From Candidatus Sumerlaeaceae bacterium (GTDB lineage Bacteria; Sumerlaeota; Sumerlaeia; Sumerlaeales; Sumerlaeaceae): a DNA stretch of 64,000 bases. The notes under the pieces were generated by a model, which was given only the letters and a program-made list of their open reading frames with translations, did no database searches and was not told the DNA's origin. How positions within the stretch are numbered: the first letter of the stretch is position 1; every line of letters begins with the position of its first letter. Of this stretch, positions 1-64,000 are shown piece by piece. The stretch is taken from contig JBMFRB010000001.1 of the NCBI GenBank assembly GCA_049968255.1, positions 288,001 to 352,000 of the forward strand, written 5' to 3'. The translations under genes and the position numbers were made by a program.

Positions 1-5
1 AAACA

Positions 6-35
6 TTGCATGCTCGTCGGCCGTGCCGGTATACA
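6..35 (+). promoter_or_regulatory. Candidate sigma70 promoter for the M4 protease gene
   Basis: TTGCAT (6-11), 18-nt spacer, TATACA (30-35), about 33 nt upstream of ATG 69; consensus match only. Confidence 0.25.
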
Positions 36-68
36 CGCTGAGCAATCCGTTCTAAGCGAATTGGAAAA

Positions 69-3000
69 ATGATGAAAGTGATGCAGAGGATTCTCGTTGG
101 ACCAAAGACTTTTTCGGCCATCTTTGCGGGACTCTGTTTTGTAAGCGTTTATGCTGCGTCGGTTCCCCCAGAGACCAAAGCGGTCGAGGCTGGCAAATCG
201 CTCCTAGCGCAAGGCGGCCCTCATGCGCAGATTTCGTATCACCGTGAAACTGGCAAGATCCGCTTTTTTGGCACCCAAACAGGAATGGGTATTTTGACTC
301 CAAGGGCACAATCGCTTGCCGGCTCTGGAGCGTCGGCTGAAGAAACCGCGCGCGCCTTCATTCAAGACTACGCTGCCGCATACGGAATTCACGACGCGCA
401 GCGTGAGCTACGCGTGATGCGTTCGCGTGCTCTGCCTGGCGGCCGGAACGTTGTGCGTTTCCAGCAACTTTACCAGGGGTTGCCAGTCATTGGCGGGGAA
501 ATCATCGTTCACCAAAATGAACGACGCGCAGTGACCGCGACCATTGGCGAGCTGCAACCGGACCTCGACGTGGATACGCAGCCGACGGTTTCCGCGGAAG
601 ACGCTGAACGAACAGCAAAAACATTGTGTGCGAAGCTTTATGGGGTTCCTGAAGGGAGCCTCGTGGCAAGCAGCCCACAGCTCTCTATCTATTCTCCTGC
701 ATTGATGGACGATAAGAAGATAGTCCGCTCCCCCGCACTCGTCTGGCAAATGGAAGTAAGCGGCTCAAGTGAGCCGCCGGTTCGAGAATACGTTTTGGTC
801 GAAGCAAAGACGGGGAGAATTGCGTTACATTTTAGCAAAATTTATCGCTCAAAGCAGAGACAAGTTTACGACTGTAACCACTCATCGGCCCTTCCCGGCA
901 CTTTGGTGCGCCAAGAAGGTCAGCCTCCGTCAAGCATTGCAGACGCAAACAGCGCCTACGACGCAACCGGAGCGACTTACGATTTCTATGCGAATGTCCT
1001 GGGGCGAGATAGCATCGATGGAGCAGGTATGGCGCTTATTTCGGCGGTTCGCTACTGCCCATCGTCGTCTGAATGCCCTTATCAAAATGCTTTCTGGGAT
1101 GGCGCAGAGATGGTCTTCGGGGACGAGATGACTGCCGACGACGTTTGCGCACACGAACTGACTCACGGCGTAACTGAACACGAGTCGGGGCTCTTTTACT
1201 ACATGCAGTCGGGCGCGATTAACGAAGCCATGTCGGATATTTTTGGGGAGTTCGTCGATCTCTCAGATGGCCTTGGCAACGATTCGCCGTCCGTGCGCTG
1301 GAAAATTGGAGAGGACCTTCCTACCTCCATTGGTGTTATCCGAGATATGGCAAATCCTCCCGACTATGGCCAACCGGACACAACGACGAACAGCTTATAT
1401 TACTGCGGGTTGTGGGACAATGGCGGAGTCCATACTAATAGCGGAATCGCGAACAAGTGTGCTTTCCTCATGACCGACGGCAGCTCTTTCAATGGATACA
1501 ACGTCGAGCCGTTGGGTTTGGCCAAGACAGCAAGGATTTGGTATGAAGTGAATTGCAACTACCTCACGAGCGCAGCAGATTATCAAGACCTGGGCGACGC
1601 GCTTGTGCAGGCGGCTCTGTCCTTGGTTGGAACAACAGTTTATGGCGGGGAAACCATTACGCTAGCCGACGTACAACAGGTGAAAAATGCAGTGGATGCT
1701 GTGGGGATGGAGATTCCGCCCGCCGACTGCCCAGCAACGGATGCTGCTATCTGCCCTGATTTCGACAGGCAGCCTTTCGATCTCTTTTACGACGATTTAG
1801 AAAATCCGAGTAAAGGGCTCTGGGCAAAGGGCTATGCAGTGGGCGGATCATATTTTTACTATCCCCAAAATCCGAACCTCTGGGGATTCGATGCAACTTA
1901 TGCCACAAGCGGACACACGAACTTTTTTGGCGCTGATGTTTCAAATAAGAGTGACTCGTGGATTGCTATGACACAGAGCGTGGCGTTGCCGACAACCGCC
2001 CCGGCAATCTACATGCATTTCAACCATGCGTATGATTTCGATCCGCCCTATTACGACGGAGGTGTCGTAGAATACAGCACTGACAACGGAATCACGTGGA
2101 ATGACGCAGGGAGTCTCATCGAGGAAAACGGTTACACGAATACCATTTCAACAAGCTTCGAAAATCCGTTAGGTGGCAGGCGAGCATTTTGTGGGAGGAG
2201 TAACGGTTACATTTCCACCCGCCTCAATCTGACACCGCTGAAGGGACAAAGCGTGCGTTTCCGTTTCCGGATGGGCACGGATACATCGGCTGGGGAGTTG
2301 GGATGGTTCATTGACGACATCCGTATCTACCTTTGTGGCTATAGGGTCGAAACGGTAAGTACGGATGCGTTGACAACCCCTGCTGGCTGGTTCGAATTCA
2401 TGCGCGTACCTCAAGGTGGGGGCGCAAGCACAGATTTTGATGATAGTGTGGGGGCTATTCGCGCATGGGTGGCCAGCGATGCCGCGCGTTATCGCATCGT
2501 CGGTTGGTTGGCCAACCGCCAGAATTGGCTTCCGTACTATTATGTGGGGCCTACCAATTTCGCGCGCGGCAAATTCTATGTCTACGCCACAGGCCAGTCC
2601 AATCCCTCGCAGCTCAACTCGATCCCGAACTTCCGGTTGCGCTTGGCGAACCGCTTCGCTGTGAATTCGATGCTCGAGGTGCTGCCGCATTCGAGCGCGA
2701 CAAGTGGCGACGAGTCGATTTCGCTCGAGTTGCGCCCTTCGACCGATCCAACGCGGCCGTCGCTCTATCGCGTGGATTTTGCACCTGTGAACGTGCCATG
2801 GCTTGAGCAGAATCCTTTTACGGAGGGCATCACGCGCGGTTTCGAGATCTACGCACTCGATCCGCAAGACAACGGCTACGTGTGCCTGGCAGAATCTTCG
2901 ATCGGTGTTTATCCAAAATCTGCTGTCTCGGTCGCGGGCTCGAACTTAATGTGGTTGGCCACGTACGCACCAACGAACAGTGACGCAGGTGATCTAAATC

Positions 3001-3704
3001 CAAACAAATCGGGCGCGACGTTGGAGAAGTTCAGCCTGCTCATGCCGAGCACGGCGGGAGAATTTCCGGCCCGAGATAACTCGGTGGCGCCGAACGTTTC
3101 TGCGGGGCCTTGGGGCGTGACCATTGACTCGACTGCCTTTGATAATCAGGGTGGTAGCCGTGTGGGGGTGGTGCAGATTGATTTCTCGCCGGATGTGGCT
3201 ACAGGGCAGCACGTGCGCATTGAACCCAATAAACAGTACATGGTGCGTTATCATGTCACCTCGACCCAGCAGTCGAGTCTCAATCCGCAGCTGCGGCTGC
3301 GAGTGCGCACCGTGCGTTTCGCCTGGACTCAAAAATATGAGGTTGGTGGAGCTTGGGCCATTGCCACACCTGAGCACTCAACTCTGGCGGCCCAAGCCTT
3401 GCCGGGCATTGGTTGCGCAAATCCGGACAAAGTCGGTGGGGAGGCGGGCGGCTGGTATACGGTGCTCGTGCATTCGCCACTAAATCTTGACATTCGGCCA
3501 GATATGGGCGGCCCCCTGTCGAGCCGCATGCCTAATCTCAGCTCGCAGCCTGGGCCAGGCGAGCCAGGGACATCGCTGCGCGACTTGAAAGTGGCTTTCG
3601 ATCTCATTGACACCATGAGCCCAAGCATCAATGCCCCACTTGAAGCCGGCAATTTCACGGTAGACCGCATCGAGGTCTTCTCATTCGACCAGATCCCAGA
3701 TTAG
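69..3704 (+). CDS. Secreted thermolysin-like (M4) zinc metalloprotease with propeptide, a beta-sandwich domain and a large shared C-terminal domain
   Basis: Signal peptide; FTP/PepSY-like propeptide (VVRFQQLYQGLPVIGGEIIVH); NAFWDG; HELTH zinc motif (~1152); third ligand NEAMSD; GGVHTNSG; then FYDDLE...WFIDDIRI domain and ~447-aa C-terminal domain. Confidence 0.92.
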   Translation: MMKVMQRILVGPKTFSAIFAGLCFVSVYAASVPPETKAVEAGKSLLAQGGPHAQISYHRETGKIRFFGTQTGMGILTPRAQSLAGSGASAEETARAFIQDYAAAYGIHDAQRELRVMRSRALPGGRNVVRFQQLYQGLPVIGGEIIVHQNERRAVTATIGELQPDLDVDTQPTVSAEDAERTAKTLCAKLYGVPEGSLVASSPQLSIYSPALMDDKKIVRSPALVWQMEVSGSSEPPVREYVLVEAKTGRIALHFSKIYRSKQRQVYDCNHSSALPGTLVRQEGQPPSSIADANSAYDATGATYDFYANVLGRDSIDGAGMALISAVRYCPSSSECPYQNAFWDGAEMVFGDEMTADDVCAHELTHGVTEHESGLFYYMQSGAINEAMSDIFGEFVDLSDGLGNDSPSVRWKIGEDLPTSIGVIRDMANPPDYGQPDTTTNSLYYCGLWDNGGVHTNSGIANKCAFLMTDGSSFNGYNVEPLGLAKTARIWYEVNCNYLTSAADYQDLGDALVQAALSLVGTTVYGGETITLADVQQVKNAVDAVGMEIPPADCPATDAAICPDFDRQPFDLFYDDLENPSKGLWAKGYAVGGSYFYYPQNPNLWGFDATYATSGHTNFFGADVSNKSDSWIAMTQSVALPTTAPAIYMHFNHAYDFDPPYYDGGVVEYSTDNGITWNDAGSLIEENGYTNTISTSFENPLGGRRAFCGRSNGYISTRLNLTPLKGQSVRFRFRMGTDTSAGELGWFIDDIRIYLCGYRVETVSTDALTTPAGWFEFMRVPQGGGASTDFDDSVGAIRAWVASDAARYRIVGWLANRQNWLPYYYVGPTNFARGKFYVYATGQSNPSQLNSIPNFRLRLANRFAVNSMLEVLPHSSATSGDESISLELRPSTDPTRPSLYRVDFAPVNVPWLEQNPFTEGITRGFEIYALDPQDNGYVCLAESSIGVYPKSAVSVAGSNLMWLATYAPTNSDAGDLNPNKSGATLEKFSLLMPSTAGEFPARDNSVAPNVSAGPWGVTIDSTAFDNQGGSRVGVVQIDFSPDVATGQHVRIEPNKQYMVRYHVTSTQQSSLNPQLRLRVRTVRFAWTQKYEVGGAWAIATPEHSTLAAQALPGIGCANPDKVGGEAGGWYTVLVHSPLNLDIRPDMGGPLSSRMPNLSSQPGPGEPGTSLRDLKVAFDLIDTMSPSINAPLEAGNFTVDRIEVFSFDQIPD

Positions 3705-4148
3705 TTCCACCGGGGTGCCTGAAGGCATGTGAAAGGACTCACCATGCCCAAGGGGATGATGCATGAACATGGGAAAAACTTCGTGGGTCCTCGCCACAAC
3801 GAGGGAGCTAATCGAGTGGCTATTATGTGAGTGGTGACTGCGTGGGAATAGTCGTCGCCTTAGGAACAAAGGCGACGGGCGCAAAGGCAACGTTGTCTTC
3901 GGACGTCGCGTGATTTGTGGGAGGGTGTGCGCGCTTTTCTTTTGACCTTGAGCGTCCCTTCTCGGCATTTAAGAACTCAAACACGATTGGGAAAAACGAC
4001 GAAGCTAGGCGGCGCCAAATGCGCGTAAGGTGAGAGTGTGAGGAACACACATCTGACGCGTCTTTGCGTATCTGCCAGAGGGGCCATGTTTAGGGATGAT
4101 CGCAAGCCCCCCGTAGCGGAAAGTTAGCCCAGAGGAGAATATCATAAC

Positions 4149-7100
4149 ATGTTAGGTGACCGAACGATTGAAAAACCAAATGCTCTTTTATTAGGGGTCC
4201 TCACGATCATTCTGGCTTCGGCGCTAGGCTGGGCCGCCCCGGATCCGGCAACCGATTGTAACCACAATGGCAAGCCTGACTCGCAGGATTTGACGACCAA
4301 CACTCGCGCTTTTAGAATTTTCTCGGACGATTTTGAGGGCGGTAAACTGGAGGATAACTGGATTGCGACGGGGCTATGGCGCATTGACAAGACGGAGTGC
4401 TTGGATGAAGTTCCGCCGACAGACCAAGATCCGCCCCCGCAGAACGACTACCGTGCTGCTTACAATCGCGACAAAGATCACTGCGACTATAACACGGGCA
4501 GCCGCAATTCCGGTGCCTTGGAGATGGCGACGTCGGTGACGATTCCGGCAGTCGGTGCTGAACTGGTTTGGTGGAACTGGGTCGAAACCGAGGACACGCG
4601 TGACCTGGATACGTGGCAAGTGCAAGTATCTGCAAACAACGGTGAAACGTGGCAAACAGTGTTTGATCACCACGGAAAAAGCGAGCCGCTGTGGACTCAA
4701 TACACGGTCTCGCTTTACGACTATCGCCAGCAGAAAATCAAAATTCGCTTTGTCTTCGACAGCCGGGATTCTTACAATAATAATTTTAAAGGATGGTTCA
4801 TTGACGACGTCGCGATCTGGGGATATGACGCTTTTAGCCTGGACTGCAACGCGAACAGCATCCCAGACGAGTGCGAGCCGGACTGCAATGCCAACGGAAT
4901 TCCTGACTCGTGCGAACTTGCTGAAAACTCGACTCTTGATTGCAACAGTAACGGAATCCTCGACGAGTGTGAGTCTGCCGATGAGATTACGACGTCTTCG
5001 GCCAAGTACTCCCCCTTCGATGTAGACCACCTGCCCGCGAGATTCACCTTCAAACCCCTTCCACCAGCTCGTGGAAAAGTGCGACTCGACCTGATCGGCT
5101 ATGGGAATTTTGGCACGGCGTACACGCATCGGATTGATGTTTATTTGAATTCTAACCTTTTGGGAAACGTCCGTATCCGAACGGGGGATAGCCCTTGCGG
5201 CTCAGGAATGACAAGCATGATTCTCGACGCTGGCCTTTTCAACTCGCTAACACGTAACAGTGACCAGTCCGCGACGTTCCGGTTAGTACCTGGCGATGAG
5301 GTGGCCCCGCGGTGCGAAAGCTCATATATCCAGATGGGGATTTCCTACCTCACACCAGACAGAGCGCTCGATTGCAATGGAAACGCTCTGCCCGACGAAT
5401 GTGACCTTGCCTCAGGAACGTCCCGCGATTGCAATGCCAACGGCATCCCTGACGAATGTGACATTGCCGATCATACGAGCGAGGACTGCAACCGAAACAG
5501 AGTGCCTGACGAATGCGACTTAGCCTCGGGGACTTCGCATGATTGCAACGCGAACGAAGTGCCTGACGAATGCGACTTAGCCTCGGGGACTTCGCATGAT
5601 TGCAACGCGAACGAAGTGCCTGACGAATGCGATGTGGCTGATCTCACTAGCCAAGACACGAACGAGGACGGAATTCCTGATGAGTGTCAGATCGAGCAAG
5701 ACGTGACACCTTGCGGAAGTGAGCTAACTCCCAGCGCGATCTGGTTTGACGATTTCGAAAATCCTGCGGCCGATCGGTGGACCACGGCCGTCTTACGGGG
5801 GACTAACACTTGGTATTACCCACCCCCACCAGAAGAACTAGATCCCTCAAGTGGGATGCTCAACGCATGGGGAGGGCGGTACACCTCGCCGAGCGATTCG
5901 GTCCTTGAAATGCGGGATTTCGTGGAAATCCCCACGACGGTGCCCTGCTATCTCTATTTTCTTCATGCGCACGATTTCGAGTATTATCCTGGAAACTACG
6001 ACGGAGGGGTGGTCGAATACATCACCGATGACCTCGGAACAACGTGGACAGACCTTGGGCCTCTGATGGACGCTAACGGATATCGAGGGAAAATAGCGTT
6101 GAATTACCAAAATCCGCTGGCAGGGCGTAACGCATTTGTTGGCTCGAGTGACGGATACATTGCTACCCGCGCAAACCTGTCATCTTTAGCAGGTAAGCGG
6201 GTGAAAATTCGTTTCCGTGTGGGGACTGACTGGAGCGGGGTGAGCAGGGGATGGTACATTGACGATGTCCGTTTCTCCGCCTGTCAGTTTGTGACGGACG
6301 AGAAGACTAAAGAGGACTTTACGCAACCGCCTCTGGGTTGGGTGGAGCTTTCACGGGTACCGAGCAGTGATGGCCTAGCGGCCACAGACTACGACAATGT
6401 GCAGGGAGCGCTGTGTGCTCGTGTGAGCTCCGATGAAAACCATTTCCGAGTCGTGGGCTGGTTTACAGATACGGCCAACCGCTTGCCATATGCCAGCGTC
6501 GGCCCAGATCACTACGTTCGGGCCAAGTTCTATGTTTATGCGACAGGCCAGAGTAATCCCGCGCAGCTCAATACGATTCCCAACTTCCGGATGCGCGTGG
6601 CGAACCGTTTTGCGGTAAACTCGATGTTGGAGGTCAACGCACACGTCAACGCTTCGCCCGGAGATGAACCTGTGACGCTAGAAGTGCGGCCCTCGACTGA
6701 CCCGACAAAGCCTTCGCTTTACCGAGTGGACTTTGATCCCGTGGATGTGCCCCAGCTCATTATTCATCCTTACACCGAGGGGATTCTTCGTGGCTTTGAA
6801 GCCTACTGCCTAGACCCTCAGGACAACGGCGCGGTTTGTTTGACGGAGTCCTCGATTGGGGTTTATCCGAAGAGTTGGGTCTCGCCTGAGAAATCTGCGT
6901 TCATGTGGCTCAAGACCTACCAAACGACACCGCCGACAGCGGGTGATTTTGCATTTTCGAACCCCGATACTACGGTGGACATTGTCTCGCTACGAATCAC
7001 GGGTGATGGTACCTTCCCCATCCGCGATTATGACATCACCCCGGGCGCATGGGCCAATGCTGACGGGCTAACCATGGATTCGACTGACTTTGACAATTAT

Positions 7101-7655
7101 ATAGACGGCTATCGTATCGGCGTTGTACAAGCTGATCTAGGCGCGGGTCCGCGTGCGCAGCGCGTGCGCATCGAAGCGGGCAAGCAGTACATGGTGCGCT
7201 TCCACGTGACTTCGACACAGCAGTCGAATCTCAACCCGCAGCTCCGCCTTCGCGTTCGCACACTTCGCTTCGGGTGGGTTCAGAAATACGAAGTCGGCGG
7301 CGCCTGGGCAATCAATACTCCTGAGCACGTAGCGCTAGCCTCGCAAGCGCTGCCAGGCATCGGTTGCAGGAACCCCGACAAGATTGGGACGGAGAACGGT
7401 GGATGGTATACAGTGCTTGTGCACTCGCCGATGAATCCTGACATTCGTCCGGATGTTGAGGGCACCTTGTGTGACAAAATGCCAAACATTTGCGCGCAGC
7501 CAGGCCCTGGCGTGGATGCAGACTCGATTCGCGATCTCAAGGTCGGTGTGGACCTTCTCGATACTCTTAGCACGAGTGTCAATAAAGACCTCGAAGCTGG
7601 AAGGTTTACAGTGGATCGAATCGAGGTCTTTTCGTTCAATACGATCCCTGACTAG
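4149..7655 (+). CDS. Secreted multidomain protein: two DDFE...IDDV beta-sandwich domains, DCNxNGxPDEC repeats, and the same C-terminal domain as 69..3704
   Basis: 1168-aa ORF; GAGGAG RBS upstream; hydrophobic signal peptide ending ALG-WA; about ten Cys/Asp repeats; C-terminal ~640 aa clearly paralogous to the upstream gene. Confidence 0.88.
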   Translation: MLGDRTIEKPNALLLGVLTIILASALGWAAPDPATDCNHNGKPDSQDLTTNTRAFRIFSDDFEGGKLEDNWIATGLWRIDKTECLDEVPPTDQDPPPQNDYRAAYNRDKDHCDYNTGSRNSGALEMATSVTIPAVGAELVWWNWVETEDTRDLDTWQVQVSANNGETWQTVFDHHGKSEPLWTQYTVSLYDYRQQKIKIRFVFDSRDSYNNNFKGWFIDDVAIWGYDAFSLDCNANSIPDECEPDCNANGIPDSCELAENSTLDCNSNGILDECESADEITTSSAKYSPFDVDHLPARFTFKPLPPARGKVRLDLIGYGNFGTAYTHRIDVYLNSNLLGNVRIRTGDSPCGSGMTSMILDAGLFNSLTRNSDQSATFRLVPGDEVAPRCESSYIQMGISYLTPDRALDCNGNALPDECDLASGTSRDCNANGIPDECDIADHTSEDCNRNRVPDECDLASGTSHDCNANEVPDECDLASGTSHDCNANEVPDECDVADLTSQDTNEDGIPDECQIEQDVTPCGSELTPSAIWFDDFENPAADRWTTAVLRGTNTWYYPPPPEELDPSSGMLNAWGGRYTSPSDSVLEMRDFVEIPTTVPCYLYFLHAHDFEYYPGNYDGGVVEYITDDLGTTWTDLGPLMDANGYRGKIALNYQNPLAGRNAFVGSSDGYIATRANLSSLAGKRVKIRFRVGTDWSGVSRGWYIDDVRFSACQFVTDEKTKEDFTQPPLGWVELSRVPSSDGLAATDYDNVQGALCARVSSDENHFRVVGWFTDTANRLPYASVGPDHYVRAKFYVYATGQSNPAQLNTIPNFRMRVANRFAVNSMLEVNAHVNASPGDEPVTLEVRPSTDPTKPSLYRVDFDPVDVPQLIIHPYTEGILRGFEAYCLDPQDNGAVCLTESSIGVYPKSWVSPEKSAFMWLKTYQTTPPTAGDFAFSNPDTTVDIVSLRITGDGTFPIRDYDITPGAWANADGLTMDSTDFDNYIDGYRIGVVQADLGAGPRAQRVRIEAGKQYMVRFHVTSTQQSNLNPQLRLRVRTLRFGWVQKYEVGGAWAINTPEHVALASQALPGIGCRNPDKIGTENGGWYTVLVHSPMNPDIRPDVEGTLCDKMPNICAQPGPGVDADSIRDLKVGVDLLDTLSTSVNKDLEAGRFTVDRIEVFSFNTIPD
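5501..5632 (+). repeat. Exact in-frame 57-bp tandem repeat (about 2.3 copies) encoding VPDECDLASGTSHDCNANE
   Basis: AGTGCCTGACGAATGCGA recurs at 5501, 5558 and 5615 with identical intervening sequence. Confidence 0.95.
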
Positions 7656-7699
7656 AGTCTGCGTGCCGATCAAGCTGGCACTTGCTCGATGGAACATTT

Positions 7700-7733
7700 A
7701 GGGCTACTTTCCCAAAGGGAAGTAGCCCTTTTC
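7700..7733 (+). terminator. Rho-independent terminator after the second secreted-protein gene
   Basis: AGGGCTACTT(T)CCC-AAA-GGGAAGTAGCCCT hairpin followed by TTTT. Confidence 0.8.
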
Positions 7734-7953
7734 CTTCACTTGTTGCTGCCCGACCACGCTGAGGCACTCTTTACCATCAAAGTCTAGGTAAGTAGCAGAT
7801 CCGCCCGCAACTTCCCTTCTGATTTACAAGTTTGCGCGCCAAAGCTTAGCCACGGGCCTTCGCTCCTTCTGAAGGAGCGGCGCCATAACGAGGGAATCAG
7901 AGAAGAGCAGAAGGCCCCCAAGTTGCGCGCAGTGAAATTGCTAATAAGTTTTC

Positions 7954-8247
7954 TTATTTTTCGATAGTTGGCTTGTAGCGTTTAGGGGAATATGCTTCGC
8001 CGTTCCTGTGGCAGGAATAGTCGTAGCGTATATGCCAGCGCCTTAGAGCATCCTTTGCGACATAAAACATGGGATCAGGATACCACTGTCGTGTGTCGGG
8101 TGAGTAGAGATAGGGCTGCGCGTAGTTGCCTGTTAGTTCGGGTCCGATAGGGCGCGCTTTTCCCAGCTTATATGCACAGGGCTCTGCCCCCACGTGGCTC
8201 AGGGCAGCCACCATTATTGCGAGAATTATCATCAGTCGCTGTCTCAC
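7954..8247 (-). CDS. Small hypothetical secreted protein (97 aa)
   Basis: Classical signal peptide (MRQRLMIILAIMVAALSHVGA-E); Tyr-rich mature part with two Cys; fills an otherwise empty gap. Confidence 0.55.
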   Translation of the reverse strand: MRQRLMIILAIMVAALSHVGAEPCAYKLGKARPIGPELTGNYAQPYLYSPDTRQWYPDPMFYVAKDALRRWHIRYDYSCHRNGEAYSPKRYKPTIEK

Positions 8248-8405
8248 GTTGCGCTTCCCTCGTCGATAGATTTGCAGATAATTCTTTCACAGAAGTACTA
8301 GTCGTGTAAAGCGCATTTGCTTCGGAACGCTGAACGGTCCTCACTTCTGAGTTTTTTCGAAGCTCAACGCGCCGCGATCCGCAGGAAATGGAAAGGACAG
8401 GATCT

Positions 8406-9431
8406 ATGCAACTGAATGTCGCCATTATGGGTGCTACAGGTGCGGTAGGGCAGGAAATGCTCCGCACGCTCGAGATGCGCCATTTTCCGTGCACTTCGCT
8501 GAAGCTGCTGGCCAGCGAACGCTCGGTGGGGAAAAAATTTCCCTTTAGGGGACGGTTGATTCCGGTCGAGAAGCTAACGCCGGAGAGCTTCAATGGTGTG
8601 GATTTGGTGCTCGCTTCGGCTGGTGCTTCTGTTTCTCGCGAATTTGTGCCCCACGCCGTGAAGGCCGGCGCCGTGGTCGTAGATAACACAAGTGCCTTCC
8701 GCATGGAGCCTGATATTCCCCTCGTCGTGCCCGAGGTGAACGCGTCCGCCTTGGAAAAGCATAAGGGCATTATCGCGAATCCTAACTGCTCGACCGCACA
8801 GATGGTGGTGGCGATTGCACCGATTCATCGTGCCGTGGGCATCAAGCGCCTCGTGATTGCGACATATCAGAGCGTAAGCGGTACCGGCCAAAAAGCCATC
8901 GATGAGTGCCTGCGCCAAACAAGGGAACTGCTGGACGGCCAGAGCAATGTGGAATGCAAAGTTTATCCGCATCGCATTGCTTTCAACGTCCTGCCGCACA
9001 TTGACGTCTTTCTCGAGAACGGCTACACTAAAGAGGAAATGAAGATGGTAAATGAGACGCGAAAGATTCTCGAGGACCAGACCATTGCTATCACAGCCAC
9101 GACGGTACGAGTACCGGTCCTGCGAGGTCACAGCGAGGCAGTGAACGTTGAGACTCACAAGAAGATCTCGGCTGCTGAAGTGCGCGAACTTCTCGCAAAA
9201 GCGCCGGGCGTGGTCGTTGTGGACGATCCAAAAAATTGCGATTATCCGACCCCAATCTACTCCGAGGGACGCGACGAAACTTACGTTGGGCGCATCCGCG
9301 AAGACATTTCGATTCCCAATGGCATCGAGATGTGGATTGTAAGCGACAACTTACGTAAGGGCGCAGCTTTGAACGCTGTACAGATTGCCGAAGAACTTTT
9401 GGCGCGGAAACTGCTTCGAGCTGCTCTATAA
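8406..9431 (+). CDS. asd: Aspartate-semialdehyde dehydrogenase
   Basis: GATGAVG, IIANPNCST catalytic Cys, YQSVSG, RVPV..GHS, DNLRKGAALNAVQIAE; ATG 8406 preferred over 8388 because of the upstream purine-rich RBS. Confidence 0.97.
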   Translation: MQLNVAIMGATGAVGQEMLRTLEMRHFPCTSLKLLASERSVGKKFPFRGRLIPVEKLTPESFNGVDLVLASAGASVSREFVPHAVKAGAVVVDNTSAFRMEPDIPLVVPEVNASALEKHKGIIANPNCSTAQMVVAIAPIHRAVGIKRLVIATYQSVSGTGQKAIDECLRQTRELLDGQSNVECKVYPHRIAFNVLPHIDVFLENGYTKEEMKMVNETRKILEDQTIAITATTVRVPVLRGHSEAVNVETHKKISAAEVRELLAKAPGVVVVDDPKNCDYPTPIYSEGRDETYVGRIREDISIPNGIEMWIVSDNLRKGAALNAVQIAEELLARKLLRAAL

Positions 9432-9459
9432 ATAGTCCTAGCCGCAACGAGAAGAACGA

Positions 9460-9491
9460 TGAGGCGGAACCACGGGTGTGGTTCCGCCTCA
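9460..9491. terminator. Perfect 14-bp hairpin between convergent asd and rplA, probably a bidirectional terminator
   Basis: TGAGGCGGAACCAC-GGGT-GTGGTTCCGCCTCA. Confidence 0.7.
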
Positions 9492-9554
9492 AGTGTTTTC
9501 TCACCGCTAGCGTGAAGCCTCAAAGCGTCCTGAAAAGGCGCCTGCAAGCACTGG

Positions 9555-10253
9555 TTACTTGGCGACGTTGGGTGTGTAGGCGACTTTGATTCCCGGGCTC
9601 ATTGTCGAGCTTAGGGTGATGCTACGCATGTACGTCCCTTTGGCTGCCGCTGGGCGAGCCTTAGCAACAGCGTCCAAGACGGCCAAAGCATTTTCTACCA
9701 ACTGGTCATTCGAAAACTGAAGTTTGCCGATTGGCACATGAATATTTCCCGTCTTGTCCACACGAAATTCGACCTTTCCGGCTTTGATGTCCTGAATCGC
9801 TTTAGCCACATCCATGGTCACGGTTCCGGTCTTGGGGTTCGGCATCAGGCCGCGCGGCCCAAGGATTTTGCCGAGCTTACCGACTTCGCGCATCATATCC
9901 GGCGTAGCAATGGCCGCATCGAAATCAGTGAAACCGCCAGCCACCTTCGCCACGAGGTCTTCCGCCCCGACGATTTCGGCTCCAGCCGCTTCGGCTTCCG
10001 TCGCCTTATCGCCTTTGGCGAAGACAGCCACGCGCACGGTCTTGCCGGTGCCATGAGGAAGCGTTACGGTGCCGCGCACCTGCTGATCAGCATGACGTGG
10101 GTCCACGCCAAGTTTGAGGTCGAGATTGACAGTTTCGTTGAACTTGGCGTAAGCAATCTTCTTCAGAGTGTCGACCGCTTCAGGTAGGGAATAAACCTTC
10201 TTTTGGTCGTACTTCTCAAGCGCTGCGCGATACTTTTTGCCGTGCTTTGGCAT
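9555..10253 (-). CDS. rplA: 50S ribosomal protein L1 (uL1)
   Basis: [52 protein letters not shown]; AAGGAG RBS. Confidence 0.98.
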
Positions 10254-10273
10254 GAGTTTTTCTCCTTATCTTT

Positions 10274-10309
10274 GTGGTCGGTAGCGGCGATCGAGCGATC
10301 GCCTCCCAC
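10274..10309 (-). promoter_or_regulatory. Putative L1-binding autoregulatory mRNA element
   Basis: Minus strand GTGGGAG-GCGATCG-CT-CGATCGC-CGCTACCG-ACCAC just upstream of the rplA RBS; resembles the GUGGGAG...ACCAC L1 site that normally precedes rplA. Confidence 0.7.
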
Positions 10310-10369
10310 GCGCTTTCAGCCAGAAGCCACAAAGCGCCAGGACAAGGTACGCCGTCGGGGCGAGTTCAT

Positions 10370-10960
10370 TCACGAACGTCCTGCTTGTTTTGAGGCGCGT
10401 TTCCGCGAGAACAGGCGCGAAAGAAACATCTGGATGGCAAGAGAAGCAAGCAAAAGCGCGACGAACGACCACGGCAGCATGTCGTGGAGCGGAGCAAAGC
10501 CAGCGCAGAGAAATGTTGCCCCAACAAAGGCCGTGACGACAATGGCGAGAGTGCGTCTAATCCAGAGTGCACCCCCTGCTCCGGCAGCCCCCACCACAAC
10601 CAAGATGATAGCTATTTGCGGCGTCAGCGTATAGGGTTGTCCTCCTAATCCTGCATGCATTTGCAAAATGAGTCGCGCTACGAGGATGCCAAACAAAAAG
10701 CCTACCAATGCGAGGAGAAAGGAATTGAGCGCCCGGATGAAAAAGACACCACCGATCGCGCCCATAAGCGAACAGCCAAGCTGGAGAAGTGCAGCCGCGC
10801 CGGCCTCCATTCCCAGGGCTAGCGAAAAGGCCACCCCAAAGACAAAGCCCAACCCAAGACCAAAAACTGCACCAATCAAGCGCGAGCCTAACCAAAGCGC
10901 AACCCATCCGCCGAAACAAAGAATTACGCCGAAAGTGAGTAAAAGTGTGTCGGCACTCAT
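10370..10960 (-). CDS. Gly-rich multi-pass membrane protein (DUF4203/TMEM198-like)
   Basis: About 6-7 hydrophobic helices; LCFGG motif; TAFVGA near the C-terminus; basic tail; GAGG RBS. Confidence 0.7.
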   Translation of the reverse strand: MSADTLLLTFGVILCFGGWVALWLGSRLIGAVFGLGLGFVFGVAFSLALGMEAGAAALLQLGCSLMGAIGGVFFIRALNSFLLALVGFLFGILVARLILQMHAGLGGQPYTLTPQIAIILVVVGAAGAGGALWIRRTLAIVVTAFVGATFLCAGFAPLHDMLPWSFVALLLASLAIQMFLSRLFSRKRASKQAGRS

Positions 10961-11015
10961 GGCACCTCTTTTTGCTCCACCATGGGCAAGTTCATTTGCT
11001 CACGTGCATCACGGC

Positions 11016-12011
11016 TTACTCGGATTCTTTTTCGTAGGGGACACCATCGGCTGCTGGTGGTGTGGCACGCCCAATAAAGCCTGCGATCACCACGATCGTG
11101 AGCAAATACGGAAGCGCCTGGATCGCTTGGGTAGGTATATGTCCAGCCACGGCGCCCAGCCACGTGCTAGCCGCGCTACCACCTTGGCGGAGAATCTGAA
11201 GCTGATTCTGAAGTGTCTCGGCCCCACCGAAGATGAGGCAGGCCACGGCTGCACCCAGAGGTGACCATTTTCCAACAATCATGGCAGCCAGCGCTGTGTA
11301 ACCACGGCCATTTGTCATATTCGAAGAAAAGAGACCTTGGTCTGCTGCAAGCCACACCCCGCCAAGGCTCGCCGCGATTCCACCGATCAGGACACCGGTG
11401 AAACGATAAAAACTCACATTGACTCCCAGCGCATCTGCAGCGGCGGGATTCTCCCCCACCGCACGTAGGCGAAGACCATAGCGCGTTCGATAGAGGAGAA
11501 ACCATGCCCCCACAAATGTCAGAATTGTGATGGCGATGAGTGGATGCAAAAGCTGGTTGAGGGGAGCAAACCAGTTTTCAGAGGGGAAGGCACGCCACGT
11601 TGTGAAGGTCGGGCAACGCTCGGAGTTGCTTGCCGAGCCAAAGATGCGCTTGAGAAGAAAATTTGTTCCGCCTAACGCAAGAATGTTGATGGCCAGCCCC
11701 GAGATGATGTTGTCCACCCTGAACACAACGCATGCCACGGCGTGGAGCATGGAAAGCAGGAGCGCCGTGAGAACTGCCACGATGAGCCCTAGCCAAGGTG
11801 CCCACGCGGTGGCACTTGCAAACTGCGGTCCATACTTGCTGGCCACCCACCAGCTCGTCGTTGCGTAAGCAAAGGCGGCAGAAAGCATGATGCCCTCAAG
11901 GGCGATATTGACGACGCCTCCACGCTCGCTGATGGTTCCGCCGAGAGCACCGTTCGCATAAGGCACACTGATGCGCACTGTGCTGGCGATAATCGCAATG
12001 GGATTGATCAT
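11016..12011 (-). CDS. ABC transporter permease (nucleoside/sugar, BPD_transp_2 family)
   Basis: SERGGVVNIALEGIML, RTRYGLRLRAVGENPAAADALGVNV, GRGYTALAAMIVGKWSP, ALPYLLT. Confidence 0.92.
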   Translation of the reverse strand: MINPIAIIASTVRISVPYANGALGGTISERGGVVNIALEGIMLSAAFAYATTSWWVASKYGPQFASATAWAPWLGLIVAVLTALLLSMLHAVACVVFRVDNIISGLAINILALGGTNFLLKRIFGSASNSERCPTFTTWRAFPSENWFAPLNQLLHPLIAITILTFVGAWFLLYRTRYGLRLRAVGENPAAADALGVNVSFYRFTGVLIGGIAASLGGVWLAADQGLFSSNMTNGRGYTALAAMIVGKWSPLGAAVACLIFGGAETLQNQLQILRQGGSAASTWLGAVAGHIPTQAIQALPYLLTIVVIAGFIGRATPPAADGVPYEKESE

Positions 12012-12058
12012 CGGCGTCGTCCCTTTCTTACATCACTCTTTTCGATACGTGTTTGGGG

Positions 12059-12088
12059 ACTAAAGCTCTTTTCGTGATGAGCTGTCAA
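12059..12088 (-). promoter_or_regulatory. Candidate sigma70 promoter for permease-DUF4203-rplA
   Basis: Minus strand TTGACA (12088-12083), 18-nt spacer, TTTAGT; perfect -35, weak -10. Confidence 0.3.
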
Positions 12089-12254
12089 GTGAGGCCTCCA
12101 CTTCCGCATTCTGCGAACGTGAGCTGGTCAGGAGCGAAGAATTCTTGCGTCGCTACGGTGTTTGCTTTCAGCATCGGAGAAGGGACAAGGTAAGGGATGT
12201 TGTGTGATGGGATTAGCAAGTTAGTTTTATAATAAATCGACGTGAGGTTGACTC

Positions 12255-13130
12255 ATGAATCTTTGCGGCTCGATGTGTGCCATTGTGACGCCATTCCGTT
12301 ATGGCAAAGTAGACCAAGCGGCCTTTGCCGCACTCATCGAAGATCAGATCGCCAACGGCACGTCGGCCATTGTCCCCTGTGGCACGACGGGTGAGTCGGC
12401 GACCCTGACCCACGACGAACACCATCTGGTCATTGATCTGGCCATCAAGTATGTGAACAAACGCGTGCCTGTGATTGCGGGAACGGGTTCGAATTCGACG
12501 GCCGAAGCAATTAGCCTGACCCGGCATGCCAAGCAAGCCGGTGCTGACGCAGTTCTCCTGATTACCCCTTACTACAATAAGCCGACTCAGGAGGGGCTTT
12601 ATGCTCATTATATGGCAATTGCCGATGCTGTGGAAATTCCGCAGCTTGTTTACAATGTGCCGGGGCGCACGGGCGTGAGCATTGCGCCGGAGACTGTGGC
12701 GCGCCTTGCACAGCATCCGAATATCGTGGGGATCAAGGAAGCCAGTGGTTCGACCGACTATGTCTCCAAGCTTGCGTCGCTATGCGATATCACGATTCTT
12801 TCGGGCAATGACAGCATGACTCTCCCGCTGATGGCACTCGGAGCGAAAGGCGTGATCAGCGTTGTGGCCAATGTTGCTCCGAAGCACATGAGCGAGTTGG
12901 TCACAGCCGCGCTCGAAGGCCACTGGGTGCCGGCCCGTCAGCTGCATTACGAGCTTTTTGAATTGATGGACGTGCTCTTCTGCGAGACAAACCCCATTCC
13001 AGTGAAGGCGGCTCTGGCCATGATGGGAGTCATTTCGCCGGAGATTCGCTTGCCCTTGACGCCCTTGAGTGAAAAGAACGTACCGAAGGTTCGGACAGCC
13101 CTGGAAAAACTAGGGCTTGTCCGCAGCTAG
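12255..13130 (+). CDS. dapA: 4-hydroxy-tetrahydrodipicolinate synthase
   Basis: CGTTGES, AGTGSNST, PYYNKPTQEG, YNVPGRT, GIKEASG, ETNPIPVK. Confidence 0.97.
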   Translation: MNLCGSMCAIVTPFRYGKVDQAAFAALIEDQIANGTSAIVPCGTTGESATLTHDEHHLVIDLAIKYVNKRVPVIAGTGSNSTAEAISLTRHAKQAGADAVLLITPYYNKPTQEGLYAHYMAIADAVEIPQLVYNVPGRTGVSIAPETVARLAQHPNIVGIKEASGSTDYVSKLASLCDITILSGNDSMTLPLMALGAKGVISVVANVAPKHMSELVTAALEGHWVPARQLHYELFELMDVLFCETNPIPVKAALAMMGVISPEIRLPLTPLSEKNVPKVRTALEKLGLVRS

Positions 13131-13165
13131 TTCTGATTCAAGCTTGGTACTAACCGGGAGAGCCC

Positions 13166-13942
13166 ATGGAAGAAGATCTCTTGCCTTTTTTGAGCGACCT
13201 TGTGACCGCGGCAGGCAAGATCACCTTGCGCTATTACCAAACTGCGCTGGAGGTTGCTCGCAAAAGTGATGCTTCGCCGGTGACGACTGCGGACAGGGAA
13301 AGTGAGGAGTTCCTGCGCCGCGAAATCAGCCGGGCTTTCCCGCAGGATGAGATACTCGGCGAGGAGTTTGGTGCGTCTGGGACAAGGTCAAGCGGGCGTC
13401 GCTGGATTCTTGATCCCCTAGACGCGACAAAGACTTTCCTCCATGGGGTGCCGTTGTACGGTGTGCTGGTAGGCGTCGAGCTAGGCGGCGACCTTTGTGC
13501 TGGGGCAATTGCCATTCCTGCTCTCGGTGAAATTGTAGTAGCCCAGCGCGGCAAAGGGTGTTGGTGGAACGGGCGCCGCTGCACGGTCTCGGCAACCCCG
13601 ACCCTCTCCGAGGCTCTCCTACTGACGACCGATGTGGCAAACAACTATCGCTACGGCCACGGCAGAGAATGGAAGGCCCTAAGCGCGGGAGCTCGCATGG
13701 TGCGCACTTGGGGCGACTGCTATGGCTACGTGTTGGTGGCAACCGGCCGAGCGGACGTCATGGTGGATCCCATCGCGGAGTTATGGGATATCGCTGCCGT
13801 GAAACCAATTATTGAAGAAGCCGGCGGCAAATTTACAGATTATGCCGGCAACGCCACGATCCAAAGTCGCTGTGGCATTGCGACAAACGGCACGCTTCAC
13901 GACGAAGTGCTGGCCATTGTGTCTAGGGCACAAGCCGAATAG
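13166..13942 (+). CDS. hisN: Histidinol-phosphatase, inositol monophosphatase family
   Basis: KSDASPVTTADRESE, ILGEEFG, WILDPLDATK, RTWGDCYGYVLVATGR, WDIAA. Confidence 0.85.
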   Translation: MEEDLLPFLSDLVTAAGKITLRYYQTALEVARKSDASPVTTADRESEEFLRREISRAFPQDEILGEEFGASGTRSSGRRWILDPLDATKTFLHGVPLYGVLVGVELGGDLCAGAIAIPALGEIVVAQRGKGCWWNGRRCTVSATPTLSEALLLTTDVANNYRYGHGREWKALSAGARMVRTWGDCYGYVLVATGRADVMVDPIAELWDIAAVKPIIEEAGGKFTDYAGNATIQSRCGIATNGTLHDEVLAIVSRAQAE

Positions 13943-13998
13943 GTTGCGTCCACGCTTGTAAGCGTAACGGGCACCACGCATGGGCGTGGCGCAAAGGT

Positions 13999-14073
13999 GG
14001 GCGTGTAGCTCAGCGGTAGAGCAGCGGACTTTTAATCCGTTGGTCGAAGGTTCGATTCCTTCCACGCTCACCA
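13999..14073 (+). tRNA. tRNA-Lys (anticodon TTT), CCA encoded
   Basis: Acceptor GGGCGTG/CACGCTC, D-arm TAGCTCAGCGGTAGAGC, anticodon arm GCGGA-CTTTTAA-TCCGT, T-loop GGTTCGATTCC. Confidence 0.97.
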
Positions 14074-14082
14074 GTTTGTCTT

Positions 14083-14703
14083 TCAGCGGGTTGTCACAAA
14101 GTTTGTTTCCTCAAGCGCCTCAAAATCACATTCGAGCGCTGTCCGGTCGCAAAAGTCTTCCGTTCGCGAGACAAGTGTGAGTTCGTCGAGTCCTAGCCCC
14201 GTGGTGTCTTCGAAAAGATCCACGAAATGATCCACCACGCGGGTGGCATGGGCCGAGAAAAACACAATCCCAGTCTTGAGATTCCACAGCGCCTCGTAAA
14301 CTGCCGTGGTGGGCGCAACTGTGGCCAGAAGTGCTTCCTTTACGCCTTGGCGGATCTGCTGCACTTCCTCTCGCGAGAGTTTGCGTTGGCGCCTCTCGGC
14401 CAGAGAAGCCCGAATCTTTTCCGCGATTCTCGATTTGAGCAGCAATGAAGGCACTGTTTTGCGATCCCACCGCATGCCTAGGAGCAGCCAGTCCCCCACA
14501 AGCACTTTGTCCAGAGTGAGATCTGCGTCGAAAGGATCACTGGGATTGACCCATCCGATACTTTGCTCGGGGTTATTCTTCGGATCAATCTCGCGAAAGG
14601 CGTGGCGTTGCAATCCCATCAGGAGCTTCTCGTGAAACCCCTTTGGGAGGGAGTCCGCAACGCGGAACTTCCTGTATGTCACGCTGCCGTTGATGAGTCC
14701 CAT
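14083..14703 (-). CDS. RdgC-like recombination-associated protein (short form)
   Basis: MGLINGSVTYRKFRV, SIGWV, RWDRKTVP, FVDLFEDT pattern typical of short RdgC homologues. Confidence 0.7.
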   Translation of the reverse strand: MGLINGSVTYRKFRVADSLPKGFHEKLLMGLQRHAFREIDPKNNPEQSIGWVNPSDPFDADLTLDKVLVGDWLLLGMRWDRKTVPSLLLKSRIAEKIRASLAERRQRKLSREEVQQIRQGVKEALLATVAPTTAVYEALWNLKTGIVFFSAHATRVVDHFVDLFEDTTGLGLDELTLVSRTEDFCDRTALECDFEALEETNFVTTR

Positions 14704-14756
14704 GTGTTCGGCCTGTCCGGTGAGATTGAGGTTTGTTGTTTTGTCTGAAGAGAAAG

Positions 14757-16025
14757 TTACTTCGTTGTTTGGGTGTCGTTTTTTGCAGATCGCGCTTGCT
14801 CTTCGATAGTCAACTGCTTCTCTGCAGCCACAAAATGGCCAGCCTTCACAACCGCCATTTGGACCGGTTTGCGGCAGTCTCCCTCTTTATCAAAGTAGGT
14901 TTTGCCCGTCAGACCGTCGTACGCTGCGGCTGGCGAATTGATGCTCTTCAAATACTGATGAATGCCTTCCCGTGTTGGACCCTTGGTCTCGATCGCTTTG
15001 ATGATCAACTGAAAGGCGTCGTAGCTGAGCGCCGCCCATGCATCAGGCTCTCGATTGTACTTGGCACGGAACTGCTCGGCAAATTTCTTGGCGCGCTCGC
15101 CCCCCAGTTCGAAGAGGAATGGACAGGAAACATAGGTGCCCTCGGCAGCAGGACCGGCTAGCGTGATGAACTGCTCAGAGAACACCCCATCGCCGCCAAT
15201 GAGCGGTGTTTTGATACCAAGCTCGCGCGCCTGTTTCGCAATGACTGCAGCGTGTTTATATAAGCCTGCCACGAGCAGCAGATCCGGCTGATAGCTTTGC
15301 ATGGTCGTCAATTGGCTTCGGAAATCATTGGTATCTTTAGCGTAGGCTGTCTCGCTGACAATTGAAACGCCAAGCGATTCGGCCTTCTTTTTGAAGCTTT
15401 CTTTGAGCCCACGCCCGTAGTCGTCGTTGTCGAAGAGGATCCCGACTTTCTTTGCACCAAGAATTTCGCCGGCGTAGCGAGCAAGTGACTGCCCCTGGAA
15501 ATCATCCGTGAAAATGTTGCGGAAGACGTAGTCACTGTTTTTAGTCACATTGACGTTCGTCGAGGCTGGTGAGAACATGACCATTTTGGCTTCTGTGTAG
15601 GCGCTCTTGGCCGCTAGCGAGCACGAGCTATTGAAGTGACCGATCACCGCGAGCACGTCGGGATTGCTAGCGATCTTCGTCGCCACATTGTAAGCTTCGG
15701 CGGGATTACCGGCGTCGTCTTCGAGCATGAGCTGGATGGGACGCCCCGCAACTCCGCCTTTGGCGTTCAGCTCTTCGGCTGCGAGTTCGACCGCCATTTT
15801 GATTTGAACACCGAACTCCGAGCTATCGCCGGTAAAAGGTGCTGCCACAGCAAGGAGTATCGGCTTGTGTGTTGCTTGGGTAGGCTGGGGAGACGAAGTT
15901 TGTTCCTTGCCGGCCCCTGGCTTTTGGAGCGCAGCTTCTTTGGGTTGCTGGCCACATCCGCCAATGAGCAACATGGCGCTAGAGAGAATAGACCACCAAA
16001 CAATGTTTTTCAGGCGCTTCATCAT
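14757..16025 (-). CDS. Branched-chain amino acid ABC substrate-binding lipoprotein (LivJ/LivK family)
   Basis: Lipobox IGGC; APFTG, EDDAGNP, VIGHFNSS, SPAST, DYGRGL; start set at ATG 16025 (GAGG RBS), since the longer ORF overlaps the neighbouring gene. Confidence 0.92.
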   Translation of the reverse strand: MMKRLKNIVWWSILSSAMLLIGGCGQQPKEAALQKPGAGKEQTSSPQPTQATHKPILLAVAAPFTGDSSEFGVQIKMAVELAAEELNAKGGVAGRPIQLMLEDDAGNPAEAYNVATKIASNPDVLAVIGHFNSSCSLAAKSAYTEAKMVMFSPASTNVNVTKNSDYVFRNIFTDDFQGQSLARYAGEILGAKKVGILFDNDDYGRGLKESFKKKAESLGVSIVSETAYAKDTNDFRSQLTTMQSYQPDLLLVAGLYKHAAVIAKQARELGIKTPLIGGDGVFSEQFITLAGPAAEGTYVSCPFLFELGGERAKKFAEQFRAKYNREPDAWAALSYDAFQLIIKAIETKGPTREGIHQYLKSINSPAAAYDGLTGKTYFDKEGDCRKPVQMAVVKAGHFVAAEKQLTIEEQARSAKNDTQTTK

Positions 16026-16061
16026 AGACAACTTGTCCTCGCTCGTGATGAATGACAGGGG

Positions 16062-17996
16062 ATGGTAATGGCTGAGCTGAAGGAGAGTCAACCAAAGGTT
16101 TTGCCGCCTGCCACGTTGCTTGTGGTTCGCGGCCCGAACATGGGCGTGCGCTACGAGCTGGGCGAGCGGACCCGCATCGGGCGCGACCTGGCCAATGAGA
16201 TTTCGCTCGCCGATCCTGGAGTGTCGCGCCTGCATGCCGAGATTGTTCGCGAGCGCTTTGCTTACACGATCCGCGACTGTGGGTCGCGCAATGGGATCAT
16301 TGTCAATGGTATCCGCGTGACACACAAACAGCTTCTGCGTAACGATGAAATTCAGATCGGCAACACCGTTTTCCTGTTTAACTCCGACCTCAAATTGGAG
16401 AACGCAATCTTCACGCAATCGGTTGCAGTGCTGTATCCGGGCGATGCAGTGACGCAGGAACTCTCTGCGGAGCCATCAGCTTTTGTTGTTCCGTCGGGAC
16501 GCGACAAGATCCTTATCGAGTTTCTCGAGACTTTGGCGAATGTCTTCAGCCAGTCATCGCTCCGGACTGAGACGTTCGGCCGTAGACTTCTGAAGCATCT
16601 TCTGGATCTCTTTTCTGCTGATCAAGCTGCCCTGTTTGTGCGCGATGTGCTCACGCAAAAGCCCCGCCTCGCTCTTGTTCTTCCGGAGGGAGGCACAGCA
16701 GTGATCGAGCGCAGCGCAATCATGCGGGCGTTCGAGGAACAGCGCCCCGTGCTGGCATGCGAGCAGCCCGAGAGCCTAGCGCGCATTCCTCTAGCGGGAC
16801 ATGATGGTCCGCTCGCAGCCTTACCTGAGGTACAGCAAGGACTGACGATGATGTGCGCTCCTCTGGCCAGCGGCGAAACAACTTTAGGTGTTCTCGTTGT
16901 GAAAAAAGCAGGACCGAACCAGTTTACAGCTGCAGACCTTGCTTTGCTTCAGGCTATTGCTCGCATTTCGGCAGGCTTTCTGCGTGGGGCTCAGCTCGGT
17001 GATTATGTCGAAATTTTTGGGCCACGGCAATCGAGGCCAGACTTCGTGCCCTCGCGCAACCCCAAGGTGAGAGCACTGTTTGACCAAGCCAAGCGCGTAG
17101 CCCAAAGCGAGGCGAGTGTCGTCATCACGGGTGAGAGTGGCACCGGCAAGGAAGTCTTGGCGCGCTTCATTCACGAGGCCAGCCCGCGGCGCCAGGGACC
17201 ATTTGTGGCAGTGAACTGCGCCGCCATTCCACCTACGCTCTTTGAAAGCGAGTTGTTCGGCTACGAGCGTGGTGCGTTCACAGGCGCGGCTCGCACCACG
17301 CGTGGCAAAATTGAGGCGGCTGACGGCGGAACGCTATTTCTGGACGAAATCGGAACGCTCGATATCGCACTTCAGCCGAAACTGCTGCGATTCCTGCAAG
17401 AGCGTGTGTTCTATCGAGTTGGGGGAACACGGCCGATCGAAGCGAACGTGCGTGTGATTGTGGCTACTAATGAAAACCTTGAAGAGGCGGTGAACGAGGG
17501 GCGTTTTCGCGAGGATTTGTGGTATCGGCTCAATGTCGTTTCCTTCCACATGCCGCCACTCCGAGAGCGCCGGGAAGATATTGCACCGCTCGCGGAGCAT
17601 TTGCTGCAACAGGCTGCAAAGCGCAGTGGCAAAACAGTGCTGGGACTGGATGTGTCGGCGCTGCGGCTTCTGGAGCGATATTCGTGGCCGGGAAACATCC
17701 GCGAATTAGCTAATGCGATTGAGCGGGCCGTGATTTTGGCTGACTCTCCCTTGCTGACGGAAAAAGATTTTTTGTTCCTCGAGCGGCAAATCGAACGCCA
17801 ATACTCCACCACTGCCTTGGCAAATGCCGATGAGATTATCCCCTTGGCTGAGGTGGAACGGCAGCATATTTTGCAGGTGCTTGAACATTTCGACTGGAAT
17901 CAGGCCCGAGCGGCTGAAGCACTTGGCGTTCACCGAAACACTTTGCGCAATAAGATCATTGAGTACGGCTTGCACCGGCCAGATTCAAAGCGCTAG
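16062..17996 (+). CDS. Sigma54-dependent enhancer-binding protein with FHA-GAF-AAA+-HTH architecture
   Basis: FHA (IGR..., VSRLHA, SRNG); GAF (MMCAPL); GESGTGKE; GAFTGA; FLDEIG; WPGNIREL; Fis-type HTH. Confidence 0.95.
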   Translation: MVMAELKESQPKVLPPATLLVVRGPNMGVRYELGERTRIGRDLANEISLADPGVSRLHAEIVRERFAYTIRDCGSRNGIIVNGIRVTHKQLLRNDEIQIGNTVFLFNSDLKLENAIFTQSVAVLYPGDAVTQELSAEPSAFVVPSGRDKILIEFLETLANVFSQSSLRTETFGRRLLKHLLDLFSADQAALFVRDVLTQKPRLALVLPEGGTAVIERSAIMRAFEEQRPVLACEQPESLARIPLAGHDGPLAALPEVQQGLTMMCAPLASGETTLGVLVVKKAGPNQFTAADLALLQAIARISAGFLRGAQLGDYVEIFGPRQSRPDFVPSRNPKVRALFDQAKRVAQSEASVVITGESGTGKEVLARFIHEASPRRQGPFVAVNCAAIPPTLFESELFGYERGAFTGAARTTRGKIEAADGGTLFLDEIGTLDIALQPKLLRFLQERVFYRVGGTRPIEANVRVIVATNENLEEAVNEGRFREDLWYRLNVVSFHMPPLRERREDIAPLAEHLLQQAAKRSGKTVLGLDVSALRLLERYSWPGNIRELANAIERAVILADSPLLTEKDFLFLERQIERQYSTTALANADEIIPLAEVERQHILQVLEHFDWNQARAAEALGVHRNTLRNKIIEYGLHRPDSKR

Positions 17997-18029
17997 GCAG
18001 CTCACCAGCTGCAGAGGAGTCTCGCGCAA

Positions 18030-18656
18030 CTACCGCACGACGCGGTCAAAAATGGGGTGACCTTTCGCGTTCGCGAGATCGGCATCGCGCAAAACCGTGC
18101 AGCGGAAAATTGCGCGTTCGAGATCGGCCCCGCGAAAAATGGCACCCGAGCAATCAGCATTGGCGAATCGTGAGTAAAAAAGATGCGCGTCGGAGAAATC
18201 AGCGCCGACGAGGGAGGCTCCGACGAAATTCACGTTTTCTGCTACAGCGCGACAAAATCTCGCTCTGTCACATTGCGCCAGACCGAGGCATGCAAACAGA
18301 AGCGAAGCGCCGGAAAGGTCAGCGTCGGTCAGTTTTATGCCTTCCGCCAGGACATGATCGAGCTGGGCAGAGCGCAATGAGCATGACGAGAAATCAGCAT
18401 ATGAGAGATCCGAATAGGAAAAATTCGCGTGCTCAAGATTTTCACCGCTGAGCTCCACACCTGCTAAGCACACCCCCACCAGGGTATGGCGACCTTTCAT
18501 TGCATCGAGGATTCTCTGGCGCAATGCGGCTTTGTCGTCGGTGTGGCTCCAACACCGAGGCGTATCCCAGACGGCGGGGGCCGAACAATTTGCAAAGTTG
18601 CACGGCACCCGTGGGGGTAGGCATTCGTTTCTGAGGGATTCGAGACAGAATTCCAT
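18030..18656 (-). CDS. Pentapeptide-repeat protein with N-terminal Cys/His cluster
   Basis: A(D/N)LxxA-type repeats (ANFSYSDLSYADF, ADLSGASL, GADLERAIF); N-terminal C-x4-C-x10-C-x2-H. Confidence 0.85.
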   Translation of the reverse strand: MEFCLESLRNECLPPRVPCNFANCSAPAVWDTPRCWSHTDDKAALRQRILDAMKGRHTLVGVCLAGVELSGENLEHANFSYSDLSYADFSSCSLRSAQLDHVLAEGIKLTDADLSGASLLFACLGLAQCDRARFCRAVAENVNFVGASLVGADFSDAHLFYSRFANADCSGAIFRGADLERAIFRCTVLRDADLANAKGHPIFDRVVR

Positions 18657-18698
18657 TACGTAATTTAGCTCCTCACAAAATACAACCGCTGCAGCGAA

Positions 18699-19508
18699 TC
18701 AGAACACGCCGCTAAAGCCAAACGACACAACGACGGGCATCGGCGCAATGCGTGGCACACAGGCGCCATCATCTTTAGGGTCCATCTCCATGGCTCGAAT
18801 GACCGTGCCTTGCCTGCCCTGCCGGATAATGACGCCGCGCAGGCGCACTTGACGCCCTTTGCCCGGCACACGTTGAATCTCGAGAGGCGATACAACGACT
18901 TTGACACGACCTAAATCACGCGCCCTTACCGTGAGTTCGAGCTCGTTTTTCGGCAAAGACTTGACGCTTTCAACCTTACCCGAAACCGTGACCCATTTCG
19001 GACGCGGTGGAACCTCTGCCTCCTGGCTTTCCTGAGAGGACTCGGTATCGGATTGGCCAACCTCCCTGTCTTCCCGCTCAGCTTGGCGAGGCGTTCGGCG
19101 CGGTGGCCCCTGCTCTTTGTTCTCTTGAGCGCTGCGTGAAGGTCTGCTTAGCGATGTGCTTTCGCGAGGCGTCGGAGAAGGCGTTGCCGAGGGCGGTGCG
19201 GCGGGTTCCTGCTTCTCGGACGGTGCGATGGAACGAACTGCCATTTCGCCTTTTGTTTCTTCTGGAATAATCCAACGTCCGCCGACACCTTCCACTTCCG
19301 GCGGCACGAAAACAGGTGCCGTGCTTGAGCTGTCCGCCTTTTGGGCAGAAGCCGTTGCCGTCGTGAACACCGCCGTTGCTTGCGCTTCAGGGGCACTTGG
19401 CATCTCCTGAGCTGAGGTCATAGCCACGACTAACCCGACGATCGCTCCGATTAGTCCGGCGCGCAAACTAGTTTTTCGGTTGTTTTGGGCGATAATCACG
19501 GAGCTCAT
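18699..19508 (-). CDS. Hypothetical exported protein with low-complexity linker and a small beta-rich C-terminal domain
   Basis: Signal-like segment (LIGAIVGLVVAMTSA-QE); A/P/S/T/E-rich linker; VTVSGKVESV...VRLRGVI; start uncertain. Confidence 0.6.
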   Translation of the reverse strand: MSSVIIAQNNRKTSLRAGLIGAIVGLVVAMTSAQEMPSAPEAQATAVFTTATASAQKADSSSTAPVFVPPEVEGVGGRWIIPEETKGEMAVRSIAPSEKQEPAAPPSATPSPTPRESTSLSRPSRSAQENKEQGPPRRTPRQAEREDREVGQSDTESSQESQEAEVPPRPKWVTVSGKVESVKSLPKNELELTVRARDLGRVKVVVSPLEIQRVPGKGRQVRLRGVIIRQGRQGTVIRAMEMDPKDDGACVPRIAPMPVVVSFGFSGVF

Positions 19509-19742
19509 GCTTAGACCCACCTTTCCTTCGGATGACTCTAAAATGCGCCTTGCTTTAGGAAAAGCAAGACTTTTGCCAGCCGGAGAGCTCTGGGGAGGAA
19601 GTCTGAAGCCTGGTTTGGTGGTGCGCGACACTAAGGTGGGCACACGCTCTTTTTGTGCTGGACCGTGCGCTAAAAAACAATGCCCCCAGAGCTCGCGCTC
19701 TGAGAGCAAAGCCTTAGATGCAGCGAGACTTACTTCTCGCTT

Positions 19743-19955
19743 TTACTCGGTTTTGGCGGCTTTCTGATAGCGCTGACGGAATTTCTCGACGCGTCCCGCG
19801 GTGTCCACAAGTTTCTGTTGGCCTGTGAAGAAAGGATGGCAGTTCGAACAAATTTCCAAACGGTATTCTTTGCGTGTCGAGCGTGTCACAAATGTTGCGC
19901 CACACGCACATGTCACTGTGGCAAAACTATACTTTGGATGGATTCCTTTACGCAT
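19743..19955 (-). CDS. rpmE: 50S ribosomal protein L31 (zinc-binding type)
   Basis: [32 protein letters not shown]; AAGGAG RBS. Confidence 0.97.
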
Positions 19956-20090
19956 TCACATCACTCCTTGAGCGCCGGCGTCGGCTGATCTTTGAAGCCC
20001 AGTACGGCACGCGTTTGCTTGGCAACATGCCACCGCCCTATACTCTTTGGCAAGGTTAGGCATTCACGATTTATGCCATCTCGCGGCAGT

Positions 20091-21179
20091 CTATTCTGGC
20101 GAGGAGCTATCTTTTGCGATAGGCATAGCCCGCTTCATCACTCGCTCGATGGCATCGAGGACGGCTTCTGGCGCTAGTTTATCAAGGCAGTGACCAGGCG
20201 GATGATGCGGACATTTGCGCCAAAAGGTTCCTGCGCATGGCTGAGAAAAATCTTGCAGCACTTCGAAATTTGCGTCGGCAAAAACCGGTGCATTGCGCCT
20301 CGAATCTGAACTTCCGAAAAGTGCAACCGTCGGCACTCCCAGAGCAGCAGCCATGTGCATGGGGCCAGTGTCACCACCGGCAAACAGGGCAACGTGGTGA
20401 CGAAGCAGGGCGACGTATTGGCGAAGACTCGTTGGCGGAGCGGTTCGTGCTTTTCCGCCGTGCTTCGCGATGAGATTGGCCAAATGACTGGCTTCTTGTT
20501 CTTCACCCGGGCCAAAAAATACCATCGATTCCAAAGCGTGGCGAGCATAGACCTCAATTGCCACTTTGGCCCACCGCTCGAGCGGCCAACGCTTCGTCAC
20601 CCAACCAGCAAATGCATCGAGGAGAAAAAAACGTTTCTTGCCAACCCCGGCCTCGCGCGCCCAAGTTGCGACATATTCCTCGTCCTGAGCATGGGTGACA
20701 AGCAGCGCACGAGGATGCTCTGCCCGGCATCCGAGCGAGCGCACGAGCTCGAGGTTCATGTTGATAACTTCTTGCGCTGTCGGCGCCACGCGTTCATTTG
20801 TGAAAAGCCAGTTGAGCTCGCGACACGCTTGGCCGGCAAAACCAATGCGCTTCGGAGCTCCGCTGAGCCAGGCGACAATCCCACTTTTCGTGAGGCCTTG
20901 AAAATCTATGGCGACATCCCAGGGACCGGTGCGGCGCAAGACTTCGCGCAGCTCGCGCATAGCAGCGAGAGCCTGGCCGGCGGAGCGTGGCCGTGAAAGC
21001 TTGAAGAGAAAATCGAGCTGAGGGTGTCCTTCGAGCAGTGCCGCTGGTCCAGGATGCGCAACCCACCCAATCGTTGCACGTGGGTGCTCGCGGCGCAAGG
21101 CATCAAGGGCTGGCAATGTATGCACGACGTCGCCGACGGCGCTAAGCTTGACGATGAGTACTTTGAGACTGGCGCTCAC
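20091..21179 (-). CDS. LPS heptosyltransferase (GT9, WaaC-like)
   Basis: IVKLSAVGDVVHTLP, IDFQGLTKS, TKRWP, GGDTGPMHMAAALG. Confidence 0.92.
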   Translation of the reverse strand: MSASLKVLIVKLSAVGDVVHTLPALDALRREHPRATIGWVAHPGPAALLEGHPQLDFLFKLSRPRSAGQALAAMRELREVLRRTGPWDVAIDFQGLTKSGIVAWLSGAPKRIGFAGQACRELNWLFTNERVAPTAQEVINMNLELVRSLGCRAEHPRALLVTHAQDEEYVATWAREAGVGKKRFFLLDAFAGWVTKRWPLERWAKVAIEVYARHALESMVFFGPGEEQEASHLANLIAKHGGKARTAPPTSLRQYVALLRHHVALFAGGDTGPMHMAAALGVPTVALFGSSDSRRNAPVFADANFEVLQDFSQPCAGTFWRKCPHHPPGHCLDKLAPEAVLDAIERVMKRAMPIAKDSSSPE

Positions 21180-21703
21180 AGCGCCTCCTGCTGCTGCTCC
21201 CTCTTTTTGCCAAAACGCTCGAGCACGGTGGAAATGACATCGCGCGAGGAGTTTTCTTTGGGTGCCCCAGCAATGTAGGTTTCGAACCCGAGCTCGATGG
21301 CAATCGCCCGCTCAGGGACGGTGTCCTTGGTATAATCCGTTCCCTTGGCGTGCACGTCGGGCCGCAGTGCCCGCAGAAGCGGCTCTACGGTCAGATCATC
21401 GAAAAGGATGAGGTAATCAACGCAGCGCAGCGCATCAAGCAATTCTAGGCGGGCTGCCTCGTTGAAAATCGGACGCGACGGGCCCTTGAGCGCGCGTTCG
21501 CTCTGATCGGAATTCACACCAACGAAGAGGCAGTCGCCTTGGCGGCGGGCGTCGGCAAGATAGGAGATATGCCCGCCGTGTAGCACATCGAAGCATCCAT
21601 TGGCAAAGACCACTCGCTTGCCGTCGGCGCGCAGGCGCTCACGAATCACAATCGCCTCTTCCAATGTCACGAGCTTGTTTAGGGGATAACGCTTTTGGCT
21701 CAA
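21176..21703 (-). CDS. D-glycero-beta-D-manno-heptose 1-phosphate adenylyltransferase (stand-alone HldE domain II)
   Basis: FANGCFDVLHGGH, VGVNSD, LKGPSRPI, PDVHAKGTDY; 4-bp overlaps with both neighbours. Confidence 0.9.
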   Translation of the reverse strand: MSQKRYPLNKLVTLEEAIVIRERLRADGKRVVFANGCFDVLHGGHISYLADARRQGDCLFVGVNSDQSERALKGPSRPIFNEAARLELLDALRCVDYLILFDDLTVEPLLRALRPDVHAKGTDYTKDTVPERAIAIELGFETYIAGAPKENSSRDVISTVLERFGKKREQQQEAL

Positions 21704-22311
21704 AGTCCAAGCACTCCTCGTTTGCCGAGATCATTAATGATCCAATGAACAGCCGCCCACAAGTTTTCTGCAACAAAATCAGGACGGCAGACATCGCTCG
21801 TCGTTGAGATTTTTTCTAACTCCTCGCGGCCGAAGCCGGTGAGCACCAGGACGCTGCGCAAGCCATTGGCTTTGCCGAACTCGACGTCGCTGAGTTTGTC
21901 GCCCACCACGTACGAGTTTTCTAAATCCACAGGGAATTCCCCTGCAGCGCGTTCGATCATGCCGGGCTGTGGCTTGCGGCAGCGACAGGCAACTCGGTAG
22001 GGACCGAGACCTTTTTCGGCATGATGCGGGCAGTAATATATTGCGTCCACTTTTGCCCCCTTCTCGGCAAGAAGCTCGCGAAGGCGGGCGTGCACGGCCG
22101 CAACGTCAGCCTCTGTAAAATAGCCCCGTGCCACACCTGACTGATTCGTGGTCACCACAGCAAACATGCTCTGTTGATTGAGTTCACGAATCGCTTCGGC
22201 ACTTCCAGGAATAAGAATCAATTGTGCAGGATTGGAGAGATATCCGACCTCCTCGCAAATAGTCCCGTCACGATCGAGAAAAACTGCTGGGCGGAGTTTT
22301 TCGTCTGTCAT
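21700..22311 (-). CDS. gmhB: D,D-heptose 1,7-bisphosphate phosphatase
   Basis: AVFLDRDGT, TNQSGVARG, CPHH...CRCRKP, VGDKLSD. Confidence 0.93.
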   Translation of the reverse strand: MTDEKLRPAVFLDRDGTICEEVGYLSNPAQLILIPGSAEAIRELNQQSMFAVVTTNQSGVARGYFTEADVAAVHARLRELLAEKGAKVDAIYYCPHHAEKGLGPYRVACRCRKPQPGMIERAAGEFPVDLENSYVVGDKLSDVEFGKANGLRSVLVLTGFGREELEKISTTSDVCRPDFVAENLWAAVHWIINDLGKRGVLGL

Positions 22312-22424
22312 GGAAGGGCATCGTGCCAGCACGCTCGTCGGGTGCAATGAAAAATGATTTCTGCTGCAATGTGCTGCGATCAAAGAAATGGTAGCCAGCT
22401 GGGTAAAACTTTAGCTAGTCGAGA

Positions 22425-23153
22425 ATGTCGCGGATGAACGTTGAAGGATCAAAAGTTTTTGTCACAGGCGCGGCAAAGCGGGTTGGACGTGCAATCGCGC
22501 AAGAGCTCGCAATCCGCGGAGCTCACGTGATCATCCATTACAACACGAGCAAAGAAGAAGCTTTCGCACTGGTCAGGCATTTGCAGGCCGGCGGCCACTC
22601 GGCCGAAGCTGTTCAGGCGAATCTTGAGGACGTAGGGCGTTTAGGAGAATTTGCGCGGTCGTTTGACCACATCGACGTCCTCATCAACAATGCCTCTATT
22701 TTCCCTCGCACGCCACTTGTCGACATGAGCTGGGACGTGTGGCAGCGCATCCTCGACATCAACCTTAGCGCACCCGTACTGCTTGCGACCCACGTGGGTT
22801 TGTCCATGAAAGAGCGAGGCCGTGGTGTTGTGATTAATTTAACAGATTGTGGTGTTCAGCGCCCCTATCCTCACCATTTACCTTATCTCGTGTCGAAAGG
22901 TGGGCTCGAAACAGCGACACGAGCGCTTGCTGTCGAGCTTGCGCCGGAGGTGCGTGTCGTGGCAATCGCCCCTGGCACCGTCTTGCCGCCACCAGAAATT
23001 TCTGCCTCGTTCCGCAAGGCCATGGAAAACCGCTCACTCCTGCGCAAAGTTGGGAGTCCGGCAGAGGTGGCGCGCACCGTTGTCCTTGCCATCGAAAACG
23101 ACTTTCTTACCGGCTGCACGATCACAGTCGACGGCGGCACCACATTGGCCTGA
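22425..23153 (+). CDS. Short-chain dehydrogenase, pteridine reductase/FolM-like
   Basis: TGAAKRVG, HYNTS, NNASIF, YLVSK, LAPEVRV..IAPG. Confidence 0.85.
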   Translation: MSRMNVEGSKVFVTGAAKRVGRAIAQELAIRGAHVIIHYNTSKEEAFALVRHLQAGGHSAEAVQANLEDVGRLGEFARSFDHIDVLINNASIFPRTPLVDMSWDVWQRILDINLSAPVLLATHVGLSMKERGRGVVINLTDCGVQRPYPHHLPYLVSKGGLETATRALAVELAPEVRVVAIAPGTVLPPPEISASFRKAMENRSLLRKVGSPAEVARTVVLAIENDFLTGCTITVDGGTTLA

Positions 23154-23250
23154 GCCTGCTTTTGTTGGCCCAAGCGAAAACTTGCAAAAAAACCACCGCG
23201 GTGGGCATGAATCTTGACCATGAATCTCCTGCGGGTGACAACACCCCACA

Positions 23251-25050
23251 GTGCAACTACAAATGGTCTCGGATAACCGGAGAAAATTTCAAAAGCAAAC
23301 CGAACAGCCACCTCGCTGGCGCTTTCGTCCCGTAGATGCCGACCTTGCACGGGCGCTGACAGCGTGTAGCAGGCTAAATCCAGTACTTGCCCGAATCGTG
23401 GCCGGACGGATGCGCGACGTCGATGAAGAGTCGGCTCTGACGCAAGAGAATCTAGAGCGGTTTCTTTCGCCACGGCTCGCGGACATACACAACCCTTTTG
23501 AGCTTGCGGACATGGATAAAGCTGTGGCGCGAGTGTTCAATGCTGTCCGGCGCAACGAAGCCATCACCGTTTACGGCGATTACGACAGCGACGGCACAAC
23601 AGCCACAGCTCTGCTAGTGCACCTTTTTCGTTTTCTTGGCTATGACAAGGTCTCTTACTATATTCCCCTTCGCCTTGAAGAGGGTTATGGGCTCAACATT
23701 GGCGCGCTCGAAAACATTGCCAAACAAGGGACAAAAGTTGTTCTCACGGTTGACAATGGCATCACTGCCGTGGAAGAGGCTCGGCATGCCAGGCGCCTGG
23801 GACTCGATCTCGTTATTACGGATCACCACCGGCCGGGTCGGGAGCTCCCCGACGCCTGTGCTATCGTTAATCCTAATCGTCCGGATTGCCACTATCCGTT
23901 TAAGTACCTCGCGGGTGTGGGCGTTGCCTTTAAGTTTGCGCATGCGCTTCTGAAAGCGATGCATGTGGATCCGGACAAGGGTCGTGCGTTCCTGCGCTCG
24001 GTGCTTGATCTCGTGGCTATTGGCACCGTTGCAGACATAGCGCCCTTGGTGGGGGAAAATCGAATCTTCGTGACTCACGGACTGAAGCGCATGCGCGAGA
24101 CGCCAAGCGAGCGACTCCGCGCTATGTACTCCGTGTGGGGAATTGAGCCGACAATCCTTACTGCCCAGACCATCTCTTTCCGGATTGGGCCACGCCTCAA
24201 CGCAGCCGGTCGCACGGACGACGCTCGCGTATGTGTTGAGCTGCTCACGACGGACAATGTTCAGCGCGCCGCAAGGATTGCCTCGGACCTCGATGGCTTC
24301 AACCAGGCGCGTCGTGATCTGGAAGCGGCCATCCTTCGGCAATGCTTACGGATCATTGAAAAAGAAGTGAATCTCGAAGATGAGCCAGTTCTAGTGGTGC
24401 ACGGCAACGATTGGCACATCGGCGTGCTTGGCATTGTCGCCTCGCGCTTGACCGAAGCGTTCTATCGCCCGGCGATTGTCCTCTCGCGCCACGATGACTA
24501 CGCCATCGGTTCGGGGCGTAGCCCCGAATCATTCAATCTCCACCGTGCGCTGGCAGCAACGAGTCAGCTGCTGTTGGAGTGGGGTGGCCATGCTCACGCT
24601 GCAGGAGTGCGGCTGCTGGCCAAGCACATCGATCAATTCCGCGCGGTGATTAACGATTACGCGCATGTGCACCTCGAACCTGATCATCTGATTCGCGAAA
24701 TCACGATAGACACGGAGATTTTGGCTGAGGAATTTGGTCTGCCATTTCTCGATGCCCTGGGAAAACTTGAGCCTTATGGTGAAGGCAATCCGCTGCCTGT
24801 GCTAGCTATGAGGAACCTTCGACTGATTGAGGAGCCACGCATTGTGGGCTCGAATCATCTCAAACTGCGTCTTGGAGCTAACGGACAAACCTTTGATGCG
24901 ATCGGTTTTGGTCTAGCCGGCTTGGTGGACCGGCTGCGGCAGCGACGCTATGAGTTGTTAGATGTGGCCTTTTCCGCCACTAGAGATGATTTCACAGGCT
25001 GTCGCAAAGCTATGATGGAACTCAAAGATCTGCGTTTCGCGGGAGGATGA
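23251..25050 (+). CDS. recJ: Single-stranded DNA exonuclease RecJ
   Basis: YGDYDSDG, EGYGL, TVDNGI, TDHH, GTVADIAPL, PRLNAAGR, GSGRS, GGHAHAAG, EPYGEGNP. Confidence 0.96.
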   Translation: MQLQMVSDNRRKFQKQTEQPPRWRFRPVDADLARALTACSRLNPVLARIVAGRMRDVDEESALTQENLERFLSPRLADIHNPFELADMDKAVARVFNAVRRNEAITVYGDYDSDGTTATALLVHLFRFLGYDKVSYYIPLRLEEGYGLNIGALENIAKQGTKVVLTVDNGITAVEEARHARRLGLDLVITDHHRPGRELPDACAIVNPNRPDCHYPFKYLAGVGVAFKFAHALLKAMHVDPDKGRAFLRSVLDLVAIGTVADIAPLVGENRIFVTHGLKRMRETPSERLRAMYSVWGIEPTILTAQTISFRIGPRLNAAGRTDDARVCVELLTTDNVQRAARIASDLDGFNQARRDLEAAILRQCLRIIEKEVNLEDEPVLVVHGNDWHIGVLGIVASRLTEAFYRPAIVLSRHDDYAIGSGRSPESFNLHRALAATSQLLLEWGGHAHAAGVRLLAKHIDQFRAVINDYAHVHLEPDHLIREITIDTEILAEEFGLPFLDALGKLEPYGEGNPLPVLAMRNLRLIEEPRIVGSNHLKLRLGANGQTFDAIGFGLAGLVDRLRQRRYELLDVAFSATRDDFTGCRKAMMELKDLRFAGG

Positions 25051-25051
25051 C

Positions 25052-27226
25052 ATGCCACGCAAGAAAAGGGCGGATTCATCTGCCTCCTTGTCTGAGCCAG
25101 CAGAAAAGCTCCCAGTCGCTGAACTACCGACACGCGATCGTCTAGCGCAGGCGCCACGCCTAAAGATAGTGGGACTCAATGCTCCGGAACCAAGAGTTTC
25201 GGAAGGAGCATTATCTGAAGAACATCGGGCTGGTAAGCCCACGCGCAGTGATCATGATCGTTTGGGCGATCCGTATTTTCGCCGTAGCACGCGCCTGCTG
25301 GATTTTCTTCTCGCAGTCGTTTTGCTCGTGGGCGCGTTTTTCTCCGTGGCTTTGACATATCGCGGCATTGGCCACTCGTGGGATGAAGCCCTTTATTTGC
25401 GACCCGCCGCTAGCGCAGGCCAGTGGGTCCTCGATCTTGCGCGCGGGGACACAGCTATGCTTGAACCTTCGGCAATTGACCAAGCGTGGGGACTTGAGGT
25501 CACGGGCAACGATCCGCTTCATCCCGAGGTCGCACCGATTCCCAAGGCGGTTATTGGGTTAGGGCTGACAATACTGAGCGGTTACGGAATCCCAGAGATG
25601 ATCGCGATGCGTTTGCCCATTGCTGTCGTCTTCGCGCTCACCGTAGCTTTGCTCTACATTTTGGGAGCCCGAACGTACGGCAGGCTGCCCGGCTTTCTCG
25701 GGGCCGTAGGCTATTGGCTCATGCCGCGGGTGTTTGGTCACGCACACCTCGCCGCATCGGAAACACTTTTCGCATTTACTCTCGTGCTGCTCGCTTGGTC
25801 TTACCTTGGGGCCATCAAGCACCCCTGGATGGCGGTGTTTACCGCAATTGCTTATGCCCTGGCATTTGACACAAAGGTAACAGCCTTGTTTTTGCCCCCC
25901 GCGCTTCTCATCTGGGGGCAACTCTATTACCGACGCGACTACGCATCGAATATCTTTGCGATGGCTCTGGGATCGCCTCTTGTTGCTTTCGCATTATGGC
26001 CCTGGCTGTGGTGGGATCCGCTGGTGCGCATTGCGGAGTACGTCAAATTCTATGCAACCCACCAGCACACGGCGGTTTTTTACATGGGGCGGATGTGGGG
26101 CTACATTTACGGTCCGCCAGCACCCTGGCACTATCCCTTCGTCATTACCGCAATTGCTGTTCCAACGTGGACCTTGGTGCTCATTGTGTTCGGTGTAGTG
26201 GCTACGTGCTTGCAATGTCGGAAGCGCCCTGTGCCTATGTTCTACTTCTTCATAGCTGCAACGATCATCGGAGTGTGCGCGCTTCCGAATGCACCCAAGT
26301 ATGACGGTGAACGCCTATTCTTTGGTGCCTTTCCGTTCCTGGCACTGTTGGCTGGCGGTGGATTCGCCTGGGTTTGGTCGCATCTGGAACGTTGGAGACA
26401 GAATGGACATGCACTCCTCCGCTGGGCAAGCATGTTTTGGCGGCTCCTTGCTTTTGTGATGATCGGCTGGAATATCCGCACACTCGCGAAGGTGCATCCC
26501 GACGAGCTGAACTTTTTCAATGTGCTCATTGGCGGGGCAAAGGGTGCTTACGAGAAGGGCTTTGAAACAGCCTATTGGGGCGAAGCTGTCAACGAGGATG
26601 TTATAGATTATGTGAACTCGCTGACGAAGCCAGGCACCAAGTTCAAACCTCTCGCCCTGAACGAACTCGTTTTTCTAAATCTTCAAGGATGGGGACTGCT
26701 CTCCGAGGACGGAATCTACGTCGCGGCAAACGAGCCTTTTGATTACTATATCTTGCAAGTGCGTCAGGGTTTTTTCGGCAATAGGGAACGAGCATTGCAC
26801 TTTGGCGCTAAACCTCTCAGGGTATTCGAAGGGCAAGGAGTGCCCAAAATCGAAATTTTCAGTGGCGATGCGCTCACGACGCGGGGATTGGTGACGGCAC
26901 GGTCGCCGCAAGCCCTATCACAGCCATCGCGCGCGACGGAGGACGAGATGCATTTGCTCACAGAGTCAACTGACACTGGAGCTTCATCCACAAGAAGCCG
27001 CATCGCGCGAGCAGATGAGGGGCAAACGACGGCCGTCTCTGCAGCAGCTGCAGCGCCAATTGTGACGACAAGCTCAACATTAGCGACAAGCCATTCTTTG
27101 GAGCAACTTAGCCGCCAGACAGAAACCACAACACCTCCGACACAACGCGCGACGACTCCCCCACCCCCATTGCCATCGCCGAAGGAGACACCCCATGCCA
27201 CGAACGAAATGCAGTTCGCTCTCTGA
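25052..27226 (+). CDS. Membrane GT-C glycosyltransferase (ArnT/PMT, GT39/83-like) with Ser/Thr/Pro-rich tail
   Basis: SWDEALY after the first TM helix; P.PK; MPRVFGHAH; many TM segments; APWHYP; KYDGER. Confidence 0.8.
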   Translation: MPRKKRADSSASLSEPAEKLPVAELPTRDRLAQAPRLKIVGLNAPEPRVSEGALSEEHRAGKPTRSDHDRLGDPYFRRSTRLLDFLLAVVLLVGAFFSVALTYRGIGHSWDEALYLRPAASAGQWVLDLARGDTAMLEPSAIDQAWGLEVTGNDPLHPEVAPIPKAVIGLGLTILSGYGIPEMIAMRLPIAVVFALTVALLYILGARTYGRLPGFLGAVGYWLMPRVFGHAHLAASETLFAFTLVLLAWSYLGAIKHPWMAVFTAIAYALAFDTKVTALFLPPALLIWGQLYYRRDYASNIFAMALGSPLVAFALWPWLWWDPLVRIAEYVKFYATHQHTAVFYMGRMWGYIYGPPAPWHYPFVITAIAVPTWTLVLIVFGVVATCLQCRKRPVPMFYFFIAATIIGVCALPNAPKYDGERLFFGAFPFLALLAGGGFAWVWSHLERWRQNGHALLRWASMFWRLLAFVMIGWNIRTLAKVHPDELNFFNVLIGGAKGAYEKGFETAYWGEAVNEDVIDYVNSLTKPGTKFKPLALNELVFLNLQGWGLLSEDGIYVAANEPFDYYILQVRQGFFGNRERALHFGAKPLRVFEGQGVPKIEIFSGDALTTRGLVTARSPQALSQPSRATEDEMHLLTESTDTGASSTRSRIARADEGQTTAVSAAAAAPIVTTSSTLATSHSLEQLSRQTETTTPPTQRATTPPPPLPSPKETPHATNEMQFAL

Positions 27227-28076
27227 TTCACAACGCCCAGTCGTTGCATTGCTCACGGACTTCGGTTGGGAGGGATGGTACGTTGGTGCAATGAAAGGTG
27301 TCATACTTTCCATTTGCCCGCAAGCACATATCGTCGACCTCACGCACGGCGTGTCACCGCATTCGATCGCTGAAGGGGCCCTTTTGCTCAACGCCACGCA
27401 GCGCTGCTTCCCGACCGGGACAATTTTTGTGGCAGTTGTTGATCCGGGTGTGGGAACCGTGCGTGAGCCAATCGTGGCCCAAGCTGATGGCCGAATATTT
27501 GTTGCGCCAAACAATGGGCTGCTTGGGCTCGTATTGGAGGGCGCAAAAGAATGGGACTGCCGCCTTATTTCTAACAAGAAATACTTCCTGGCACAAGTGA
27601 GCTCCACGTTCCACGGACGCGATATTTTCGCGCCAGTGGCGGCCCACATCGCTGCAGGAGTGCCCATTGAGAACATTGCCCCGCAGAAAACTGAGTGTTT
27701 TCGCTTGGCCGCGGCTACAGCATCTTATGATTGCGGCTACATCGAAGGCAACATCATCTATTTCGATCGCTTTGGTAACGCCGTCACTAACATCACCCGC
27801 GAATTGTTCGAGAAGAATTTCCCCACAAAAACCACTGGCAAGAAAGGCAAGAAAAGCAGACCTGCCGAACCGGCAATTCGTATCACCGTGAACAATTATG
27901 AGCTGACGCGGATCTGCAAAACATTTGGTGACGTGAAGCCAGGGGAACCAGTCGCTTACTGGGGCTCGATGGGGACACTGGAAATTGGAATTAACCTTGG
28001 CAATGCTCACATATCGATGGGCCTGCGCTTGCTGGACAAGGTCACGATCAAGAAAGTAGGCGAATATGTCGCGTAG
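27195..28076 (+). CDS. SAM hydroxide adenosyltransferase / chlorinase-fluorinase family (DUF62)
   Basis: LLTDFG, VDLTHGV, VVDPGVGTVR, APNNG, SSTFHGRDIFAP, DRFGNAVTNI. Confidence 0.92.
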   Translation: MPRTKCSSLSDSQRPVVALLTDFGWEGWYVGAMKGVILSICPQAHIVDLTHGVSPHSIAEGALLLNATQRCFPTGTIFVAVVDPGVGTVREPIVAQADGRIFVAPNNGLLGLVLEGAKEWDCRLISNKKYFLAQVSSTFHGRDIFAPVAAHIAAGVPIENIAPQKTECFRLAAATASYDCGYIEGNIIYFDRFGNAVTNITRELFEKNFPTKTTGKKGKKSRPAEPAIRITVNNYELTRICKTFGDVKPGEPVAYWGSMGTLEIGINLGNAHISMGLRLLDKVTIKKVGEYVA

Positions 28077-29931
28077 ACAGGGGAAGGCGGTGCGTTCTTC
28101 TACCCAACGCGTAGCTCCCTTGTCTCAACCGATTCCCCCCCTTTATGCAGCATCCTCCGTTTGGTGGCGCCGCTTGTGGGAGTGGGGAATTTATCCAGCG
28201 CTCATCCTGCTAGTTCTTGTGTTTACCACTGTGCGTCCGATCAACGATCCTGATTGTTGGTTCCATTTAGCGCATGGCCGCTATTTTCTCGAACACGGGA
28301 AAATTCTGGACCGTGATATTTTCTCCCACACTGCAGCGGGGCGTGAATGGATTTCTTCGGGCTGGCTCTCTTCGGTACTCATGCAACTTGTTTTTGGGAG
28401 ATGGGGACCGACCGGCCTCACGGTCTTCGTCACTGTCACCGCTGCACTCATCTATACTTTTATTTACGTTGCGGGGTTGCGCCGTGGTGCAGGCGCGGAA
28501 TTAGCCACTGTCCTTGTGCTTTGCTCGATCCTTGCTGGCTATATGCGGTTCAATCCTCGGCCTGATTTGCTGAGCCTGGCGGCTTTGCCCCTTTTCTTGC
28601 GGCTGCTCCTTGAGTTGGATCGTTGGCAACCAGGAAGAAAGTCGGCGCCGGCACTCCTTTGGCTCCTCCCTTTTGTTATGGCGCTGTGGGCAAACTTGCA
28701 TGCTGGTTTTTTGGCTGGAGTCATCGTTCTATGGATCGCTGCGGGACTCAGCTTATTTCAATGGCCACGCTCAGAGGCGCGAGCGCTCCTGCCTAAAGTT
28801 CTGCTGATTGGCGGACTTACCTCTGTCGCGTGGCTAGCGAATCCCTACGGCTGGCGCATCGCGGGGCTTGCGGCAAAAATCCGGGCTATTCCGGGCGTGC
28901 GCATGCTCATTTTCGAATGGATGCCGCTGGCTTATCTACCTGGATTCAACTTGCCTTGGCCGAACTATGTGGGTCTGGCTGCGCTGGGTGGTCTTTGGTG
29001 GGCTTGTTGGAAATGTGGCAGGAAGGAGCGCAAAGCATGGCATTTCGCTGCTGCGTCCTTTCTCGCGCTTTTCGCCCTTTGGCAACGTCGGCAGGCGGGG
29101 CTCTTCGCGCTAGGAGTGCCCATTCTGGCCCTGCCCTCTATCGGCGCATTGCGGGCGCGGCTGGAACAACGTCGAGTATGGCTGCAAGGGGCAGTAGTGG
29201 CCGGGGCGCTTGCTATTTGCAGTTTGCAATACACGGGAGCGCTAGACATGGGAAACGGCCTGCCCGTGACAGGCGTTAATGCGAAGATGCTACCCTGCAT
29301 CCCCACCGAGTTTTTGGAGCAAGTGCCGGTGCCACAAAAACTTTTTAACAGTTACGGCATGGGGGGATACCTGCTTTATCATCTCGGGCCACGACTTCCG
29401 GTGTTCATTGACGGGCGGCTGGACGTGTACGATCCCCAGGTGTGGGCAGATTACCTCGCTGCCGAAGAGGGTGCCCTCAGCATTGCGGCAATCCACGAAC
29501 GTTACGGCGTGAATACTTTCGCGATCGAGACCCGCGATGCTTTTGGCGACCCCATTCACCTGGCCAACCGGCTCACGAAGGATCCGGCGTGGGCACTCGT
29601 GTTTTACGACGATGACTACGCGATTTTTGTGTTTCGGAATAAGGCTGCGGCGGATGTGCTCGCGGGCGAATTCCGCTTCGCGAATCCGTTCGAACCCGAC
29701 CGCTTTTTAGAAGCACTGCGGCGCCCTGGCGAGCGTGAGCGCGCTTTGGCCGAGCTGGGCAATGCGTTAAAAGTGTCCAACGGGGCCGCAGCAGCCTACG
29801 CCTTGGCTGCTCTAGCGGCAGAAGCAACAGGGCAACGCGATGCGGCGGCCCAATACCGCGCGCAAGCCTTCGCACGTGATGCCACCTGCCCATTGTTGCA
29901 ATGGAAAGCAGAGCCACAAAGTGGACCATAA
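28066..29931 (+). CDS. Multi-pass membrane protein, probable GT-C fold, with TPR-like tail
   Basis: DPDCWFHLAHGR, RFNPRPD, LWANLHAG, NPYG, FEW, FNSYGMGGYL, FIDGRLDVY. Confidence 0.75.
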   Translation: MSRRQGKAVRSSTQRVAPLSQPIPPLYAASSVWWRRLWEWGIYPALILLVLVFTTVRPINDPDCWFHLAHGRYFLEHGKILDRDIFSHTAAGREWISSGWLSSVLMQLVFGRWGPTGLTVFVTVTAALIYTFIYVAGLRRGAGAELATVLVLCSILAGYMRFNPRPDLLSLAALPLFLRLLLELDRWQPGRKSAPALLWLLPFVMALWANLHAGFLAGVIVLWIAAGLSLFQWPRSEARALLPKVLLIGGLTSVAWLANPYGWRIAGLAAKIRAIPGVRMLIFEWMPLAYLPGFNLPWPNYVGLAALGGLWWACWKCGRKERKAWHFAAASFLALFALWQRRQAGLFALGVPILALPSIGALRARLEQRRVWLQGAVVAGALAICSLQYTGALDMGNGLPVTGVNAKMLPCIPTEFLEQVPVPQKLFNSYGMGGYLLYHLGPRLPVFIDGRLDVYDPQVWADYLAAEEGALSIAAIHERYGVNTFAIETRDAFGDPIHLANRLTKDPAWALVFYDDDYAIFVFRNKAAADVLAGEFRFANPFEPDRFLEALRRPGERERALAELGNALKVSNGAAAAYALAALAAEATGQRDAAAQYRAQAFARDATCPLLQWKAEPQSGP

Positions 29932-30059
29932 AGAGAATTTCCTGCCCCGCTAAGCACAGAAAAGAGACTCCCCTGCTCGCTGAAAGAGGGCGACGCTGGC
30001 GAATGAGATAGAAGGCCCCGTGGGATGCTGAGCTGTTTGCTATGAGAGCTTTGGCCTTT

Positions 30060-30662
30060 TCAGATAACGCCCTTGAGCTGCGTCATCGTGGGGTAGTCCG
30101 GAGTGGAGATCTGCTGCAGATCTCGCTCGTGAAAAAAGTGGCGAGTACCATCCACAAAGGCCACGTCATAGCCGAACCACGGTTTCACAAGGGGTCGGAA
30201 TTGCACGATCTTGCCTATCTGACCTGCATAGCGGTTTTTCAGTTCGGGATGAACGCGCACGTACGTTCCAATTGGCCATGGCATACGGGCAGCCTTCTGA
30301 ATGCCGCGAGTTTGCCATTCGAGCTCGATGAAAGAGACGATGTTCGGAAAGCGGCGGAGCAACTCGTCTCGTAGTGCCTCGTAGCACTTTTCGCAGATGG
30401 CCACGTGTCGGTGCTGCTGATCTTTGATCTGAAAGCGCAGTCTTGTGATCGGCAGGTTGTGACCACAGTAAATGCAGTTTACACACTGACGATAATGGCG
30501 GCTTCCGGCCGCGGTTTCATCGATAAATTTTAGAAGCTTCGCAGCACAGGCGTCGCATGTTTGAGTGTGCCGCGTGAGAGCAAAATGCTCGCGCTGCTCC
30601 ATTGCCACAACGAGTCCCGGCACCGCCAGAGGCGCATTGCATTCAGCGCATCGCTTGTCCAT
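30060..30662 (-). CDS. Hypothetical protein with four CxxC pairs and an SH3-like C-terminal domain
   Basis: CAEC, CDAC, CVNCIYC, CEKC; C-terminal WPIGTYVRV...GQIGKIV...YDVAF...FHERDL; GGAG upstream of ATG 30662. Confidence 0.7.
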   Translation of the reverse strand: MDKRCAECNAPLAVPGLVVAMEQREHFALTRHTQTCDACAAKLLKFIDETAAGSRHYRQCVNCIYCGHNLPITRLRFQIKDQQHRHVAICEKCYEALRDELLRRFPNIVSFIELEWQTRGIQKAARMPWPIGTYVRVHPELKNRYAGQIGKIVQFRPLVKPWFGYDVAFVDGTRHFFHERDLQQISTPDYPTMTQLKGVI

Positions 30663-30929
30663 CCCCTTGACTCCATTCCTGACAATGGCGTTTCTGACAC
30701 CGCGCAAAGGCGCAGCACATTGCTTCGCCCACGGCCTTTCACCACGTGGACTCCATCCACACCACGAACCCGCTGCGGAATAGCAGGTTTCTCCCTACCT
30801 TTTCCCAACTTGGCAGGTTCCTTTTAGCAGAGCGACAAGCAAAAGCAAGCACAAAAGACGCTGGGTCGGGAGACGCGGCGGCAAGCATCCTAACTCTCTT
30901 TCTGCGAACCATCGGTGCGACGACTGCCT

Positions 30930-30960
30930 AAAAAAGAAGCGCCGTTTCATCGGCGCTTTC
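30930..30960 (-). terminator. Rho-independent terminator after pnp
   Basis: Minus strand GAAAGCGCCG-ATGAAA-CGGCGCTTC-TTTTTT. Confidence 0.85.
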
Positions 30961-31031
30961 AGCATTCGCTTGAACAATAAACTTAGCGACGAACCCCCCC
31001 GTGAGCTGGGGGACAAAACCGCAGCGAGGAA

Positions 31032-33434
31032 CTACTCATGAAGTTCGTCTTTGACGGCATCGCTGCTAGTCTCCGGCTTGGCAGCCTTGGACGGACTTTG
31101 GGGATCTTGTTTGCCGCCCGGGGCACTGGGTGAAGTCTGCCCGTGCTGCCCGCCTCGGCGAATGTCAATCTTCAGCCCCTGGGGTTGCCCAGCCCCCTGC
31201 TTGCCGCCGCCATGCCTTGACGACGAATGCTGCTCGCCACCTCGACGCTGGTGCTGGCCTTCGCGCCGACCAGAACTTTCGCCACTGCGATGAGACCCGC
31301 CCTCGCGTGAGAGCTTCCTGGTTTCGCTGTCGGGATACAGTGCTTGTTTGCGTGAGAGGCGAATCTTGCCTTTGTCGTCAATGCTAATCACTTTCACCAG
31401 CATCTCGTCGCCAATCTTGCAGACGTCCTCGACGCGCTCGACCCGGCGGGGTTCTAGTTCGCTGATGTGCACGAGGCCATCCTTACCGGGCAGGATCTCG
31501 ACAAACGCACCGAAATCTTCGATGCGGGTCACTTTTCCCGTGTAGAGTTGGCCAATTTCGGCCTCGGCCGTAAGATCGCGGATCCACTTGATGGCCCTGT
31601 CCATGGCCTCTTTGTCCGCGCTGGCGATGAAGACCTTGCCGGAGTCCTCGATGTCAATTTTCGCGCCAGTCTGCGCGATAATCTCCCGGATGACTTTGCC
31701 GCCGGTGCCGATGACGTCGCGGATCTTCTCAGGATCAATGGTGATCATCTCAATGCGTGGTGCCCACGGCTTAAGCTCGGGCCGCGGCGCTGGCAGCGCC
31801 TCGCGCATTTTTTCGAGAATGAACTGCCGTCCTTCTCGTGCCTGCTTGAGCGCTTTTTCCATGATATCGAAGGTTACGCCCTCGATTTTGATGTCCATCT
31901 GGAGGGCTGTGATGCCGTCGCGCGTGCCGGCGACTTTGAAGTCCATGTCGCCAAGGTGATCTTCGAGGCCCATAATATCGCTGAGCACAGCGTAGCGGTC
32001 GCCCTCTTTGATGAGCCCCATTGCAATGCCTGCAACGGGTTCGCAGATCGGCACGCCCCCATCCATGAGAGCGAGCACGCAACTGCATACGCTGGCCATG
32101 GATGAGGACCCATTGGACTCGAGAATCTCACTCACCAGACGAATGGTATAAGGAAATTGTTCACGGCTGGGGATGATGGGCTGAATGGCCCGCTGCGCGA
32201 GGTGTCCATGGCCGATTTCTCGTCGGCCCGGCCCACGCACCGGACGAACTTCCCCCACACTGAAGGATGGGAAGTTGTAATGCAGGTAAAAGAACCGCTG
32301 GCTCTTTTCGTCCAGGTAGTCCGTTTCTTGCGCGTCCTCGCCCGTGCCCAAAGTCAGCACGCCAAGCGATTGTGTTTGGCCACGTGTAAACAGGGCGCTG
32401 CCGTGTGTGCGCGGCAAAACATCAACTTCGATGGAAATAGGGCGAATCTCATCGAGCCGCCGGCCATCGGCTCGAATGCCCGTATCAAGAATCCGCTGGC
32501 GCATTGCCTTCGAGTACTCATCCTCGAAGACGCTTTTCATGATCTCCTTCGCCTCGGGATATTCTTCGGCCAGCGTGTCGAGAATTTCGTCGCGCGCTTC
32601 TTCCAGAGCTTCTGCTCGCTCCTTCTTTTCGTAGATCTCAGCAATCTTCGCGAATTTCGGAAGTGAGAGCTGACGAATTTTTTCCTCGAGCGTCGGGTTG
32701 CGCTCCGGCTTCTGGAATTCGATTTTCTCCTTGCCGGCTTTCGCCCGAAGTTCTTCGAGCGCCTCGCATACCCGCTGAATGGCCTGGTGGCCAAAACGCA
32801 GCGCGTCGAGCATTTGCTCTTCGCTCAGCATCTGGGCGCCACTTTCGACCATTGTGATCGCGTTTGCGGTGCCAGCGACCACGAGATCTAGCTTTGATTG
32901 CTCAAGCTGATCATAGGTGGGGTTCAATATGAACTGTTGACCATCGAAGCCGACGCGTACGCCGGCGAGCGCCTTCTCGAACGGGATATCCGATATGAGT
33001 AAGGCCGCAGCAGCGGCGCAAAGCCCGATGACATCGGCATTGTTTTTGTCGTCGAAGGAGAGTACGCTAACGTACACTTGCACTTCGCGGAAGAAACCGT
33101 CGGGGAAAAGCGGGCGGATGGGTCGATCAATCAGGCGCGCCCGCAAAATTTCCGGTTCGGTGGGACGCCCTTCACGTTTAAAGTAGCCACCGGGGATGCG
33201 CCCGGCCGCATAGAGCTTTTCTCGATAATCCACCGTGAGCGGGAAAAAATCTATGGGTTCTTCGCGTGGAGGGGCCATGACCACCGACGCGAGAACGACA
33301 GTTCCGCCGAGGGTTGCGACGACTGAGCCATTGGCCTGTTTGGCAAGCTTGCCCGTGCTGAGAATAAGCTGATCTGGTCCAAAGGGAACAGAGACTTCGA
33401 CAGCGGGATTTGTGCCCGCCAGTTGGTTCGACAT
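31032..33434 (-). CDS. pnp: Polyribonucleotide nucleotidyltransferase with ~100-aa disordered C-terminal tail
   Basis: [36 protein letters not shown] and S1 domains. Confidence 0.98.
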
Positions 33435-33499
33435 AAACCTGATACCTTTCCGTCAAACAAGTGTGACGTGTTTTTTTTTGCGGGCGTCAGGCTTCTCGA

Positions 33500-33581
33500 G
33501 CGGGAGGACACTGTCGGGATTTTACGTTTCGATAGAACTCGTGTGTTTCTACCGAAGCTTAAAAGCCCGAGCGGATCCCGC
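33500..33581 (-). promoter_or_regulatory. Long imperfect hairpin in the pnp leader (candidate RNase III processing stem)
   Basis: Nested pairings GCGGGA/TCCCGC, TCGGG/CCCGA, TTTTA/TAAAA, TTCG/CGAA, TAGAA/TTCTA. Confidence 0.5.
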
Positions 33582-33646
33582 GGTTTTGGTCGGCGGGACG
33601 TTTCCCCCCGTCGTCGGCCCTCAACCACGCACTTCGTCATACAGCT

Positions 33647-33699
33647 AAAAAAGGAAAATGATGCAGCGGCAAGGAAAAGACTGCCGCTGCATCATTTTC
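33647..33699 (-). terminator. Strong terminator after rpsO
   Basis: 18-bp perfect stem GAAAATGATGCAGCGGCA/TGCCGCTGCATCATTTTC followed by a T-tract on the minus strand. Confidence 0.88.
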
Positions 33700-33751
33700 T
33701 TGATATGGCACCCGAGGCGTAAAAAGGCCTAAGAGTTTTCTGATGCGAGAC

Positions 33752-34021
33752 TTATTTGCGCAGGCCGAGCCGTTCGATGAGCTCGCGATAACGCTCAATG
33801 TCCAGATCACGCAAGTAATTGAGCAGCCGACGACGCTGCCCGACGAGCATGAGAAGTCCCCGCCGCGAATGGTGATCCTTTTTATGGGTTTTGAAATGCT
33901 CGGTGAGATTCCTGATTCGCTCCGAGAGAATAGCGATCTGTACTTCGGGAGAACCGGTATCGCCGGGATGTCGCGCAAACTCGGTGATGATCTGCTTTTT
34001 GCGTTCAGCCGTGATGCTCAT
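33752..34021 (-). CDS. rpsO: 30S ribosomal protein S15
   Basis: [33 protein letters not shown]. Confidence 0.98.
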
Positions 34022-34100
34022 AAGAAATCACCCTTTCAGAGAAATTGCCCGCAGCCCAGTTGAGCGCCGGGTGAAGCGCACCACCGAGCCAAGGGTTCGC
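34022..34100 (-). promoter_or_regulatory. Putative S15-binding leader RNA
   Basis: Minus strand GCGAACC-CTTGGCT-CGGTG...CACC..CGC..., directly after a TATAAG -10 candidate (34110-34105) and running into the RBS; recalls Firmicutes-type rpsO leaders. Confidence 0.5.
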
Positions 34101-34199
34101 ATAACTTATACGCCATGCCGGTGCTCGGAATTCACACCCAGCGAAAGCTTCATAGCGCCGGGCGTCCTAGGAACGTCCCTTTGCCCGCACTGGCCACGC

Positions 34200-35057
34200 T
34201 CATGAGGCCACCTCGGCCAGCTGCGGCAAAATGGCGGTCAATAACTTCGTAAATTTTTCTTCTACGAGGCGCGCGTTCTCCATCACTTCCTCGTGGGTGG
34301 TAACAGCCGGGACGGTAAGAAGGTTTGAGATAAACGAGATTCCTAAGACGCGGCGCCCCATGTGATTGGTGACAAGAGTCTCCGGAACGGTGCTCATACC
34401 GACAGCATCGGCTCCGTAGATGCTGCGCAGCATCTGAACTTCCGCGCGAGTTTCGTAACTCGGGCCGAGGCCTCCAAGGTAAACGCCTTCGCGCAGCGGT
34501 ACCCCGACTCTGAGTCCGACCTGCTTAGCTTTCTCGCGAAGTTCACGCGAATAGAGCTCGCTGGCATCGGGAAATCGCGGTCCCCATTGCTCGACATTCT
34601 TGCCAATGAGAGGGTTGCAGAACATCCAATTGATGTGATCCGAGATCAACATGAGATCCCCGATTTGAAACTTTGGGTTCAGTCCGCCGGCAGCGTTGGA
34701 CACCAGCACAACTTGCACCGGAAATGCCAAGAGTAATGCGCGCAAAAGCAGGGTCGATTGCTGCGGAGAAATCCCCTCATAAAGGTGACGGCGGCCGTTC
34801 ATGACGAAAAGGGGCGTATTGCTCACCTGGCCTTGAACGAGGATTCCCGCGTGGCCTGCTACGGTCGATGCGCCAAAATGCGGGATCTCTGCATAGGGGA
34901 CCTTTTTCTCGACCGCAACGCTGCGCACAAATCCGCCAAGGCCACTGCCGGCAATAACAAGAACTTTCGGCGACGCATCGAGGCGCTCTGCGAGGAATTT
35001 CGCGGCCTCTTTGACGCGAGTGACATACTCATCGGAAACACGATCACTCTGCCGCAT
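34200..35057 (-). CDS. punA: Purine-nucleoside phosphorylase (trimeric PNP/XapA family)
   Basis: GSGLG, STVAGHAG, GRRHLYEG, NAAGGLNP, DHIN, GPSYETRAE, GMSTVPE, HEEV. Confidence 0.93.
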   Translation of the reverse strand: MRQSDRVSDEYVTRVKEAAKFLAERLDASPKVLVIAGSGLGGFVRSVAVEKKVPYAEIPHFGASTVAGHAGILVQGQVSNTPLFVMNGRRHLYEGISPQQSTLLLRALLLAFPVQVVLVSNAAGGLNPKFQIGDLMLISDHINWMFCNPLIGKNVEQWGPRFPDASELYSRELREKAKQVGLRVGVPLREGVYLGGLGPSYETRAEVQMLRSIYGADAVGMSTVPETLVTNHMGRRVLGISFISNLLTVPAVTTHEEVMENARLVEEKFTKLLTAILPQLAEVAS

Positions 35058-35090
35058 ATTTGCACATCATCTCCAGCGACATTGGGGATC

Positions 35091-35567
35091 CTACTCCTCG
35101 TCCACGTCCGGAGGAATCGTGTCCGAGCAGAAGAGTTCTTTGATTCGTTTGGGGGTTTTTGCAAACATCACGGCCTTGCGAAAATTGCGGTTCTTGAGCT
35201 TAAGCACAAGCTGGGCCAGCACTTTCAGGAAGTCGCCAGCCTGCTTGTCGTTGGCCCCAATCATGACAATGATGTAGACGGGCTTCTCATCCAGCGAATC
35301 GAAATCTATGCCTTTGTGCGAACGCCCAATGGCGATCACGAAATCTTTCACACTGGGGATCTTGACGTGCGGCAACGCAACCTCGATGCCGACGCCCGTG
35401 GAAATCACTTTTTCGCGTTCAAAAATCGCTTTGAGAAGCTCCTCCTTATCCGTGACGAGCGGGGACGTTGCGAGGACGTCCACAAGTTCCCGCAAAGCTT
35501 CTTCCTTTGTCGTGGCTTTCAGGTCCACAATGCGTGACTCGTCAATCATCTTTGAGAAATCAATCAT
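35091..35567 (-). CDS. PTS EIIA domain protein (fructose/mannitol/Ntr type)
   Basis: EREKVISTGVGIEVALPH phospho-His motif; GIDFDSLD. Confidence 0.9.
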   Translation of the reverse strand: MIDFSKMIDESRIVDLKATTKEEALRELVDVLATSPLVTDKEELLKAIFEREKVISTGVGIEVALPHVKIPSVKDFVIAIGRSHKGIDFDSLDEKPVYIIVMIGANDKQAGDFLKVLAQLVLKLKNRNFRKAVMFAKTPKRIKELFCSDTIPPDVDEE

Positions 35568-35749
35568 TTGAGTCTTTTCCTTTGACGTATTGCCGGAAGG
35601 CCGGCGTCAAAAAACGCAATCATTCGCCTGCGACACACCGCGCGCTTTCACGGGGCCATCAACGCGCGATGGTGTCACGAGAAAAGTCGAGACGAGCTTT
35701 GGCGGAGTCAAGCGAGGAGCAGGACGCTGTGCCGCACCGCCTTCATTGC

Positions 35750-38458
<2,709 letters not shown>

Positions 38459-38622
38459 TTATTGGCCGTGCTTGCCATGCTCAGAGTCGCCGTTTTCCTT
38501 TGGGCAAACTCTGCACCCAGCGCACAGCTCGGCGTTTTGCCATGTTTCCGAGAAAACCCCGCGCCTCACGAGGATGCTCACGTTTTTCGCGTTCGCCTCG
38601 TCACTAAGCACGGCTCCGGAAG

Positions 38623-39363
38623 TTAGGATGGCGAGGGCGGCACGGCAGGAATATCATCGGCCTGCTCAGCGGTGTCATCCACTTTGAGGCGTCCCGTCCG
38701 CCGCAGCCACTCGTAGCGCATCAGCTCGCGGATATGGTACCACGTCGTGCGCAACTTGCCATAGCGGATCCACGTCCGCGCACTTGTCTCCACCACTTGC
38801 GGAAGAATCACAAACTTGCCCCGTTCGCGCAGGCGCAGTACAAGATCCACATCTTCGCAAAAACCGAGTTCGCGAAATCCACCAAGATCATAAAAGACTT
38901 GCGTACGGACAAAAATGCCTTGGTCGCCATAGACACGTTGAACGGTAAGAGAACGTAGGTTCACTGCCCACGTGATAAAACGATAGAAAAGGTCATTACC
39001 GCGTAGACGGAAACGAAAAGCCCCGCCAACGACTTCGGGATCGTTGAGTGCGTGGAGCAGCGCCTCGATTGTGTGGGCATCGGGTAGGGTCGAGTCCGCA
39101 TGCAAAAACCACAGTGCCGGTGCCGCTGCATGCTGCGCCCCAAAGTTCATTTGCCGCGCGCGGCCTGGCTGACTGGTAAGAACCTGAACAAACGGAAATG
39201 CCGAGGCGACTCCTGTCGTATTGTCGTCGCTCATTCCATCAACGACAATCACCTGACACCGCGATAGCATTGTTTGACGAGCAAGTGAGCGCAACACACT
39301 GCTCACTGTATGCTCTTCGTTGCGGACCGGAATGACAATGGCCAAGTCGTAGCGGTGCGGCAC
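38623..39363 (-). CDS. Family 2 glycosyltransferase (TIGR04283-like)
   Basis: IVIPVRNEE, VVDGMSDD, GRARQMNFGA, FLHADS, YGDQGIF, ED, TSAR. Confidence 0.88.
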   Translation of the reverse strand: MPHRYDLAIVIPVRNEEHTVSSVLRSLARQTMLSRCQVIVVDGMSDDNTTGVASAFPFVQVLTSQPGRARQMNFGAQHAAAPALWFLHADSTLPDAHTIEALLHALNDPEVVGGAFRFRLRGNDLFYRFITWAVNLRSLTVQRVYGDQGIFVRTQVFYDLGGFRELGFCEDVDLVLRLRERGKFVILPQVVETSARTWIRYGKLRTTWYHIRELMRYEWLRRTGRLKVDDTAEQADDIPAVPPSPS

Positions 39364-39890
39364 GCTGATAACGTCTCCTTTTCGCGATTTTTCTTCGTCG
39401 TGAATCTTTTATCCTCACTTATAACTATATTCCCAGTTTCTGCCGGCAACGAGTGCAAGCAAACAAGTTCACCTAACGGTGACCTTAGAAAGCAGACTAA
39501 TCGGGGAGTCACCAGAGCTCCTATTTGGTCGTTTGAAAGATTTTGGGCTATCGCCGTAGTCCTTGCTCCACTGTCGGTGAGCAAGTTCAATTGGTCACCA
39601 TGCTTTTCTACCCCTGCCCGAACATTTCCCCCAAAAAAAGCAGTTCGCTGGTTGATAGTAGTACTTGTGTTGTCCTATATAAGGATGGAGTTGTAAATGG
39701 CTATTTTCTTACCGGGAGGTGGTCATCACTAAGAGAATTTAGCCGCCTGTGGTCGAATTCCGCGCGTAGAGGTGGCAGTTCGCGAACCTGACGGCAAGTC
39801 CAGGACGGAATATCAGCCGTGAAGTTCGCTCTACGAAAAAACTTCGGGGCACTGAGAGCCCCACATAACCATCAGCTATGGAGGAGCATC

Positions 39891-42308
39891 ATGCAAGCGC
39901 ATCTCGCACGGCTTTTGGCCGTGATCAGCCTTCTGGTGGCACCGCTTATTGGCAAGGCACAGGAGAGACTGCCCGAGCCACCACCGCCGCCGGACGTTCC
40001 TGGAGGGCGAATCATCGTCGCGATCCCACCGCAATGTCTTCAAGGGACCGTGATAAAAATTATCGATCCAGCCACGAATGCTGTGGTCGCTACATTGACT
40101 CCCACGGGCACAACCGGGATTTTTGACAGTGGTTGCACGCTCCCGTGTCCAAAGAAATACATCGTGCGCCCCGAAAATCCCAATTGCACGTTCACGCCGG
40201 CCCAAAAAACGGTGGCGGTTCGGTGTTGTCCAAAAGTTACCAAAGTAAAATTCAGTTGTGACTGTGCGGATCAGGGCGGGCGAATTGTCGTGAAAGTGCC
40301 ACAGAACTGTTTGCAGGGCACGACAGTGCACGTCATGGACCTGAGCGGGAATCCCGTGGTGAGTGGCGCACCCGATGCGAATGGGCTTTTCGACACCGGA
40401 TGCAAACTAAAGTGCCCCACGAGCTACGTAGTGAAAGTGAGCAATCCGAATTGCACCTTCATTCCATCGTCGAAGATTGTGCAGGTCTCATGTTGCCCCA
40501 AAGTGTCCACTGCGGTATTTGACTGCAACTGTCCGCCGGCTCGGGGACGCATCGTGGCTAGTGTAGGAGGCAATTGTCCGCCTGGCACAACTATTGAAGT
40601 CTTCGACAATGGAACGCTTGTGGCTTCTGGGCAAGTCAATGCCCAAGGCGTCTACGACACTGGTTGCACGCTGCCCTGTGGGAAGACCTATACTGTGGAA
40701 GCGAAAAACCCACAATGCTCGGTGACACCCAGTCCTCAACAGGTTTACGTGCCATGCTGCCCGGACCTTGCGACAGTCCGTTTTAGCTGTGATTGTCCAC
40801 CGCCGCCGCAAGCTGGTCGCATTGTCGTGCATCTACCTGCAAACTGCACATCGGGGACAGTTGTTTCGGTTCTTGACCCGAGTGGCCAGGTGGTGGCCAG
40901 TGGCTCGCCGACACTCGTGCAAATCCCCACCGGCAATATCGTTGGAGAATACGACACGAGCTGCACGCTGGTATGCGGGCAGACCTACACGGTGACTGCC
41001 ACAAATCCCACATGCACCATTTACCCAGTCGGGGGCGTGCAGGCGACCGCGAACTGCTGCCCCAATGCTACGGTCGTGACCCTTGATTGCAACTGTCCAC
41101 CACCGCCAGTTGACCATGGCCGTATTGTGGTCACAGTCAATGGACCGTGTGGAGCTGGGGCAAACGTGACCATTAGCGATCCGACAGGCAACCCTGTCAT
41201 GAGTGGCACAACCGACAATCAAGGTGTCTATGACACCGGTTGCCAACTCAACTGCCCAGGGACTTACGTGGTGACGGTTTACGCACAAGGTCAGATTATT
41301 GGCTCGCAGCAAGTGAGCGTCGGTTGCTGCCCTGATGTCACAAACATCACTATTGATTGCCCGCAGCAGTCGAACTGCTACCAGCCGCCGACGGGAATGG
41401 TCGCTTGGTATCCATTGGATGAACCACAAGGCGCCTTGTCCTACGTGGATATTGCAGGACAAGTCCAAAATAGTGGGTTGGCGGGCGGCAATCCTGGGCC
41501 ACAGGCAGTCACCGGCATGGTGGGTGGAGCTCAATACTTCTACGGCAGCGCTGCCACCTATATTGATGTTCCTCCTCATCCGGAACTGGACTTTGGCACC
41601 GGGAGTTTCTCGATTGATGCGTGGGTAAATGTGGTGCAGTGCTCACCGAGCCACTTGTACCCCATCGTTGAGAAGTATGATGTTTCGACGCAGACGGGGT
41701 ATTCTTTCTTCATCGTTGGCAACCAGCTCAACTTGACGATCAACGGCACAGTGTTTAGCTCGAACACCATCGCTATACCGTTTGGAACGTGGCACCACGT
41801 GGCTGTGACCGTGAATCGTCCTGTTGGCGGTCCCGCGGTTGGCACTTTCTGGCTCGATGGCACTTCCGTGGGAACGTTCACGCCACCCTCGGCTTCTGTG
41901 AACACTGCCGCAGCAATGTGGATTGGCAGAAACTACCTTGTGGATTCCCAGCAGTCGCCTTATTGCGAGATTGCTATTGACGAGCTTGAGCTGTTCAATA
42001 TTGCGCTGGACCAATCAGCCATTGCCGGGATTTACAATGCTGGCAGCGCCGGAAAATGTAAGCCAAGCCTGGGGCGTCTCCTGGGAAGTAGTTCACCGGG
42101 ATTTGTAACGGTGATGTTCAAAGTTGAGGATTCTGCCGGGAATACGGTCTTCCTTGGTGGTCCTGGTGGCATCGATACAGGATGCACACTCTTCTGCGGG
42201 GCTACCTACACGGTTAAGGCATGGGATCAATCCACCGGTACTGTTTTCACGCCCAAACAGGTGACGGTGCCTTGTTGTCCGCAGCAGGCCTCCGTGTTCT
42301 TCCCCTGA
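39891..42308 (+). CDS. Secreted Cys-rich repeat protein with a LamG/pentraxin-like domain
   Basis: GGAGGA RBS; signal peptide ending GKA-QE; five ~88-aa Cys-patterned repeats, LamG-like domain (AWYPLDE, FSIDAWV, WHHVAVT, IDELELFN.AL), one degenerate repeat. Confidence 0.88.
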   Translation: MQAHLARLLAVISLLVAPLIGKAQERLPEPPPPPDVPGGRIIVAIPPQCLQGTVIKIIDPATNAVVATLTPTGTTGIFDSGCTLPCPKKYIVRPENPNCTFTPAQKTVAVRCCPKVTKVKFSCDCADQGGRIVVKVPQNCLQGTTVHVMDLSGNPVVSGAPDANGLFDTGCKLKCPTSYVVKVSNPNCTFIPSSKIVQVSCCPKVSTAVFDCNCPPARGRIVASVGGNCPPGTTIEVFDNGTLVASGQVNAQGVYDTGCTLPCGKTYTVEAKNPQCSVTPSPQQVYVPCCPDLATVRFSCDCPPPPQAGRIVVHLPANCTSGTVVSVLDPSGQVVASGSPTLVQIPTGNIVGEYDTSCTLVCGQTYTVTATNPTCTIYPVGGVQATANCCPNATVVTLDCNCPPPPVDHGRIVVTVNGPCGAGANVTISDPTGNPVMSGTTDNQGVYDTGCQLNCPGTYVVTVYAQGQIIGSQQVSVGCCPDVTNITIDCPQQSNCYQPPTGMVAWYPLDEPQGALSYVDIAGQVQNSGLAGGNPGPQAVTGMVGGAQYFYGSAATYIDVPPHPELDFGTGSFSIDAWVNVVQCSPSHLYPIVEKYDVSTQTGYSFFIVGNQLNLTINGTVFSSNTIAIPFGTWHHVAVTVNRPVGGPAVGTFWLDGTSVGTFTPPSASVNTAAAMWIGRNYLVDSQQSPYCEIAIDELELFNIALDQSAIAGIYNAGSAGKCKPSLGRLLGSSSPGFVTVMFKVEDSAGNTVFLGGPGGIDTGCTLFCGATYTVKAWDQSTGTVFTPKQVTVPCCPQQASVFFP

Positions 42309-42331
42309 TGCAGGCACCAGCTTCGCGCGAC

Positions 42332-42368
42332 GGCGATGTGGTGGGCCACCCACCGCATCGCCTTTTTT
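42332..42368 (+). terminator. Rho-independent terminator
   Basis: GGCGATGTGGTGGG-CCA-CCCACCGCATCGCC-TTTTTT. Confidence 0.9.
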
Positions 42369-42543
42369 ATTGATCCGCATCAGAGCCATAAGGTTCCCCG
42401 ATCGAGCTCCGATTCCAAGGCTCAGCAAACTATTCGATTAGCCTTGCCGAGGAGCGCCCGATTTTGTTACGAGCTCGTGTGGGGTTCAGTGTCGGACTTA
42501 ACGAATCTTGCGCGCCCATGTGGGGTGGAAAGGAGTCCTAGAG

Positions 42544-43017
42544 ATGAGTATCGCACATCGCCTCAAGCAACTTCTCGACTCTTCAAATGTTGGCTACAAA
42601 GTGGAGGTGCATCCGCCTGCCTTTACCGCAGAGGAGGTGGCAGAAGCGGCACATGTTTCTGGCTACGAGGTGGCCAAAGTGGTGATTGTCGTGGCAGATG
42701 GGGAACATGTGATGGTGGCCTTGCCAGCAAATCACCGCATAGATCTGAACGCCTTGCGTGAAGCGCTCGGCGCAAACGAAGTGCGGCTGGCACGTGAAAG
42801 CGAGTTTGCAGCAGAGTTCCCCGACTGCGAGATCGGGGCGATGCCGCCTTTTGGCTCGCTTTATGGTCTCAAGCTGCTGGCTAGCGAAGCGCTGCAGCAG
42901 GATGAAAAGATTTTCTTCAATGCGGGAACACACCGCGAAGTCCTCCGCATGGAGCGGGATGATTGGGAGCGCATCGCCCAGCCACAGTGGGGGCAGTTTA
43001 GTCGAGTGGCTCCTTAG
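42544..43017 (+). CDS. YbaK/ProX-family aminoacyl-tRNA deacylase
   Basis: HPPAFTAEEVA, VAKVVI, LARESEF, FPDCEIGAMPPFG, FNAGTH; AAGGAG RBS. Confidence 0.9.
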   Translation: MSIAHRLKQLLDSSNVGYKVEVHPPAFTAEEVAEAAHVSGYEVAKVVIVVADGEHVMVALPANHRIDLNALREALGANEVRLARESEFAAEFPDCEIGAMPPFGSLYGLKLLASEALQQDEKIFFNAGTHREVLRMERDDWERIAQPQWGQFSRVAP

Positions 43018-43167
43018 CGCGACACGGTCACAGGTGGTGGCAGACGGTTTTCGGTGCGCCCCCAGTCACCTAGCGCCAGCGTTCAGGGCGGGTGTTACTA
43101 AGAACGACGAAGCTGATCCACCACCGCACGGCGGTAGTTGCAAGCGTACGGGCTATGTCCTGAGCGC

Positions 43168-43761
43168 TCATTTTTTCTGTGTGGCAAGCGGCTCGAAGAG
43201 TCGTTTGGAGAAGATCGGGGTTGGGTTTGCTGTTGCCGAGTCACTCTCGCGTGACTTTGTAGCCGAATCGGCTTTGACCGGCGGTGAGCTAGACGAAGGG
43301 GGAGCCCAGATCGACGCGCGCTCGACAAACCGCCCTGATGAGTCATAAAAGTAAGCTGTGCTGCCATAATGCACTTCGCGACCGATCATGCGGCCGGCGC
43401 TGTCGTAATAGGTAAAGCCGTCGTACGTGCGCGTCGCTGAGCCCCTGGCGGAGCCACTGGCATCTTTGAATGAGACCTGCGACTTACCGAACGAAGTCTG
43501 CTTACCGAGGGCACGGCCACTCGATGAGTAGAAAGTCGCGTCGCCGCTTCCCACGGATGATGATCTGGCGGACATCACAAAAGCACCGTTCGGCGCGTAG
43601 TAGGTTTGGCTCGATCCTCTCAGTTCTACTTTGCCAGCATTCTTCCCCGAGGCTGCACTATACGTCACTGACTCTGCCCGGGCCAGGGGGCCGGCGGCGC
43701 ACAAGAAGTAAGCAAGCGTGGTCAGACAGACTCGACATAAGGCAGTAGACGCTCTCTTCAT
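43168..43761 (-). CDS. Small secreted protein with ~21-aa (Y/F)xDxxGR beta-hairpin repeats
   Basis: GGAGG RBS; signal peptide ending ARA-E; six repeats; Ser/Pro/Thr-rich tail. Confidence 0.72.
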   Translation of the reverse strand: MKRASTALCRVCLTTLAYFLCAAGPLARAESVTYSAASGKNAGKVELRGSSQTYYAPNGAFVMSARSSSVGSGDATFYSSSGRALGKQTSFGKSQVSFKDASGSARGSATRTYDGFTYYDSAGRMIGREVHYGSTAYFYDSSGRFVERASIWAPPSSSSPPVKADSATKSRESDSATANPTPIFSKRLFEPLATQKK

Positions 43762-43816
43762 GGTCGTGCACCTCCCCCAGTGTTCACTCCGTGAGCCTGC
43801 ACAAAAACACAAAAAG

Positions 43817-43901
43817 TGCCGGGGACGGGAGTCGAACCCGTACGACCGAAACGGTCGAGGGATTTTAAGTCCCTTGCGTCTGCCACTTTCGCCACCCCGG
43901 C
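43817..43901 (-). tRNA. tRNA-Leu (anticodon TAA), CCA not encoded
   Basis: Acceptor GCCGGGG/CCCCGGC, anticodon arm AGGGA-CTTAAAA-TCCCT, long variable arm, T-loop GGTTCGACTCC. Confidence 0.96.
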
Positions 43902-43980
43902 ACAGATTTGTGCTTTTCCACAGCGTTTTACACCAAAGGTGCCCGTCGCGTTCACCGCGAGAGGACAGTGCGGCACGACG

Positions 43981-45006
43981 TCACGGACGCAGACACATGG
44001 CCAAGCGCACTTCTCGCATCGTCTCCTCGGCCACAGCGCGAGCTCGTTCGGCTCCCTTGCGTAGGACTTCGTCCACGTAGTCGGGATTGCGTTCGAGCTC
44101 TTCGCGGCGGCGCCGAATTGGATCAAGCATAGCGTTGAGAATCTCCGCCAGTTCTTTCTTGTTTTGGGTACACCCGCGTAATCCTTGGCGGCACTCTTCC
44201 CAGGAGGTACGGTAATTCTCAGGATCGTAGATTTTACGCAGTTGGCAGACGACGCAGTTTTCGGGCACTCCAGGATCGGTTTTGCGGAGTTTGGTTTCGG
44301 TAGTGATCATTTGGTTAACCTTGGCCACCACCTCCTGGGCTGTGTCACGGATGTAAATCGCATTGCCATACGAGCTGCTCATCTTGCGCCGATCGATGCC
44401 GGGCAATGTACCTGTGTCCTCGCGGATGAGCGCCTGAGGCTCAGGAAAGATCTCGCGGTAAATGTGATTGAAGCGTCGAGCAATCTCGCGCGCGATCTCA
44501 AGATGTGGCGCTTGATCTTTTCCCACGGGAACCAGCTCTGCTTTATAAATGAGAATGTCCGCTGCCTGCAAAACGGGGTAGCCAAGTAGACCATAGGATA
44601 TGTACTCGGCAACATTTTCCTCGCTGTATTTTTGTTCAAGTGTTGCAATTTTATCTTTATATGTGGGTTGCCGTTCGAGCCATCCAACGGGCGTAATCAT
44701 GGAAAAAAGCAGATGCAGCTCTGCGTGTTGTTTGACGTCGGATTGAAGGAAAATTGTGGTTTTCTCAGGATCGAGCCCGACGCTCATATAGTCCACGACG
44801 AGCATTCGCGCATTGCTGGCGATTTCCTCAGGGTTCTTGAAGCGCGTGGTATAGGAATGCCAGTCGGCCACGAAGCAGAACATGTCGTAAGAGCCATCGT
44901 TCTGAATGTTGACCCACTGGCGCAGCGCGCCCTCAAGTCGGCCGAGGTGAATCGGGCCAGTTGGTTGCATACCGCTCAAAAGTCGTGGTTTGCGCATCGT
45001 CGTCAT
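43981..45006 (-). CDS. trpS: Tryptophan--tRNA ligase
   Basis: LSGMQPTG, ADWHS, QSDV, YPVLQAADIL, VPVGKDQ, KMSSS. Confidence 0.95.
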   Translation of the reverse strand: MTTMRKPRLLSGMQPTGPIHLGRLEGALRQWVNIQNDGSYDMFCFVADWHSYTTRFKNPEEIASNARMLVVDYMSVGLDPEKTTIFLQSDVKQHAELHLLFSMITPVGWLERQPTYKDKIATLEQKYSEENVAEYISYGLLGYPVLQAADILIYKAELVPVGKDQAPHLEIAREIARRFNHIYREIFPEPQALIREDTGTLPGIDRRKMSSSYGNAIYIRDTAQEVVAKVNQMITTETKLRKTDPGVPENCVVCQLRKIYDPENYRTSWEECRQGLRGCTQNKKELAEILNAMLDPIRRRREELERNPDYVDEVLRKGAERARAVAEETMREVRLAMCLRP

Positions 45007-45148
45007 TTTCCTCTTTCGCTTGGTTGCATTCAACTGACGTTACGAGAGCCTACGCTTTGGTGGAATCAAGCATCAAACGTGATTTTACCCCGCCCATGGG
45101 GCATACCGAGAAAAATAAAGTGCTGGCCTCGACCGAGTGTGTGGGATT

Positions 45149-45913
45149 TTATAACCGCACTGCAATGCCGCGAGAGGCGAGATATTCTTTGGCTTCGCGA
45201 ATCTTATAGGTGCCAAAATGGAAAATGGAAGCAGCGAGCACGGCATCGGCCTTGCCTTTGGTAATGGCCTCAGCAAGGTGCTCGAGGTTCCCAGCTCCCC
45301 CTGAGGCTATCACCGGAATTCCTACCGCTTCACTGACGGCGCGGGTGAGTTCGAGATCGTAACCATCTTTGGTTCCATCGCGATCCATACTTGTCAGCAG
45401 GATTTCGCCAGCGCCGAAGCGCTCGACGGTGCGCGCCCACTCAACGGCGTCGAGCCCGCGCGGCTTGCGTCCCCCATGCGTGAAGACCTCAAAGCGAAAA
45501 CGGGAATCCGTACTGCGCTTTGCGTCAATGGCCACGACGATGCATTGGCTACCGAATCGGCGTGCAGCATCGCGCACGAAATCGGGATTCTCGACGGCGC
45601 TGGTGTTAAGAGACACTTTGTCGGCGCCAGCCCGCAGGAGTGCTTTGATATCGTCGAGCGTCCGGATTCCGCCGCCGACGGTCACAGGCATGAAGACTTC
45701 GGCCGCAGTGCGTTCAACAACGTCGATCATGATCTGGCGCTTTTCGTAGCTGGCAGTGATATCGAGAAAAACCAGCTCGTCTGCGCCAGCTTGGTCGTAG
45801 GCGATAGCACATTCAACGGGGTCGCCGGCATCAATGAGATTGACGAAATTCACGCCTTTGACGACGCGCCCGTCCTTGACGTCGAGACATGGGATGATTC
45901 GCTTTGTGAGCAT
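45149..45913 (-). CDS. hisF: Imidazole glycerol phosphate synthase cyclase subunit
   Basis: [42 protein letters not shown]. Confidence 0.98.
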
Positions 45914-45956
45914 ATTTGATCCGAATGCTAGGGCACACTGACCCGCGATCAACCTT

Positions 45957-46000
45957 CAAAAAGCGTGCGCCCGTTTTCGGCGAAGGAAAACGGGAGCACG
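45957..46000 (-). terminator. Terminator-like hairpin between trxA and hisF
   Basis: CGTGC(G)CCCGTTTTC / GAAAACGGG(A)GCACG stem, followed by CTTTTT on the minus strand. Confidence 0.65.
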
Positions 46001-46032
46001 GCGCTTAGGAGCAAGCTATGGGAGAGGGGCTG

Positions 46033-46365
46033 CTAGGCGATGTGACGGTCAATGACCTCTTTGAGCATGGGCTTGGGCAATGCGCCCACAATGCGGTCGA
46101 CAAGTTGACCGTTCTTGAACAGCATAATGGTGGGAATGGAAGCGACGCCGTAGCGAGCAGCCGTCTGCTGATGGTCGTCGACGTTGAGTTTGCCCACCTT
46201 GAGTTTGCCAGCGTATTCCTGAGCGAGCTCCTCGATAATCGGCGCGACCATGCGGCAGGGTCCGCACCACGGCGCCCAGAAGTCCACGAGATAGGGCACC
46301 GAGCTGCGAAGCACTTCCGTGTCGAAGGTCGCATCGCTGAGTTCGCTGACGTAAGGTGATGCCAT
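46033..46365 (-). CDS. trxA: Thioredoxin
   Basis: VDFWAPWCGPC, KLNVD, SIPT. Confidence 0.97.
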   Translation of the reverse strand: MASPYVSELSDATFDTEVLRSSVPYLVDFWAPWCGPCRMVAPIIEELAQEYAGKLKVGKLNVDDHQQTAARYGVASIPTIMLFKNGQLVDRIVGALPKPMLKEVIDRHIA

Positions 46366-46375
46366 AGATTTATCC

Positions 46376-47137
46376 TCAGGTGTAAGATTGAGCTAAAGCC
46401 ACTGCATCGGCGAGAGAAATTCTACCGTCGTACAGTGCTTTGCCCACAATTACGCCGCGCAAGTTTGGCTTATTCAGAGCGCGAAGTCTCGCGATATCCT
46501 CTAGCGCACCTACACCACCGGAAGCAATTACCTCGAGCGAGTCGAGGGCCAGAATCTCCTGGAGGGCGTCGAAATTGGGCGAGGTGAACATGCCATCGCG
46601 GGCAATATCCGTGTAGATCACAGTGAGGTGCGCAATCTCGCTCACGAGCTCGCGCAAAAAATCCACGGCACGTATGTGAAGGATGTGGGTCCAGCCCCGG
46701 GTGGAAAGAAAACCATCACGCGCATCCGCTCCAAGGATGATCTTGTGGCCATGCTCAGCGATCATTTGGCGCAGGAAAGCTGGATCCTCGAGCGCTTTTG
46801 TGCCGAGAATGACATAATTGATGCCTAGATCGAGTAAGGTCTGAACGGTCCGGGCATCGCGAATTCCGCCGCCCACTTCAAGTTCTACTGTCGTGGCTTG
46901 GCGAATTCGCTGGATAGTGTCGAGATTTTTAGGGCATCCCTCAAAAGCTCCATCCAGGTCCACGATGTGAATTCTTCGCGCGCCTTGGGTTTCGTAGGTG
47001 CGTGCGACTTCAGCAGCGTCCACAACGTAGCGCGTCTGACGACTGCGCAGGCCCTGTTGCAAACGCACGCAGGCACCGTTCATGAGATCAATGGCTGGGA
47101 TTACTAAAAAGGGGACGCTCCGACCGTATCCAGTCAT
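46376..47137 (-). CDS. hisA: ProFAR isomerase
   Basis: IPAIDL, VRLQQG, HIVDLDGA, GGGIR, TDIARDG, IASGGV, GKALY. Confidence 0.96.
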   Translation of the reverse strand: MTGYGRSVPFLVIPAIDLMNGACVRLQQGLRSRQTRYVVDAAEVARTYETQGARRIHIVDLDGAFEGCPKNLDTIQRIRQATTVELEVGGGIRDARTVQTLLDLGINYVILGTKALEDPAFLRQMIAEHGHKIILGADARDGFLSTRGWTHILHIRAVDFLRELVSEIAHLTVIYTDIARDGMFTSPNFDALQEILALDSLEVIASGGVGALEDIARLRALNKPNLRGVIVGKALYDGRISLADAVALAQSYT

Positions 47138-47233
47138 GCCGTTTTCACTTTCTCAAAGGATATGGCGGCAGCGTACAAGCCACCGCCAATGCCATGGCAT
47201 TGCCAAGAGCTGCCGTAGACGAGGCCGCCTAGC

Positions 47234-49015
47234 TTACAACTGCTCGTAAAGCTCGACGAGCAGAGCGCGGCGGCTGGGGTGACGCAGCTTGTTCAGCGCC
47301 TTGGTTTCGATCTGACGCACACGCTCGCGCGTGACGTTGAAAATTGCGCCGACTTCTTCAAGTGTGCGCGGGAAATCGTTGTTTCCAATGCCGAAACGCA
47401 GGCGCAGGACTTTCTCTTCGCGATCGCTCAACGTGCGAAGAATTTCATCGATGCGCTGCGCTTTGAGCACCTGGGCAGCCTGATCAGCTGGATCAACGGC
47501 ATCCGGATCACTGATGAAATCACCAAAGGTGGAATCACCCTCGTCGCCGATTGGTGTCTCGAGCGATATTGGCTGCTGCGCGATTTTTAGCACTCGGCGA
47601 ATCTTTTCTGCTGGCAAGCCCATGCGCTGAGCTAACTCGTCGGCCGTGGGCTCGCGCCCCAACTCTTGCACGAGTTGGCGGCTCGTGCGGGTGAGCTTGT
47701 TTATGGTCTCGATCATGTGAACGGGGATGCGGATTGTGCGCGCCTGATCTGCGATCGCACGCGTGACTGCCTGACGAATCCACCACGTTGCATAAGTGGA
47801 GAACTTGTAGCCGCGCTGATACTCGAATTTGTCCACGGCGCGCATAAGTCCGATATTGCCTTCTTGGATGAGATCGAGAAACTGGAGGCCGCGGTTTGTG
47901 TAGCGCTTTGCGATGGAAACCACCAAACGGAGGTTGGCCTCGACGACTTTTGTCTTCGCAGCACGAGCGATTTGCTCGCCGGCTTCGATTTCCTTCACGA
48001 TGACAGCAAGCTCGTCGAAGGTATTGCCCGCTTCCTTTTCCAGTTTTTTTACCGTGCGCTGGGCTTCGCGGACACGTTTGTCGAGTTTGATAAGCTCGTC
48101 GAGGGTAAGACCGTACTTTTTTTCTAGCGCCCTGGCCTCCGGCGAATTGCGGCGGGTTTTCTTGACGATGCGGCGCAGGTCGTCCTCGCTGAGCATGGTG
48201 CTCATGACGACTTCACGAATCTGATTGTTCGCTTCTTCGATCTGCCGATAAACTTCTTTGATGTGCGTGGCAATCTCCTCGATGACCGTGAAATTCAGGT
48301 CAATGGCAAGTAGGTGATCGAGGATTTCGCGGCGGCATTTCTCAATCTGTTTGTGAAGGGTGGATCGTTTTCGCTCCGAGAGCTCAGGATCCTCGAGCTG
48401 ATCCAAGAGGGCAAAAATCTGCGCGTAGTGGTCGAGAATTTTGTCGACGTTATCCAGCACATGATGCATGTAGCGTTGCCGGACCTCGGGATCCGACTCA
48501 TCAATGTGTGGGCGGAGAATGTCATCGAGATTGACCGCGCCGGATTCGACACGCGTGCGAAGTTTGCGCAACTCGTTGGCGGTAGCGCTGGCGCGGGCGA
48601 TGGCTGCGGTGATTTCGTGTCGGCCTTTCTCAATCTCTTTCGCAAGCGCCACTTCTTCATCGCGAGTGAGAAGCGGGACCTTGCCCATTTCCATGAGGTA
48701 GAGTCGGACTGGGTCGTCTATCTTGGCTCCGTCGCCGTCCTCATCGTGCACTCCATCTAATTCAATGGGCTTGTTTGGATCGAGTTCCTCCTCCAACTCC
48801 TCCGCAGCACGAGCCACTCCTGCGGCAATATCCTTGTCGTCGTAGACCTCGATATCGAGCTGTTCGAGCTCCTCGAGCAACGATTCCATATCCTGAACCG
48901 TGGCGTCCTCGGGAAGACTATCGTAGATCTCGTCGTAGGTCAGGTGCCCCCGCTCCCTCCCCAGGTCAATCAAGCTTGCAAGATCATTCGAACGTGAACT
49001 ACGTCCTGGTTTCAT
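47234..49015 (-). CDS. rpoD: Primary sigma factor sigma70
   Basis: Region 1.1; DDPVRLYL; [11 protein letters not shown]; [10 protein letters not shown]; YATWWIRQA; TLEEVG...[10 protein letters not shown]. Confidence 0.98.
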
Positions 49016-49495
49016 ACTGATGCTCAGCCCCTTTGCTCAGAAAATTTCTCTCATCTTTGCTTTCGGTGCCCCTTAGGCTGTTTCTTGAGAAATAAAGTAT
49101 TCCCTCACCTCCTTACTCTCTAAGTCGGAGAGAGGTCAGCATAGGACATGGCCGCGCACGAAATTTTCTCCTCTTGCTCGAACTGGGGGAAATTCATCAA
49201 TCTAGGTCGCGTAGCTGGCCTGGACGGCAAAGGTTTCACTCCTCTTTCCAGAGGTTCTGTGGTGATTTTTTTCTAGCAACACGCTTGGCGTTTTTCGCGC
49301 CGAAAAACCCATCCACAAACACATGGCGCATTCGGAAATCTTCTCTTGATTTCCTTTTTTCACGCTTGCTCAAATACGTTTTTGCGTGATGGCTTATTCA
49401 TTATCCCTGGCTTGCATGGCGCTTTCTCAGAATCGTTTGCATGTGTTACACAGAATCGAGTTTCATCCCTTGTTGCGCAATGAGGAGCGAAGCGC

Positions 49496-59635: not shown

Positions 59636-59880
59636 GCACTAGCCTCAATTTCCATGCGTCGCAGGAATGGGAAGCGACGTCACGGGCAAAAAACTACACC
59701 CGCCGTTGTTTTTGCCGCTCCTGGTCTTTTATTCGCCCCTGCGGGGGTATCTCCGAGCTTTGATCGCTGATTTCGGCAGGGCTCGTTTTTACGCAGGCAG
59801 GCACAGCCGTCGGTGCGTCGCCTTGTGCGGGGTCGAAGCTTACTCCTGAGCAAGGACGTCGGTCTGACGGGGATGGCACA

Positions 59881-59919
59881 AGAACAAGAAACGGTGAAGG
59901 AGCGGAGGCTCCTTCACCG
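59881..59919 (-). terminator. Terminator after hup
   Basis: 12-bp perfect stem CGGTGAAGGAGC-GGAG-GCTCCTTCACCG followed by TTTCTTGTTCT on the minus strand. Confidence 0.85.
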
Positions 59920-59942
59920 GTGTAGGAAAGCGAGCACAGAGC

Positions 59943-60221
59943 TTACAGCATCTCTTTAAAGCTCGAAGCCGGCTTGAACGAAACGGTCTTACTGGCTTTG
60001 ATTTTGATTTCTTCGCCAGTTTGGGGATTGCGACCAGTGCGGGCCTTACGTGTTTTCACACTGAAGGTTCCGAAGCCAGGCATTTGGAACTTCTTCTCCT
60101 TCTTAACGGCCTTCATGATCTCATCGAAAGCGGCCTCGATGATGTCCTTTACCGCTGCCTTGCTCAACTCATGCTTGACGCACTTCTTGGCTACGGCGTC
60201 GATGAGTTCCTGCTTCTTCAT
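59943..60221 (-). CDS. hup: DNA-binding protein HU
   Basis: MKKQELIDAVA, GFGTF, RKARTGRNPQTG, FKP; AAGGAG RBS before ATG 60221. Confidence 0.95.
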   Translation of the reverse strand: MKKQELIDAVAKKCVKHELSKAAVKDIIEAAFDEIMKAVKKEKKFQMPGFGTFSVKTRKARTGRNPQTGEEIKIKASKTVSFKPASSFKEML

Positions 60222-60329
60222 AACGACTCCTTTCCTCAAGACTGAGCTTGGGTGGTCGAATGCTCGACCACTTCTATGGTTCGTACTTTTGCGGATTAGA
60301 GTGAGAACGTCAGATCGGTCAACCGAAAA

Positions 60330-61169
60330 GTGCCAGAGCATGCAAAAAAACTTACGGGTGCACCAGCCTCAGAAAACGCAAAACTTCGGCTAGATGCGTT
60401 AGTTGTGGAGCGGGGTCTGGCCGAAAGCCGGGAACAGGCCCAGCGGCTTATCATGGCTGGGCGCCTTGTCCACCCCCTAGGCAAGCCCCTGAAGCCAGGC
60501 ATGAAGGTCCCCAAGGATTTCCCCCTTGAGCTTTTAGAAGTGGAAAAATTCGTCAGCCGGGGCGGTTATAAGTTGGAGGCTGCACTTGATCGCTTCGGTA
60601 TTGTGGTACAAGGTCGGGTTTGCGCCGACGTTGGCGCTTCGACCGGCGGATTCACGGATTGCCTGCTACAGCGGGGAGCGAAGCTTGTCTATGCGGTGGA
60701 CGTCGGGGACTCGACACTCCACCGGCGATTGCGGGGGGATGGGCGCGTACGCGTGCTGGACCATACGAACGCGCGCCACCTGAACCCGGCGATTTTTACT
60801 GAGTTGCCTTCGTTTGTCGCCGTGGACGTTTCGTTTATATCTGTTACCAAGATCCTCCCAGCTGTGAGGCGCTGCGTCGCGGCGGAAGGACAATGTGTTG
60901 CTCTGATCAAGCCGCAGTTCGAAGCTACGCGTGAAGAAGTCTCGCGCGGACGTGGCGTGATTCGCGAGCCTGCAGTGCATAAAAGGATTTTGGAGCAGCT
61001 CCTCAGAGACATGCCGTTGCTGGGTTGGCACGCAGTCGGATTAATGGTCTCACCGATTCTTGGTGGGCAAGGCAACCGGGAATATCTCGCATGGCTCGAG
61101 CCAGGTAAGGGAACGGCGGAAGGAATTGACGTTGACCGCTTAGTGCATGAGGCATTCTTGATTCGGTGA
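60330..61169 (+). CDS. tlyA: TlyA-family rRNA 2'-O-methyltransferase
   Basis: S4 domain RLDALVVERGL; FVSRGGYKL, DVGASTGGFTDCLLQRGA, DVSFIS, LIKPQFE, GNREY. Confidence 0.95.
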   Translation: MPEHAKKLTGAPASENAKLRLDALVVERGLAESREQAQRLIMAGRLVHPLGKPLKPGMKVPKDFPLELLEVEKFVSRGGYKLEAALDRFGIVVQGRVCADVGASTGGFTDCLLQRGAKLVYAVDVGDSTLHRRLRGDGRVRVLDHTNARHLNPAIFTELPSFVAVDVSFISVTKILPAVRRCVAAEGQCVALIKPQFEATREEVSRGRGVIREPAVHKRILEQLLRDMPLLGWHAVGLMVSPILGGQGNREYLAWLEPGKGTAEGIDVDRLVHEAFLIR

Positions 61170-61195
61170 GCAAGACGTTGTCCGGGGAGAATTCG

Positions 61196-62122
61196 ATGAG
61201 TTCAGAAAAAATTGTGGTGATCGCCCATGCGTTGAAGTCCGAAGCATCCGCTGTGCTGCGAAACCTGCGTAAGTGGGCTGCAGGCAAGGGTTATGACGTC
61301 GTCACAAATCTTGCGGAAGGCATAGAGCCGGGAAGCAGCGCGAGCCGGACGCAAGATATGTTACTCCCTGACGAGGAGTTGACGCAACGTTTCCAGGGCG
61401 CGCGGTGTGCAATCACGCTGGGTGGTGATGGAACGCTTCTCTACGCAGCGCATCTCGTCGCCCCGCTTGGAATTCCCGTGTTGGCAGTGCATCTGGGCAG
61501 CCTTGGCTTTCATACGCAGGTTGAAACGGCGCGGTTGCACGCATGCCTGGACAGCTTTTTGCGCGGCGAGTGCCGAATTGAGCATCGCATGCTTCTGCAG
61601 GTCATTGTAGAGACAAACGGCGGAGCGGGCACGGCCGAGCATCGCCGGAGCGAATTGCTGGCCCTGAATGACGTCGTGGTTTCGAAGAGCGCCTGGGGAC
61701 GAATGGTTCATCTGCGGATTCACGTGGACGATCGGCCGGCGAGCGACCTTTATGCCGATGGTTTACTTATTGCGACGCCGACGGGCTCCTCCGCTTATAA
61801 TTATGCAGCGCGAGGCCCAGTGTTAGAACCGCGAATGGAGGCCATTGTGGTAAACGCCATATGCCCGCATCGCATCAATTTTTCCCCGGTGGTGCTGGAA
61901 AAGGATCACGTCATCAAGGTTGAGTTTCATCCGCGCAAGCCAAGCGAGGAAGCACAGCTTTTGGTGGACGGCCGTCCATGGGGCACCGTGAGTCACCTCG
62001 ACATTCTAAAGATTTGTAGGGCGCCAGTGTACCTTCGATTGGTTGTGTTCGAAGACCGATTCTTTGAGAAACTGCGCGAGAAACTTGCGTGGGGAGGCCT
62101 ATTCTGGAAAGCCGCTTCATGA
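61196..62122 (+). CDS. nadK: NAD kinase
   Basis: LGGDGTLL, GSLGF, ALNDVVV, ADGLLIATPTGSSAY, ICPH, VDG. Confidence 0.95.
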   Translation: MSSEKIVVIAHALKSEASAVLRNLRKWAAGKGYDVVTNLAEGIEPGSSASRTQDMLLPDEELTQRFQGARCAITLGGDGTLLYAAHLVAPLGIPVLAVHLGSLGFHTQVETARLHACLDSFLRGECRIEHRMLLQVIVETNGGAGTAEHRRSELLALNDVVVSKSAWGRMVHLRIHVDDRPASDLYADGLLIATPTGSSAYNYAARGPVLEPRMEAIVVNAICPHRINFSPVVLEKDHVIKVEFHPRKPSEEAQLLVDGRPWGTVSHLDILKICRAPVYLRLVVFEDRFFEKLREKLAWGGLFWKAAS

Positions 62123-64000
62123 AACTCATTTTCTCTCTTTGGTGCATAGCTTGGTTGGCGGCCAGCTGCGACGCGGCAATGGCTGCATCGCCAGAGGAAC
62201 TACTCAGCACGGCTACGGCGCGACGAACGGAGGCAACGACGCCAAGCTTCGACAAGAGTGGTATCGGAAATCTCCCTCATCCGCGCGCCGAATTCTCCTC
62301 GAGTTCGGTGCAGTTGGGCCGACGAGGCATTCAGATGCTCGAAGCCATTGGCTGGCTGCCAGACGATTTTTTTCTGTTCTTCGAGCGCCCCAATTACTCC
62401 CCTGAAGAACAAAAAACACTTTTAGTCCGGCGTCACTACTGGATGGGGCAATTCTTTCTCGAGCGCGACGAATATGCGCACGCTCAGGGGGAATTCCGTG
62501 CAGCGCTAGAACTCGATCCTTCAAACTTGCACGTGAAACTGGGACTTGCTGATGCACTAATTGGTGCGCAGCAATTTGACGAAGCCGAGAAAACACTCGA
62601 AGAAGCTCTGGCAACAAATCCCGATAACGAGCGCGTGCTGATCTTGCGCGCGCAGTTGTTTATAAGTCGTGCGGAAGCTGCAGGCTCGCGCAAGGATCAG
62701 GACAAGTGGCTCGACAAAGCTGTGGAAGCGCTTGAAAAGGCAAAGAGCGTTCAGCCACGTAATCTTGATGTGCTCAAGGAGCTCGTCGCTGTCTACACGG
62801 CCAAGCGCGATATTGATCGCCTCATTGGGACTTACCGTGAGATCATCACGGCGAACCCAAAAGATACCTACTCGCTATTTGTGTTAGCAAACTTGCTTGC
62901 GAAGCGGGGGCAACGCGAAGAGGCCGCGAAACTCTATGAGAAGGTGATTGAGCAGCGCCGCAGCTTCGTGAACGCTTACGTTTACCTTGGGCTGCTGCAG
63001 GAAGAGATGGGGCAAACGGCGCAGGCCATTGACACGTACAAGCGCGCATTATTAATTGATCCGAGGAACGTTCAACTTCAGCGAATATTTGAAGCGCTCC
63101 TTGTGCGGGCGACTCAGGGGAGGGGCGCAAGCAAGCTTCTGGAAGAGTACGAAAAATTCGCTAGGGAATATCCCTACTCGACCGACATTCAACTGCTCTA
63201 TGCCGATCACTTGCGACAGGAAAAACAGACAACGGCGGCGATTGCCCAGTACAGACGGGTGCTCGAGCTGGATCTCGAGAATGTAGATGCGCTGATCGCG
63301 CTGGCCAACCTTTTGGCGCAGAACGGCAACTACGACGAGGCAGGCGAGTATTACTCCCGTGCGATGGAGGTGGCTCCGGACCGCACCGAGATTTACGAGG
63401 CCATGGCCACGACATTTGCGAACGTTAAGGATCGGGGGCGCGCTATTGATGTCCTGAAGAAAGCTCTGCGCTTCAACCCCAAGATTCCCCTTCTTTACGT
63501 AAATGTCGCTTCTCTCTTGGAGCAAGAGAAGAAGATCGACGAAGCGAAGAAGATTCTGGAGGAGGGCATTCGCAAGGTGGGCGAGCGCCCGGAGTTTTAC
63601 GTGGCGCTTGGCGAGATTGCCGAACACCAAAAGAGCTATGAGGACGCCATAACATATTTTCAAAAGGCTTGCGAGCTTGATCCCACGAACCGCTTGCTCC
63701 TTGCGCGTTTTTTCAAATTGCTCGCGGACCAAAAGCGTTGGGACGATATCGAAGCACGAGCCCAGCAGCTCGTGGAAAAATTCGGCGATAAGGCAGAGCT
63801 CTTTAGCATTGTCGGCGAGACTTTTCTTTACGAGGGCGAACTAGACCGTGCGGCGCAGTGGTTCGAGAAAGCTCTTGCGGAAGCACCTGATCGCTTCCCG
63901 ATCTATGGACGCCTTGTGCAAATCTACAATGTGAGGGACGCCCACGAAAAGGCTTTTGCCATCATCGAGCGGGCCCAGAAGCGCTTTCCGGACAATCCTG
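62119..64000 (+). CDS. Long TPR-repeat exported protein (possible lipoprotein), runs off the window end
   Basis: Not in the ORF track because no stop lies in the window; ATGA overlap with nadK; MKLIFSLWCIAWLAASC lipobox-like start; repeated TPR motifs (ALELDP, ALATNP, ALLIDP, VLELD, ALRFNP). Confidence 0.85.
   Translation, partial: MKLIFSLWCIAWLAASCDAAMAASPEELLSTATARRTEATTPSFDKSGIGNLPHPRAEFSSSSVQLGRRGIQMLEAIGWLPDDFFLFFERPNYSPEEQKTLLVRRHYWMGQFFLERDEYAHAQGEFRAALELDPSNLHVKLGLADALIGAQQFDEAEKTLEEALATNPDNERVLILRAQLFISRAEAAGSRKDQDKWLDKAVEALEKAKSVQPRNLDVLKELVAVYTAKRDIDRLIGTYREIITANPKDTYSLFVLANLLAKRGQREEAAKLYEKVIEQRRSFVNAYVYLGLLQEEMGQTAQAIDTYKRALLIDPRNVQLQRIFEALLVRATQGRGASKLLEEYEKFAREYPYSTDIQLLYADHLRQEKQTTAAIAQYRRVLELDLENVDALIALANLLAQNGNYDEAGEYYSRAMEVAPDRTEIYEAMATTFANVKDRGRAIDVLKKALRFNPKIPLLYVNVASLLEQEKKIDEAKKILEEGIRKVGERPEFYVALGEIAEHQKSYEDAITYFQKACELDPTNRLLLARFFKLLADQKRWDDIEARAQQLVEKFGDKAELFSIVGETFLYEGELDRAAQWFEKALAEAPDRFPIYGRLVQIYNVRDAHEKAFAIIERAQKRFPDNP

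Follow-up and report, generated by a model that had tools for sequence, protein, structure and literature searches.

T9SS CTDs are single, Ig-like domains of ~70–100 aa (PF18962 or TIGR04183) and are cleaved by PorU. CBMs that target a substrate occupy varied positions within proteins. The Sumerlaeota are a widespread and uncultured phylum. They are reported to be rich in carbohydrate-active enzymes (PMC9765126). The CWB2 modules of Clostridioides difficile are reported to bind the polymer PSII (PMC4973711), and the RsgI anti-sigma factors of Clostridium thermocellum to sense polysaccharide via a C-terminal CBM or PA14 (PMC10328401, PMC6852018). We found no published description of the C-terminal module reported here, and nothing in the literature on how Sumerlaeota organize exported proteins.

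Two Proteins with a Common C-Terminal Module

The window, which is the whole 64,000-nucleotide stretch of Sumerlaeaceae DNA that was analyzed, encodes two proteins ending in this module, ORF1 and ORF2:

69..3704, plus strand: ORF1, open reading frame of 1211 aa
1773..2342, plus strand: ORF1 InhA-like MAM/jelly-roll domain (aa 569–758; PF20773, NF038112 region)
2361..2930, plus strand: ORF1 module, jelly-roll A (aa 765–954; model residues 1–190)
2931..3701, plus strand: ORF1 module, jelly-roll B with insertions (aa 955–1211)
4149..7655, plus strand: ORF2, open reading frame of 1168 aa
5730..6293, plus strand: ORF2 InhA-like MAM domain (aa 528–715; PF20773)
6312..7652, plus strand: ORF2 C-terminal module (aa 722–1168), collinear with the ORF1 module
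near 6881/6882, plus strand: A/B boundary of the ORF2 module
7700..7729, plus strand: terminator-like hairpin past ORF2, 13 pairs and then a T run

ORF1 is built, in order, of a signal-like N-terminus, an FTP propeptide motif, an M4 (thermolysin-type) metalloprotease, a MAM-like domain, and the C-terminal module, and its C-terminal end is ...FTVDRIEVFSFDQIPD. In ORF2, the signal-like N-terminus is followed by a weak choice-of-anchor-J/MAM-like region, DCNxNGxPDEC repeats, a MAM-like domain, and the module. The InhA-like MAM model (PF20773) matched ORF2 at 30.4 bits, above the cut-off of 26.9, and ORF1 at 25.9 bits, slightly below it. When aligned, the two MAM domains were 45–48% identical. Among public sequencing runs, one DNA run set matched, labelled hot springs metagenome (0.33 share of words); no RNA runs carrying the window's sequence were listed.

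The first-pass annotation had proposed that both proteins share a 447-aa C-terminal domain, and BLASTP and codon alignment bore this out. BLASTP aligned 649 aa of ORF1 and ORF2 at 56% identity (E = 0), and over the 445 aligned codons of the module pair (2361–3701 vs. 6312–7652) identity was 63% for amino acids and 61% for nucleotides. Identical blocks that had been picked out by eye were seen in the alignment (KFYVYATGQSNP, RPSTDPT.PSLYRVDF, LDPQDNG, QKYEVGGAWAI, GGWYTVLVHSP, and FTVDRIEVFSF..IPD-stop). Four-fold sites were identical at 50 of 155 positions, and pS was saturated (0.77) with a dN of 0.33; conservation therefore acts at the protein level, as had been claimed. The statement that the N-termini are unrelated stood for the first ~520–560 residues and failed for the ~200 aa upstream of 2361 and 6312, since the similarity reaches upstream through the MAM domain. 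The start given to the domain was correct, because only the ~440-aa part was common to ORF1, ORF2, and the five other paralogs in the genome.

Fold of the Module

The AlphaFold (AF2) model of the module (pLDDT 90.9, pTM 0.91) consisted of two beta-sandwiches, jelly-roll A of ~190 aa and jelly-roll B of ~257 aa, the latter with ~90 aa of insertions. The two matched one another in hhalign (91.5%, E 8.7e-7) and are homologous to each other. Pfam and NCBIfam gave no match on the module of ORF1 or ORF2. CBM_4_9 (PF02018, gathering cut-off 25.9 bits) had no match on either protein at E ≤ 0.1, Por_Secre_tail had none on either, and a profile search of PDB sequences gave 0 matches at E ≤ 10. Residues invariant in the module include R92, Y136, D139, R286, Y293, and Y366.

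In structural comparison, the top VIA matches of the module were CBMs (CBM4, 15, 16, 22, and others) and lectins. Jelly-roll B matched 8zqf at Z 10.3 (rmsd 3.4, 167 aligned), with further matches to 4qpw (Z 9.2) and 2zew (Z 8.5) and, by family, to CBM16, 61, 86, and 70. Jelly-roll A matched CBM4-2 (4bj0, Z 7.3), CBM15, MAM, and ERGIC-53. VIA values of Z 8–11 are what a widespread fold gives, and a shared fold is no proof of function. Foldseek against the PDB returned GH101, the Cry protoxin C-terminal region, tandem CBM22, and SGBP-B among many matches, which had TM 0.2–0.25 over multi-domain alignments and were taken only as fold-class support. ESM Atlas scores were ≤0.90, with recognition under the mark and CBM_4_9, GalBD_like, and CBM27 as weak leads. 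The module is thus modeled as a tandem pair of CBM-type beta-jelly-rolls (CBM4/9/16/22 fold class), and, from fold and architecture, glycan binding would be the most economical reading of its role.

The domain had at first been held to resemble no known export or anchoring system. This was right with respect to sequence families, as Pfam and NCBIfam were silent, and wrong with respect to the fold, which is a known one. Its distinction from autotransporter barrels was sound, the model showing two soluble sandwiches and the proteins ending in ...PD or ...DD, as was that from T9SS CTDs, for which 447 aa in two jelly-rolls is too long.

Copies, Position, and Spread

Seven copies of this long-type module were present in the window's genome, and genomes of Sumerlaeaceae (family assigned from hit names) held 1–16. 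The long-type profile found 335 clusters in a library of 1.84 billion proteins, so the module is reused well beyond ORF1 and ORF2, as predicted. Full-length matches occurred only in the window's family (f1), in 13 of 13 genomes, which agrees with the lineage restriction expected of it.

The module lay at the extreme C-terminus in all 216 proteins examined (tail ≤21 aa; 0–10 aa in the seven copies of the window's genome). A tandem double module in one protein was the sole non-terminal occurrence, with no other N-terminal or internal copy; frequent non-terminal placement, which the first-pass annotation had named as evidence against its proposal, was not seen. Signal-like hydrophobic starts, as judged by a crude hydrophobicity heuristic, were found in 148 of 185 module carriers vs. 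507 of 1454 control ORFs, so that the signal peptides foreseen on the carriers were mostly there in this approximate sense.

Within the family, module identity was 85% and 72% to orthologs and 63% and 41–53% to paralogs. Modules track orthologous groups, not genomes, so homogenization is not ongoing. Both module types are acidic, with median pI values of 5.1 (long type) and 4.1 (short type, described below), which makes simple electrostatic attachment to anionic LPS unlikely; binding of a basic domain to LPS by charge was accordingly rejected.

The window's genome is diderm (BamA, LpxC, three secretins). SLH (PF00395) had no match in this genome (95.75% complete), ORF1 and ORF2 included, while four control genomes were positive. 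PF18962 and PF14349 (SprA_N) had no match there either, and 14 control genomes were silent too, which makes that result uninformative.

The strict C-terminal position, together with the diderm envelope and its three secretins, would also suit an export or sorting signal read by an outer-membrane machine (type II or undescribed) and perhaps later removed, as with T9SS or pre-peptidase CTDs. The cargo, which in certain families runs to dozens of proteins in a genome, and the lineage-specific module type point the same way. We nevertheless regard such a signal as improbable: 330–450 aa of well-folded lectin-like domains is far above known C-terminal signals, dedicated machinery was not identified, one protein has two tandem modules, and the membrane-tethered sigma-factor fusions described below would be senseless as cargo.

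A Shorter Form in Other Families

Other Sumerlaeota families carried a shorter homologous form, in which a Pro/Thr linker precedes one or two domains of ~160 aa. By family, the long type marks f1 and the short type f2, f12, f14, and f15, while f10 has neither. This short type was found in 39 of 62 genomes outside f1 and, marginally, in 1 of the 13 within it, and reached 44–45 matches in each of six genomes. It is C-terminal too (all 31 ORFs sampled from other families had a tail of 0–8 aa), and its tandem pairs were collinear with the window's module (hhalign, 96.3–96.4%, E ~1e-9, 239–324 columns). The ORF1 ortholog in another family (f12), 53% identical over aa 53–757, ends in a Pro/Thr linker and one 165-aa domain that matched PF02018 (CBM_4_9) at 29.3 bits (cut-off 25.9). 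At E ≤ 0.01, 0 of 20 short tandem pairs matched CBM_4_9, and the window's module is tied to that family via profile comparison, not by a direct match.

Passenger orthologs across the long and short types were 33–56% identical, whereas their modules gave no BLASTP match better than E 0.007. In the sequences compared, the type of module on orthologous passengers follows the family of the host, and the module of the window's family is an enlarged, strongly diverged version of the shorter one. The distribution of the two types and the divergence between passengers and modules suggest that the module has a common lineage-specific partner. A module type that switched across a whole family while passengers were conserved bears on how anchoring and sorting systems evolve. 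As the 335 long-type clusters and 20 short tandem pairs have no Pfam or NCBIfam family, a family model would improve annotation.

A Conserved Core Protein

In much of the phylum, the module is found on a conserved core protein of ~520–700 aa. This protein was orthologous throughout f1, even in genera with no other module carrier, and its N-terminal domain (~170 aa, no Pfam match) was present in 37 of 75 Sumerlaeota genomes. In family f2, the core protein matched the HMMs of both module types (3.5e-13 and 3e-46). Domain A of the core-protein model matched 6a8x at Z 11.3 and CBM4-2 (4bj0) at Z 9.8, with 57 chains at Z ≥ 8, and jelly-rolls filled the match list of a fold search with the whole protein. 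B12-binding radical SAM genes lay downstream of the core gene in three of four loci, and FtsH, Wzt, or MBOAT close by in single loci; a consistent envelope-glycan or secretion operon was not found around it in these four loci. Codon bias of the core gene was moderate (ENC 48.0, 17th percentile of 1647 ORFs), and a very highly expressed S-layer protein was rejected as its identity on that ground. The same module thus sits on the core protein and on many paralogs with variable domains, which is the architecture of CWB2 and SLH systems.

Because the core protein has the module in common with all other carriers, the module might instead bind that protein, or itself, and build passengers into a surface layer in a cohesin–dockerin- or S-layer-like manner. 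A family-specific module type would fit, and the lattice-forming protein 8wqp was among the structural matches (Z 8.2), as one among many CBMs. We give such docking little chance, as the codon bias of the core gene is only moderate and sugars are the usual partners of the fold. A homodimer prediction of the module returned no answer (score 0.00), which is no evidence either way.

Passengers and Sigma-Factor Fusions

Passengers in the window's genome were M4, Cys/Asp repeats, amidase_3 with Golvesin_C, fn3, and FlaA, DUF11, a beta-propeller, and GHL10. About 20 Pfam-defined kinds were found among 113 matches, and short-type passengers in f12 included FG-GAP, M6, GEVED, and CHRD. Passengers are mostly surface-protein-type domains, not CAZymes, although glycosidase-type passengers also occur (GH43, GHL10, sialidase-like, beta-helix). 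The window's genome has two GH18 matches above the cut-off and a third weak one, none at a module locus. Three clusters (3 of 216 proteins examined) join an ECF sigma factor, a membrane segment, and the module in one chain. Given the membrane segment and a diderm cell, the module of these fusions would lie in the periplasm as a sensor, and by analogy with RsgI they may fit the sensing of a substrate sugar at least as well as that of the cell's own polymer.

These fusions bear on what we consider the main rival to a surface anchor, namely that the module is an ordinary CBM tandem by which secreted enzymes, along with binding proteins, are targeted to necromass particles or to a single abundant polysaccharide of the environment, with the sigma-factor fusions sensing the same sugar. 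The fold, the CBM_4_9 match in a relative, the Pro/Thr linkers ahead of the short type, and the glycosidase-type passengers are in its favor, as are the parallel to RsgI as reported (PMC10328401, PMC6852018) and the reported CAZyme richness of Sumerlaeota (PMC9765126). Even so, we consider it rather unlikely. The majority of passengers are not CAZymes, a single module family is found on enzymes of unrelated specificities, and the GH18 chitinases of the genome lack it. Apart from the one double-module protein, it is never N-terminal or internal, unlike substrate CBMs, and a host-family-specific module type on conserved passengers is unexpected for a universal substrate.

Proposed Role

The reading we favor, tentatively and as somewhat short of probable, is that of a glycan-binding address module by which exported proteins are retained at the surface of the cell that made them. 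Sumerlaeota attach the C-terminal jelly-roll pair to many presumably Sec-exported passengers, among them proteases, an amidase, adhesin-type repeats, and glycosidase-like domains. The pair would be a lectin-like address domain with no catalytic role and with a glycan as its ligand, in all likelihood a lineage-specific outer-surface polymer of the cell itself (capsule, LPS O-chain, or some comparable layer). Exported proteins would thereby be kept displayed on the cell, as by the tandem CWB2 or SLH modules common to S-layer and cell-wall proteins of Firmicutes. Acidic pI, sigma fusions, glycosidase-type passengers, the lack of ongoing homogenization, and moderate core-gene codon bias are points against a surface anchor.

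A broader and more doubtful proposal is a surface-display system of the Sumerlaeota's own, in which the tandem lectin-like module at the C-terminus would serve as a universal tag, tethering exported proteins by the dozen to an envelope glycan or receptor particular to the lineage. The core protein would be the founding member of the system, tag and receptor would co-evolve with families switching type, and the sigma fusions would monitor the same ligand. If true, this diderm phylum, which has no cultured members, would possess its own functional equivalent of T9SS/A-LPS anchoring or of CWB2/SLH systems. The module offers a marker by which surface or secreted proteins of the Sumerlaeota can be recognized from sequence alone, and aa 765–1211 of ORF1 or the ~640-aa core protein are defined proteins for a ligand search.

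Comparison with Known Systems

With CBM4/9/16/22 (PF02018; 4bj0, 2zew, 4xup), the module has in common the beta-jelly-roll fold (Z 7–10), the tandem arrangement seen in the CBM22 structure 4xup, and the usual ...D.I.V pattern in the final strand. It differs in that it invariably comes last in the protein, for the most part after non-CAZyme passengers, and in the insertions of jelly-roll B. Its architecture resembles that of the Cwp proteins of C. difficile (CWB2) and of SLH proteins, in which a constant multi-domain module is likewise found on a conserved surface protein and on variable paralogs, and the variable domains are of shared kinds (proteases, amidases, adhesins); the CWB2 and SLH modules are, however, unrelated in fold and sequence, and their hosts are monoderm or SLH-using. 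As with the T9SS CTDs of Bacteroidota, a C-terminal beta-sandwich confined to one phylum is found on dozens of otherwise unrelated secreted proteins, but the Sumerlaeota module comprises 160–450 aa of CBM-type jelly-rolls. As in RsgI, to the extent that system is described in the reports cited above, a sugar-binding-type module of secreted proteins is also membrane-tethered and coupled to an alternative sigma factor, whereas in Sumerlaeota a single chain contains the ECF sigma factor itself, and the host is diderm.

Shared C-Terminal Module of ORF1 and ORF2

ORF1 and ORF2 each began with a hydrophobic signal-like stretch and ended in the same 447-aa block, here called the module.

69–3704, + strand: ORF1, open frame of 1211 aa
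4149–7655, + strand: ORF2, open frame of 1168 aa
2361–3701 (ORF1) and 6312–7652 (ORF2), + strand: module copies, 447-aa block
4821–4976 and 5391–5726, + strand: ~20-aa DCNxNGxPDEC(D/E) repeat arrays of ORF2

The first-pass annotation had proposed a common ~447-aa C-terminal domain, conserved at the protein level and preceded by unrelated sequence. The first two points held: protein identity between the copies was 63% and DNA identity 61%, with a pS of 0.77 (saturated), a dN of 0.33 and identity at only 50 of 155 four-fold sites. These values indicate that the two copies are ancient and have been maintained by selection at the protein level. The third point needs amending, as similarity extended ~200 aa upstream of 2361/6312, across a MAM-like domain; in BLASTP the two proteins aligned over 649 aa in all, at 56% identity. 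The module boundary itself was correctly placed, since other paralogues in the source genome had only the ~440-aa part in common with ORF1 and ORF2.

In ORF1 the signal-like stretch was accompanied by an FTP propeptide motif, the two thermolysin (M4) domains and a MAM domain of InhA-like type; ORF2 had a weak MAM/choice-of-anchor-J-like region, the repeat arrays and a second MAM-like domain. At E ≤ 0.1 the arrays had no match in Pfam or NCBIfam, and the mature ORF2 protein starts with the same repeat motif (DCNHNGKPD). Within ORF2, a perfect 57-bp tandem repeat (window 5501–5632; 2.3 copies, 100% matches) doubles one Cys/Asp repeat unit (...VPDECDLASGTSHDCNANE...) and is a recent enlargement of the array. 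The adjacency and order of the M4 protease and Cys/Asp-repeat genes (window 69–7655) were the same in another species of this genus (G002:C13) and in a different genus (G006:C1).

Carriers and Position of the Module

The source genome held seven module copies, each ending 0–10 aa short of the stop codon.

Passengers of the module in the source genome
1: M4 protease
2: Cys/Asp-repeat protein
3: amidase_3 + Golvesin_C + fn3 + FlaA-like protein
4: DUF11 protein, interrupted by the contig end
5: beta-propeller protein
6: GHL10 + fn3 protein
7: 638-aa protein, N-domain without an assigned family

At E ≤ 0.001, a profile from 24 copies (A1) matched 335 clusters in a library of 1.84 billion representatives; 276 of these clusters reached E ≤ 1e-30. 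The result is in keeping with the proposed reuse on many secreted proteins. We assembled 216 proteins from 113 library matches and new ones from the best 150 of the 335 clusters. The module was the last domain in all 216, as the proposal predicted, with a tail of ≤15 aa in 214 and 17–21 aa in two. The sole non-terminal copy found among them was in P0114 (a core-type protein, 1092 aa), which carried two complete modules in tandem (203–644 and 653–1088). The expectation of a universal signal peptide was borne out in part: by a crude heuristic, a hydrophobic peak within the first 50 residues was detected in 148 of 185 module proteins (Met start and ≥60 aa ahead of the module) versus 507 of 1454 control ORFs, and many of the proteins lacking it resembled truncated gene calls.

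About 20 passenger types were counted by hand among the 113 library matches. Source names confirmed GH43, subtilisin-like, formylglycine-generating-enzyme-like, SBBP, DUF11, family-10 glycosylhydrolase and fn3 types; the names given to some other accessions are provisional. In three metagenome proteins (P0075, P0148 and P0215; 746–786 aa), a single chain ran from an ECF sigma-70 factor with regions 2 and 4 through a hydrophobic segment to the module at its C-terminus, and this one-polypeptide sigma/sensor architecture fell into three clusters of the set with <50% identity to each other. Frames of 66–90 aa coding only the last 45–63 module residues (G002:C17:99349-99537, G004:C49:3802-3963 and G005:C129:69903-70040) are probably what is left of copies that decayed or were rearranged.

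Predicted Fold

The domain had been described as unrecognised, and searches of Pfam and NCBIfam and a profile search of PDB sequences indeed gave no match for the module; precomputed Pfam assignments for the 113 library matches likewise left the module region without a family. AlphaFold2 on A1 predicted two beta-sandwiches, half A (1–190) and half B (191–447), with pLDDT 90.9 and pTM 0.91. An alignment-free structural search turned up CBMs and lectins for both halves: half B matched the alginate-binding CBM 8zqf (Z 10.3, rmsd 3.4, 167 aligned), 4qpw (Z 9.2), CBM16, CBM61, CBM86 and the hyaluronan-binding module 4d0q, and half A matched 6a8x (Z 8.9), CBM4-2 (Z 7.3), CBM15, MAM and ERGIC-53. In the model of the 638-aa protein (pLDDT 84.5), half A reached Z 11.3 to 6a8x and 9.8 to CBM4-2, and 57 chains scored Z ≥ 8, almost all CBMs, lectins or GH16. 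The Z values of these models are a sign of a common fold, not of function. The halves were mutually homologous (hhalign 91.5%, E 8.7e-7), which indicates an origin by internal duplication.

Long and Short Types across the Phylum

Within Candidatus Sumerlaeota, formerly BRC1, full-length matches to this long type were confined to the family of the source genome (f1, Sumerlaeaceae by match names), both with a single-protein query (12/12 relatives) and with A1 (13/13 f1 genomes including the source, among 75 of the phylum), supporting the suspected lineage restriction. Copies per f1 genome were 7, 7, 6, 8, 1, 10, 1, 2, 1, 15, 16, 2 and 7; marginal partial matches alone occurred in 7 of 62 non-f1 genomes (E 5e-6 to 1e-3). 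In family f12, the orthologue of ORF1 (53% identity across aa 53–757) combined M4 and MAM domains with a Pro/Thr linker and, at its C-terminus, one 165-aa domain that scored over the Pfam CBM_4_9 cut-off (29.3 vs. 25.9 bits). This short domain was matched in 40 of the 75 genomes and was heavily expanded outside f1: six genomes from f12 and f2 each gave at least 44–45 matches, and counts of 6–42 were obtained for f14, for f15 and for parts of f9. The same search gave none in f10 (0/7 genomes) and a single marginal match in f1. In 31 ORFs picked by hand, with a bias towards pairs, the short domain always ended 0–8 aa ahead of the stop, as a tandem pair in 21 and singly in 10. None of 20 short tandem pairs matched Pfam at E ≤ 0.01, and one gave a weak NCBIfam choice_anch_C match.

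Short pairs were collinear with the window module (hhalign 96.4%, E 1.3e-9, 324 columns; second run 96.3%, E 1.8e-9, 239 columns). The module of Sumerlaeaceae is thus a larger and divergent version of a C-terminal tandem unit present across the phylum. Long-type passengers were orthologous to short-type ones (M4 + MAM 52% over 740 aa; others 43% over 890 aa, 56% over 228 aa, and GHL10 31–33%), whereas their modules gave no BLASTP match better than E 0.007. Together with the derived insertions common to long-type copies (24-copy alignment), this indicates that a single diverged module came to sit on many f1 passengers, either by spreading to them or by replacing the one they had. Within f1, modules grouped by orthologue (85% and 72% to orthologues vs. 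63% to ORF2 and 41–53% to other paralogues). Family f10 had neither module type; its M4 homologue (locus L036, 668–3547, genome G021) instead ended in another kind of extension, ~400 aa long and unmatched in Pfam, which may represent a further C-terminal region peculiar to one lineage.

Core Protein

The 638-aa protein of the source genome (signal peptide, ~170-aa N-domain, module) had orthologues of 630–700 aa throughout f1, including genera with no other module carrier, and accounted for 24 of the 216 proteins. The N-domain of this core protein was found in 37 of 75 phylum genomes, in frames of about 510–695 aa, and in f2 and f12 the short tandem pair came next in the chain. The f2 protein matched both HMMs (long type E 3.5e-13, short type 3e-46) and is therefore a direct bridge between the forms. 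As the core protein spans both, the module is likely ancestral there and spread thence to other passengers. In three of four core loci (genera g1, g5 and g8; core-gene locus L031, G000:C1:486000-502000, at 3059-6901 and 9239-10405; also L032 and L033), one or two same-strand B12-binding radical SAM genes followed the core gene; in the source genome a radical SAM/SPASM gene lay upstream on the opposite strand.

Possible Role of the Module

The source genome (3.12 Mb, 31 contigs, 95.75% complete) encodes BamA, LpxC and three secretins, which marks the organism as an LPS-bearing diderm; a search of this genome gave no SLH domain. The module is conserved and real, and what we infer is its mechanism of binding or anchoring. 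It would be a constant address module binding a partner that belongs to the cell itself, most probably an envelope glycan, given the lectin-type fold of the models. An address module with a cell-own partner is the best fit to the fold, the invariably terminal position, the conserved founding protein, the host-family-specific type and the unrelated passengers, taken together. Within a genome, a single module family served passengers whose activities are unrelated, and many of these passengers are adhesin-like or belong to the surface-repeat kind. The acidic pI (5.1 long type, 4.1 short type) is an argument against attachment to LPS by simple charge attraction.

The main competing reading is a conventional CBM pair that targets a substrate, and the glycosidase-type passengers, Pro/Thr linkers and sigma-factor fusions speak for it. 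The fusions resemble RsgI anti-sigma factors, which are reported to sense polysaccharides (PMC10328401, PMC6852018); their module would sit in the periplasm of a diderm. The GH18 matches of the source genome (two over cut-off, one weak) all lay away from module loci, which argues against a chitin-targeting role. A secretion signal and a protein-docking or lattice module are further, less likely alternatives.

Searches of main texts on Sumerlaeota/BRC1, including passages of PMC8092238 and PMC9765126, gave no description of the module. Modules of CBM type are known, as are constant C-terminal modules in families of secreted proteins, and the Sumerlaeota module is a testable variant of these. 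The logic of the proposed address module, with its putative glycan partner, matches that of Clostridioides difficile, where tandem CWB2 motifs are reported to attach both the S-layer protein and the paralogues of that protein to PSII, a polymer (PMC4973711).
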